Positions 1 through 38,700 of a stretch of 38,700 nucleotides of DNA are shown one piece after another. Under the pieces are notes generated by a model that made no database searches, had not been told where the DNA came from, and saw only the letters and a list, made by a program, of their open reading frames with translations. Origin of the DNA: Balamuthia mandrillaris (Eukaryota). The DNA lies in NCBI GenBank assembly GCA_031835245.2, contig JAVKOQ020000117.1, positions 124,001 to 162,700 of the forward strand, in the 5' to 3' direction. Numbering within the stretch: position 1 is the first letter of the stretch; each line of letters starts with the position of its first letter. The translations under genes and the position numbers were made by a program.

Positions 1-169
1 CAAGTTTGTTGCTTGCTCTCGGTTCCTCCTTCAAAGCCTTCTTTCTGCTCTGAATTTTATTCTTCAGGTTTCCTTCCTCTTCAACTTTCTTCCTTCTATC
101 TTCTTTCCTCTCTAACAGTATTAAAAAACCTTTAAAACAAAACAACAGAGCTTAAAACGAGTTTTAGGA

Positions 170-1310
170 ATGAACAACCGTTGTCTTTCTACACTCACGC
201 GATGGTGCTATAAGAGCGGCACTGTTGGAAACCTCTTATTAACGGCAGTAGTACCTTGTTGGATGTTTTGGCCCCTTCTGATCCCCTTGTTCTTCTCCAG
301 TTACGCCCTGTGGATTCCTGCTTTCCTACTTTCTGTTCAGCTGCTTAGAACCGGATATAAGATTGTGGATAGGAATTGGGGAGACAAGAGCAAGTTCACT
401 TCCAGAAAACCTGTTGTTAGGATCGAGTCTATGACGATGATACTTGGAGCTGTTGAGGAACATGGCATAGTTGTTCGCGTTAAAGGCACGAAACCTGCTG
501 GTAATCTTCTGCTTCTTCTTGTCCTTGTTGTTCTTCTTCTTCGCTTCTTCTTTTAAGCTAATACTATTTTATTTCTTTGAAGACTTGGAAATCAAAGAGA
601 TACGATTGTACTTTGGAGAGAAACAGTTTTGGAACACTCTGAAGAAGGCCATTGGACCCAGCCTCGTGAGGACCTTCCGTCTTATGCTCTATCCCCTCAA
701 CATCTCGTCCTATATGACTCCCAAATCCTTCCCCAAGAACACAACCCGTACGTTTCTCTCTCTGTCTTCCATTCCTCCTGTTTCTCTCTTCTCTTTTTTC
801 TCCTCTGACGGCATTTTAATATAGGTTTTGACTTGGAAGTAGCTTTTGGAACGGAAGGAAGGATTCACATCAGCAAAGCAACGCTTATCAAAAAGCTTAA
901 AGAGTTCAAAAACTTGGTATGCTTATTGTTTTACTTTCTTCTCTTTTGTTTTCTTTCTAATTCACAAAGCTACATGTGAATAAAAGGGCGATCCCAAGGT
1001 GGAGATGCGCTTAGAATATGGCGAGAGCAGTTTTGGATGGAACAGCGAGGGGGTGCTCTTCATCATCGAAACTAGCGCAAGCGACATTCTTCACAGAGCC
1101 AAAACTGGGGCCAGCTTTTATCCAGTGGGACAAGATGATGAAGAGAGAGAAGAAAACAATGCGAAAGAAGAGCAGAGAAAAGGAAAGCAAACAACAGCGA
1201 AAAAACTGACAAAGAAAACATCGGCAAGTGAGGTCAGACGGAGAAAGATGGAAGACGAGGATGCAGAACTTGCCAGAAGGCTGCAAGCTCAATTCGACGC
1301 AGAAACGTAA
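170..1310 (+). CDS. Multi-exon hypothetical protein; hydrophobic (likely transmembrane) N-terminus, charged C-terminus ending in an MIU-like ubiquitin-binding motif
   Basis: ATG at 170. ORFs 170-556, 471-824 and 999-1310 are linked by pyrimidine-rich introns (donors near 501, 748, 917). The protein ends EDEDAELARRLQAQFDAET*. Exon boundaries are approximate. Confidence 0.55.
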
Positions 1311-1369
1311 AAGAAAAGTGGCTCGCTTGGAATAAATAAATAAATAAATAAAGAAAATAAATAATACAG

Positions 1370-3184
1370 TTATCTACACCTCCACCCATCGTTGCGAAGC
1401 TGAAGCAAGTCCTGAAACATAAAACGAAGACGAGAGGCAAGCCTCTTATCTTTCGACAGAACATCCGCCTGGTGAAAGTAATGCTCCAAAGCGGCTTCGT
1501 TGCTGCCCTCCAATTGCTTACCAACTGTCCACATCAGCTTGCAAAACCCCTCCAACTTGGTCCATTGCAAGTTATCATCCTCTTTCAAGTTCCATGATGC
1601 GTCTCCCACTTTTCTCTTCTTCTTTTGTGCCTTCTTCTCTTTCGTTGGCTTCTTCAAATCTTCCATTTTATCTTCTTCTTCTCCATTGTCTCCGTTGTCT
1701 TCTTCTTCAATTTCTTCTTCGCTTTCTTCTTCTTCGTTTGGTTGATGTTGTTCGTCGCAAAAGTCTAAAGCAGGAATTTTGGAGAGGAGAGTATCAGCCA
1801 TGAAAATGATGATCTTTGGGGAGATAAGTCGCGCGTTGAACAACTCTCCTATGAACACTAGATTTCCATACATTCTCTTCTTTCTCTTCAATCGAGAGAG
1901 CTCCTTGTTTTCTTGCTCTTTCGCTTTCTTTTGGAGATGTGCTTCCACTTCGATGGGAAGATGAAATTGTTGACAATGTTGACGTTGGAAAAAGTCAAGG
2001 TTGGATTTTCGGGTGACGATAAAAGTGGCGCAGAGATCTATTAGAGAGGGCACTGGCTGTCGCAAGAATCCTTTTTCAAACTCTTTTTGGCATTTTTTCA
2101 GTAATATCCGCCGAAAGGACTATTGTTGTGTGTGTGTTTGTTTGTTGATTGTTAGAAAGAATTAAGGAGAAGAATAAGAAGAACAAGAACAAGAACAAGA
2201 ATGGAATAAAAGGTGAACAGAAAGGAGAAAATGAAAAGAAGAAAGAAGGAAAGAAGGAAAGAAAACAACATACTAAAGTAGAAGCGGTGCCACCAGGATA
2301 ATACTCTGGGCAGCGTCGTCCCAACTTGCCGCAAAGCTTTGCATAGAGAGGACAGTAAGCTGGCTCGATGAGAGCCTTGTCGAAGAGCAGGTTGACTGTT
2401 CCCTTCAACAAGAACAGACTGTCCACCATTTCGCAAAGGTCTTCGCTCAGTCTGTCGTATGTTACGTTCGTTAACTTGTTTAAAGCTCTGATGTAATTTT
2501 GGATGTATGTTAGTAAAAGGAGTGAACGAGACGAAAAGAGCAGAGAGCAGAGAGCAGAGAGCAGAGAGCAGAGAGCAGAGAGCAGAGAGCAGAGAGCAGA
2601 GAGCAGAGAGCAGAGAGCAGAGGCGAGAAAGCAAGAGGAGCAAAAAAGAGAGAGGGTTACCCTTGTATGGCTCGAAGTCGTTCCTCTTCGGTGTTTCTTT
2701 GAACGGGTGGGGCGCGTCCAGCGGCTTTGGCAACCACTTGCGGCCGCCAAACAGCCGCTTGTTTGCTACTGTTGTCGTTGAGGTGCTCACTCGTGTTCGT
2801 CATCTCTTTGCTCAATGAAGAAGAAGAATGCCCAGTTGCTGAAGAAGAACGAGAAGTTGAAGCAACCGAAGACGACGAAGGAAGCTTGAGGCAAGAAAGA
2901 GCTTTGGTATAAAGATCGTTCGGCGTGTCGGTGCAAACCTTTCATTGCAAAAGAGTCAACAACATTGAGAGAGAGAGAACGAGAGAAGAGAAAATAGTGA
3001 ACGAGAGAGAGAGAGAGAGAGAGAGAGAAGAGAAGAAAAGACAAGAAAGGAATGAAAGAAGAACAAAGAGTTCTAGTGAGACAAAAAAAACACATACCGA
3101 ACGAAATTGAAGCAAGAACTGACGAGCGTAAACTCGTGGCGTGGATTGCTGTTTGTTTTTGGCGTGTTGCGAATTCGAATTCAT
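1370..3184 (-). CDS. eIF4G-like protein: N-terminal eIF4E-binding motif plus MIF4G domain, no MA3/W2 domain
   Basis: In-phase exons 3184-3098, ~2939-2661, 2487-2274, 2119-1370. Exon 1 gives RVYARQFLLQFRS (YxxxxL-phi). MIF4G signatures: IQGALNKLT, LLFDKALIEPAYCPLYAKLC, SFRRILLKKCQKEFE, GNLVFIGELF, LEGFCKLMWTVGKQLE, SRLRFMFQDLLQLRNDGW. Confidence 0.88.
2538..2621. repeat. (AGAGAGC)n heptamer tandem repeat in an intron
   Basis: Tandem array visible inside intron 2660-2488 of the MIF4G gene. Confidence 0.9.
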
Positions 3185-3712
3185 CTGATGGTTGTTTGAA
3201 AAAATATGTTTTTTTTTTTTCCTTGCTGGTTTCCTCTTCCACTTCTTATACTACTTGAATCACAGAAAGAAAAAAGGAGAAAAAGCAAAGAAAAAAAAAA
3301 CACCAACAACACGGCCCAAAGTGAGAAAAAAAAGAAAACTTCTCCTTTCTTTCTTGTTTTTCTTTCTGCTTCCCGCTTTCTTCTCTCTTTTCGATAAGGA
3401 AAATTATGGAGCCTCCCGAATACTGGACTTTGTCTCCTCCTCCCTCACGCTGGTCCATAGGGAACGCGCAAGACAAACTTTTCTCGCGATCTCTTCTCAC
3501 AAACAAAGTAGGCACGTCGACATCAAATTCTTTCGTCGACACTGAAAATCCGGGACGACGTGATATGAAAAGGTGACGTGTATTCCTCAAAACAGGAAAA
3601 ATTTTCAAAAATGGTAAAAAACAGGTGTCTCTTCGACAAACAATAAAATAAAAAACAAAACAAAAACTAACAGCTCAAACAAATATTATCTGTCGTTGTG
3701 GACCACCTGGGA

Positions 3713-5523
3713 CATGGAAGAGGAGAAGACCGTTGCACCAGACTCAGGTCCAGGGAAGGAGGAGACGGAAGGGTCGAAGACCCCTTCGTCGCCGGAAACG
3801 TGCAGGAAACTTACGCCTGCTCAGTTACGACGGCTGGAGCTGGCAAAAAAGATCCTTCGAAGCGATACCCCTATGGAAAAGGAAATGCTGAAAAGCATGG
3901 TCACCCTCCGAAAGCCCCAAAACGTTCCCTCGATTCACGTGGAGGACACAACATCCTGCGCGGACGGTCAGGAGGAGGGTGAGTTCGGTAACCTCCACCA
4001 CGAGCACCCGATTGAAGACGCTTGGGCTGAGCCACCAAATGGAGAGGAAGGAGAGACTGTATCTCAGGAGTATTGCGGAGCTTATGGAGGTGAAGGTGAA
4101 GGTGAAGGTGAAGGAGACGAAGAAGTCCAAGGCGAATATCTCAAACACAACAATTATGAACACCAGGAAACGGTCAGTACCCATCCGCCAGAGGAGGACG
4201 CAGAAGGTCAGGAGGCAGAGCCAGAGGAGAATGAATACGCTCCACCCAATCTGCAAGAAGGAGCATACCGCTACGAAGCGGGGAAGCAAGACGAGGTCGG
4301 GGAACAAGGAGAAGATAACTTCAACTCGTCTTCTGCTTCTTCCGAGTCACACTCGGGTTCTGAATCGGATGAAGAAGCCAGGTTTGAACAGGCACAGGTT
4401 ACCTCCTTAGAGGAACCCGGCAAACAAGAACAGGAAGGCCAGGAGGGTGGAAAAGAGACGGACGGCTCTTTGAAGCAACTCAACGAAGACCTCAACCCAA
4501 ACCACTTCGACGATAGCAAGAGTGCTTCTTCTCCTTCTTCCACCTCTAAAAAGGGCGAAAAGTTACGTCTTCAGGTTGGAGAAGATGGAGCCGTTGTTGG
4601 TGACTCTAGCGCTTTGTCTCCTGGTCGCCGAAGAGGGAGAACTACTTCGCTTGCGGCTACCTCATCGCCTTCTTCTTCCTCCTCTAGGCATAAACGGGAT
4701 GACAGGAGGAAGGAAGACCGTTCCTCGGATAAGAAGAAAAGGAGCGAGGAGCGAGACAGAAGGCACGACGACAAAGACAGGAGGAGAAGCTATTCGACCT
4801 CCTCATCCGCATCTTCTTCCTCTTCATCCTCCTCGTCCTCTTCGTCACGCTCTCATCACCGTCACCACTCCTCCTCTTCCAAAGAGAGGAAAGATCGAAG
4901 GGACAAGGACAGGGAAAAGGAGAAAGGAGACAGGGACCGGGAGAAACGGCGCAGCCGGGCCATCCACTCCTCTCCTCGTCACCACTCTGCGGAAGAAGCA
5001 GAGAAGGACTCGCGTCGCTCCAACCATACCAGCAACAAGGACATCAATAGCGACAACAACCTCAAACGGATCCGCTCCTCCGACCGCAAAGAACGTGGGA
5101 AGAGCCTCAACATTCCTCCTCCTGCATCCACCTCCTCTTCTGCCTCGCCTCCTCCCGCCGCCTCCGAGGCCGCTCGCAGAAAGAGTGTTCTTGTTCCTCA
5201 ACCGCAACCACCGCAGCAACAGCTCCATCCGCTGCAACAGCTGCAACAGTTTCACCTGGAGGATAGCAGAGGAGGGGAGCGAAAGGAGAGAAGCGTGCTG
5301 CCGCAGAGCTCCTCCATGGCGCATTTGCTGAGGAACCCCAACGTGAAACACCTGCTGCCCTCCTCCTTCTCCTCCTCCAACCTGAGAACGGCGGACGGCG
5401 GCGCCGGCGACGCGCTGATCACTTGCCTTTCCATGGACGTCTCCGCTCTCAGGCAAGAGCATCAGCTGAGACCAGCACCACAGCCACCGCAACTACCACA
5501 ATCAGAAGAAGGCAGAAGCGAGT

Positions 5524-5557
<34 letters not shown>

Positions 5558-8500
5558 CAGAGAGAAGCTAAGAAGGAGGAGAAGAACAGAGGGGGAGAGA
5601 AAGAGAAAGAGAGAGTTGCTTCACTTGTATTTTTTTAATAATGAGAAGTTCATATAAAAGCAAGTCATATAACGAGAGTAATAAACAAAAAGCCCCCTAT
5701 AAAAGCCAACCATAACAACAACGTTTCCAAACGACCAAAAAGTCCGACGAGGAAGAAGAAAGAAGAAAAAAAATAAAAGCAACGCTTGGGGCCTCTAGAT
5801 GCAGAACTTTTAACTAATACAGATTCGACTTCGGATTCGACTTCCTCTGAGAAAACTCTTGCGTTTTATTTCAAAAAAAAAAAACAAACAAAAAAAAAAA
5901 CACACAAAACAGAATGAGGAACAGTGGCAAAAGCTTGTTCAAACGTACTTTTGGTTTCTCTCCTTCCTCATCTTCTTTTTTTTTTTAAAGAGATGTTTTT
6001 TTTTTTCGTTTTGTCTTTTTTGTCCATTTTTTTTTTGTTGCAAAACTATAGAGAAAAGGATCAAGATCAAGAGAGAACCACCTTTTTTTTTTTTGTTTGT
6101 TTTGTTTTGTTTTTTAAAAGGCTTTTTTTTGCTCTCTCCTTCTCCTTCTCGTTTTCGTTTTCGTTGTTTTTATTTTTTTATCTTTGTATATATTATTATT
6201 ATCATTATATCTTAAATTTTTGATGCGAAAGAAAGAAGAGAGGTTGAGATGAAAACAACAAAAAGCAAAAGTTTGGCTCTCCGCTTATCAGTTTCCGTGT
6301 TTTTGTTTTTTCTCTCATCAAAAACAAAAAAAATAACATAAAAAATCGCTGACCCTTTCTTTCTTGTCTCTTCTTCCTCCAGGCAAATCCGATCCCAAAT
6401 CCGATTTTAATCCGTCCGCAAATGATTCCAACAGCAGCAACGAAAGCGCTCCTTCGTCGTCTTTGAAACGGTCCTCCACGTTAGGAGACAAGGTGAAAAA
6501 AGAGAACTCCTCTTCCTCTTCCTCTTCCTCTTCCTCTTCCTCTTCCTCTTCCTCATCCACAACCTCCGCCGCCACCACCGCCCCGCAAATAACTCCTCTC
6601 CCTCTTCATGACCTCGTCTCCGGCCGTCTGAGCCCTCGCGGCAGCGGCAGCATGATACTACCTTCCAAATCCAAGTCTCACAAAGCCAAATCGACGTCCA
6701 ACAGCAAAACCTCATCTTCCTCCTCCTCCTCGTCCTCCTCTTCCTTGTTGTCTCCTGCCTCGGCGGCTGCCGCTTCGCCCACCTCGCCGACGAAGAAGGT
6801 GGGCAACCCGCGACGTTTCTCCTTGAGCATCGTTCCCGATCGAGGAGTAGGAGGAGGGGTAGGGGGCGGCGGCAGCGGCGGCGGTCTTCCGCTCGGCGGC
6901 GGCGGCTCCGCCTCCAACAACCGCAACCAGAGCCAGCTGTTGGTGCGAACGGCTGAGCTGGCTGTCATCGGCAACAGCCAGAGCAGCAACCAACTGGAGG
7001 GCGCGAAGAAGGGCCAGACGAAAAAGAAGAAGAGCTCGTCGAGCCGCAAGCTGCAAGCCCGTTCGAAGCGGAGCATCTCGGCGTTGGTCACGCCGCGTGC
7101 TCTCTCCTCCTCCAGGTCAGAGTCTTCTGGGCTAGATGGAGCGAGAGGAGTAAGCTGCGACAACATCGGTGAAACAGGAGGAGAAGAGGATGGAGGAGGA
7201 GGAGGAAGTGAGATAGGAGGAAGACGAGCGCTGCGTCTCTCTGCGACGACACCACCGAGAAAGTCTGGTCTCGCCACAAGCCGAAAGTCCAGCAGCACGA
7301 GGAGGCCATCTCCCTGCGGCTCTGGTGCCGGCTCTCCTCCCTCCGGCTCGTCTCCTGCGAAAAAGAAAGGAGGCAGCCTGCTGCTGCGGAGCCTGGAGGA
7401 GAACAGCGGCGGAGGAGCAGAGACGGACACCGGCGAAGGGCTCAGCAGCAGAGCCAGACAGAGACGACGGAGTCCCATCGTAACGTCGGAGAGCGAGAAG
7501 CAGGCCGCCATCATGAAGCAGCGATACAACGCGCTCTTCCATCAGCCCGTCTATACATCTGGCAAAAGTCTGAAGAAGAACTTTTCGGTGCAGTTCTACT
7601 CTCACTTGGGGCAGGGCGCCATGTCTCTGGGAGGAGTTGGCGGGATGGGAGGACTTGACTCGGATGTGGATGAGCAAACCAGCGAGGCAGAGTCGGAGGT
7701 CGAAGCCGGAGAGTTTGACGACGAAGGAGAAGGTAACCTCAAAAGCGGTGCTCGCACTTTTCGAGATGATTCCGTGGAGCATGAAGAAGAGGAAGAGGAA
7801 GAAGAGGATGAAGGTGATGAAGGTGATGGAGAGAGAGGAGGTAAGAAAGAAAAGAAAGGAGGCAGCAAGCGTCGAAGCGGAAAGATTGGGGAGGAAGAAG
7901 AAACCCCTCTCACTCCATCGGCACCTGCACCGCAAAACCCGCTCAAGTGGAAGTTTGGAGCGGAGGAAGGCAAAGGCGTTGTCTTTGGAGTGTCTCTGGA
8001 TGACATCATGAAGCTGCAGAAGAATAATAAGGCCCCTCCTGCCATTCTCGTGAGGCTGACGAAAGCCATTGTACGGTTGGGTGGATGCCAAATGGAAGGC
8101 ATTTTTCGGTATTGCTTCTTTGCTATTCTCTTCTTCTTGTTCTTGTTCTTGTTCTTGTTCTTGTTCTTGTTCTTGTTCTTGTTCTTGTTCTTGTTCTTGT
8201 TCTTGTTCTTGTTCTTGTTCTTGTTCTTGTTCTTCTTCTTGTTCTTGTTCTTCTTCTTCTTCTTGATCTTGTTCTTCTTCTTCTTCTTCTTCTTCTTCTT
8301 CTTCTTCTTCGCTTATTGTTCTTGTTCTTGTTCTTCTCTTCTCTGCTCTGCTCTCTGCGCCTGGCTTATTCCTTTCGGACCAAAGGGTATCAGGCACAGT
8401 TGGAAGCATGCAAAAGTTGAAAGAAAACATAAACCAAGGCAATCATCGCTTTCCAGCGGAGAGCACCAACCCCTATGACCTCGCATCCCTTGTCAAGGAG

Positions 8501-9301
8501 TGGCTTCGCAGTCTCACGGTGCCACTCATCCCCAAAAAATATTAGTACGTTCTCTCTCTTTCTCTTTCGTTCTTGTTCATTAACGTCTTTGCTCTCCGTC
8601 GCAGTCGCCGCTGCATCGAAAGCGTCTCCAGGCCCTCCACTTGTCTGAAAATCATTCAAGACCTACCGCGTTACAACAGGCAGACCCTCCGTTACCTGGT
8701 ACTATGGCTGCAACACCATCTGCTCAAACCGAACGTGCAAAGCATTACTCGCATGGACATCAGCAACATAGCGATGGTCTTTGCTCCCTGTATTTTAGAA
8801 GCTCCCAAGGAGACTACTGCCGAAAACATGTTGGCTAGCCTCCGCGAGCAGATCAAGTTCACGGTCAACATGCTGATGCTTGTTGGCATGGAAGACACAA
8901 ACGTATCGCTCCTCTCTCTCTCTCTCTCTCTCTCTCTCACATCAGAGAAACTTAACATGTTCGGTATATGCAGAAACTGCAAAAAAAGAGACTCAATCTA
9001 TCAGCAAGCGCGCGCAGCTTGACGAAGCAAGCCAGCCAAACCAAGCTGCTTCGCAGCAGCACCATAACGCTCATTCGCCTTAAAAAGTGGCAGCAGCAAC
9101 AGAGCAAACGAGGCGATAGCAGCGAACAAGACGAACCGGATGAACAGGAGGAACAAACTGACAGTGATGATGGAGCAGAGGAGGGAGATCATGAAACTAG
9201 CCCTGGCGAAGAACAGGACGAACAGCAACCGGAATCGCCAGACACGGAAGAGTCACGAGATCGTGAGGGTCAGTCCTTGCTATTCTTCGTTCTTTCATTT
9301 T

Positions 9302-9340
<39 letters not shown>

Positions 9341-9462
9341 ATACTTGTTTTTAACTTGATTGTTCTGCAGAAGGAAACCTGAGCAGCAGCGAAAACAACA
9401 AAGAAGAGAAGAAAGCGGACGACGTATCAGCAGTGAGCCCAGACGATGGTTGGGTGATTTGA
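3713..9462 (+). CDS. Large RhoGAP-domain protein with a long low-complexity N-terminal region
   Basis: RhoGAP motifs VFGVSLDDIM...EGIFR|VSG...DLASLVKEWLRSLTVPLIP...LPRYNRQTLRYL...RMDISNIAMVFAPCIL lie at ~7975-8800. ORF 3713-5521 joins in phase through a small exon 5913-5944 to the exon starting 6383. The last exon 9371-9462 ends DDGWVI*. The 3713-5521 part could instead be a separate gene. Confidence 0.8.
8128..8335. repeat. (TTCTTG)n/(TTC)n microsatellite in an intron splitting the RhoGAP arginine-finger region
   Basis: Visible array between the GIFR donor (~8109) and the acceptor near 8385. Confidence 0.9.
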
Positions 9463-9649
9463 ACCACGGCTCTCTTTCTTTCTCATGAACGGGGTTGATG
9501 TTGCTTTGAAGATAAGTTCTTGTTTTGTAGTGTTGTTGACATTGTAAAAGAGAGGAAAATGGAGGAGGGGACGAGAAGGAGCAACATCGGAAAGTTGCTC
9601 TTTTTGTTTCTCCCTCTGTGCCCACGTTTTTTCAACTCTCCGTCCCTCC

Positions 9650-9689
<40 letters not shown>

Positions 9690-9776
9690 CGAAGAATAGA
9701 AAGTGCACAACAGAAGAAAAAGAATACAACAAAAGACATTACCCAGTATTGTGAGCAAGAAAAAAAAACAAAGAAA

Positions 9777-12071
9777 CTATGAGGAAGAGCCACCACGAGT
9801 GGAAGGCGGCTTTAGGCGTTGCGGAACCGTCTTTAAACCAAGCGGGCGGACAACGTCCGCTTGAAGAGGGGGCAGCACAGCGCCTTCGCTCGCTTCTGTT
9901 TGTGCCAGTATAGATGTTGTTGGCAATGAAGCACGTTTTGTGTTATCTCTGGGCGATGCTGCGCCTCCTCCTGCTGGTGCTGAAGAAAGGGAAGCGGATG
10001 CGGTATCAACTGGTGGGGCTGTCGATAGTGGCAGCGATGTACGTTTCAGATTATCCCTTGGAGGTCTTGCTGGAGGAGCACCGCTCGGAGGACCGCCTGA
10101 TGCGCCTCCTCTTCCTGCTGGAATTCCGCTGCCTCTTCCTGGCGGACCGCCCGCACCACCAACGGCTCCTCCTCTTCCTGCTGGAAATCCACCTCTTCCG
10201 GGCGGACCACCTGCACCAGCTCCTCCTCGTGCAGAAGGGTCACCTCCGCGGACCATGCTTCCAGGTCCTCCAGGTCCTCCTCCCCTAGGAGGAAGGCCTC
10301 CTCTTCCTCCTCTTGCAGCAGGATCACCTCCTCGGACCATGCTTCCGGGTCCAGGCGCTCCAGGCCCTCCCCCTCTTCCTCGAAACATGCCCCCAGGTCC
10401 CGCTGGTCCTCCTCGTGCTGCATCGCCTCCTCTTCCGCGATCGGCTCCTCCTCTGTGAGGAGGCATGCCTCTGTTGAAAGGACTGCCACGGCCTCTAAAC
10501 ACTCCTTGTCCAGCTGGTGCGTCTCCTCCTTGTTGTTGTTGTGGTTGTGGTTGTTGTTGTGGTGCTTGCGCTTTGGCCGATTCTATTTGCTCTTCTTCAT
10601 GATCATTCTCGAGTTGTTCGTTGGCTGGCGATTGGTCTTCGGTTTGTTGGGCTGCTGCTACATCTTTTTCTTCCTTTTTGTCTTCTTCGTTGTCCAGTTC
10701 AACCATATGTTCTACTTCTTTTTCTTCTTCGGCGTGGTCATCCACTGGAGCCTCAATTTCTGTTGCTTCTTCTTTCTGGTCTGTTGCCTCCAAGTTTTGT
10801 TCTTCCACTGTCGGTACATTCTCAACTCTTTCGTCTTCATTCTGCTCTTTAATGTCGTTCTCAGCGATGTTCACTTCTTCCTCCTCCGTAGGGGCCTGAA
10901 GAGGTGGAGCAACCAATGGAGGTAGCTCCTCGTCCACTGACTCGGATGGGCTTTTTGTTTGTGCGCCGATAAATATGCCCCTTCCTCTACCTCGGCCTCT
11001 GCTCTCATCCAAGTTTGGATTGGTCCAGCCGCTGCCACTACCAGCGGCGGGAATTGAAGGAGGTGGAGAAGGAGAAGAAGCGGTTCCTCGACCTCTTCCT
11101 CTTCCTCTCCCTAGAGAAGGTGCTCCATCATCACTTAGTTCTGCTCCTCCTCTTCCTCTTCCTCTGCCTCCTGGTCCTCCAGCTTCTCCTCCAGGTACAG
11201 GTATCGGAGGAGGAGCTCCTCGGCCTCTGCCAGTGCTACCCGGTGTTGGCGCCACTATGGAAGCAGCAGCCTCCTTTGAGTCAATGGTGCCCCTTCCTCT
11301 GCCTCGTCCTCTTCCTGCTGCAGCTGCAGCAGTGCTGCTGTTTGTGTTAATGGTGGGACGTTTTCCTGGTCGTACGAAGAGACTGTCAGGGCCTTCTTGT
11401 AGTCGTCGGGCTTCTGCTAAAGACGTTTGGGCGTATTTTGTCCAGCCTTCATGCTCTAAATTGTGGCAAAGAGGAGAGCATAAGCACAAAGGCGAACGTG
11501 AGGAGGTACAAAAGAAAAATAAGGTTAAAAACCTTGCAAAATGGTGTTAAAGTAAGGGTCATTTTCAGCAGCTTTTAAGATGTTGATGGATAGCTCGGTC
11601 AATGCTCCCATGTAACCACGCCTATTTGCTGGCGATACTTTGCTAAAGTGGGAACGGGGTAAAATATGTAAGCTTATCTATTGAAAGAAGGGAAAGGGAA
11701 AGAATAACAGGAGAGAAACTTAGTACCAATCCCTTTGGTTGCCACTGTCAGCTTCAACAATCTTATTCAAAAGACTGTAATTTAGTAATATCTGCAATCC
11801 GTCGTGCACAACGTTAGTTACTTATTGATAATTGGGAGAGGAAGGGAGAGGGAAATATATTACATTTTTCTTCAGCTCTTGTTGATTTGCTGTCGGTGGA
11901 GCGGTTATTATGATAGTAAGTACTTTTTCAATAACATTGTGCGCAAAGTTATTCCAAGTAAATGAAAAGAACAGGTTCTGTAATGGAGAGCGTGAGAAAA
12001 AGAAGAAAATGACGTTAGAACAAATACAAAAGCAAGAAAAAAGCAAGGACATGATGATAGATGTAATGGAT

Positions 12072-12108
<37 letters not shown>

Positions 12109-13541
12109 CAATGATGATATCCCAGAAATGGAGACGATCAAACTCTTCCAATACTCCATGACAAGACGGATTTGCCACACAGTGGGCAATCAATCTACCG
12201 CAGAAGCCAAGCACACGAATTCTTGTCAAACCAAAAGGTTTTTCACTTGTTTTCTTCGTTGTCAATGTAGATGTTTTGTTTGTAGCAGTTGTTGTCATTT
12301 TCTTTTTTGGAGAATCAGATTGGTCTATAATGGCGACGGTGGAAGCACGAACAGTAGTTGCGCTTTTGCTCTGCGGAAGTTGTTCTGCTTTCTTCCCCTT
12401 TGTCTTCTTCTCCTTCTTTTCTTTGGCTTTCTTTTCTTTTTTGTCTTTTGCAGCAGCGCCTTTTTTCTCCTTCTTATCCTTCCTCTCTTTCTTCTCTTTT
12501 CTTACTTTCTTCTTTCCCTTTTTCGGCGTTTCTTTTTTCACTTTCTCATTTGCTTGCTCTTTTTCCTGTTCTCCTTGTTGTTCTCCTTCTTCGTTTGGTG
12601 ATGCAGCATCACCTCCTAAAAGCTCACGAGCTCTTAGAAGTTTTTGTCGCATGTCGTCTTTTGACAGAGAAGCTGAACGTGGAACCAGGTCTGAAAAAGA
12701 TGTGGTGAGGGAGGCTGTGCCAGAAGACGATGGCGATGATGATGAGCTTAATCTGTTTACAAGTAAGTTGAGATTTGACTCGATGAGGCGGATAAGGGGA
12801 GTGTAGGCGTTGATCTTTTGGCCCTTCTTTTCTTCGTGTTTCAATGCGATGGCTTCGTATTTGAGCAGTTCGAGTATGACGAGAATACCGATAGAGAAGG
12901 TCGCTTCATCCTTTTTTTTTTTTTTTGAGTTAATACGCTTAGAAACGTCGTGGAGAAAAGGAGGTATGGAAGAGGAATGTACAGTAAGAGCTAAAATTGA
13001 TGGAACAAGTTTTTCGAGGGTGGAATCGTCTGTCAATCGAGTGAAAACGGCAGGTAAATCCAGTCCTCGTTGTAGATCTCTGGTGGCCAACGTGATGAGT
13101 TCTTGCAACGTTTGCGACGCATTGATTGATCCCTGATATCACCCAAAAACAAGATAACGTCAATCAATAAACGAAAGAAGAAAGAAGCACAGCGTTTCCA
13201 AACGTACTTCTGGAGAGGACTCTGGGTCGATGAGATATTCGATAAGGGCTTCGGTAAAACCACCTTCATTCAGCCATTCGTTGAACTGCTTGCAAGCCGC
13301 AACTAGAGACTCAGAAGGAACAGTGTTCTTGGCAGTTTTCTTGGAAGGTACTGGAGAGAGAAGCCATACTACGGAGAGCAGCAAGTCAGCCAACGCTGGT
13401 TGATGCAAATTCTTCTTGACGGTACGAACAAAATTCTTTGAGTTCAACTCTTCCACCAAATAATTTATCGACTGGTTGTTACAAGTGAAAAGAATGTAAG
13501 TTAAAGAGAGAGAGAATGAGAGAATGAGAGAATGAGAGAAT

Positions 13542-13582
<41 letters not shown>

Positions 13583-14617
13583 CAAATTAACAGAAACAAT
13601 GAAGAATGATACCCTTTCTGCACTTTGCAACAGATAAACCTGAGCGATGGCAGAAAATTGAGCGGTGAGAAGGAACTCTGATTCGTCATCGCTGTCATCG
13701 CTGTCTTCATCATCGTCATCATCAGCAAACTCAAACAGGGCGTCCATTATACGCTCAAAATTGTCCTCAGAGAAGATCTTTCCTTGGGTGCCTTCCAGAG
13801 CCAACAATTCACAGCTCAAGTTGATGTATCTTTTTTTTGTTAACAAAAAAACAGAAGGCGTCTTGTGTTACAAAAGGAACTTTTGAAAAAATAGAACAAT
13901 AAAGTAATGTATCAAAACAAACGGAAGTGAAACGTACTTGCTTAATTGCTCAACGTTTTCGAGTTGCTCGGGCGTTGTGGCTTGCTGGCGCATTGCTGCC
14001 TCATTGAACGTTTTTCCGTTGTTGGTGGCATATCGAAGAAGAGCCTTCATGGTGTCTTCACGATTCAAGCTTCGAAAAAGGGGTCAGGCGAAGAGAAGAG
14101 AGACGCACAACAGCAGAAAGGGGAGACAGAGAGAGTGAAAAGCAGAGAAGAGAGAAGTAGGCGAGGCAGTGAGGCAGTGAGGCAGCGAGACGAAGAACGC
14201 GAGGAAAGACAACGAGAAGGAAAGAGCACAAGAGAAAGAGAAAGAGAGAAAGCGGAGAGAGAAGAGCTTACAAGGCCAACAGCTTGGGGTTACCGGTTTT
14301 AGCTTCCCAGAGCACATCTTCCGTCTCAGCCTGAAAAATGACCTCCAGGGAGAGGGGCAGGCCTTGCTGCTCCGCCAACTGAAATATTTTTTGGACCTGA
14401 GACTCTGCTTTGACAGAGCAAAGAGTTTGAGCAGTGAGCAAAGCCAACAGCGAGAAAACGAATGACAAGAAATGCGAAAAAGGGAAGAAAGAAGAAAAGC
14501 ACCTTGCGTAAGTTTAGAGAGCTGCCGACCGCCCAAACGGAGGCCGCTGGGAGTGGTCGCGGCCGCCTTAGGTATGGCCTCGCTGGCCAGCTGCGAGTTT
14601 GTTTCCTCGCCGCTCAT
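9777..14617 (-). CDS. SAPS-domain protein (SIT4/PP6 phosphatase regulatory subunit family) with a long Gly/Arg/Pro-rich tail
   Basis: Multi-exon gene. Family-like motifs: LEVIFQAETEDVLWEAKTGNPKLL, LSCELL, ALADLLL, EWLNEGGFTEALI, KPFGLTRIRVL, LFFSFTWNNFAHNVIEKVL, RRGYMGALTELS, WTKYAQTSL. ATG at 14617; final exon ~11456-9777. Confidence 0.85.
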
Positions 14618-15196
14618 CTCCACTTATTTCTTTTTCTTTCTTGCGTCCACTGCAAAGGGTAACTTTTCGTGCAACCTAACCACCCGCTAACTAGTTACGC
14701 AAAGAAAAAGAGGGCTATACGGTTTGGACCAAACCTTGGGTTGCTTTTGCTTTTCTTTTCTTTTTTGTATTTGTTTTTGTGGTTTTCTTTTTTTTCCTTC
14801 TTCTCTTTTTTTGAACGGCAAATTGGGATAAACTTATTGCCGTTCGGCCATTGGTCCCCGCCATCATGGGCTCACGTCAGCACAATTCTACAGGATGATG
14901 AACACACGTCATACACGCAATTTTTCCAGGAAGATCACGATCGAAATCTTTCTTCGTGTCGACGTGAATATTGAGCAGATGTTCGAGGGTTGGTGGCTTG
15001 AAATTTCGGTGCTCGAGGGTTCATTCCACGCGTGAGGAATAAAAAAGAAAAGAAAGAAACGAAAAAAACACGTCTTCGTCTTCTTCTTCTGCTTTGTTTT
15101 TCTTTCGTCCCAAACCTTCCTTGTCTGCTCTCCTAGCTCCTTCTCCGCTCGTTACACTGCTGCTGTTTACCAAACACAAACACACACACACACATC

Positions 15197-16437
15197 ATGA
15201 TGAACGCTTCCAACAACGGTTTGCATGAGCTTTATTCTCTTTTTCCGCTATTTTTTTTTTTTTTGTATTGAAGCGTAAGGGGATCTGCTCTAACCGCTCT
15301 TTGTTTGTTTTTTTTTTGTTCCTCGGTGGTGGTCTCAAAGCTTGCAGACGACTGTCCATCCTTTCGAGCCACGTTCTGTCTGGCCATGACGCCTACACTC
15401 GCGGCTGTGCCCTGGAACCCCGTCCCACCGCCTCTTCCAGCCAGCCCAGGGTGGCCTTCATCGGCGGCGGACAGATGGCCACCGCCCTGGCCTGCGGCCT
15501 CATCGCCTCCTCCTTCACCACCCCGCAGAACATCATCGCCAGCGACCTCCACGAGTTCTCTCGCAAGAAGTTCGTGGAGGCCACCAAGGCCAACGCCACC
15601 CCCTCCAACCTGGAGGCCGTGAAGAACGCGGACATCATCATCCTCGCCGTCAAACCCCAGGTGCTGCACGTTGTGTTCAAGGAGCTGCGGCCTCACCTCA
15701 CCACCAACTCTCTCGTCATTTCCATCGCGGCTGGCTTCGACCTGGCCGCCTTGTTGCAAGGCCTGGGGGAGCACCTCCGGGTGGTTCGGGTGATGCCCAA
15801 CACCCCCGCTCTGGTGGGCAAGGGCGCCTCTGCCTTCTCCCTCGGCGGCAAGGCCACCAAAGAGGACGCCGAGACCGTGCGGCGGTTGCTGTCCGGCGTT
15901 GGTCTCGCTTTTGAGGTCCCTGAAAAGCTTCTCGATGGAGGTATGTTTTTTTTGTTGTTGTTGTGCCAACACACTCTTCTCGTTCTTCTATGTTCTCACT
16001 CACTCTCTCTCTCTCTCTCTCTACTTGTTTCTCTCCATCTATTTCTTTAAACTTTGCTCTTCTGGCTCTTCACTCCCTCCTTGCTTTCCTTCTTACCGCA
16101 ACTCACAAAAACAAACACACCAAACAAAGTAACGGGTCTGTCGGGCAGCGGGCCAGCCTATGTCTACCAATTCATCGAAGCGATGAGCGACGGCGGGGTG
16201 AGAATGGGCGTGCCTCGCGAGGTGGCCACCCAGCTGGCCGCCCAGACGGTGCTGGGCGCTGCTCAGATGGTGTTGGAGACGGGAGAGCACCCCGGACAGC
16301 TGAAGGACAAGGTGACCAGCCCTGGGGGCACCACCATCGCCGGCATACACGCCTTGGAGCGGGGCGGCCTGCGGGCCACCGTCATGAACGCCGTGGAGGC
16401 CGCTGCCTTGAAAGCACGTGAGCTTGGCGGAAAGTAA
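15197..16437 (+). CDS. PYCR: Pyrroline-5-carboxylate reductase
   Basis: Exons 15197-15218, 15341-15940 and ~16130-16437 join in phase. Motifs: [57 protein letters not shown]. Confidence 0.96.
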
Positions 16438-16802
16438 AAAAAGAAGAACACAGGAGAGAGAAAAAAAAAACACGATCTTTGCTAATTATTGTGAATTTTT
16501 CTCTATTTTTGGATAAAAATTAGGTAGCTGTTGAAAAGTTTGAATAATAGAGAATAGAAAATAACTTATTTCTAATTTTTTGGTGAATTTTTCCATTTTA
16601 AGGGAAACTATTTAATCATCAGTCGATAAATTTGAAAAAGAGAGAACGAAGGAAGAAAAGAAGGAAAAAAGAAGAGCCTTCACAGAAACGCAGCCAAGCG
16701 GTCACCCTGAAGAAGGCAAAACCAGAACTACCTTTTTTTTGAAGAAGACAAGTGCTGGTTTGTTTGTATTCTGTTGATTGTTGGGCGAACTACAAGACGA
16801 GG

Positions 16803-18235
16803 ATGGAAGAATTCCCAGAGGAAGTGTTGCTGCATATCTTTGGCTACTTGGACACTGCGGGCCTTGCCCGGGTCAGTTGCGTGTGCAGGCGCTTCTACCC
16901 CATTTCCTACGACCTCCACCTATGGGTCAAATTAGGTTTTTTTAAGCTGAACACGCGTTTTCAAAACCGTCTTCAACCTCCTTTAGAACATGATCCACCC
17001 GCCACTCACTACCCATCTTTTGTTTTGTCTATCCAAAGATTACAATGCAGCCCTCCGAAAGTCGAGGATCCTCTTCAACAAGAAGCTGATCCCTAGGGAG
17101 GAGTACGAGCGCCGCAAGCTCTTCCTCAAGCAACAGGAAGAGGAGCCGGTGGTCGTCATCAAGCAGCAGCCAAGCTTCTCGTGGAACAGCAAACGAGAGA
17201 GGAGAGCGGCTGCTGAGGAGGCGGAGGCGTTGGGGGCGGAACCCCTCATCCCGATGTGGTGCCTTCGTGAGAAGCGCAAACCAGGGCAGAGGGGAATGCT
17301 GAAGCCCTGGAGAGCTTATCCCAACGATAAGAACGAGATGATAGAAAGAGCTTTCCAGCAGGGCAAAGCCCAGTGCGTCATTGCTGTAAGTAACTTCATT
17401 CTCTCTCTTATGTTGTATTTGAGGACTTCTTCTTGTTCTTGTTCTTCTTCTTGTTCTTGTTCTTCTTCTTCTTCTTCTTCTTCTTCTTCTTCTTCTTCTT
17501 TTCTTGCTTCTTGCTTCTTGCTTCTTGCTTCTTGCTTCTTGCTTCTTGCTTCTTGCTTCTTGCTTCTTGCTTCTTGCTTCTTGCTTCTTGCTTCTCACTG
17601 CCTCTGTTCTCTTTTTTATTGAAGTCAAAAGGAAAGAAGCTACAAAGGGTTGTAATTCTACAAAAACGACAAGAAGCCTCCAAGTATGACGTTATACGGT
17701 ACTTCTTCTTGTTCTTGCCCTTCTTCTTTCTTCTTTCTTCTTTCTTCTTTCTTCTTTCTTCTTTCTTCTTTCTTCTCCTTCTTCTCTTTTTCGCCGCTAT
17801 TTTTTTTTTCTGATGAACCGAAAAAACAGAGGGACGTGGTTCTTTCGGCCATCCACCTCCACAAAACACGATCACTGGCAACCATTCGCTGAGGAGGAGT
17901 CAGCTCTCCTTGAATCCCATTATCTGCGGTGGCTCGCCAGCCAAAAGCAAAACAATACAAACAACAAAGGAGAGGAAAGCGATGCTGGTGAAGACGAACG
18001 GGAAAGCCACGACAAAGAAAGCCTCTCTCCCATCTGCACTCTCCCTTCTTCAGCATCGGTCGATGTTGAGAAAATGCAATACACGACGGCATCCTCAAAC
18101 ACTGGATGGTCGTCCACCTTGAATTGCGTGGTCAGTCGAGGATACCCAACACCGCCGCTAACGCGAAAGCAGCGAGCACTATTGGAACAAGAGCAAGACC
18201 AACAAGAAGAAGAAGAAGAAGAGGAAGAAAAATAA
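16803..18235 (+). CDS. F-box protein with two WWE-like domains
   Basis: N-terminal F-box FPEEVLLHIFGYLDTAGLARVSCVCRRFYPISYDLHLW. WWE-like segments W..(PWRAYPNDKNEMIERAFQQG) and RGTWFF..(HWQPFAEEESALLESHY)..VDVEKMQY..VVSRG. Several microsatellite introns. Confidence 0.78.
17425..17595. repeat. (TTC)n plus (CTTGCTT)n intronic microsatellites
   Basis: Visible arrays after the donor near 17386. Confidence 0.9.
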
Positions 18236-18407
18236 GGACAAGAACAAACGAAGAAGAACAAGAACAAGAACAAGAACGTGAAGAAGAAAATTAGAACACA
18301 TTAAATTCATGTCGTCCTGAATCGTACAATGGTGTTTTTGATTTCCTATTGGGTGGGTAAAGCTAATGTTTTTCGCACAAGAAAAGAAAAAAAGAAAAAG
18401 AAAAAGA

Positions 18408-19769
18408 ATGACACACACAAACAACATGGAGGCAAGCAGGAACGGGGAGCAGCTGCTGAGGCAACGACAGATCCCGGTGTTGCTCACGTTGGTGCGACAC
18501 GGAGAGACGGATGAGAACAAGAGGATGGTGCTGCAGGGTTCGTTGGAGACCAATCTGAACGAGAGCGGAAGGCAGCAGGCGCGCAACGTCGGGCGGCGGC
18601 TTCGGAGGGAGATAGAGGCCGGAGTTGTCCCTCCGTTTTCCCTCATCTTTGCTTCTGACAACCCACGGTTCGTTCTTTTCGTTCTCTTCTTCTCTTCTTC
18701 TGCGCCTTACTTATGAAAAACATCAAACAAAAAAAAAAAAAGGGCAATGCAAACAACGACGCTGATAAAAGAAGAGTTAGGCAGCAGCATCCCTTCCGAG
18801 ACCAAAGTGCTGGTCTCTGCCCTTCTTCGAGAGCGTCGCTTGGGTTGCTTCGAAGGACAAAGCATTCCAGCCGTCAAGCAAGAGTTCGGTTCTCTCTGGT
18901 CCTCGCTGCCCGAGCCTCGAATGCTTCATCTTTGGGACCATCTCCACGATGACTATTACTCCGCCTCTTCGCCCGAGAAGGCCAAAGGGGATGTGGAGAG
19001 CAAGAAAGAGTTTTGGGAGAGGACGGAGAACGTGCTAAAGCGGATATTTAGCTCCATCGCTCGGACGCAACAAGAAGTGGAGGGCAGTGGTCGTGACGTT
19101 CCTTCTCCGGTCTCCGTGCTCGTTGTTTCTCATGGTTTGATTCTCTTTCATCTTCTTGTTCATGTTGTTGATGATTATCTTCTTCCTTTTCTTCTTCTTC
19201 TTCTTCTTCTTCTTCTTGTTCTTGTTCTTGTTCTTCTTGTTCTTCTTGTTCTTCTTGTTCTTCTTCTTCTTGTTCTTCTTCTTCTTCTTGTTCTTCTTCT
19301 TCTTGTTCTTCTTCTTGTTCTTCTTGTTCTTCTTCTCCTCCTTGTTCTTCTTGTTCTTCTTCTTCCTCTTGTTCTTGTTCTTGTTCTTCTTCTTCTTCCT
19401 CTTCTTCTTTTTCTTCTTTCTCTTCTCCTTCATCTTCTTTCTGACCGCACCAACGAAAACAAAAAAACAGGAATGACGATAAGAGGTTTGCTAACCCACC
19501 TGATGAGATCGTTTCCAACACCGTTCGTGGAGACAAGGGACATCGCTTCGAGGACATGGTTTCCTTGCGAGTGCCGCAACACGTCCATCGCTCGGCTTCG
19601 TCTCGAACTCTCTCCCTCCTCTTCTTCGCATCCCAACAAAGAAGAGAACCGCAGCACCGACCGCAAAGAGAAGAAGGCGGCCGAGGAGGATGAAGCAGAA
19701 GGTTTGGTGTGGAGGAATCCCTATCTTTTGTTGTTAAACGATAACGCACACAACGAAAAGCACACATAA
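18408..19769 (+). CDS. Histidine phosphatase / phosphoglycerate-mutase family protein (TIGAR/GpmB-like)
   Basis: LVRHGETDEN..LQG..LNESGRQQA, IFASDNPR|AMQT, LRERRLGCFEG, ESKKEFWER, VLVVSHG|MTIR, NTSI, LLNDNAH. Two introns. Start is ATG 18408 or 18426. Confidence 0.9.
19170..19435. repeat. (TTC/TTG)n intronic microsatellite; the intron is open in frame and gives a spurious poly-Leu/Val
   Basis: Array between the donor near 19134 and the acceptor CAG at ~19470. Confidence 0.9.
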
Positions 19770-19818
19770 AAGAACTACTCTCCTGACTTGTCTTTCTTGC
19801 ATCTCTCTCACTCTCCTC

Positions 19819-19858
<40 letters not shown>

Positions 19859-19913
19859 ATTTTAACCTTTTGAATAAAAATTCTTTTCTTCGAAGAAAGA
19901 GAGAGAGAAAGGA

Positions 19914-21598
19914 ATGGAGGAGCAAGCCAAAGGAATGGCAGCGCCGAGCCAGAAGAGCAAGTCCTGGTATGCTGACTACCTTTCGGGAGGTCTCGCCACC
20001 GTTGGTGCCTGCTTCTTTTCCAATCCTCTCGGTTCGTTTCTTTTTCCACCTTTTTTTGTTTTGCTCTGTCGATTCGAGAGAGAAGATCATGAATTTGTTT
20101 TTCTTTGTAGAAGTGGTAAAGACGAGGTTGCAGCTGCAAGGAGAACTCACCGAAGCCAAAGCCGCCGCCAAGCGGCCCTACCGAAACGTGTTTCAGGGCT
20201 TATGGCTGATCGCCAGAACGGAAGGCCTCCTCGCCATCCAGAAAGGCCTGGTCCCGGCGTCCGTCTACCAGTTCGTCATGAACGGCACCCGCATCGGCAC
20301 GTACACTCTCCTGCAGAGCCTGTTCGAAGCGGTCGCCAGCAAAAGCAGCCGCCCGGGCTATGAGGACTCGAGCCCTCGGCAGTGGTTCGTTTTTGTGAGC
20401 AACATGACGGCGGGAGCGTTTGCTGGGGTGGCTGGGGCCGTTGTGGCCAGCCCTTTCTTCTTGGTGAAGATCAGGATGCAGGCCTCCACTGCCGCTAACG
20501 CCACCGCCAATGCGGTCGGCCAACAGTATAATTACACTGGCCTTTGCAAGTACTGTCCTCTCTCTCTCTCTCTCTCTCTCGTCTCAGCTTCTGTCGTCCT
20601 CTTTGTCTCTTGTCAATTCTCTTTTAACGTTGTTTTGGCCATAAAAACAGCGCGTTAGTGCGGATATGGCGGGAAGGTGGGTGGAGGGGACTGTGGCAAG
20701 GTGTGGAGGCAGCAGCGCTTCGAGTGGCAGTAGGTTCAGCCGTACAACTGGCTACTTATGATCAGTGCAAGCAACGTATAGTGGAGTCTGGGGTACATCT
20801 CTTTCTTCTCCATCTTATATTCGTTTTTTTCTTCTTCTTCGTCCCCTTCTCCTTCTCCTTCTCCTTCTCCTTCTCCTTCTCCTTCTCCTTCTCCTTCTCC
20901 TTCTCCTCCTTCTGCTTCTGCTTCTGCTTCTCCTTCTGCTTCTCCTTCTCCTCCTTCTCCTTCTCCTTCTCCTTCTCCTCCTTCTCCTTCTCCTTCTCCT
21001 TCTCCTTCTCCTCCTCCTCCTTCTCCTTCTCCTTCTCCTTCTCCTTCTCCTTCTCCTTCTCCTTCTCCTTCTCCTTCTCCTTCTCCTTCTCCTTCTCCTT
21101 CTCCTTCTCCTTCTCCTTCTCCTTCTCCTTCTCCTTCTCCTCCTTCTCTTTCTCCTTGTTCGTGAGTTGTTTGTTCCTTCATTGTGTTCTATTTGTTCAT
21201 TCTTTGTGATTTCTTTAAACCATTGTAAAGTAGTTATTGCGAAATGGAGTTCCTGCTCACTTTGCAGCCAGCTTTATCTCTGGCTTTGCTGTATGCACAT
21301 TCATGAATCCATTTGACGTTGTGTCAACGCGAATGTACAACCAACGGGGAGCGAGCAAGCAACACCCACAACAGCAACTCTATCGCAACCCGTTCGACTG
21401 CTTCGTCAAAACGTTACGGAGCGAAGGTATTAGAGGATTGTACAAAGGATGGACAGCGCACTATCTGCGGGTTGGTCCGCATACTGTTCTTACTTTTGTG
21501 TTTTTGTACGTTTCTCTTCATCACCATCGTTTTTGGGAGCAAGCTTCTTGTGCTAATTTCTTTTCTTCAGAGAGCAACTTCGAAAGGTGATAGAGTGA
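19914..21598 (+). CDS. Mitochondrial carrier (SLC25) protein, most like the OAC1/SLC25A34-35 oxaloacetate-carrier group
   Basis: Three carrier motifs NPL|EVVKTRLQLQGE, SPFFLVKIRMQ, NPFDVVSTRMYNQ, plus YQFVMNGTRIGTY, RVAVGSAVQLATYD, GLYKGWTAHYLRVGPHTVLTFVFL|EQLRK. Confidence 0.93.
20845..21155. repeat. ~300-bp (TTCTCC)n polypyrimidine array in an intron
   Basis: Directly visible inside an intron of the carrier gene. Confidence 0.95.
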
Positions 21599-21763
21599 AG
21601 GGAGTAAAGTGCAAACGCTTCAAGGTTAACCACGAAAGTGAAAAAGACAAGTTTCTTGTTTAGAAGGAAAAATTAAAACATCGGTTGAAAAAAAGTGGTG
21701 ATGGCAAAGGTCAGTATTTGATACAATAGTAAATAGTTATTTCATCCTTCAGGTTATTATTAT

Positions 21764-23832
21764 TTAGGCAGCAGCACCAGCCGCCTGTTGGGCCTTCCAG
21801 CGCTTGAACAGCATGACAGAGCCCCAAGAGAAGAGACCCGCGATCAGAAGCAACAGCACCACTCCTCCCACGATCGAGCCGACCAAAGCGTAGATAAGAG
21901 TATCAGAACTGGTCTCGCCGGAAGCATATTCTGAAAACGAGAAAGGAGAGATAAGTCATGATGATGAAATAGAAGAGAGGGTTTGAAGATAATACCTTCT
22001 TCGGCTTCCACCCTGGTGATGCAAGACTCGTCGTTGTTGACGCGGACGGAACAGTCGCTGCCAGCCCAGCAGACATAACAGTCGCAGACAGTAAGACTCA
22101 GACAGTCACCATTGCCAGAGCAACCATTGGGGCATCCTTTTGTTATTATGTCAGCAGACCAGAACAAGCGGATGAGAACGAAAGGGAGAAAGAGATGGGA
22201 GTAGAGAACGTACCAAGACCGTAAGCCCAAAAGTCTTCCATGTACTTGTTGTTACCATTGGGCTCGTGGGCAAGACCGCCAAACACAACGAGAGCTTGAG
22301 ATGAGGGGACGTATGTGGTGGCCATGTGAGCACGGGGCAAAGGCACAACATCGGAGCCAACGCCTCCAACGACTACCCACTTGTTGTACTCTTTTTCGAT
22401 TATGAAGCTTAGTATGAGAAGAAACTGCGAGAGAGAAAGAGAGTAACTTACCGTAAATGTAAGCCCAAAGATCGTTAAGATGGTCCCTGCCAATGCCGTC
22501 GCCACCGAAAATGAACATGATGTTATTGACGACGACCATGCCATGGTAGCATCGAGCCTCAGGGCGGGCGCCAATTGGGAACAGCTGTTGCAAAGTTTGA
22601 TCCGCTGTTTTTTTTTTTTAAAAAATATATATATTATTAAGGCAAATAAGAGAGGGAGAGAGAAACCAAGAGGTAGATACCAATGTCATACTCCCAAAGC
22701 TCATCCAAGAAACCTCCATTAGCATGTCCTCCGTAGTACTGCAAAGAGGAATAACACGAGAGGAAAGAAGAAGTTAGTGATAATCGTCGCTTTGAACATA
22801 ACAGAGAGAATACAAAGACACACCAGAACAACTTCCTTGTATCCGTCGATAACAGTTTGAGTCTCGTTGAGGGTCTCGTTGTAGAACTCGCTGGTCAAGG
22901 AAACGTTAAGGTAGGCAGCGGTGTGGCCGCACCTACCATCAAAGGTCACTCCGGTGGTGTTGGAGTTACCAACGACGCCATCCGCGTTCTTCAAACGGTC
23001 CATGATGTCGATTTCCGTCCAAGTCTGGGTATCGGTGTTGAAGATGTGCATGTCGTTCATGTTGGGATAGTGGGGGTAAGGGGTGCCTCCGCAACCTCCG
23101 AATAGGAGCATTTCGTTATCACTGATCATGGTGACCGGAGCGCTTTCCCTTCCATCAGGAGCGTCGTCTTCATCATAAAAGTCCCAATCGTTCGTCTCTG
23201 TGATTTTGTTTTTTATTTTTAATTTTGGATCTTCCATACAAAAAACTCCCAATAAAAGTAGGCCTACTGAGGAAGAGGACAAGGAGATGAAAAAATAAGA
23301 GCGGAAATAAAAAGACGCACCTGTGTTATAGGCGATAGAGTAACTTCTCCAGCAGGAGCCACAGAAGCTGGTTCCTCCGTAGTACCAAATAGTCTCCTCA
23401 TCGACGGTAGACATTTGGAACCAAATTGGGTCCCAGTTGCGTTGGGGGTCATCGTTATCTAAAATCTTTTCCCAAGTTGGTGTTATAGAGTCGTCACTCA
23501 GATTAGCTGTATTGATTTTTGGGAAAAAATAAAATATAAGTTACAAGGCAGAGAGAGAGAGAGAGAAGCAAAAGCGTACACAGCGCTATTCTCCAAGCAT
23601 AATTCTTCCACTCGGTCACCGGTCGGCCCAAAAGGTAAACATAGTCGCCAACAGTGTTCAAAGTTAAGCCGTAATGCAGATAAGGTTGGGTACCGTCGTT
23701 GGCCAAGTCCTCGTCGGAGTACACCATTTGGGTGGATAACTGCCTCCATTCGCCGGCTTTGAGGGCACCCGATTGGGGCAGCAAAAAAGCAAGGCCACAA
23801 AAGAGGGCCACCAACCACAAACTCCCCTTCAT
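21764..23832 (-). CDS. Single-pass membrane protein: signal peptide, Kelch repeats, EGF-like domain, TM helix, short tail
   Basis: MKGSLWLVALFCGLAFLL signal. Kelch units (MLLFGG, GRCGHTA, YYGGH..DELWEYD, PEARCYHGM..MFIFGG..LNDLWAY, PRAHMA..VVFGG). EGF GCPNGCSGNGDCLSLTVCDCYVCWAGSDCS. TM LIYALVGSIVGGVVLLLLIAGLF. Stop at 21766-21764. Confidence 0.85.
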
Positions 23833-24297
23833 GTCTCTATTGTCTCCTCGTTTCTGTTTCTTTTCTCAACAAAGAAATTGTGTGAGCACACACGAAACAA
23901 AAAGGACTGCGGCAAAGGGGCAACGGATAAACACGATTGACCTTGGCGCAAAGTACCGGGTAATGTGCTCATTTCCGGATTACCTTTTCCGGCTTCCAAA
24001 AGAATTGCCCTTTTTTCATAGGCCAAGAAATTTCGTTTCTGAACCTTCTCGGTCGATGATTGGACAATTCTGAACCCCTGTTTAATTAATTATATCCAAT
24101 CTATCTAAATATGAGGAATAAGGCCCAGGATACAAACAACCTCGCCCGAATCTTGTCCAAACGGAACCATAAAATTTTTTTTGTCTCTCTTTTTCTCCGC
24201 CCTTTTGTTAGTTTGTTAGAAATCAAAAACAAAGAGGGCAACGCGCGTTACCTCTCCGAATAACGCTTTCAGCGGAACGGCTTTACTCTCTACCCCT

Positions 24298-26579
24298 ATG
24301 GCTGCTGGAAATATTTTGTTCTTGTTGGTCGTGTTGACCGTGGCCAGCTGTTATGTCGGCGCAGCCCCTCAGCTGCGTGTGTTGAACGCCTCTCCTCCCT
24401 GGTGGGGCAGCATCACCAACGACATGCAGGTGGACGTGGCTGAGGAGACGCTCTTCGTTCTGGTAACTGCTGGTGCTGTCTCCCAGTACGAAGCCGTGCC
24501 TACTGGCTACCAGCTCGTCACTGTCAAACAGCAAACCGTCGGAGCCACCATCTTCAGCGAGAAGTTCTTGTTCGAAGAGGGCAAGAGCTACACCCTTTGG
24601 TTCGTCACCAAAACCGACGGAATGGGTTCGTTCTATCCTCTGAATTTTGTTTTATCTTGCTTACATCAAAAAATAACTAAAACAACTCAAAAAAAAAAAA
24701 ACAGGCGGTACCGCGTATGAAGCTGGACTGTCCTCCGAGAACGACCAGGTCATCCCCGGTGATGGCGCGCGGGTGTCGCTGCTCCATATTGGTTGTACTA
24801 CTCACCCTCTTCTGGGCGGTTGTGGCGAGGAAAACGTTTTCCTGGACATGCATCTTCAAGGACCAACCGACCAGTCTGCCCCCTTCGTGGCTACCAACGT
24901 CAAAGCGACCAAAGTCGTCAACGACGGTGCCTACATTGTAAAAATCAGACATGCCTCCAGCAACATACCCATCATTTCGGTTAGCATTTTTTTCTAACGC
25001 CAAAAATCTCCAGCGCTAAACCACAAAGTACTTACCTTGTGTGTCGAAAAATGAAAACAGAGTCCCTCGGTGACCTTTGGTCCTGGCGAGTTCTGGAGCG
25101 TTTTCTTGTTCGATCACTCCTTCCTCCGCAACGGAAGTGAGCCTTGCCTTGTCATCGTACCCGAATATGGACACGGAGATTTTGGTTCGTTCCCCTCCCA
25201 AAATCATCTCTCTCTCTCTCTCTCTCTTTTGGTCTAACGATTGTTTTTGCCGCAGATTCTCCTGGCCCTTGCGAGCAAGGAGATGAAGTAGCGGCCGTCC
25301 CTACCGACGTCTACAGCATCTCTGACAACAGCACCCTCCGCAACTGCGACACTGGCTGCGCTGGCGGCCCCTCCGCCGTGGCCGGCTTGGAGAACCACCC
25401 CAACATCACCGCCTGTGCCGGCGTGTTCACAGGTTACGTGGGTGGTCCCTCCGCTCAGAGCTTGTGCGCCCGATCTTGGCACGTCTGTTCTCAAACGAGG
25501 TACAGTGCCTCTCCCCCTTTTATATTTATCCATACATATTTTTTTTCCAGGGTTTGACACCCGCAAAAAAAAAAATTGTGTAGCGCGACGGACCGAGCTC
25601 TCCTGAAGCAAGTTACCTACGAAGAGTCCGCCGATGAGTTTGACGGCTGCTACACTTATGACGCTGCTCATGACTACGATACCTGCAGACCTTGTACTGG
25701 CAACATCCATGAGGATGACATGGCTGGTTGGTGTTTTTTCTTGGATCTCCCTTTGTTTGCTTATCTTCTTGTTAACGTCCGTTTGTTTCTCTCTTATCTC
25801 TTTGCTTTGTCCTTATTCTTTCAGGAATGGGTAGGGATTGTAAGTCTCACAATCCGAATGGTATTCATGGAGTGACTCACCTGCGTGACCCTGGCTGCAC
25901 CAAGAGCGGTCGAGTGGATTACTGCTGTGAAGGCTACAAGGAAAGCAAAGGCTGCCAATACGTCCAGAACTACACCTCTGGTGTCGTTTGTTGTGCCGAT
26001 AATGCTGAGAATCCTTGTTTTGATGGCCAATGCCCCAACGACTGCTGCGGCAATGGGCTCTGTGACCGTTCCTTCGGAACTTGCTCTTGCTTGCCTGGCT
26101 TCTCCGGCGAGGACTGCTGTACTGGTACACTATCGCTTGCCTTTACGCTGTTTCATTCAACCGTTTTTATGCATCCCTAACACGTTGAAACCTTTTCAGA
26201 ATGTGGCAAGTTGACCTGTGAGGACTGTTTCAACTCGAGCGTCTGTGGCTGGTGTGCCAACACTCAGGAATGCGTTGACATTTCTTCCACTACCTGCTTC
26301 GAGTTTGCTGAGAGCTGCCCTGTTATCTTGAAGGAAGAAGAAGACGATGGAACCATCAACGGTGTGCCCATTGGCGGTGTGATTGGTGCTGCTATCGGCG
26401 GTCTCGCTGTGACAATCTTGGTGGTTGGTGGCATCCTTGGCTTCTTCTTGTACAAGAAGTTCGCTGTGGGAGAGTACGCCGCCATGTGGGAGGATATGTT
26501 CTCCAAGAATGCCCACACTTCTTCCCTCTATGAAGGCAACACAACAGAAATTTCCTCTGGCCTTTACACTGGCCAGTAA
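24298..26579 (+). CDS. Single-pass surface protein: signal peptide, DUF4397-like region, Cys-rich region, EGF-like and PSI domains, GxxxG TM helix, integrin-beta-like tail
   Basis: MAAGNILFLLVVLTVASCYVGA signal; LRVLNASP; EGF CPNDCCGNGLCDRSFGTCSCLPGFSGEDC; PSI TCEDCFNSSVCGWCANTQEC; TM GGVIGAAIGGLAVTILVVGGILGFFLY. Multi-exon. Confidence 0.82.
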
Positions 26580-27058
26580 CTCTGTCGTTCCCTTTCCTCT
26601 TCTTTCTCTGTAGAAATATATTTTCATCAAAAAAAAAGTTTTTCTCTTTCAAAGTTGGTCTCTCTCTCTCTCTCTCTCTCTTGTGTGACACTAATTTTCT
26701 TCTCTCAGAGAAATAAACCGAGCAGACAGAGGAGAGGACGTGAGAGTGAAAGTGAAAGTTCCACTTTTGACTTCCCAAACAACCCCACCAACCCACAAAG
26801 GAAAGATTACCCACAAAGGGAAAGATCAGTTGCTGTTGTTAGGGCGTTTCAGGACTTGGTCGTACCTTTACCCTTTTTCTCATTTTTTTTTTCGTTTCAA
26901 AAACGTAGCGACTGCACACTCACATACGTTGCAGAGACCGTCCTCACTTCTGACGTGCGAGCAATAAGCGTGACTACCAAATCTGTTCTCTTGTCTTGGT
27001 TTATTATTCTTGTTGGCGTTCGTACTCCTGTAGTCTCTCTCTCTCTCTCTCTGTCTGT

Positions 27059-27107
<49 letters not shown>

Positions 27108-27201
27108 CCACTTTGCTTCGCCTTTCTCCTCTCTCTTTTATCTCTTAAAGTTGTTCCTTTTGATAGTCTCAAAGTCTCTCCCCATTTCTTTGCAGATAGA
27201 A

Positions 27202-28147
27202 ATGCAAAGAGGCGGAAGACCACTTGTGATGAAAGTGGACTTCACCGCGCTTTTGCCTTGGGAACTTGGGCTTGAAGAAGAGCTTGGTGAAGATGTGGAC
27301 CGCATGGTTGCTGTGTTAGAAAAATATCGAGACCACGTTTCACTTTTGAAGTCACTCACACTGGCAGACCTGAAAAAAGCAACCAAACAAAAGTTCAAGG
27401 CTGTATATTCTGGTTTTTTTGTTACCTTGTTACAAGCTGACTATGTATGTATAACCATTATTTCTTTGAACCATTCTAACAAGCTTGGTTTCTTACCATC
27501 ACAGCATGCACAGCTCTTTGGAACTTTTTATGATTACTTGAAAGATACACTGTTTACTCTTTCAAAGACATCTCTTATTCAAATCCAAAGGTATAGATTT
27601 GTTGTTTGTGATGCATTATTCTTTTATTCATTCTTTGTTCTATTGCAGAAAGTTAAGAACAAAATATCCTGATGTGATAATGGCAAGTAATACAAAAAGC
27701 AAAGCTCGTTTAGTGGATTGTTTGTGTTCCTTTATTGGAGTGGGTCCAAACTTATCTACTCCAAAGCCAACTCCCATTCAAACTCTTTCTTCACTTTCAC
27801 CTCCACAAATTAACCCTATAGCTTCTACTTCTTCAAGTATTACTACAACAGTTAGTCCTGTTGCTTATTCTACTGCATCTTCTACTGTGTTAACTGTTGA
27901 TAAGAAATCAGTTTCTTCAATAGGTCAAAAGAGAAAAGAAAGAGAAAACACCAATTCAACTCCAACAATTTCATCTTCACAAACAACTTCTACAACACAG
28001 CTTGTAGAAGAAACAGAGAAATTTGCACAATACTTACAACAACACTTTTTAAATCCTTGGCATACTACACATACACCTATAGATACAAAACTTTTAATGG
28101 AATTGTTATCAGAGTTTCAAAAGTATTTAATTGAACATCATATATAA
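27202..28147 (+). CDS. Hypothetical protein, possibly with SAP/helix-extension-helix-like segments
   Basis: ATG at 27202. ORF 27151-27672 splices in phase (donor 27591, acceptor ~27648) to ORF 27599-28147, and an earlier intron (~27400-27504) is probable. More AT-rich than the host genes to the left. Confidence 0.55.
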
Positions 28148-28354
28148 TTTTTTAAATTAATAAAAACATGTTCTAAACTAAAAAGGGCGCTCCTTTTTGG
28201 AAATTATTTTTGCAAAATAATTTTAAATTAATTTTAAAAAATATTAAATAAATAGTTTAGGATTAACAAAAAACAATTAAGTTTATCAAAAAATACTTTA
28301 AAAAGCCAAATTTATTGTGTGAAAGTGATGAACAATTGAATTATCTTACTTACA

Positions 28355-28783
28355 TTAATCATCACAATCATCACTTTCTTCTTTATTCTTCTTTTTCATT
28401 TTTCTCTTTTGTTGTGATGCTAAATAAGCATGCTTGGATATAGCTGACTTGATAATAGAGGATTGGGAAGAAGAAGGAAGAGAAGATGATTTAAATTGTT
28501 GTTGAAAGGCCAATCTACATTGAATAATGTGGTCCTCTAACAGATGTACTGTTAAAGCACTAAAACGTTGCATAATGCTTTCTTTTTCATTGTCCCAAAA
28601 ATGAGTAGAAAAAGCAAAATATCGATGCTTTTGTGCTAAACAAGCAAAGGCCATACACTCAGTAGAGGGATGCAAATCAATGATGCTGTCTTCATCTTTT
28701 GTGTAAAGACAAAGAAACAACTTGTAAATGAGGACAGGTTTGGTGGGAACAGTAACTGCCGTTTTAGGACCAAGGGTGAGTAC
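28355..28783 (-). pseudogene. 5'-truncated coding fragment resembling the C-terminal part of an N4/N6 (beta-class) DNA methyltransferase
   Basis: Frame is open from 28783 with no ATG before the motif. PTKPVLIYKLFLCLYTKDEDSIIDLHPSTECMAFACLAQKHRYFAF parallels the family pattern P.QKP..L...LI...T..GD.VLDPF.GSG....A.....R.FIG, with the FxGxG loop degenerate. Recognised by eye only. Confidence 0.5.
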
Positions 28784-28858
28784 TCAGAACCTACAGCATT
28801 CAACTCCCCTAGTTAGGGTTAGGGGCGGGTACTCAGAACCTACAGCATTCAACTCCCC
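28780..28858. repeat. Perfect 30-bp direct repeat flanking a 19-bp spacer that contains TTAGGGTTAGGG
   Basis: GTACTCAGAACCTACAGCATTCAACTCCCC at 28780-28809 and 28829-28858; spacer TAGTTAGGGTTAGGGGCGG. Confidence 0.95.
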
Positions 28859-28962
28859 ATGGTCCATTCTATAAAACTCTAAGTCTATAAGTCCAACGGA
28901 TAAAGTGGGGCAAAGTAGCAATTTTTTCAATTTTCTCATAGGAATATATATATATATATAAT

Positions 28963-30466
28963 CTAACTGGATATAATCATAATATCATCATCATCATCAT
29001 CATCATCATTCTCCTTTGTTTCTTCCTCTTCATCCAAGATGGATATGACTGTAGTGGTAGTAGTAGAAGTAGGAGATGATGGGAGGGAAGCATGGTTGTC
29101 ATCCGGTGTGTCAAAGTCCTCATCATGGGCCACCAAGTATTTGTCTTTCAAAGCATCGAGATTGTTGAAGAATTCTGTGAGGAGATTGCGCCATTTGTCA
29201 TAGCAATCATTGTTGGTTCGGCGTTGGGTAGGCAAGTGTTTGGCAATCTCCAACCAAGACCATCCATCACACAAGCGCCAAGTGACAAGTCTACGGATTT
29301 CTGGTGTCTGCCAAGCAATCCGTTGTCGATGACCATTCTTCTGATATTTGAGTCGATTGGATAACATTTGTTGTCGCTGCTGAAGTGCTCTGCGAACTCG
29401 TTGTCGTGGTGGTGTTTTTTCTTTTGAGTTATGATTCCTTTCATCATCATCATCGTTATCATCGTTTTTTTTCAGAACATCATCATTAGGAAAAGTAGGT
29501 AAGAATGGCTGCTCTTGATGACGAGAGGTGAGGAATGCTTTGTGAATGGGTGATCCGTTGACCAACTTGGGAAGTACAGGAGCTACAAACTCATCCACCA
29601 GCTCATTCAAGCCACTGAAAAAACCTTGTAGAATGCCAGAGATATGTTGACGGCAAAGCTGACGATGAATATTGGGCCAACGAAGAGGAGATTTGTTTTT
29701 GGCCGCATAAGTTGCTGCAGCTTCAGCTAACACATCCTTGTCAAACTCATCTGAATGATTGTCTACCCAAGCAGTACAACATTCAAGCCACAAGGAGCGA
29801 TAAAATCGTATTTGTTGATCTTTGGTTGGTAAATCTGTTCGTTTCATGAAACTAAAGAAGCAGTGTAAAAGAAAGAAAAAGAAAGAAAAAGAGAAAAAGA
29901 GAAAAAGAGAAAAAGAAAGAATGAGAAAGAAAGAGAGAAAAAGAGACAAAAAAACAAAGTGTGAATAAATGATGCAATGTTAAAAGAAGAACAAATAGAC
30001 CAACACCAATCCATCAAAACAATTATTGTTTAGACCATGAATGTTGTTGCTGTTACAATAAACCTCTGCGTTCGAGCTGAGCGCTGAGTCTAAAGGTGCA
30101 TTTTTGAATGCAAGCAAGCAAGCAAACAAACAAACAAGCCATGACTGAATAGATTGATAGATAGTGGTAGATACCATCCAACACAAAACAAACCAGCAAA
30201 CAAACAAACCAACAAACAAACAACAACAAGCAAAGGCCAACAAAAAAAAAAACAAACAAACAAACAAACAAACAAACAAACCGTTGGCGAACAGCATGGA
30301 TAAAACTCTGATAGTTGGTATCTGCAGACCACTTGGATTGTTGTAAAGCCTCTGGGGATAGATTGTGAAATGCTTCTTTGGTAACTAGCTCTGGAGCAAT
30401 CACTGCAAGGGAGTGAGGATTAAAAAAAACCACAAAGAGAAAAAGTAAGCACAGGTGGTTTATAGA

Positions 30467-30505
<39 letters not shown>

Positions 30506-31344
30506 TAGCCAAAGAAAAAACAAAAGAAAAACAAAAAATCAGATGAATAACAAACCACAATGTCGAGGCCTCGGAGAATGATGATCAGCAGCAGCAGCAG
30601 AAGAAGAAGAAGAAAAAGAAGAAGAAGAAGAAGAAAAAGAAGATGAAGGATGAAGGGTGGTAACATTGCTAACCAAGCGATTGGCCACAATAGCACGTTT
30701 TAATGTATCCTTGACGTAGACTTGCTGAGATCTACCACGAGGTACCCAACCTGCAATAAGGGCAGTGGTATCCAGTACATTGTTCTGACTATGCCCTTCC
30801 TGCAGTCCCTCCAAGATCAAGGCAGTGCAAAGGAAGCCAGCACGTAAGGAGTGAAAGGAGAATAACCCTTCAGGATAACCAGCCCGAACAGCGCGGTCTT
30901 GCAGCTTGGCATTCAAAGTATCGCGTGACCATCCCCATAATGATGTTTGTTTTTGTTTGTCTGTCAAGCACCAGTTGTGAAACTCTCGCAAATCCAAACC
31001 ATGCTTGCACAGCAGATGCTTGTTTAGCCAGTAAATAAAATCTCCAAGACAAACTCCAGCGGTTGATGTTGTTGATGCAGCAGCGGTCGTGATGGTAGAG
31101 GTGGTAGTAGTGGTGCTAAGTGGCAATGAGGATAACGGGGATGGTGATGATGAAGATATTCCTCCTGGTGGTGGTGGTGGTGGTGGTGGTGGTGGTGTTA
31201 AATAACCTTCAAAAGTAACGACATGATTCCAATGATTTGGTATTCCTTTGGTGACTTGTTGGCGCAAAGAAAGGAAATAAAGAGGAGGAGAAAAGGCATC
31301 CTCTTGGTGGTGACAGCTGATGTTGCTGCTGCTGCTGCTGCGGC

Positions 31345-31396
<52 letters not shown>

Positions 31397-31740
31397 ATTG
31401 TTGTTGTTGGAAAAGGAGGATGAAAGTTTAGGTCGAAATGCCACAATATCACCCAAACGAATGTTTGCTGCTGTAATGGCTCTGGCACCAGTACAAACAC
31501 TGTGTAACCAACAACTGGCTTCACCAGCTTTGCTCACCAGTCCATCTGGAGTGGATGCGATGATATGCAAGACGTCATCCAGCAAACAAGCATCTTTGCA
31601 CAATTGTTTGCTAGAACAGGAGGGTTTGGCTCTTTTGCAATGCCGAATGGCCTGTTTGACTTGATCTTTGATGGCATCCATTTGGTTCTTTAGCAACAAC
31701 AAGTAGGCATGATCTGTTGCCATCATTGCTGTCGTGCGTC

Positions 31741-31792
<52 letters not shown>

Positions 31793-33180
31793 AGTGACAC
31801 CATCACCAAGAAGGGTTTTGGATAGAGGAGAAGCATTCCTGCTGGTTGTGGTGATAATAGAAGTAGGTGATGATGCTGGGGATGAAGAGATGGAAGAAAC
31901 AGAGGAAAAGGAGGAGGAGGAGGAGGAGGAGGAGGCAGCAAGGGTATCAAGCTGTTGTTGGATACTTTCATCATGCAAACGATAAAGACTGGCAATCATG
32001 ACATCACGCACAGAGCTCAAGGCATACCCCACATCCAAAATCAACCATTGAACAAAGGCTCCTACGTTATGGCGTTGGAGATTCAAAGGAAGAGCTGGCA
32101 AACATTGATGATGTGCACAATGCGCTTCCCAGATGGCCAAAGTCCAAGCATGTTTATGTTGGGTCGAAGGGCTCCATCGACTCGTCACTGCTGTCAACTC
32201 TGTCCAGCGCTCTTCTGACAAATGGTTCATCAATGTGATAGCACGAGAAAGACGTCTGCCGGCACCATCACCACCGTTACGACTACTGCTGCCATGTGTG
32301 GTATCATCATTATTATCATTTGCTGTTCTAGCTCCAATATGTTGGTTATCTCTTTTCTTCTTTTCTTGTTTTTCTTCTTTGTGTTTTTCTTTATCTTCTT
32401 CTTCTTCTTCTTCTTCTTCTTTGTCATCGGTCAATAACAACAAATCTATCAACGTTGGTGTGGCTGTTGTTTTGCTTGTTGCATCTATATCTGTTTCTGC
32501 TCCTCCTCCTCCTCTTCTGTCTAATGAGGATGATGATAATGACAATAAATTACAATTGCTACCGCTATCCATAACATCTTCATTGTTCTCAAAGACAAAG
32601 GACTCTGAATTTGTTGAAGAAGAAGAAGAAGAAGAAGAAGAAGATAAAGAAGAAGAAAAAGAAGAAGCAAATGAAGAAGAAGAACCAGAAGAAGAAATCA
32701 TCCTTTTTGGTTGTTGTTGTCGTGGTTGTGATTGGGTTGTTGATGCTGTGGTGGTAATGGTGGCGGTGGTGGTGGCGGTGGTGGTGGCGGTGGTAGATGA
32801 AAAGGGTGATGCAGAAAAAGGAGGTGAACAGAGTTCTGCAGGGTTATCAACATTAGCAATAACTGGAGCAGAATCAAGGGTGGTAGCTGATGGTGGTGTT
32901 TTTAACCAATAATGATCCAAAAACTGCTTGCGAATGAAAGAGCGAGAGTCCAGAGCCTGATAGGGAGGCAAGTGATGATAGAGAGATGTTGTGGATAAGG
33001 ATGATGATGATGATGATATTGAGACAATCGTTATTTCATCATCCTCTTCTTTTGCTGCTGTTGCTACTATTGTTTTTGCTACTGCTACTTCTTTGTTGTT
33101 GTTGTTGTTGTTGTTGTTGTTATTGTTGTTGTTTATTGGTAGAGGTTGGTCAAAGGCAGCAGGAATAGATAGATTATCTT
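28963..33180 (-). CDS. Tyrosine recombinase fused to a C-terminal Myb/SANT domain (about 1200 aa from the exons traced; 5' end unresolved)
   Basis: In-phase GT-AG exons 33180-30556, 30402-30282, 30089-30064, 29834-28963. Core-binding-like region (SPSTQHKHAWTLAIWEAHC..VGAFVQWL). Catalytic set TGAR (R, 31483), VTKG (K, 31249), HSLR (30853-30842), AGW (30748), QVY (Y, 30718). Myb: AWQTPEIRRLV..WSWLEIAKHLPTQRRTNNDCYDKWRNLL. Confidence 0.88.
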
Positions 33181-33191
33181 CTGTTTGTTAA

Positions 33192-33227
<36 letters not shown>

Positions 33228-33649
33228 ATAGTAGACACAAACACAAACAACAAATTGTGAAACAAAAGAAACGAGAAGTTAGTAATTGAGGATGAATAAA
33301 TAAAGAGATGATAAAACTAAATGAGAACTATGTGGTTACTCGTTTTGTTTTTCCTTTTCTTTCTCTTTTTTTTCCTTTTTCATTTTTATAATTGCCTTTT
33401 CATCATACTCAGTTGTCTTTTTTTGTTGCCTATCTATTATTTACAACAACAATCACTACTATTACTCACTTACTCTCACTCAGCACTCTTAACCATTATT
33501 ACCATCACCACCATTATTACTTTACTATTCATCTATCTATCCATTGTTTGTTTAACCAATATTATTACCATCAACCAACCAACCAACCAACCAACCAACC
33601 AACTCAAGCTATCACTCAACTAACCAACAAATATAAAAAGAGAAAGAGA

Positions 33650-33693
33650 TCACCTGCCTGTGTTACGGCGTTGTGAACGAGTTGTGGCTCCTT

Positions 33694-33729
<36 letters not shown>

Positions 33730-34122
33730 TAGATGACGCAGCCACAGCAGCAGCAGCACTTTGCAAAGATGATTTGGCTGCAGCAGTAGCAATAGCTTTT
33801 TGGGCAGCAGCTGCAGCCTTGCGCGTAGATTTGTTGCTAAGGCTCTTGGATGCACTTGTGTTTTCCTCTCCTTTCTGTTTTTCTGCTTCTTTTTCTCCAG
33901 CTTTTGCTTCTTCTTCTTCTTCTACTTCTTCTTCTGCTTTCTCCTCTTCTTCTTTTTCTTCTTCTTCTTCCTTGTCTCTGCTAGCATCTTTGCTTCTCTG
34001 TTCCTCTTCTTTTTCTTTTTCTTTTTCTTTTTCTTTTTCTTCTTCTTCTTCTTCTTCTTCTTCTTCTTCTGCTGTTGCTGCTGCTTGTTTAGCTGGGTCA
34101 CTAGCAGTTTGCTTTGATACTA

Positions 34123-34181
<59 letters not shown>

Positions 34182-34185
34182 TAAG

Positions 34186-34222
<37 letters not shown>

Positions 34223-36757
34223 CCACAATCAGTAAGTAATGGAATGAGAAATCACAAAGGCATAACACTGCAAACAAACACCAAAAAGATAGCGCTCCGA
34301 TGGAGCGCTAAACAATCAACACCAAAAGACAATCAAAAAACAATGAATAATAAAAACACAAAACTGGAGTTAAAAAGCTGCCGCTCCGACGGAGCGCTAC
34401 TGCATAAGGATAGAATTGCAACCAAAACAGCCAACAAAAAGAAAAAAACACAAAGAGGAAAAGGACAAACAATCCAACAAACAAACTCCAACCAACAGAC
34501 AAAATGAAATATAATACATACATCCCAACACGTCGATCAGAATGGAATCATCACTCTCTTCATCCACTGCAACTGCTGATGGAGCTGTCTTGGGCATATT
34601 TGTCTTGCTTTTGCTATTTCCACCACCACCACCACGTGGTGTATCTGTATGCATGCATGCATGCATGCATGCAAGTGAGATGCGATGCATTTGTGTGTTG
34701 TTATTGTGCAAAGAAAGGACGGATATAAGCAAGTAATAACAAAAAGAAAAAAAGAAAAAAAAAAAACGAGTAGGAGTAGTGGATGTTGTGGTTGTTGTAA
34801 CCACCAAACATGAGCACCTCTTACCTGTTGCAGGAGTGATATCAACACTCATGAGACTGGCAATCTCATCGTCATCATCATCATCAGCATCAGCATCAGC
34901 ATCATCATTCTCTGAGGAGCTGCTATTGCTACTGCTGCTGCTGCTGATACTAGGAGCAGTAGACTTGGTAGAAGCTGTAGGCTTCTTTTTCTTCTTGGAT
35001 TTTTCTTCTTCCTGCTCTGACTCCTCTGACTTATCTGCCGCCTCTGACTCCTCCGACTCGGTGGCGGTCTTCTTTTTCTTCTTTTTCTGCTGTTGCTTCT
35101 GCTTCTGCTTCTGCTTCTGTTTTTGCTTCTGCTTCTGCTTTTGCTTCTGCTTTTGCTTCTTTTTCTTTTCTTTCAGCAGCAGATCATCATCTGCTTTCCG
35201 TGGCTTCTTGCTTGTTGCAGGAGAAGAAGAGGCAGCAGAGGATGACATAGCTCTTGGGCGCTTTGTTGAGCTTGGTTTTTGCTGCTTTCTTTTTGCTGCT
35301 ATTGCTGCTGTTGCTGCTGCTGCTATGTCCATTTTGTCTACAAACTCACCAACTGATGTAGCATTTGCATCATCATCACCACCACCACCACCACCACCAC
35401 CACCCAGACGACTGCCATCATCAAGACTAAACTCTGCATCATTCAAACTACTACTCTGGTGGTCCACAGCAGCAAAAGAGCGAAGGTCAGGCCCAAAAAA
35501 CTCTGTCAAGTCAATGCAGGGGCTGGCATCAACAGAGATATCTTGCTGCAGCTCACTGCTCTTCTGAGCCAGCTTGTCCATGGCTTTTTGGTGCCTAACC
35601 GAATGGCGTTTGGCGCGATGCTTCTCCCTCTTCATTTCTGTAGTGCCGACTTTGGTAGAGGCTGTATGGATGGGCTGCCACGTTTTGTCTTCCAATTGAT
35701 CCACATATTGTAAATCCCTGGAGAGTAACAGAAAGAGAAAAAGAGAGAGAGAGAAAGAGAGAAAGAGAGAGAGAGAGAGAAATAAAGAGGAAAAGAGAAA
35801 AAGAAAAGTGAAAAAATGGTGAGTTGTTGCTATGAAACAAACAAACAAACAAACAAACAAATAAAAAAACGACTTACCAATCAGCTGCGAGTGGTGATAT
35901 AGTATCCAGCTCAGGCAAATCTTTGACATGCACAATAGCAGCTGCATCGGATAACTGGCCTGCTGGCATGTTAGCTGTAGCAGAGCTGCTAGCTGTACTC
36001 TTGTTCTTGCTTTTGGTGCTGCTGCTGCTGCTTTTGCTTCGTCTTCGCTCAGGTTTTTTGGATTTTTCCACTGCGATGTGCGGCCACACTCGCTCCAGCT
36101 GAGAACGAACCGGATGATGAATGCGTGTCTTCCAGACCTTTCTGTCCAAAGGATCCAACTCCAGCAGAGTATTTTGTTGTTGCGCTTCCTTCACCAAGCA
36201 GCGACGAACAGCAAGCACCAACCGCCTAACATCCTCCAAGGGTCCAGAAAGGTTGATGCTGGTAGAAATGCGCATGCCTTTCAAGGATTTCAGACTGGCA
36301 AAGTTCAACGCGTTCTCTGCCAAGGCTTCTTGCACCGTAAAGGGAGGACAATAATGGGTCAGCTTTATACGGTAGAGGAACAACTTTTCCTTGGCGGAAT
36401 GCTGCTTATCTACTATCGCTTCCTTTTGGGCCGCTTGCTCTAATTGCTGGTGATCCAGTGGGGGATGTAAGAAGGCCTCTGGATCTTCCTCCATCATCGC
36501 TTCTTCTTCTTCTTCTTCTTCTTCTTCTTCTTCTTCTTCTTCTTCTTCTTGTTGCTCTTCGTCTTCATCTTCCTCTTCCTCTTCTTCTGACATCCTCTCT
36601 TGTTGTCCTTTCTTTTGATGACGGCTTGTTGTTGCCTTTGGGAGAGTAGCTGACATAAGGGCATCTGCCAAAGACGACTCATGTAACCATTCTTGGCTCA
36701 ATGGTGGCAAGCGAGTATTTTCCTCGTGTGTTGGGCTATCACTATGAGTAAGCGAGA

Positions 36758-36801
<44 letters not shown>

Positions 36802-38700
36802 GTGGACAAGCAAAGGGAATTTAAAGCGGAAAGGATAACAAGTCTCACTCGCAGCAAGCAAGTAAGGAAAGGAGGGAAGTAGGCACAACATACTGGATAG
36901 TTTTAGCATGTAATATCATAAATAGTTTCTGCAGGCCTAGAGGGAGTTGTCGATATACTAACAACAGTTCTTCACGGGTGAAGGGACCCTGAAAAACACG
37001 TCCTTTTCGCTTGCGCCGTTCATCAGTGGAGGGCATTTCCTTGAGAATGCTATACACTGCAGCATTAATGAGATTACGGATCCAAATCCCGGTGGGTGTC
37101 TCATAAAATCTGGACTGAGAGGGAGTAGCATCCAACAGTTGTTGTGGTGGCAGTGGTGAAGATTGGGGTGGATCCATAGGCAAGACCTCGTTGCCACGAT
37201 CAAGACCAAGCGCAGCTTGATGCAGCACGTCCCAATGACCCTTGCGAATGGATTGCGCTAGCCACTTCCACCACGGATTTTGCAGACCGTTGATGATCCA
37301 TGGTCCTTCAACGATGCTACCATGGCAGCGTAGGCCATTGGCCACGATATCACCCAATTCCTGGATGATTCCTTCATTTTGGGCCTGTAGCCATCCATAT
37401 GTACATTAAGGGATAACCAACAAAAAAAAAAAAATGAAAGTTAGCACTTTCCTTCCACCAGGCGCACATAACAATCTCCCAACCCACCCTAATAACCAAC
37501 TAAACAAACAAACAAACAGAAAAAAAAACAAACAGATGATGATGGACCTTGCGTCTACAAAACCTCAGAAAGATTTTGCTTTGCTCTGTGTTAACTTCTG
37601 AAGGAGGGCTGACCACCATGGGAATGTAATAATAAAACACCAACTGCTTCTGGATGGCTGGAGCCAAGGGGTGCAGCAGACGAAAGTCAGTTTTCGAAAT
37701 GAGGCCCCGGTTCTCTGCTGCCAGTTGGGAAATAACATCAATGGACATATGCTCCACTAGGGACAGATCTTGTCGAAAAGCATTGAGCGTAAAGGATTTC
37801 GCATGGGCCGCTGGCAAATCCTGTTTTGTGAGCACAAAATACGGTAGCATCTCCCGTGGAGGTAAGCTTTTCTTTGATTTGGCATCATCGAAAATATGTT
37901 CCGCAGCAGCAAGCGCCACTTTCAAGACCCTGTTGTTTTGAATCTGATTCATTGCCCTGACACAACATAACACACACATAGAAGTAAGTAGGTTGGTAGT
38001 AGGTAAGTAGGTAGGTAGGTAGGTCAGAAAACAAACAAACAAACAAACAAACAAACAAACAAACAAACAAACAAACAAACAAACAAACAAACAAACAAAC
38101 AAACACACACACACACACAAACAAACAAACAAACAAACAAACAAACAAACAAACAAACAAACAAACAACAAGAAGCACATACTCAGTCTTGGAGAGTTGA
38201 ACTGCATTGGAGAGCTTCAACAAAGTGTCAGCAAATGACCATTCTCGTGGTTTTACTTTGGTGTTGGGGTCTTCTACCATCGACACAATCTGATGCACCA
38301 GTAGTGCAAGAAGATGAATTATGTTGTAATAGCGACCGTAGATCGGCATGAGTGGTGATAACCACACACCATTGTTGCCTGCGAGCTGATAATGCTGTAT
38401 GACATCGCTTGCTGAACGATACACCGCGTTAAGATCATTGTCCGATATCTTGGCTGCCACCCTCTGCTGCTGAGGAGAAGAGGCAGCTGATAAGGAAGAA
38501 GAGACGGAGGGAGGGCTAGAAGGCGAGGTGGTGGTTGCTACAATAGCTGTGGTTCTCAGCGGAGTAGAAGGAGGAGTGAAGAGATTGCTGCTGGCCTCAC
38601 CACCCATCACACCAGCAGCACCAGATGAAGATGATGACGATGAGGAAAATGGTGAATGACCACTACTATTGCTTCTACCAGAAGGCGTGGGGCTCTCTTG
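33650..38700 (-). CDS. Large multi-exon hypothetical protein (>1200 aa, 5' end outside window), co-oriented and directly upstream of the recombinase
   Basis: Exons >38700-38183, 37956-37548, 37384-36894, 36741-35878, 35717-34825, 34644-34522 and 34119-33650 all join in phase at GT-AG junctions. No domain recognised. Confidence 0.75.
34290..34399. repeat. Two copies of a GC-rich palindrome (CGCTCC-GAY-GGAGCG) in an AT-rich intron
   Basis: TAGCGCTCC-GAT-GGAGCGCTA at 34290-34310 and CGCTCC-GAC-GGAGCG(CTA) at 34382-34399. Confidence 0.85.
37990..38170. repeat. (TAGG)n, (AAAC)n and (CA)n intronic microsatellites
   Basis: Visible arrays within intron 38182-37957. Confidence 0.9.

Follow-up and report, generated by a model that had tools for sequence, protein, structure and literature searches.

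The locus described here raises the question of whether a pair of direct repeats, which encloses two telomere-type hexamers and lies just behind a tyrosine-recombinase gene of Balamuthia mandrillaris, marks the end of a mobile element or a site of recombination. The window, by which we mean the whole stretch of DNA that was analysed, comprises 38,700 nucleotides (contig JAVKOQ020000117.1, positions 124,001 to 162,700), and all coordinates are given within it. Inspection of the plus strand revealed two exact copies of the 30-mer GTACTCAGAACCTACAGCATTCAACTCCCC, at 28780-28809 and 28829-28858, as the original prediction had claimed, separated by the spacer TAGTTAGGGTTAGGGGCGG (28810-28828). When the window was shuffled 100 times with its dinucleotide composition preserved, no shuffle contained two matches to GTACTCAGAACCTACAGCATTCAACTCCCC, even with 3 mismatches permitted. 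The telomere 12-mer TTAGGGTTAGGG has a single occurrence in the window and is unremarkable on its own, because 10 of 100 shuffles also yielded one. No further copies of the 30-mer, and no other TTAGGG on the plus strand above 28819, were found within the window.

Exon mapping against P0003, a B. mandrillaris gene model that spans the window gene at 97-98% identity, with 97% for the last exon, demonstrated that the minus-strand frames 30539-33187 and 28963-29979 are parts of one gene. Its exons are a long one reaching to 30557, then 30403-30281 and 30088-30065, and a last one of about 29835-28966, followed by the stop codon TAG at 28965-28963; further 5' exons are possible. The inner 30-mer (28829-28858) ends 104 nt after this stop, in agreement with the predicted distance of about 100 bp. 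The protein contains the catalytic motifs CTGARAI (31495-31475), VTKG (from 31255), FHSLRAGF (30856-30833) and AGW...YVKD (30757-30707), and all 24 members that were aligned share, without exception, R287, K322, H413, R416, W448 and Y458 (P0001 numbering). As judged from its sequence, the window gene encodes the full tyrosine-recombinase catalytic set together with a C-terminal Myb domain, and it is referred to below as the YR-Myb gene. In Pfam searches, the Myb match was weak in the window protein, and Myb was found in 23 of 30 relatives. Phage_integrase (PF00589) matched 3 of the 30, two of them above the cut-off, and gave no match in the window protein, P0001 or P0004; it occurs in 13-86% of the members of look-alike atlas clusters, a figure that serves as a lead only. 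DUF3504 was detected in none of the 30 relatives (E up to 0.001) and in none of the window protein, P0001 and P0004 (E up to 0.1).

In the majority of the 24 members, helix 3 of the Myb domain reads R[TS]xxDCKD[KR]xRN, a pattern that we take to resemble the telobox motif. Among solved structures, the Myb profile scored single c-Myb repeats at 36.8-39.9 bits, TRF1/TRF2 at 33.9-34.5 and Tbf1 at 28.5. Since these scores do not discriminate between TRF-type and c-Myb-type repeats, telomere reading by the Myb domain is put forward as a hypothesis. Around the YR-Myb gene lie ordinary genes (MIF4G, SAPS and Kelch).

The features of the locus, from the left flank towards the gene, are as follows.

28373 to 28777, minus strand: fragment of a P0005-like repeated gene, located by tblastn (residues 101-235 of 472).
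28776 to 28812, minus strand: locus-specific extra sequence made up of GTGA, the outer 30-mer and TAG, lying beyond both the shared family and the P0005 homology.
28813 to 28825, minus strand: telomere-type terminal motif, TTAGGGTTAGGGG on the plus strand, recognised by the depth jump, by loose contig ends and by the peptides of six gene models.
28826 to 28828, minus strand: linker, which is CCGC on the gene strand when the first C of the repeat is included.
28829 to 28858, minus strand: inner 30-mer, a conserved sub-terminal block lying within the high-depth family and having a constant translation.
28859 to 28962, minus strand: 3' untranslated or sub-terminal region, multi-copy by depth to at least 28940.
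28963 to 33187, minus strand: the YR-Myb gene, from open reading frames and the exon mapping against P0003.

Repeat-finding widened the pair of 30-mers to 46 nt at 87% identity, with a period of 49 nt (28764-28809 versus 28813-28858); the 16 nt to the left of the 30-mers contain 6 mismatches, and 6 of 6 are transitions. On the gene strand, the outer unit consists of the 30-mer, TCAC and CCTTGGTCCTAA, and the inner unit of the 30-mer, CCGC and CCCTAACCCTAA. The inverted pair CCCCTA (28806-28811) and TAGGGG (28820-28825) around 8 nt, to which attention had been drawn as a possible crossover site, is indeed present, but it did not hold up as a conserved recombination site: the arms are not conserved, because the left one falls in the variable flank. 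Several other readings of the repeat were considered and set aside. A hairpin or cruciform is unremarkable, with a DNA fold z of -2.1 and 6 of 200 shuffles folding equally well. For a plus-strand intron (GTGAGT...CCCCTAG), the gene is absent on that strand and the AG is missing in the inner copy. A spliced-leader reading was unsupported, and a tRNA-like or SINE head was dismissed after the repeat had shown no match in Rfam (E up to 10) and no tRNA by ARAGORN.

Positions 28305-28940 were compared with short Logan contigs from three DNA samples (X1, X3 and X6), for which summed depth does not equal copy number. The repeat is not unique: contigs of the three samples are stacked over 28812-28940, and in these contigs the multi-copy family starts at 28812/13, the first base of TTAGGG. 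Summed depth in X1 was 151-452 left of 28811 versus 8,232-47,870 to the right of it; the corresponding values were 0-156 versus 199-513 in X3, and 0 versus 25-325 in X6. The rise at the boundary, 5- to more than 100-fold, was thus seen in three of three samples, and the step holds over 130 nt, well past the 13-nt telomere-like part. An exact contig of 84 nt (28845-28928) had a depth of 189 in X3. Depth in X1 greatly exceeds that in X3 and X6 and is highest near the element end.

Left of 28812-28829, at least 15 contigs differ in sequence, so that homology among copies stops where an element end had been predicted. Loose ends were located at 28812 in 8 contigs of X1 (consensus agreement 0.52) and 2 of X6, and in one contig each at 28814, 28817, 28818, 28822 and 28829. 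From the depth step and the loose ends together, we conclude that the repeated family begins at the first TTAGGG and that the hexamers vary in number or form. The inner 30-mer lies within the repeated family, and the outer 30-mer outside it. One RNA run contributed 5 reads on 28305-28940, most of which continue unlike the window; they are uninformative on expression either way.

Whether the same sequence accompanies other recombinase genes was assessed from the translated tails of B. mandrillaris gene models. The 52-residue minus-strand translation of 28787-28942, used as a query, matched four models (P0182-P0185) whose Myb exons are 70-80% identical to that of the window. In all four of these window-type models the Myb exon is followed by LEFYRMDHGELNAVGSE, with 17 of 17 residues identical across the inner 30-mer. 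The peptide Y[PS][PH]LTLT, which is the translation of linker and hexamers, continues in three of the four, and the three tails after LTLT all differ (LMF-stop, KYI-stop and IVLKDV...). The fourth, P0185, departs after GSE, without hexamers, into a second, 5'-truncated window-type copy. Compared with the 70-80% identity of the Myb exons, the complete identity of the peptide suggests that the terminal block is under constraint.

A second subfamily, of the P0002 type, told the same story. The Myb motif was present in 9 of the 15 P0002-type sequences read. Three of these nine have the natural end KYGSEEAICQHFNI, three jump into other genes, and three enter the terminus, with STRP-stop (P0014), VPAPNPN (P0015) and APNPN (P0016), peptides that agree exactly with 28833-28812 translated in one or the other of two frames. 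The same terminal sequence is therefore found after the Myb exon in 4 of 4 window-type and 3 of 9 P0002-type models, as expected if the repeat belongs to the element. Counted together, seven other gene models from two YR-Myb subfamilies read into the terminus, and six of the seven include the telomere-type peptide. P0014 stops within the repeat; all five models that read beyond the telomere-type peptide differ thereafter (LMF-stop, KYI-stop, IVLKDV..., FMLVY..., which belongs to a Ras domain, and K-stop). A third hexamer unit is present in P0182 and in P0015, where NPNPN, corresponding to three units, is followed directly by a Ras domain from profile position 75 of 162 and then by Rap-GAP. Copies other than that of the window adjoin unrelated genes, encoding Ras/RapGAP, a DEAD-box helicase and an RNase_T-containing protein. 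The position of the terminus is identical in the two subfamilies, which are about 43-50% identical in protein.

Because the contigs place a boundary here and the paralogue tails diverge after the telomere-type peptide, we assign the inner 30-mer, the 4-nt linker and (CCCTAA)2-3 as the conserved 3' terminus of a Crypton-like element family, an assignment supported by both lines of evidence. On the gene strand TTAGGGTTAGGGG reads (CCCTAA)2, the final bases common to the family. The central claim of the original prediction, that this is an element terminus, is upheld by the depth step, the differing left flanks and the paralogue tails, with the boundary lying inside the feature, at 28812/13. The partner site envisaged at the far end was not found within the window, and no element 5' end, empty-site allele or circle junction was found in the window, the contigs or the gene models.

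An unrelated short interspersed repeat, MITE- or SINE-like, might have come to lie after the gene by chance, since the terminal stretch of about 130 bp is far commoner than the gene, the P0003 cluster having a single member. This reading is largely refuted, and we give it hardly any credence: in seven other models, drawn from two subfamilies, the sequence comes after the Myb exon with its orientation unchanged, and it lacks any tRNA or Rfam match.

Numerous YR-Myb genes are scattered through Balamuthia mandrillaris. Those of the P0002 type share about 43% identity with the window protein; 17 members, all from B. mandrillaris, cluster at 90% identity or more, and the 15 cluster members listed occupy 16 contigs that differ in length. 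The P0001 type has 2 full members, and the P0003 cluster, to which the window copy belongs, has 1. The wider family comprises 400 representative clusters at E up to 0.001, most of them on contigs of 2-8 kb, and includes one relative from Monocercomonoides exilis. A metagenome scan for loci of relatives returned one 3-kb contig (L001), which carries the 5' part of a homologue without its 3' end; no such loci were found in genome contigs or viral contigs, and the exact 22-mer of the 30-mer had 0 matches among metagenome contigs. A recurrent pattern within B. mandrillaris was that, directly after an element end, another repeat sets in that lacks its 5' part and is oriented the same way, as in P0185 and in P0002/P0023, where a P0001-type copy takes over at about residue 492.

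Such tandem arrangements with truncated copies (P0002/P0023 and P0185) would also be in keeping with a spread that involves no mobility, by ectopic recombination or segmental duplication in the manner of subtelomeric duplicons, the telomere tracts standing at old points of fusion or healing. The block does end in telomere units, and a patchwork of repeats surrounds the element end of the window. We regard this explanation as very doubtful. It sits poorly with the same end nucleotide(s) in two subfamilies that are about 43-50% identical, with copies on many contigs beside unrelated genes, with a terminal block that is better conserved than the adjacent coding exon, and with the ordinary genes MIF4G, SAPS and Kelch near the window locus.

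The strongest competing explanation is copying primed on a G-strand chromosome end or break. A flank ending in TTAGGG would pair with a CCCUAA-like transcript or single-strand 3' end, and the recombinase would have another role or none; Penelope-like elements that lack an endonuclease have been proposed to copy themselves from ends in a similar way. Such copying predicts a 3' junction that is constant and bears telomere units, together with 5' truncation of varying extent. The orientation, flank-(TTAGGG)2-antisense element, fits, as do the varying number of units (a third in P0182 and P0015), the small models P0182 and P0183, which hold only the 3' part of the gene, and the drop in X1 depth from 47,870 to 8,232 with distance from the end. 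We nonetheless consider primed copying improbable, as the Pfam scan of 20 window frames revealed no reverse transcriptase domain and the flanks are internal genes rather than chromosome ends. A micro-exon, (T)LKPSAQLKR or LSAQLERR, is moreover separate in the gene models of both P0185 and P0003, which suggests that copies keep introns, and the recombinase is intact and conserved in dispersed copies, which speaks for its being the mobility enzyme.

The outer 30-mer required a separate explanation. Next to it, 28373-28777 corresponds to residues 101-235 only of the 472 residues of P0005, at 84% identity by tblastn, and is cut at both ends; the neighbouring reading frame noted at 28355-28783 is a minus-strand stop-to-stop frame, as described. 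In X1 and X3, each site of the P0005-like stretch is represented by 5-6 variant contigs. In X3, P0005 paralogues go on past 28775 with sequence coding for residues 92-100 (loose end at 28775), and the homology of the window to P0005 breaks at 28775/6. Between the P0005 fragment and the family boundary lie 37 nt, consisting of GTGA, the outer 30-mer and TAG, or CTA, the 30-mer and TCAC on the gene strand. On the left side of the outer 30-mer, some 12-16 nt code for part of P0005 (TLGPKT). Both the outer 30-mer and its CCCCTA arm belong to the flank only, and none of the other copies seen has them. Copies carry either C or T as first linker base; it is T in the outer unit, and T is also required by the change from Pro to Leu in P0016 and from Pro to Ser in P0184. 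The linkers of the two units differ at 2 of 4 bases and the 30-mers at 0 of 30.

Because P0005 coding sequence adjoins the outer unit and its linker T recurs elsewhere, we tentatively take this unit to be what is left of the 3' end of a second copy, attached to P0005 at a pseudo-site that resembles the telomere repeat. A 34-nt stump with the linker variant TCAC would have joined the P0005-like gene at the pseudo-site CCTTGGTCCTAA, and the full copy would now lie adjacent to it. The onward sequence of the P0005 paralogues, sought as the far side of the insertion, gave 0 matches in the window with up to 3 mismatches. A fresh local tandem duplication of 49 bp, in which replication slippage or unequal exchange doubled the end of the element itself, is possible and is judged the less likely of the two. 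The identity of the 30-mers and the 49-nt period fit it, and a slight excess of depth at 28789-28810 (291 versus about 152) points to a rare arrangement. A duplicate of the element end should however have diverged hexamers in its left 16 nt, where P0005 coding sequence is found instead; its linker differs at 2 of 4 bases though the 30-mer differs at 0 of 30, and T as first linker base was found in two other copies.

The 30-mer/spacer/30-mer arrangement also has the B-A-B look of DIRS/Ngaro elements, which are YR retrotransposons with reverse transcriptase/RNase H and split direct repeats (a B1-A2-B2 end). A YR is common to both; here, in contrast, the window frames scanned contain no reverse transcriptase, and because the other copies seen are without a second 30-mer, we do not take the B-A-B form to be a structure of the family. 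Interstitial telomeric sequences can be inserted at repaired breaks, and a short (TTAGGG)2 between direct repeats resembles a staggered break that was filled in. The hexamers are nevertheless assigned to the repeated element and not to a single repair, because they recur together with the inner 30-mer beside differing left flanks. An LTR reading was rejected, as full P0005 paralogues continue as coding sequence without the repeat, and a likeness of the P0005 C-terminus to gag was dropped, having no Pfam support.

Taken together, we favour the view that the feature is the 3' end of a multi-copy YR-Myb element, made up of block, linker and two hexamers beside flanks that differ from copy to copy, and that it probably serves the recombinase for joining to TTAGGG-like targets. 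The element end is likely to be the site which its recombinase uses to move the element, and we infer that the inner 30-mer is a candidate recombinase-binding region. In the mechanism that we propose, DNA would move in a Crypton-like manner, a short donor motif at one terminus recombining with a near-identical target; the donor motif would here be the telomere-like hexamer. A variable register of crossover would leave 2 or 3 repeat units. The recombinase and its Myb domain may bind the 30-bp block, the hexamers or both, and circles closed by joining the 3' motif to similar sites inside the element could give rise to the many 5'-truncated copies. It is conceivable, though rather unlikely, that the rule extends to a widespread eukaryotic YR-Myb family that uses the host's telomere hexamer as recombination site, with Myb reading TTAGGG, crossover within the repeat and homing to telomere-like sequence or chromosome ends. 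If true, the element would seed interstitial telomere repeats, truncate genes and leave thousands of one-ended stumps, and it would amount to a naturally occurring eukaryotic integrase that looks programmable and whose protein and site form a defined pair.

Several known systems resemble parts of this arrangement. Ciliate TBE1 elements (Oxytricha) carry telomere repeats as inverted termini at both ends and are mobilised by a DDE transposase; they share with the present family telomere-type repeats at the very ends of a transposon, and they differ from it in that one end is known here and the enzyme is a tyrosine recombinase. Goodwin et al. reportedly described Crypton DNA transposons in 2003. 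Both Cryptons and the present element have a YR gene, an extra C-terminal DNA-binding domain and introns, with no reverse transcriptase nearby. In both, terminal inverted or long direct repeats are unseen, one terminus is a short specific motif, and truncations and rearrangements accompany the copies; some Cryptons target simple repeats. The present element differs in having Myb and not GCR1_C, no DUF3504 match, an amoebozoan host, and 2-3 host-type telomere hexamers after a 30-bp block where Cryptons have a unique 4-6-mer. We infer that it is Crypton-like by its mode of working, with a defined 3' terminus, the 5' end and a direct repeat not having been found.

The closest parallel for that mode is CryptonF-1_cRei, for which part of a published account gives an end CACCG, a target CAYCG, and truncated copies and rearrangements at target sites, and supports a model of a donor motif at one terminus with a near-identical target (PMC9977147). 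Insertion of CryptonV families into microsatellites is stated in a portion of another (PMC8869645). Cryptons with GCR1_C or with no extra domain, and with termini of 4-6 bp, are covered in the relevant part of Kojima & Jurka 2011 (PMC3212892), in the text of which the term Myb is absent. For tyrosine recombinases of nimaviruses, an excerpt of one study describes insertion into telomere repeats (PMC10871703). According to the same excerpt, the endogenous nimaviruses share with the present element a tyrosine recombinase tied to telomere-type repeats at the ends of the insert, and concatemer-like junctions; theirs, however, are 300-kb viral genomes lodged in long (TAACC)n tracts, and C2H2 and arm-binding domains are present (PMC10871703). 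Here we see a gene-sized element with 2-3 hexamers beside unique flanks and a Myb domain. In the open-access literature that was searched, we found no description of a transposon with a recombinase-Myb protein and telomere-repeat termini.

To our knowledge, little beyond the sequence is known of eukaryotic YR DNA transposons, and few experiments have addressed their cis sites or their chemistry. The present case unites a defined terminus (30-bp block, 4-nt linker and hexamers), an intact enzyme with a DNA-binding domain, and many natural junctions, and the three together therefore make binding, cleavage and integration directly testable. Because the family is broad, with 400 clusters and a member in Monocercomonoides, the rule can be checked in many protists. 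The numerous insertion sites may serve as strain markers. If the hexamers are the crossover site, a transposon family would be linked to the recognition of telomere-type sequence, which would explain some of the interstitial telomere repeats of B. mandrillaris as well as the truncations at junctions, such as those of the Ras/RapGAP, DEAD-box helicase and P0005-like genes.

Contigs from three DNA samples (X1, X3 and X6) were aligned across the terminal region of the Crypton-like element, and their summed depth, which is not a copy number, was compared with that of single exact contigs. Over window positions 28811-28940, summed depth rose up to 47,870 in X1 versus about 21-26 for single exact contigs, to about 500 versus about 10 in X3, and to about 325 versus about 7-32 in X6, where the excess stopped near 28876. 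The X1 value was far above those of X3 or X6, which may stem from differences between strains, from extrachromosomal copies or from the libraries.

The truncated P0005-like gene fragment to the left of the terminus (28305-28775) itself belongs to a low-copy, diverged family, each site being covered by 5-6 variant contigs in both X1 and X3. No contig of X6 matched it at 88% likeness or above. One X3 contig carried an inverted piece of the P0005-like gene joined at 28310.

About half of the boundary flanks listed had CTAG or TAG immediately outside the telomere-type hexamers, as follows; neither motif was found next to hexamers in the gene-model tails.

28809-28812, the window itself
X1 consensus of contig loose ends
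28817, X3 contig loose end
28829, X1 contig loose end

At 28777-28786 the junction of GTGA with GTACTCA makes a perfect 10-bp palindrome, TGAGTACTCA, which was present at the outer 30-mer copy only, and whose three extra bases would arise by chance in about 1 in 64 cases. On a 3-kb metagenome contig (L001), a near-palindrome of two telomere-like half-sites, CTTTAGGGTTAACCTAAAG, at 1605-1630 precedes a recombinase homologue by about 1 kb and may be due to chance.

In the recombinase frame of the window, the conserved recombinase blocks are separated by inserted runs of a single residue that are very long (about 24 N, about 16 A and about 11 P, besides many S/T runs). Alignment revealed that the paralogues P0001 and P0002 are without these runs. 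The following features lie within or upstream of the frame.

30539-33187, minus strand, long recombinase frame
33187, minus strand, acceptor ...aacag followed by AAGATAATC
33190-34540, minus strand, intron-like stretches
about 34120-33652, minus strand, acidic/lysine-rich exon-like stretch
about 34395-34375 and 34310-34290, both minus strand, short palindromic motif of GCGCTCC-NTC-GGAGCG type, present twice
34397-36190, frame of 597 residues with no Pfam family

The motif copies are spaced about 90 nt apart within the putative upstream intron, adjoining long (GTT)n runs. Because of the intron-like and exon-like stretches, the recombinase gene may have more 5' exons, or may form a fusion with the 597-residue frame that lies upstream.

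Fusions with host genes were found in public gene models. P0015, P0022 and P0184 join recombinase-Myb copies to a Ras/Rap-GAP, a DEAD-box helicase and an RNase_T protein. Therefore, 'Rap1 GTPase-activating protein 1' and 'DEAD-box helicase 53' are names on chimeric predictions.

Follow-up and report, generated by a model that had tools for sequence, protein, structure and literature searches.

The locus described here raises the question of what a tyrosine recombinase (YR) joined to a Myb domain is, and how it came to lie in an amoebal genome. It is situated in a stretch of 38,700 nucleotides of Balamuthia mandrillaris DNA (contig JAVKOQ020000117.1), referred to below as the window. The original prediction, made from this DNA alone, proposed an intron-containing fusion gene and a candidate new family of DNA transposon. 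The gene is an intact-looking copy from a widespread protist family of Cre-like recombinases with a C-terminal Myb domain, and we consider it probable that these proteins are the transposase of an undescribed DNA transposon recombining at short telomere-repeat tracts. The predicted gene was confirmed in part, the fusion and the lack of a reverse transcriptase (RT) in the ORFs scanned stood up, and the telomere tract beside the gene and the family-wide link to telomere repeats had been missed.

The ORF track and Pfam located both ORFs where they had been placed, the recombinase ORF at 33187-30539 and the Myb ORF at 29979-28963, both on the minus strand. All six catalytic residues can be read in the recombinase ORF (R 31483, K 31249, H 30853, R 30844, W 30748, Y 30718), intact as claimed despite in-frame poly-S/A/N/P/T insertions, which are placed in loops. 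The Pfam match of the Myb ORF was weak (PF00249, E = 3.5e-4, under the curated cutoff), the recombinase ORF alone gave no Pfam match, and phmmer against the PDB returned Myb only and no recombinase. Consequently, the assignment needed the fold and a family profile. The AlphaFold model of the paralogue P0001 matched Cre first (E 3.7e-6, target TM 0.60), followed by lambda Int and XerH, in line with the lambda-integrase-type fold that had been expected. Carried over from this paralogue, which is 49% identical to the window protein, the predicted fold of the window recombinase is Cre-like, with a core-binding domain and a catalytic domain of the lambda-Int/Cre type. In an alignment that took in 180 sequences, the R-K-H-x-x-R-[H/W]-Y active site of the tyrosine recombinase superfamily was found, the aligned rows with the residue being 169/169 for R, 170/170 for K, 165/165 for H, 165/166 for the second R, 153/155 for W, and 152/152 for Y.

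The gene begins with a large exon (30556..33180, minus strand, as are all its parts) encoding a low-complexity N-terminal part, the core-binding domain from about 32254, and the catalytic tyrosine-recombinase domain. A GT-AG intron of 153 nt in phase 1 follows (30403..30555), common to all three splice models and with the same join in the NCBI models P0003 and P0024, and then a 121-nt exon (30282..30402) coding for a segment conserved family-wide. The preferred second intron comprises 430 nt in phase 2 (29852..30281); alternatively, a 26-nt exon at 30064-30089 is kept and the acceptor lies at 29835. The last exon (28963..29851) encodes a helical domain, a linker, a single Myb/SANT domain (about 29334-29180), an acidic tail, and the stop codon. 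For the helical domain, the structure matches were weak RNase III-like bundles (Z 6-7, identity 4-13%), treated as generic so that an RNase III-like identity was not adopted, and none of the matches listed was TRFH-like.

Three splice paths each give an open frame joining recombinase to Myb. The three GT-AG introns originally proposed (30555-30403, 30281-30090, 30063-29835; a 121-nt and a 26-nt exon between them) do form one such in-phase path, which is also followed by the NCBI model of the 98%-identical copy P0003, itself a prediction. The two-intron path without the 26-nt exon (30555-30403, 30281-29852) scored slightly higher, by a small margin, against a profile built from 15 non-Balamuthia homologues (439.5 bits vs. 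436.8 for three introns and 430.0 for the third model). Its polypyrimidine tract reached 0.86 compared with 0.52, its product aligns gap-free to the paralogues, and in four other NCBI models the splice goes to the corresponding position. Judged from sequence, two introns thus appear to fit slightly better than three. In the RNA runs X4-X7, for which there was no positive control, no reads were found over the junctions, and there were four partial reads near 28782-28945 (X4) and one 274-nt contig (X7). In the NCBI models P0002 and P0201, the Myb of one subfamily runs into the helical domain of the P0001-type subfamily, which suggests head-to-tail arrays in Balamuthia too, as well as an acceptor at the position of 29852.

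At the 5′ end, the recombinase frame is open from 33180, and 160 open codons precede the first ATG. Upstream lies a seven-exon co-oriented gene of more than 1255 aa (33650..38700, minus strand, start outside the window), which has two possible ends: a stop at 33650, or an in-frame splice to the recombinase exon. The donor for such a join could be a GT at 33666 or a GC at 33657, and either way the joined frame runs without a stop, for 2462 or 2465 codons. The family could accordingly be mobile while the window copy is tamed and immobile, forming the last exons of a larger Balamuthia gene of more than 2460 aa, and the long in-frame triplet insertions of the window subfamily and its small number of close copies (about three were found; P0003 98%, P0024 82%, on two contigs) fit such a reading. 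We nevertheless regard it as unlikely, given that the upstream exon also has a plain stop at 33650, the full NCBI model of the upstream paralogue P0182 ends without a recombinase, upstream-family and recombinase models never carry adjacent NCBI accession numbers, a terminal tract and site are still present at the window gene, and P0024 looks like a decaying duplicate. The upstream gene is multicopy in Balamuthia, with at least 12 related records, its protein has no known domain in Pfam and no usable Atlas match, and it may be a separate repeat family. The NCBI names of its relatives (VASt, carbonic anhydrase, phosphodiesterase) are misleading. In the transposon reading that we prefer, the window copy belongs to a low-copy, repeat-swollen subfamily and may be aged and no longer mobile.

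Recombinase and Myb are fused in one protein, as had been predicted. Both domains stand in a single uninterrupted ORF on DNA at loci L001, L004, and L005, across the L002 overlap, and at the loci read with genetic code 6, and both are carried by the Balamuthia paralogues P0001 and P0002. Among 164 proteins, 99 continue for 200 aa or more beyond the catalytic tyrosine, and Myb was present in 91 of these by a profile made from the family itself. Variant architectures occur among P0118, P0034, P0012, P0036, P0007, P0008, P0015, and P0184, including a ubiquitin hydrolase with two recombinase domains, an added chromodomain, two Myb repeats, and an N-terminal CxxC...FCSxxC finger.

A recombinase-only profile retrieved 751 clusters (50% identity) at E ≤ 1e-3, the best 150 of which were viewed, and 239 at E ≤ 1e-30. 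Named hosts were available for 4 of 20 representatives checked, and those of the family are Balamuthia, Monocercomonoides, and Blattamonas. Pattern scans of limited sensitivity revealed no relatives in IMG/VR or in prokaryote genomes. The best Atlas match, a cluster of ALOG plus integrase (0.91, 147 shared features), serves as a lead only. The family is multicopy in Balamuthia and in oxymonads, not single-copy: the Balamuthia P0002 cluster has 17 members that are 93-100% identical, with the 15 listed on separate contigs, a count from NCBI that may include haplotypes, and the window subfamily adds about three records. Near-identical Balamuthia copies abut different host genes, and the gene models P0193 and P0200 run into them. 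DUF3435, DUF3504, GCR1_C, RT, and capsid were absent among the Pfam families listed for sets of 58, 32, 22, and 51 scanned proteins, the list for the last set covering the first 25 of 56 families. Piggybac-type (DDE_Tnp_1_7) genes adjoin family members at 2 of 21 loci (L018:7356-9248 and L020:3-593); the one at L020 stands where L019 has its 5′ end, and both look like separate insertions.

The window gene lies close to a telomere repeat. A (TTAGGG)2 tract at 28813..28824 on the plus strand, the only such pair in the window (0/100 shuffles), sits 140 bp beyond the stop codon, with its G-strand reading towards the gene; TTAGGG is the telomere repeat of Balamuthia according to the available text of 10.1101/2025.02.25.640156. 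The tract is flanked by an exact 30-nt direct repeat (28780-28809 and 28829-28858, together spanning 28780..28858), which was read directly off the sequence, was not reported by Tandem Repeats Finder, and is possibly a duplicated element end. A candidate recombination site overlaps the tract at 28815..28842 (plus strand), with an 11-6-11 layout and arms complementary at 6/11 positions; its register and AC core are common to the relatives' sites. A degenerate site pattern had no match in the window. The window gene is inverted relative to this site, and in the window and L004 the tract stands on the strand opposite to that at the other loci. The flanks of the window copy and of L003 are not telomeric. 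The tract may be the target or a part of the element's own end.

Just past the tract lie two AT-rich convergent ORFs without a Pfam match, at 28355-28783 (minus) and 27229-28147 (plus); the former starts directly at the duplicated end and is possibly a gene that was interrupted. At L004, a tRNA-Met gene (L004:3599-3671) is found 250 bp past the telomere tract. Rfam returned nothing above the gathering score over 26.5-38.7 kb of the window, and no long terminal repeats besides microsatellites were found. As predicted, no RT or RNase H lies upstream in the window ORFs scanned with Pfam, with 5.5 kb upstream of the gene in view, and no capsid was found in these ORFs either.

The association with telomere repeats extends to the relatives. 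From 25 loci taken, the high-GC loci L022-L025 (E about 1e-4) were dropped before all counts. At 16 of the remaining 21 loci, as well as in the window, at least two tandem TTAGGG or TTGGGG repeats occur near the gene (at most 2/200 shuffles each); since these loci are not independent, they were sorted into eight groups; a perfect tract is present in five of them and a degenerate one in a sixth, and the other two lack a tract. A perfect tract is missing in 5 of the 21 loci. About 20 TTAGGG repeats stand at the end of L001. In L003, a sister 99% identical to it, the tract lies upstream, so that the two together give tracts on both sides of one element. Twelve loci, L006-L017, are open only under genetic code 6 (TAR=Gln), with codes 4 and 10 failing, and carry TTGGGG tracts; this code and repeat suggest a ciliate host.

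These TAR=Gln loci form head-to-tail arrays of 3.1-kb single-gene units, and the units of relatives measure about 3.1-3.4 kb with one gene each. L007, L008, and L009 share 99-100% identity to the left of the tract and 59-63% to its right, while L011 and L017 are 77% identical on the left and 100% on the right. One unit precedes three different units and another follows two, and the switch falls exactly at the tract. L002 forms a closed unit of 3412 bp that contains a single gene and a single site. The arrays, mosaic junctions, and this closure come from metagenome assemblies unchecked by reads, in which L002 may be a collapsed tandem array. An 11-6-11 inverted repeat matching at 10/11 positions is present in 5 of 22 listed sites and most others are weak, the window site with 6/11 among them; in most listed sites the AC is set at a constant distance from the final repeat. 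Spacing of this kind is typical of YR sites (PMC3212892, available text).

Such junctions might also arise if the genes were a host subtelomeric family, for example of a telomere-associated resolvase, spread by ordinary ectopic recombination and not by their own enzyme. Telomere tracts are recombination-prone anyway, the copies in Monocercomonoides fall in three clades, and the Myb of one relative is nearest TRF1 by structure alignment (for L001, 44% identity to TRF1 and at most 35% to other Mybs). We hold this explanation to be very improbable: the breakpoints lie exactly at the tract, the sequence past the tract tracks the recombinase clade, near-identical copies stand beside unrelated host genes, many copies are truncated or mutated, and the family is patchy in named genomes. 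The Myb class itself, telobox (TRF-type) or not, reads differently by sequence, where c-Myb-type repeats equal or beat TRF1. The window Myb gave no TRF match, its last helix has Tyr where most paralogues have Lys, and the motif [KR]-D-x-x-R occurs in only 46 of 104 Myb rows.

A type I hammerhead ribozyme was called by pattern search and folding, Rfam having missed it, after 18/18 code-6 units. All 15 pairs are intact, and it lies 50-100 nt past each stop codon in L006-L017 (e.g., L007:1790-1858). It leaves room for an RNA step, and the genes could in principle be part of a retroelement, TATE/DIRS-like or Terminon-like, which would draw on an RT encoded upstream or supplied in trans and use the recombinase to insert circular cDNA. 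The YR retroelement TATE forms tandem clusters within telomere hexamers (PMC6681497, available text), and C-strand repeats follow the gene on its 3′ side in the window and L004, a feature of Terminons as well (PMC6431247, available text). Yet no RT or RNase H was found in any ORF scanned, the units of about 3.1-3.4 kb have a single gene, the hammerhead is absent from the window and the standard-code loci, its near-invariant, fully paired stems provide no covariation, and at most loci the sense strand carries the G-strand repeats, opposite to the polarity that Terminon attachment requires. A circle accounts for the gene facing one way relative to the tract in the window and L004 and the other way in the rest, which RT-primed attachment would not. 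Taken together, we find a retroelement improbable, and the hammerhead may only end the transcript.

The best reading is likely a Crypton-like DNA transposon family, whose mobility, Myb specificity, and circles we infer. In this transposon, the Myb domain would tether the recombinase to (TTAGGG/TTGGGG)n while the recombinase core would bind the 11-6-11 site, with the last telomere repeat as its left arm. A unit could then be excised as a circle between two tracts and re-integrate at another tract, building head-to-tail arrays. For the window copy itself, neither an empty site nor an excision product nor a target duplication came to light. A broader version, to which we give somewhat less than even credence, is a new superfamily in amoebae, metamonads, and ciliate-like protists, in which Myb steers a Cre-like recombinase to the host's own telomere repeat (TTAGGG or TTGGGG) and a 3-kb circle produces shuffled cassette arrays in telomeric DNA.

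Most mobile elements known to target telomeres in eukaryotes are retroelements. A DNA-only recombinase family at telomere repeats in several protist lineages would, if confirmed, represent a new way of entering telomeric DNA. Few DNA transposons are target-specific (PMC8869645, available text), and the circular intermediate of eukaryotic YR transposons has long been proposed and is unshown according to the available text of PMC10104507; short defined recombination sites would render it testable. Hundreds of divergent enzyme-site pairs would likewise supply eukaryotic site-specific recombinases. In Balamuthia, whose genome has been described as full of transposons that lack annotation, one multicopy element is now named.

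The family was compared with known systems by domains and published descriptions, without a joint YR tree. It resembles Cryptons in having a YR as its sole enzyme, no RT, no long terminal repeats, and a proposed circular intermediate, and CryptonF in its C-terminal DNA-binding domain (PMC3212892, available text). Some CryptonV insert specifically in microsatellites (PMC8869645, available text), a likeness to the tract-linked family. Unlike CryptonF and CryptonA, it has Myb instead of GCR1_C or DUF3504 among the Pfam matches listed; unlike Cryptons generally, it is hosted by amoebozoan, metamonad, and TAR=Q protists and its ends are marked by telomere tracts and the 11-6-11 site. Cryptons have 4-6 bp terminal direct repeats. 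Longer telomere tracts bound the relatives here, and the far end of the window copy lies outside the view.

The TATE elements of kinetoplastids share the YR, the tandem clusters, and the fixed position in telomere hexamers, but they have gag-like and RT/RNase H ORFs and split direct repeats, in contrast to family units with one ORF and no RT; the available text of PMC6681497, from which these features are taken, was not found to mention a Myb domain, which the family has. More generally, the RT/RNase H and gag-like ORFs of DIRS, Ngaro, VIPER, and TATE were not found in the family ORFs scanned. Terminons and Penelope-like elements likewise form telomeric head-to-tail arrays with hammerhead motifs and short telomere tracts, but Terminons need an RT and have C-strand repeats right after the hammerhead (PMC6431247, available text), whereas here the hammerhead lies more than 1 kb from the G-strand tract and in one clade only. 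Euplotes Tec1/Tec2 are protist DNA elements with a YR gene that also encode a DDE transposase (PMC3212892, available text); none lies inside the family units, and no inverted copy of the left end, as in Tec-type long terminal inverted repeats, was found in them. Capsid, packaging ATPase, and polymerase of Polinton-like viruses (PLV) or virophages were not found in the 21 loci or the window ORFs scanned, where contigs are short and Pfam misses divergent capsids.

Starship captains share domains with the family, being Cre-like YRs with a site preference and a published fusion or pairing with Myb (available text of PMC10104507, PMC11162782, and PMC12256816). Since DUF3435/MYB hybrid genes occur in Starships (PMC12256816, available text), the combination of YR and Myb as such is not novel. 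The family differs in that no DUF3435 is among the Pfam matches listed, most relatives are 3-kb single-gene units without cargo, and the hosts are non-fungal, Starship YRs being reported from Dikarya only in the available text of the same three sources. The captain stands at the 5′ end of a Starship, while the window gene stands at the element end but reads towards it, and the string "telomer" occurs 0 times in the available text of the Starship surveys checked. A literature search, which left Repbase Reports, most subscription journals, and supplements outside its scope, found no description of a YR-Myb telomere family, and Monocercomonoides or a ciliate may have an entry in Repbase. The original reading of a DNA-level YR element and candidate new family is supported in part: recombinase and Myb form one protein, copies are multiple, no RT was found in the ORFs scanned, and the family lies outside the Crypton, DIRS, and Starship Pfam families tested. 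The family, apparently undescribed, fails the domain tests for CryptonF/A, DIRS/TATE, Starship, Tec1/2, and PLV; it would work like a Crypton and occupy a TATE-like niche.

Follow-up and report, generated by a model that had tools for sequence, protein, structure and literature searches.

A Crypton-like multi-copy element of Balamuthia mandrillaris with an apparently telobox-derived Myb domain and a telomere-repeat dimer at its 3′ boundary

Crypton DNA transposons were reportedly described by Goodwin et al. in 2003. Transposons are known to be linked to telomeres among reverse-transcriptase elements and in a few DDE cases; host telomere repeats are part of the terminus in TBE1 of Oxytricha and in the Penelope-like elements Athena/Coprina, which use DDE transposases or reverse transcriptases, and none of these elements is known to encode a telobox reader. 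According to the consulted part of PMC10871703, crustacean endogenous nimaviruses possess telomere-repeat-specific tyrosine recombinases, which contain C2H2 and SAM-like domains and lack a Myb; their giant viral genomes lie inside (TAACC)n tracts. CryptonF combines a tyrosine recombinase (YR) with a C-terminal GCR1_C DNA-binding domain (Kojima & Jurka 2011, PMC3212892, in the portion consulted). The telobox Myb domains of TRF1/TRF2 and of plant TRP/TBP/RTBP/TRB consist, in the consulted sections of PMC2377444, of one Myb repeat preceded by a basic N-terminal arm, and telobox proteins carry TRFH or H1 domains.

The element described here was found in a 38.7-kb stretch of B. mandrillaris DNA, which was analysed as a whole and is called the window. 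It reads as a variant form of a Crypton-like element. Like Cryptons, it is multi-copy, has no enzyme other than the tyrosine recombinase and lacks a reverse transcriptase. Crypton termini have neither TIRs nor LTRs and show 4–6-bp direct repeats at both ends, whereas the 3′ end of the Balamuthia element, the one end at which the two were compared, is a telomere-repeat dimer. Its terminus resembles those of TBE1 and Athena/Coprina in including host telomere repeats, but the enzyme differs. As in the nimavirus case of PMC10871703, a eukaryotic tyrosine-recombinase mobile element is physically tied to the host telomere motif, but the Balamuthia element is small, with two repeats at one end and non-telomeric flanks. 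It shares with CryptonF a C-terminal DNA-binding domain behind the recombinase; unlike CryptonF (GCR1_C) and CryptonA and its derivatives (DUF3504), as given in the consulted portion of PMC3212892, it has what appears to be a telobox-type Myb, and neither DUF3504 nor GCR1_C was matched in Pfam scans of the window and family proteins. The host is an amoebozoan, and a search of Kojima & Jurka (2011) brought up no mention of amoebae. A single four-exon gene (32971–28966, minus strand) with three GT..AG introns encodes both recombinase and Myb domain:

30556–32971, minus strand: exon A, tyrosine recombinase interrupted by long low-complexity inserts (start codon provisional; assigned from the catalytic residues and the fold of relative P0033)
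30403–30555, minus strand: intron 1, GT..AG, 153 nt (splice joining)
30282–30402, minus strand: exon B (VIAPELVTKEAFHNL...AVRQR; splice joining)
30090–30281, minus strand: intron 2, GT..AG, 192 nt (splice joining)
30064–30089, minus strand: exon C, 26 nt (splice joining)
29835–30063, minus strand: intron 3, GT..AG, 229 nt (junctions agree with P0005)
28966–29834, minus strand: exon D, helical linker, Myb module and acidic tail (stop codon 28963–28965)

Splicing joins the two ORFs into a single open frame of 1144 codons without a stop, and the product is identical at 482 of 488 positions to the B. mandrillaris protein model P0005, all 489 residues of which are covered; the Myb domain does belong to the recombinase, as the initial annotation had assumed. 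The linker in exon D is conserved and helical (RxHI..LL...L.ELV.EF..P). In the window ORF the catalytic set R-K-H-x-x-R-W-Y is complete and in order:

31481–31483, minus strand: catalytic residue R497
31247–31249, minus strand: catalytic residue K575
30842–30853, minus strand: catalytic residues H707 and R710
30746–30748, minus strand: catalytic residue W742
30716–30718, minus strand: catalytic residue Y752

R497, K575, H707 and R710 all fall in the 36 invariant columns of the family alignment A4, which include TGAR, KG and FHSxRxGF. The two-domain integrase fold was found in the relative P0033, which was modelled in place of the window protein: its Atlas structure matches Phage_integrase clusters with TM 0.66–0.68 over 290–303 residues, and its AF2 model (mean pLDDT only 64.6) gave 24 Foldseek matches at E ≤ 0.001, all of them Cre, followed by XerD, XerH, XerA and Flp. 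Pfam Phage_integrase (PF00589) matched neither the window ORF nor P0003, P0004, P0026, P0007 or P0033; the nearest Pfam recombinase signal was Phage_int_SAM_1 (E 0.054), in P0033 only. A PDB search with the full-length family profile returned Myb chains only and no recombinase, and a Pfam scan of 28 long window ORFs detected no reverse transcriptase, RNase H or methyltransferase.

The C-terminal part of the protein holds the putative DNA-binding module, which, like the telobox domains, has one Myb repeat and a basic arm ahead of it:

29131–29334, minus strand: whole putative module, comprising arm, three-helix Myb and predicted fourth helix (AF2, alignment A1, Pfam)
29311–29334, minus strand: basic arm GHRQRIAW (A1 invariants)
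29179–29223, minus strand: recognition helix 3, RRTNNDCYDKWRNLL (translation and alignment with relatives)
29200–29202, minus strand: Tyr216, in helix 3, in place of hTRF1 K421
29197–29199, minus strand: Asp217, in helix 3, kept
29188–29190, minus strand: Arg220, in helix 3, kept
29131–29172, minus strand: predicted fourth helix, FFNNLDALKDKYLV (AF2 model)

The interval 29179–29328 (minus strand) translates to RQRIAWQTPEIRRLVTWRLCDGWSWLEIAKHLPTQRRTNNDCYDKWRNLL. The AF2 model of the module (pLDDT 86.4) has helices at residues 15–27, 32–38 and 46–59 plus the predicted fourth, which resembles the plant Myb extension described in the consulted sections of PMC2377444; in those sections telobox Mybs accompany TRFH or H1 domains, and here the Myb is fused to a recombinase instead. 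The initial annotation had called helix 3 telobox-like. For the window copy itself this holds in part: in place of the telobox motif VDLKDKWR(N/T) it reads NDCYDKWRN, with Asn for Val, Cys for Leu and Tyr for Lys, and of the equivalents of the hTRF1 base contacts K421, D422, R425 and arm R380, as defined by Table 3 of PMC2377444, it keeps three, Tyr216 replacing the Lys. All 13 window-type copies share the Val-to-Asn change and the replacement of the base-contacting Lys by Tyr, and the R425 position is His or Cys in four of them. In NgTRF1, according to the same sections, Ala at the equivalent Lys nearly abolished binding. The window copy scores 21.1 bits against Pfam Myb (PF00249), under the 24.4 cut-off, while paralogs and relatives score above it (25.0–39.4 bits); among PDB sequences the window domain best matches B-Myb, c-Myb, GT-1 and CEF1, and TRF chains are absent at E ≤ 10. 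Judged by its residues, the subfamily of the window is diverged from telobox helix 3. The invariable Tyr at the K421 position, the His or Cys at the R425 position of four copies and the sub-cut-off score all speak against the function that we propose below for the module.

The rest of the family looks different. Its helix 3 consensus is RTNVDCKDKWRN, which, set against the telobox VDLKDKWR of PMC2377444 (consulted sections), keeps the Asp and Arg contacts and has Cys for Leu. The nine non-window-type relatives (P0003, P0004, P0018, P0021, P0023, P0024, P0025, P0026 and P0033) and the metagenome locus L001 all conform to R(T/S)-x-(V/M)-D-(C/L/V)-K-D-(K/R)-(W/F)-R-N, with Lys, Asp and Arg at the K421, D422 and R425 positions; all four contact equivalents, arm R380 included, are present in 9/9 of these relatives. 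Relatives read VDCKDKWRN, and P0025 reads exactly VDLKDKWRNL. The R-x-R-x-x-W arm is invariant (R8, R10 and W13 of alignment A1), its Arg standing three residues ahead of the Trp as does TRF1 R380. In searches with the module profile, telobox proteins come next after the family members, in a candidate set that is biased by shared words. Scored with the family profile A1, c-Myb single repeats reach 30–37 bits, GT-1 36, TRF1 31, NgTRF1 28.8 and TRF2 23; among single domains, TRF1 scores best for P0025 (25.4 bits) but not for P0003. Foldseek with the Myb model ranked TRF2 and TRF1 first (E 0.23–0.42), with TRF and c-Myb matches interleaved and no match at E ≤ 0.001. Whole-domain similarity thus does not separate TRF-type from c-Myb-type for this family, and of the comparison with TRF, Myb and trihelix types proposed at the outset it is the helix 3 of the family that comes out telobox-type, the whole domain being no nearer to TRF than to c-Myb. 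Helix 3 and the TRF-like basic arm nevertheless support, at the level of residues, a probable telobox ancestry of the family Myb domain.

Balamuthia subfamilies and environmental relatives alike have the module conserved. L001 was the sole family member among the 16 loci of the metagenome scan, and a scan of viral contigs gave no relative of the family. Three further metagenome loci (L003, L012 and L014) have (CCCTAA)3-6 downstream of a telobox Myb and were rejected as relatives, being GC-rich genes of algae (Myb-cyclin; low-complexity coding tract) with no relation to recombinases.

A telomeric dimer close downstream of helix 3 had also been pointed out, and it is there: TTAGGGTTAGGG at 28813–28824 (plus strand) consists exactly of two host telomere repeats, 355 bp from 29179 and 139 bp past the stop codon of the recombinase–Myb gene. 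That TTAGGG is the telomere repeat of Balamuthia, as supposed, is stated in the consulted portion of bioRxiv 10.1101/2025.02.25.640156. The dimer occurs once in the 38.7-kb window, with no second match even at 2 mismatches. By plain arithmetic, about 0.005 exact occurrences of a 12-mer are expected in 38.7 kb when both strands are counted; at ≤1 mismatch, a match arose in 10 of 100 whole-window shuffles. The single hexamer TTAGGG/CCCTAA is not enriched in the window (5, against a mean of 18.7 per hexamer). The pairing of a telobox-like helix 3 with a nearby telomeric dimer is confirmed as real and not due to chance.

Reads or contigs of four sequencing runs (one raw-read run, X1, X3 and X7) were used to map the end of the element over 28420–28945, giving the following features:

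28813–28824, plus strand: terminal dimer TTAGGGTTAGGG, the outermost 3′ element sequence (in gene sense ...GAGTACCCGCCCCTAACCCTAA-C-end)
28812–28965, minus strand: 3′ non-coding terminal segment, from stop codon to boundary (read depth; five other gene models)
28776–28811, no strand: 36-bp piece just outside the element end, holding R1 and nearly absent from the raw reads (depth 0–3)
28618–28775, no strand: different repeat flanking the element (depth 165–303; other copies continue differently past 28775)

The repeat boundary lies at 28812–28818 in 4/4 runs. Raw-read depth rises from 3 at 28780–28797 to 524–613 at 28816–28869, and is 70–122 at 28420–28617. At the boundary, 336 raw reads carry many differing flanks: 198 break before 28812, with an agreement among flanks of only 0.47, and 38, 63 and 37 break before 28816, 28817 and 28818, respectively. 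Contigs break at the same boundary (X1, n=8; X3, n=2; X7, n=2), and X3 also has an exact 118-nt contig starting at 28812. The repeat family terminates exactly at (G)TTAGGGTTAGGGG, which places the 3′ end at 28812/13; beyond it lie diverse flanks, whose consensus is non-telomeric and ends, right before G28812, in (C)TAG or AAG in three runs. All three read-through gene models (P0014, P0019 and P0041) encode LTLT (CTAACCCTAAC) and then diverge from each other and from the window into unrelated sequence. We ruled out that the window carries a specific 49-bp insertion, with P0014 and P0019 devoid of the dimer, since in both models GAGTACCCGCCCCTAACCCTAAC is translated as EYPPLTLT. In every case the dimer adjoins the identical element sequence GCGGGTAC. 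These data support the dimer as the 3′ boundary of a multi-copy element, recurring at other copies.

The 3′ terminal segment also follows the Myb ORF in five other gene models (LEFYRMDH...) and contains a 30-bp unit, R2, at 28829–28858. Just outside the end, R1 (28780–28809) is an exact second copy of these subterminal 30 bp. Behind 28775/28774, 190 and 28 loose read ends share one common consensus. No RNA gene was detected at the terminus by Rfam or ARAGORN.

TTAGGG had been expected at the element ends; it is present at the 3′ ends of other copies, with no further dimer elsewhere in the window. The interval 29000–38700 has no plus-strand TTAGGG and no dimer at ≤2 mismatches, and neither a search with the terminal 17-mer (3 mismatches) nor a blastn-short comparison of the window with the terminal 365 bp yielded a 5′ end. 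A CCCTAA at 37487 was rejected as a 5′ end; it sits in an apparent intron of another gene. In L001, the only non-Balamuthia locus with DNA, the nearest motif is TTAGGGTTAGAGTTGGGGG, about 775 bp past the stop and in opposite orientation. The whole-domain scores given above, the lack of a telomere-like dimer on the other side of the gene, and the imperfect and reversed state of the L001 motif also count against the reading that we favour.

That reading, to which we assign a probability of roughly 45%, is that of a multi-copy Crypton-like YR element with a Myb domain of telobox ancestry and a telomere-dimer 3′ end, in which the Myb probably binds the terminal TTAGGG and brings the recombinase to its own end. 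Self-recognition had been one of two options offered by the initial annotation, and the boundary position of the dimer speaks for it. The module would be the counterpart of the accessory or arm-type DNA-binding domains of other recombinases and transposases: it may dock on the terminal telomere-like site, after which the catalytic domains would synapse and exchange strands nearby. By analogy with Cryptons, the element may move as a DNA circle. The Tyr-for-Lys subfamily would still read the terminal site, perhaps with altered preference. A bolder version, which we regard as doubtful, is that a YR transposon lineage ending in the host telomere repeat captured a shelterin-type telobox and reads TTAGGG as an end signal; such mimicry could allow docking at telomeric or interstitial repeats, or recruitment of host telomere proteins.

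Alternatively, domain and dimer may have no functional link. The Myb would then be a tail with general DNA- or chromatin-binding activity that has drifted away from its telobox ancestor. Recognition of the ends would fall to the core-binding domains of the recombinase, and some other role, such as that of a host telomere protein site or a regulatory element, would account for the dimer. The Lys-to-Tyr and Val-to-Asn changes in all window-type copies, the Pfam score below threshold and the absence of TRF chains among the PDB matches of the window domain would all fit, and C-terminal tails of this kind may be interchangeable, because CryptonF uses a different DNA-binding domain (PMC3212892, consulted portion). 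We nevertheless consider this unlikely: a telobox-derived reader and a matching repeat at its own boundary would be a coincidence, the window copy keeps the Asp, the Arg and the basic arm, and the module is conserved well beyond its subfamily.

The Myb may also serve to select the target and not the end of the element itself. Integration would then occur by recombination in short TTAGGG-like sites, interstitial or at the telomere, and the dimer would be a remnant of the shared crossover site. The repeat number at the junction does vary, with breaks at 28812 and six bases on, at 28816–28818, and the (C)TAG or AAG before G28812 could be a degenerate further repeat. The flanks past the dimer are, however, diverse and non-telomeric in consensus, the three read-through models enter unrelated sequence, the 29000–38700 interval is devoid of the motif as described, and the dimer is always joined to GCGGGTAC; targeting of this kind is quite improbable. 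The other option of the initial annotation, targeting of telomeric TTAGGG, found no backing, as there was no sign of insertion into telomeric arrays. Finally, addition of the dimer by telomerase during the healing of a broken or linear copy, with inheritance by its descendants and no role in recognition, would suit a short dimer at the very end, and the odd exact 30-bp subterminal duplicate beyond the window copy suggests irregular repair at the junction, but it is very improbable given the same end in many copies with differing flanks in 4/4 runs, the expectation that a healed end be a chromosome end and not an interstitial junction, and the telobox-type domain that it leaves unexplained.

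For tyrosine recombinases, the known telomere link is that of the giant viral insertions of crustaceans; the Balamuthia element is small and pairs an apparently telomere-type reader with a telomere-repeat terminus. The element adds to the transposon annotation of the Balamuthia genome, which, according to the consulted portion of bioRxiv 10.1101/2025.02.25.640156, still requires dedicated effort. Should the capture of a shelterin-type telobox prove true, the family would represent a transposon–telomere interface built from a recombinase rather than from a reverse transcriptase. If the Myb domain binds the element end, this would reveal the means by which a Crypton-like element labels its ends, a poorly understood matter, and the family would offer a natural Lys-versus-Tyr pair for the study of telobox specificity. 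It would also point to a way for telomere-binding domains and mobile elements to exchange parts.

The Myb domain encoded by minus-strand positions 29179-29328, which translate to RQRIAWQTPEIRRLVTWRLCDGWSWLEIAKHLPTQRRTNNDCYDKWRNLL, is part of the recombinase, as the initial annotation had assumed. A spliced Balamuthia gene model, P0005 (489 aa), links the 3′ part of the recombinase ORF to the Myb ORF, and the window has identical joints.

Parts of the recombinase–Myb gene; all exon joints are as in P0005
30539-32971, minus strand, recombinase ORF of 810 codons
28963-29949, minus strand, Myb ORF
32971-30556, minus strand, exon A
30555-30403, minus strand, intron 1 (GT..AG)
30402-30282, minus strand, exon B
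30281-30090, minus strand, intron 2 (GT..AG)
30089-30064, minus strand, exon C
30063-29835, minus strand, intron 3 (GT..AG)
29834-28966, minus strand, exon D
29179-29223, minus strand, helix 3 of the Myb domain

Since the P0005 joints are present and exons A-D join into a stop-free frame of 1144 codons, the two domains belong to one protein, identical to P0005 at 482 of 488 aligned residues across all of the latter. The closest protein matches carry the NCBI name Balamuthia mandrillaris. The recombinase exon (30556-32971, minus strand) contains long poly-N, poly-S, poly-A, poly-P and poly-T inserts, which are missing from the paralog P0003; the catalytic motifs are intact.

Neither the window ORF nor five relatives matched an integrase domain in Pfam, and searching PDB with a profile of the full-length family gave no integrase or recombinase match. 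Identification of the gene as a recombinase is supported by its catalytic set and by structure comparisons of P0033, an environmental relative of 602 aa. The catalytic residues R497, K575, H707-x-x-R710, W742 and Y752 follow in order, and R497, K575, H707 and R710 are invariant columns of the family alignment. The predicted structure of P0033 matches Phage_integrase clusters with TM 0.66-0.68 over 290-303 residues; its AF2 model, to be read with caution at a mean pLDDT of only 64.6, has 24 matches at E<=0.001, all of them Cre, followed by XerD, XerH, XerA, an integron integrase and Flp. Reverse transcriptase and RNase H are absent from the 28 long ORFs of the window, and the element, judged by architecture, is therefore Crypton-like rather than DIRS-like. 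Neither GCR1_C nor DUF3504 was found in it by Pfam.

Judged alone, the window domain is a weak Myb, whose assignment rests on its relatives: it scores 21.1 bits against Pfam Myb_DNA-binding, under the 24.4 cut-off, and its best PDB sequence matches (B-Myb, c-Myb, GT-1 and CEF1, all E>0.1) include no TRF chain. An exhaustive search of 1.84 billion representatives yielded 22 proteins. NNDCYDKW occurs in 13/13 window-type Balamuthia copies with a complete helix, a count that includes the window itself and copies from later searches. The remaining family comprises two further Balamuthia subfamilies, four JGI metagenome proteins, one Logan protein and one ENA protein.

Helix 3 of the non-window-type proteins
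P0003, P0004, P0018 and P0033: RTNVDCKDKWRN
P0026: RTNVDCKDRWRN
P0021: RSNVDCKDRFRN
P0023: RTGVDVKDRFRN
P0024: RTNMDCKDKWRN
P0025: RTNVDLKDKWRN, the telobox itself

These relatives exceed the Pfam cut-off (25.0-39.4 bits), and an R-x-R-x-x-W arm preceding helix 1 is invariant in all family members. Table 3 of the NgTRF1 structure paper (PMC2377444) lists as base contacts of hTRF1 K421, D422 and R425 in helix 3 and R380 in the arm; the NgTRF1 equivalents are K620, D621, K624 and R577 (PMC2377444), and alanine at each position tested is reported there to have nearly abolished binding. All four positions are retained in 9/9 non-window-type proteins. In the window subfamily Tyr216 replaces the contact Lys, Asp217, Arg220 and the arm Arg being retained, and in four of the 13 copies the Arg, too, is replaced, by His or Cys.

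Comparison of whole domains does not decide between the TRF and c-Myb types. The family profile gives single c-Myb repeats 30-37 bits, GT-1 36, TRF1 31, NgTRF1 28.8 and TRF2 23. Foldseek ranks TRF2 and TRF1 first, at E 0.23-0.42 and with c-Myb interleaved; for P0025, though not for P0003, TRF1 scores best among single domains. Past family members, the module profile next finds telobox proteins, namely a Thlaspi TRB-like protein and a Massospora protein named TRF2, in a search whose preselection by shared five-residue words biases it towards helix-3 look-alikes. For the window domain, AF2 (pLDDT 86.4) predicts the three Myb helices and a fourth, reminiscent of the plant Myb extension. The earlier description of helix 3 as telobox-like thus holds for the residues and arm of the relatives, whereas the Lys-to-Tyr change and the sub-threshold Pfam score stand against it for the window copy. 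Our reading is that the DNA-reading parts are of telobox descent, and that the window subfamily altered two reading positions.

The dimer TTAGGGTTAGGG lies at 28813-28824 on the plus strand, 355 bp from helix 3 and 139 bp beyond the stop codon, so that a telobox-like helix with a telomeric dimer just downstream had been correctly described. It is unique in the 38.7-kb window even with two mismatches allowed, and the hexamer by itself shows no enrichment, being found 5 times where hexamers average 18.7. The Balamuthia telomere is described as canonical TTAGGG repeated some 90 times at each end (bioRxiv 10.1101/2025.02.25.640156). Positions 28420-28945 were compared at 88% likeness with contigs of three sequencing runs and raw reads of a fourth.

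Depth of raw reads, summed over both directions
28420-28617: 70-122
28618-28779: 165-303
28780-28797: 3
28798-28815: 67
28816-28869: 524-613

Directly before 28812, 198 raw reads break, and the agreement of their unlike parts is only 0.47, hence many different flanks beyond that position; further breaks precede 28816 (38 reads), 28817 (63) and 28818 (37). Contigs break at the same boundary in runs X1 (eight), X7 (two) and X3 (two, at 28815), and a 118-nt X3 contig of depth 824 matches 28812-28928 exactly from its second base. A repeat family thus begins at (G)TTAGGGTTAGGGGCGGGTAC and extends gene-ward. This repeat is part of the recombinase element: in five other gene models, LEFYRMDH... (encoded from 28882 downwards) follows the IMIIS end of the Myb ORF. 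Three of these run on unspliced (P0014, P0019 and P0041), and all three encode (S/P/H)LTLT, translated from CCCTAACCCTAAC or a near variant, beyond which they are unlike each other (IVLKDV, KYI, LMF) and unlike the window; P0010 and P0043 exit the segment earlier, at predicted splice sites. The expectation of TTAGGG at the ends of other copies is thereby borne out for the 3′ end. No further match to the dimer or the terminal segment turned up in the window, nor was the 5′ end located.

An exact 30-bp direct repeat, GTACTCAGAACCTACAGCATTCAACTCCCC, flanks the dimer on both sides, with the subterminal copy at 28829-28858 and the other within a 36-bp piece outside the element (28776-28811). This outer junction is nearly missing from the raw-read run (depth 0-3), so the insertion or its local structure may differ between strains. 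A second, different repeat (28618-28775) adjoins the element; its other copies go on with one common sequence, TTTTCCTCAAATTTGCTCTTTGAAGGTACT (190 + 28 reads, agreement 0.87 to 1). A 121-aa ORF without Pfam match (28355-28720, minus strand) overlaps it.

Upstream of the recombinase gene lies an acidic Lys/Glu-rich gene (about 33650-34620, within 33650-35950, minus strand). In P0017 such a gene stands beside a recombinase–Myb remnant, which suggests that the two genes move together in one or more other copies; the element may therefore extend past the recombinase gene and carry extra genes, or these may be frequent neighbours. P0004 runs in frame from its own Myb domain straight into the linker region of a P0003-type copy, suggesting that copies of different subfamilies are nested or adjacent. 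An exon at 36603-36740 (in 35877-36902, minus strand) has 74% identity to the tail of paralog model P0018.

The sole non-Balamuthia locus found with DNA, a 3567-bp metagenome contig (L001), contains the 3′ part of one recombinase–Myb gene (helix 3 ERSNVDCKDRWRN) and, about 1.4 kb on and on the same strand, the start of a second, hence two copies head to tail. The spacer holds an imperfect telomere-like word, TTAGGGTTAGAGTTGGGGG, at about 2114, opposite in orientation to the window dimer; by rough estimate a 10-base word of this kind has a chance of a few per cent in 3.6 kb, and it counts as weak support. Three other loci with (CCCTAA)n beside a telobox Myb (L003, L012 and L014) were ruled out as unrelated algal genes. 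L012 (594-1913) and L014 (557-2398), from a GC-rich marine eukaryote, appear to encode a cyclin-like region fused behind an N-terminal telobox Myb, RTNVDLKDKWRN, and a (CCCTAA)4-6 tract falls within the gene region. In L003 a comparable tract sits in low-complexity coding sequence.

Cryptons are described with GCR1_C or no recognised DNA-binding domain and 4-6-bp terminal direct repeats (PMC3212892), in contrast to the telobox-type Myb seen here; a word search of that paper (Kojima & Jurka 2011) gave no occurrence of 'Myb' or 'amoeb'. Nimaviral recombinases, described as targeting (TAACC)n and carrying no Myb (PMC10871703), are also telomere-repeat-linked, whereas the recombinase here has a Myb. 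The full-text literature returned nothing relevant for a Crypton with tyrosine recombinase and Myb, no such element among the best matches listed for Crypton, tyrosine recombinase and telomeric repeats, and only plant LSH10 for telobox with tyrosine recombinase. In the literature covered by these searches we found neither a recombinase–telobox fusion nor a recombinase element with a telomere-repeat end.

The element thus encodes a recombinase that carries a Myb module of telobox descent, with one repeat and a basic arm, and it terminates on its 3′ side in two host telomere repeats. Most simply, the module would bind this terminal site and hold the catalytic domains in position; we put this at about 0.45, since replacement of Lys by Tyr could change the reading of TTAGGG or abolish it. 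Alternatively, Myb domain and dimer may be functionally unlinked, which seems to us unlikely. Homing of the element into short TTAGGG sites is less probable still; in three runs the divergent flanks close with (C)TAG or AAG ahead of G28812, perhaps a third, degenerate repeat or the trace of a target preference. A telomerase-healed end, later inherited, is highly improbable. If docking is the correct reading, the Myb module would bind the terminal TTAGGG site and, by analogy with the accessory DNA-binding domains of other recombinases, would position the catalytic domains there.

Follow-up and report, generated by a model that had tools for sequence, protein, structure and literature searches.

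The telomere-targeted mobile elements known to us are retroelements or viruses. The retroelements are represented by TATE, a kinetoplastid telomere-associated YR retrotransposon that inserts into telomeric hexamers, forms tandem clusters and carries an orphan ORF upstream of its YR (excerpt of PMC6681497), and the viruses by endogenous nimaviruses, whose telomere-specific YR integrases are linked to telomeric insertion and possibly to concatemers or episomes (excerpt of PMC10871703). Cryptons (CryptonF, S, A and others) are eukaryotic YR DNA elements that have introns, lack an RT and in some cases carry a second ORF (excerpts of PMC3212892 and PMC13465315), and Starships are YR elements able to carry extra genes, by the definition excerpted from PMC13465315. 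These are the traits in which each system resembles the locus described here, from Balamuthia mandrillaris, whose genome paper describes its elements as still awaiting annotation and for which a telomere-to-telomere assembly is reported (10.1101/2025.02.25.640156).

The window, a 38.7-kb stretch of DNA, carries an orphan gene directly upstream of a recombinase gene with a C-terminal Myb domain. Their features are as follows.

38183..38700, minus strand: orphan gene exon 1, open at the window edge
37548..37956, minus strand: orphan gene exon 2, globular-looking, without a family
36894..37384, minus strand: orphan gene exon 3, globular-looking, with paralogues at 81-92%
35878..36741, minus strand: orphan gene exon 4, an acidic tract and a domain of ~120 aa at 36437-36051 with a weak KH-like lead only
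34825..35717, minus strand: orphan gene exon 5, low complexity, basic tracts and the SIM-like CIDLT
34522..34644, minus strand: orphan gene exon 6, with the SIM-like ILIDV
33650..34119, minus strand: orphan gene exon 7, ending RNTGR*, with candidate donors at 33666 (GT, phase 1), 33657 (GC, phase 1) and 33653 (GT, phase 2)
33336..33429, minus strand: A-rich (64% A) exon-like segment, either a terminal exon ending KQNE* or an internal exon one base off phase
33181..33339, minus strand: intron-like stretch with TACTAAC at 33284-33278, (GCTT)n and a CAG acceptor
30556..33180, minus strand: recombinase main exon, a 306-aa low-complexity N-terminus and then the core; first Met at 32701
R 31483, K 31249, H-x-x-R 30853-30844, W 30748 and Y 30718: recombinase catalytic residues, computed from P0004 positions
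30282..30402, minus strand: recombinase exon 2, junction matching P0014
30064..30089, minus strand: recombinase exon 3, 26 nt, junction matching P0014
28963..29834, minus strand: recombinase last exon, Myb domain at 29334-29170
28780..28858, plus strand: likely unit end, (TTAGGG)2 at 28813-28824 between 30-bp direct repeats (28780-28809 and 28829-28858)

The recombinase is intact, and its family (400 hits) is widespread among protists, with hosts that include amoebae, an oxymonad and a host with the ciliate code. The residues R, K, H-x-x-R, H/W and Y are invariant in all 14 aligned members, the window protein included; PF00589 is matched by four of the 14 at E<=0.5 (best 1.3e-6), the window protein itself having no match. 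A quick-method tree clusters three Balamuthia subfamilies together (100). When the Myb domain is compared with the telobox, the relative L001 gives equal scores with single repeats of TRF and of c-Myb, the window Myb matches c-Myb first, and scores against TRF1/2 are no better than those against c-Myb repeats. A search of the literature found no description of this family. The related units, and the window's unit so far, are eukaryotic YR elements without reverse transcriptase, the trait of Cryptons in the broad sense. They differ from CryptonA and CryptonF in that none of the 14 members matches DUF3504 or GCR1_C, and from Cryptons generally in the Myb domain, the shuffled arrays and, probably, the ends: where Cryptons have 4-6-bp direct repeats that match the target, related units carry telomeric hexamers, which could take the role of those repeats. 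The sequence-only reading placed the element closer to cargo-carrying giant YR elements, but kinship with giants of the Starship type is not supported, none of the 14 aligned members matching DUF3435. The unit here is also ~10 kb as known so far and not fungal, and its single extra gene has no recognisable host origin. Nimaviruses, in contrast, are large viruses; no viral gene was found in the search here, and the recombinase was absent from the viral contigs searched.

Tandem TTAGGG or TTGGGG is present at 17 of 25 metagenomic recombinase loci, mostly at unit ends, with enrichment at the relatives' loci judged by shuffles (0-1 of 200 per locus). One metagenomic locus terminates in (TTAGGG)19, and others are shuffled head-to-tail arrays of 3.2-kb single-gene units. 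In related units each end carries telomeric hexamers; the window shows one end only, a (TTAGGG)2 doublet 139 nt beyond the recombinase stop, which is the sole copy in a telomeric 12-mer scan of the full window even at two mismatches. Recombinase transcription points away from the G-strand direction here and at locus L006, whereas most relatives show the opposite arrangement. The recombinase family very probably targets telomeric repeats. The sequence-only reading had overlooked the telomeric repeats at unit ends, which are the defining trait. The telomeric flanks and arrays of the relatives, together with the single doublet in the window, are shared with TATE and the DIRS order; no empty sites were seen. 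Unlike TATE, neither the window's unit so far (its right end lies outside the window) nor the related ~3.2-3.4-kb units contain an RT/RNase H ORF or any ORF of RT size, the recombinase has a C-terminal Myb domain, and six sense-strand introns interrupt the orphan gene. A retroelement would be expected to lose such introns.

The seven in-phase exons proposed earlier for the orphan gene are reproduced by splicing: joined through six GT-AG introns, they encode 1,255 aa with a single stop (RNTGR*) at 33650, which lies 469 nt ahead of the recombinase acceptor. The 5′ end is open at the window edge, and paralogue P0007 has 74 further N-terminal residues relative to exon 1. Annotated paralogue P0012 aligns in two blocks, to residues 40-912, a stretch that includes the first four junctions, and to residues 1049-1094. 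CIDLT and ILIDV are motifs that we take, by pattern, to be SIM-like. The resemblance of the exon 4 domain to KH (Atlas 0.85, 153/256 features) is a lead only, the domain has no Pfam match to KH, and the AlphaFold models (pLDDT 39.7 and, for this domain, 41.6) are both too low in confidence to use. Searches of Pfam, PHROG and PDB with the orphan gene returned only low-complexity noise and neither fold nor function, and an Atlas search with residues 50-450 of P0012 gave no match. The term orphan holds outside the species, where no homologue was found, metagenome and viral contigs included, nor any match in the 25 metagenomic recombinase loci; the full-library HMMER search took the recombinase as query, so distant relatives of the orphan gene may exist. 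Within Balamuthia mandrillaris the term fails, as homologues at 78-92% identity occur on at least 11 contigs, five of which share an identical protein. In run X5 a word content of 0.33 for 3 million letters hints at high copy number.

The copies decay through CpG loss, as do those of the recombinase: 16 of 30 differences from P0007 are CpG losses, against an expectation of 1.6%. Four paralogues terminate in a frameshift past a Gly run. The six spliceosomal introns and the frame of 1,255 intact codons would fit an ordinary host gene family beside a transposon, and some database names of the homologues imply host enzymes, but these names are mutually inconsistent and lack Pfam support, and the spread of decaying copies over at least 11 contigs, together with the identical protein on five of them and the lack of any family or relative found outside the species, makes this explanation very improbable. 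Rather than the single-copy host gene with orthologues that the sequence-only reading had set as its counter-case, the gene is multicopy and without a homologue found outside the species. The data support its assignment to the repeat compartment and not to the host gene set.

CpG o/e is 0.43-0.46 in both genes compared with 0.81 in the host (orphan gene versus YR, p=0.59), and the introns of both are rich in tetranucleotide repeats (11 arrays vs 1). The CpG-poor block runs ~2 kb past the telomeric doublet, so common composition by itself places the genes in the same compartment without showing that they form one unit. Between the genes there is neither a telomeric repeat nor an end motif, and no telomeric repeat follows as far as the window end; with the lone doublet past the recombinase stop, both genes therefore probably belong to a single unit that measures at least 9.9 kb. 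Of the >10-kb element proposed earlier, the placement of both genes in one stretch stands, and the size reached is at least 9.9 kb, measured from the sole unit-end signal. A shared unit is also supported by the telomeric boundaries of the relatives' units, the CpG depletion and tetranucleotide introns common to both genes, and gene model P0064, in which a subfamily-C recombinase end is joined to a piece of the orphan gene as if across head-to-tail units. Linkage at other loci, which had been suggested as a check, is thin: it is seen in this chimeric model and not in the accessions, as none of 11 listed orphan accessions adjoins any of 22 listed recombinase accessions (closest, 146 apart) in annotation lists that are incomplete. 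Alternatively, the orphan gene may be an independent repeat, from another element or a subtelomeric duplicate, that lies near recombinase units as both gather near chromosome ends. The lack of adjacent accessions among those listed, the reversed order and different subfamily in P0064, the single-gene related units of ~3.2 kb and the 25 loci without an orphan match all suit this explanation. It is nonetheless unlikely, given that the two genes are not separated by any telomeric repeat or end motif, a recombinase exon without its own early start and the incompleteness of the lists behind the adjacency evidence.

At the junction, the recombinase frame opens at the CAG acceptor 33181, which requires phase 1, and the first in-frame ATG (32701) lies 479 nt further on, in agreement with the acceptor and missing ATG noted earlier. 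The intron-like features also lie where they had been claimed, TACTAAC together with (TTGG)n at 33603-33572 and (GCTT)n at 33227-33193. The proposed GC donor at 33657 is in the correct phase and gives an open frame of 2,467 aa, and a canonical GT donor at 33666 (GCC|GTAACA) provides a second phase-1 option of 2,464 aa. The 90-nt segment 33429-33340 is, as described, compatible upstream (GT donor 33653) and one base out of phase downstream; as a terminal exon it ends KQNE* and gives a product of 1,285 aa. A one-base loss at its first A-run (33418) occurs in three contigs, with later A-runs outside coverage. Miscalling of this run does not rescue an internal exon, as the loss creates a stop in the segment, and skipping of exon 7 likewise yields a stop. 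One base fewer in the 8-A run, among the A-runs at 33387-33345, would instead bring the segment into phase as an internal exon. In a 3-5% portion of each of three raw RNA runs, the partial reads that fell on 32700-33880 numbered 0, 6 and 3, the repeats at both splice sites being skipped.

A fusion of the orphan gene and recombinase is held tentatively, at less than even confidence. It is supported by 160 open codons ahead of the first Met (seven and nine stops in the other frames; 1/5,000 shuffles), three out-of-frame ATGs upstream of M32701, two in-phase donors, relatives with 600-aa or peptidase extensions, and the lack of the zinc-finger frame that precedes the main ORF in L001, L002 and L004 and resembles a first exon. 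Against it are extensions of 1-442 aa in 29 relatives versus >1,500 aa in the window, the context of M32701, which resembles the annotated start of subfamily C, and the frameshifted paralogues. The order orphan, then recombinase was found in none of 184 proteins examined, and a weak search found no relatives of 934-2,665 aa. A lone intron of 477-486 nt would be longer than any of the nine introns modelled (152-402 nt) and would take in the A-rich segment, which looks like an exon and closes with a stop. Two separate genes in one telomere-targeting unit are nearly as likely as the fusion: the orphan gene would end at RNTGR* or in an eighth exon at KQNE* (1,285 aa) and act as passenger or trans-acting partner, and the recombinase would start separately, either in a mini-exon, for example with ATG 33532, or at M32701. 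The in-frame stop at 33650, the parse into a 224-nt intron, 90-nt exon and 159-nt intron-like piece, which suits the element's intron sizes, the frameshifted paralogues, the stand-alone form of most relatives (510-770 aa) and the second ORF known in Cryptons (excerpt of PMC3212892) agree with separate genes, while the <500 nt available for a terminator and promoter, the 160 codons left open and the three out-of-frame ATGs upstream of the first Met, and the missing zinc-finger first exon do not.

Our preferred reading, fusion included, is likewise tentative: the multicopy, CpG-decaying orphan gene may be the telomere-side part of a mobile unit of at least 9.9 kb that inserts into telomeric repeats, spliced onto the recombinase. 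It builds on the observed gene structure, copy number, CpG decay, catalytic residues and telomeric repeats at the relatives' unit ends and at 28813. Besides the points on fusion and linkage, the Myb scores, which are no better for TRF1/2 than for c-Myb repeats, and the direction of recombinase transcription, which differs from that in most relatives, weigh against it. The unit would be cut out as a circle by the recombinase and then inserted by recombination into a TTAGGG tract, units would thereby stack head to tail beside chromosome ends, and the Myb domain may help to recognise ends or target. A single inward-pointing transcript would use a phase-1 donor (33666 or 33657) to encode a protein of >2,460 aa, and the same transcript stopped early would give a 1,255-1,285-aa short form. 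The acidic and basic tracts and SIM-like motifs suggest, by pattern only, that the orphan part could be a non-catalytic chromatin-binding or anti-silencing region.

The broadest reading, which is doubtful as a whole, is that an undescribed RT-free YR-Myb telomere-targeting family makes shuffled cassette arrays at the chromosome ends of protists and that in this amoeba one lineage of the elements tripled in size and gained a >1,250-aa gene spliced onto its recombinase, so that the >2,460-aa protein would carry its own chromatin-targeting or anti-silencing module. With its simple repeat target, the family's recombinase would be a compact site-specific enzyme from eukaryotes that is amenable to plasmid tests. 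If the reading is true, a small DNA-only recombinase element stacking into telomeric repeats would be a new way of building subtelomeres, and the window's unit would illustrate how such elements acquire a large gene.

The orphan gene and the recombinase gene directly downstream of it likely share a single unit, 9.9 kb long or longer, judging from the distribution of telomeric repeats around the following features.

38700-33650, minus strand, orphan gene, open at the window edge
33180-30556, minus strand, recombinase exon
30402-30282, minus strand, recombinase exon
30089-30064, minus strand, recombinase exon
29834-28963, minus strand, recombinase exon

The sole telomeric 12-mer of the 38.7 kb, even with two mismatches, lies at 28810-28826, 139 nt beyond the recombinase stop and flanked by two 30-bp direct repeats; short end duplications resembling these occur at metagenomic loci L003 and L023. 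Telomeres of Balamuthia mandrillaris consist of TTAGGG (10.1101/2025.02.25.640156). Telomeric signal is absent between the two genes and onward to 38700 in a window scan allowing two mismatches, so the simplest reading places both in one unit, with a telomere that would lie to its right. The sequence-only reading had expected an element above 10 kb; the right end of the unit lies outside the window. Co-occurrence at other loci, a check that it called for, is thinly supported: the chimeric gene model P0064 joins a subfamily C recombinase to an orphan-gene piece, and in a by-eye comparison of incomplete lists none of the 11 orphan accessions adjoins any of the 22 recombinase accessions. Both this lack of adjacency and the reversed order and other subfamily in P0064 count against a shared unit. 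Further models combine subfamily C with subfamily B (P0016, P0036) or with host genes (P0028, P0035), and these chimeras, P0064 included, fit arrays in Balamuthia mandrillaris.

The recombinase is modelled as a protein of 1,213 aa with one stop, its three junctions being consistent with those of P0014, and the three Balamuthia mandrillaris subfamilies cluster together in a quick tree. All 14 aligned sequences keep the same catalytic residues (R, K, H-x-x-R, W, Y) and Myb is present in 13, the fourteenth being the window core, cut ahead of its own Myb. A subfamily B query returns 400 proteins (phmmer, E<=0.001), and the ten family members checked for source comprise two named Monocercomonoides exilis proteins and eight metagenomic ones. 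The 2,064-aa protein P0175 combines two recombinase-like regions with a ubiquitin hydrolase (UCH) at its N-terminus.

A metagenome scan yielded 25 loci, and at least two tandem TTAGGG or TTGGGG hexamers occur at 17 of these (0-1 of 200 shuffles for each locus); shuffled sequence and the window's host part served as controls. The loci are not independent: L008-L019 look like one host, L001 pairs with L002 and L020 with L021, and the matches at L022, L024 and L025 are weak or look bacterial. With these three set aside, six of nine locus groups have a perfect doublet; the run at L004 is imperfect, and neither L005 nor L007 has one. L001 closes with 19 repeats, 1.2 kb past the stop, and at L002 three repeats precede the same unit. 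At L008-L018, units of ~3.2 kb, 65-70% alike and each with a single 510-535-aa recombinase ORF (table 6), stand head-to-tail in varying order with TTGGGG at every joint. These arrays share a conserved end segment of ~160 bp and are readable with the ciliate code, and their Myb recognition helix is unlike that of TTAGGG-flanked relatives. The contig ends of L004 overlap by 155 nt (1-155 and 3413-3567), giving a 3,412-bp circle or collapsed tandem unit. At L023 (911-6900), a ~5.8-kb unit with one recombinase frame of 1,591 codons lies between telomeric runs and is followed by a piggyBac-type DDE_Tnp_1_7 ORF. The repeats of L006 (3224-3349) are on the strand opposite to the gene, the same as in the window, and a tRNA-like sequence, judged by eye, lies past them near 3600.

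For the orphan gene, the seven in-phase exons proposed earlier splice to 1,255 codons through six GT-AG introns with a single stop at 33650, and an annotated paralogue aligns to residues 40-912 and 1049-1094. All three exon 3 matches are Balamuthia mandrillaris proteins (81-92% identity), which makes that species the most likely source of the window. Their clusters comprise eight different proteins spread over 11 or more contigs, one protein being identical on five. Pfam, PHROG, PDB, Atlas, and metagenome and viral contigs gave no family, fold or distant relative, and no catalytic motif was noticed. K, R, D, E, S and Q make up 48% of the protein, which has two SIM-like motifs and, in exon 4, a weak KH-like lead; from its composition alone, a non-catalytic, chromatin- or silencing-related role may be proposed. 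Among P0005, P0006, P0010, P0012, P0028 and P0035, the database names VASt, carbonic anhydrase and phosphodiesterase are without domain support, and the Rap1GAP and DEAD-box gene models are chimeras with recombinase.

CpG observed/expected is 0.46 in the orphan gene and 0.43 in the recombinase (p=0.59) versus 0.81 in the host part at 1-26900 (each p<1e-8), with the best change point at ~26500. In a comparison that took in four paralogues of the orphan gene and five copies of the recombinase, CpG-loss transitions account for 16 of 30 amino-acid differences between the window and orphan paralogue P0007 (1.6% expected) and 11 of 57 single-base changes in recombinase copy P0017; for the remaining three paralogues of the orphan gene, losses number 2-4 on the paralogue's side and 8-14 on the window's. 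This decay is the pattern expected of a presumably methylated repeat. A host-gene reading of the orphan gene was rejected on the basis of the at least 11 contigs and these losses. In DNA run X1, 273 short variant contigs fall on 1.2 kb, consistent with a high copy number. The stretch at 26500-28780, to the left of the doublet of telomeric hexamers, is AT-rich and strongly CpG-poor (0.29) and is probably another repeat; its ORFs (28783-28355, minus; 27034-28147, plus, likely spliced) have no match in Pfam or among fetched proteins. Presumably host-like genes, assigned by eye, occupy 1-26580: eIF4G-like, RhoGAP, pyrroline-5-carboxylate reductase, F-box/WWE-like, histidine-phosphatase-like, mitochondrial carrier, kelch and EGF-repeat membrane proteins.

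The recombinase frame calls for a phase-1 donor, and two occur at the end of orphan exon 7: the GC donor at 33657, which would join the genes in phase as the sequence-only reading had it, and a GT donor at 33666, equally phase 1. A further GT donor, at 33653, has phase 2; it suits the A-rich segment at 33429, which from there either runs into a stop (1,285 aa) or exits out of phase. The upstream fit and downstream phase clash noted earlier for this candidate exon (33429-33340) both hold in the splice-phase check. Ahead of the first recombinase Met lie 160 open codons, matched in length in 1 of 5,000 shuffles, with three out-of-frame ATGs, and a zinc-finger first exon, present at 3 of 25 loci and in 4 of 171 proteins, was not found in the window's unit. 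These four observations count for a possible, tentatively held fusion of the orphan gene to the recombinase by splicing. Two genes within one unit would be only slightly less likely, neither arrangement reaching even odds. Several features count against fusion: the fusion intron would exceed all nine modelled introns and enclose an exon-like segment, M32701 is similar to the annotated subfamily C start, N-terminal extensions reach at most 442 aa in 29 relatives and ~630-670 aa in two others, no joined orphan-recombinase protein is on record among 184 proteins examined, and four orphan paralogues are frameshifted past the Gly run at two different positions, possibly through assembly error.

No account of a telomere-bounded YR-Myb DNA element was found in the literature covered, Repbase and most subscription journals being outside its scope; supplements of the Balamuthia preprint (10.1101/2025.02.25.640156) may annotate these loci. 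Nimavirus integrases are a further comparison system (PMC10871703). The proposed kinship with cargo-carrying giant YR elements is not upheld, as the YR-Myb family fails the Starship domain test. The family resembles Cryptons (PMC3212892, PMC13465315) in being without RT, but fails the domain tests for CryptonA and CryptonF. From TATE (PMC6681497) it differs in failing the RT test, yet it resembles TATE in both target and arrays.
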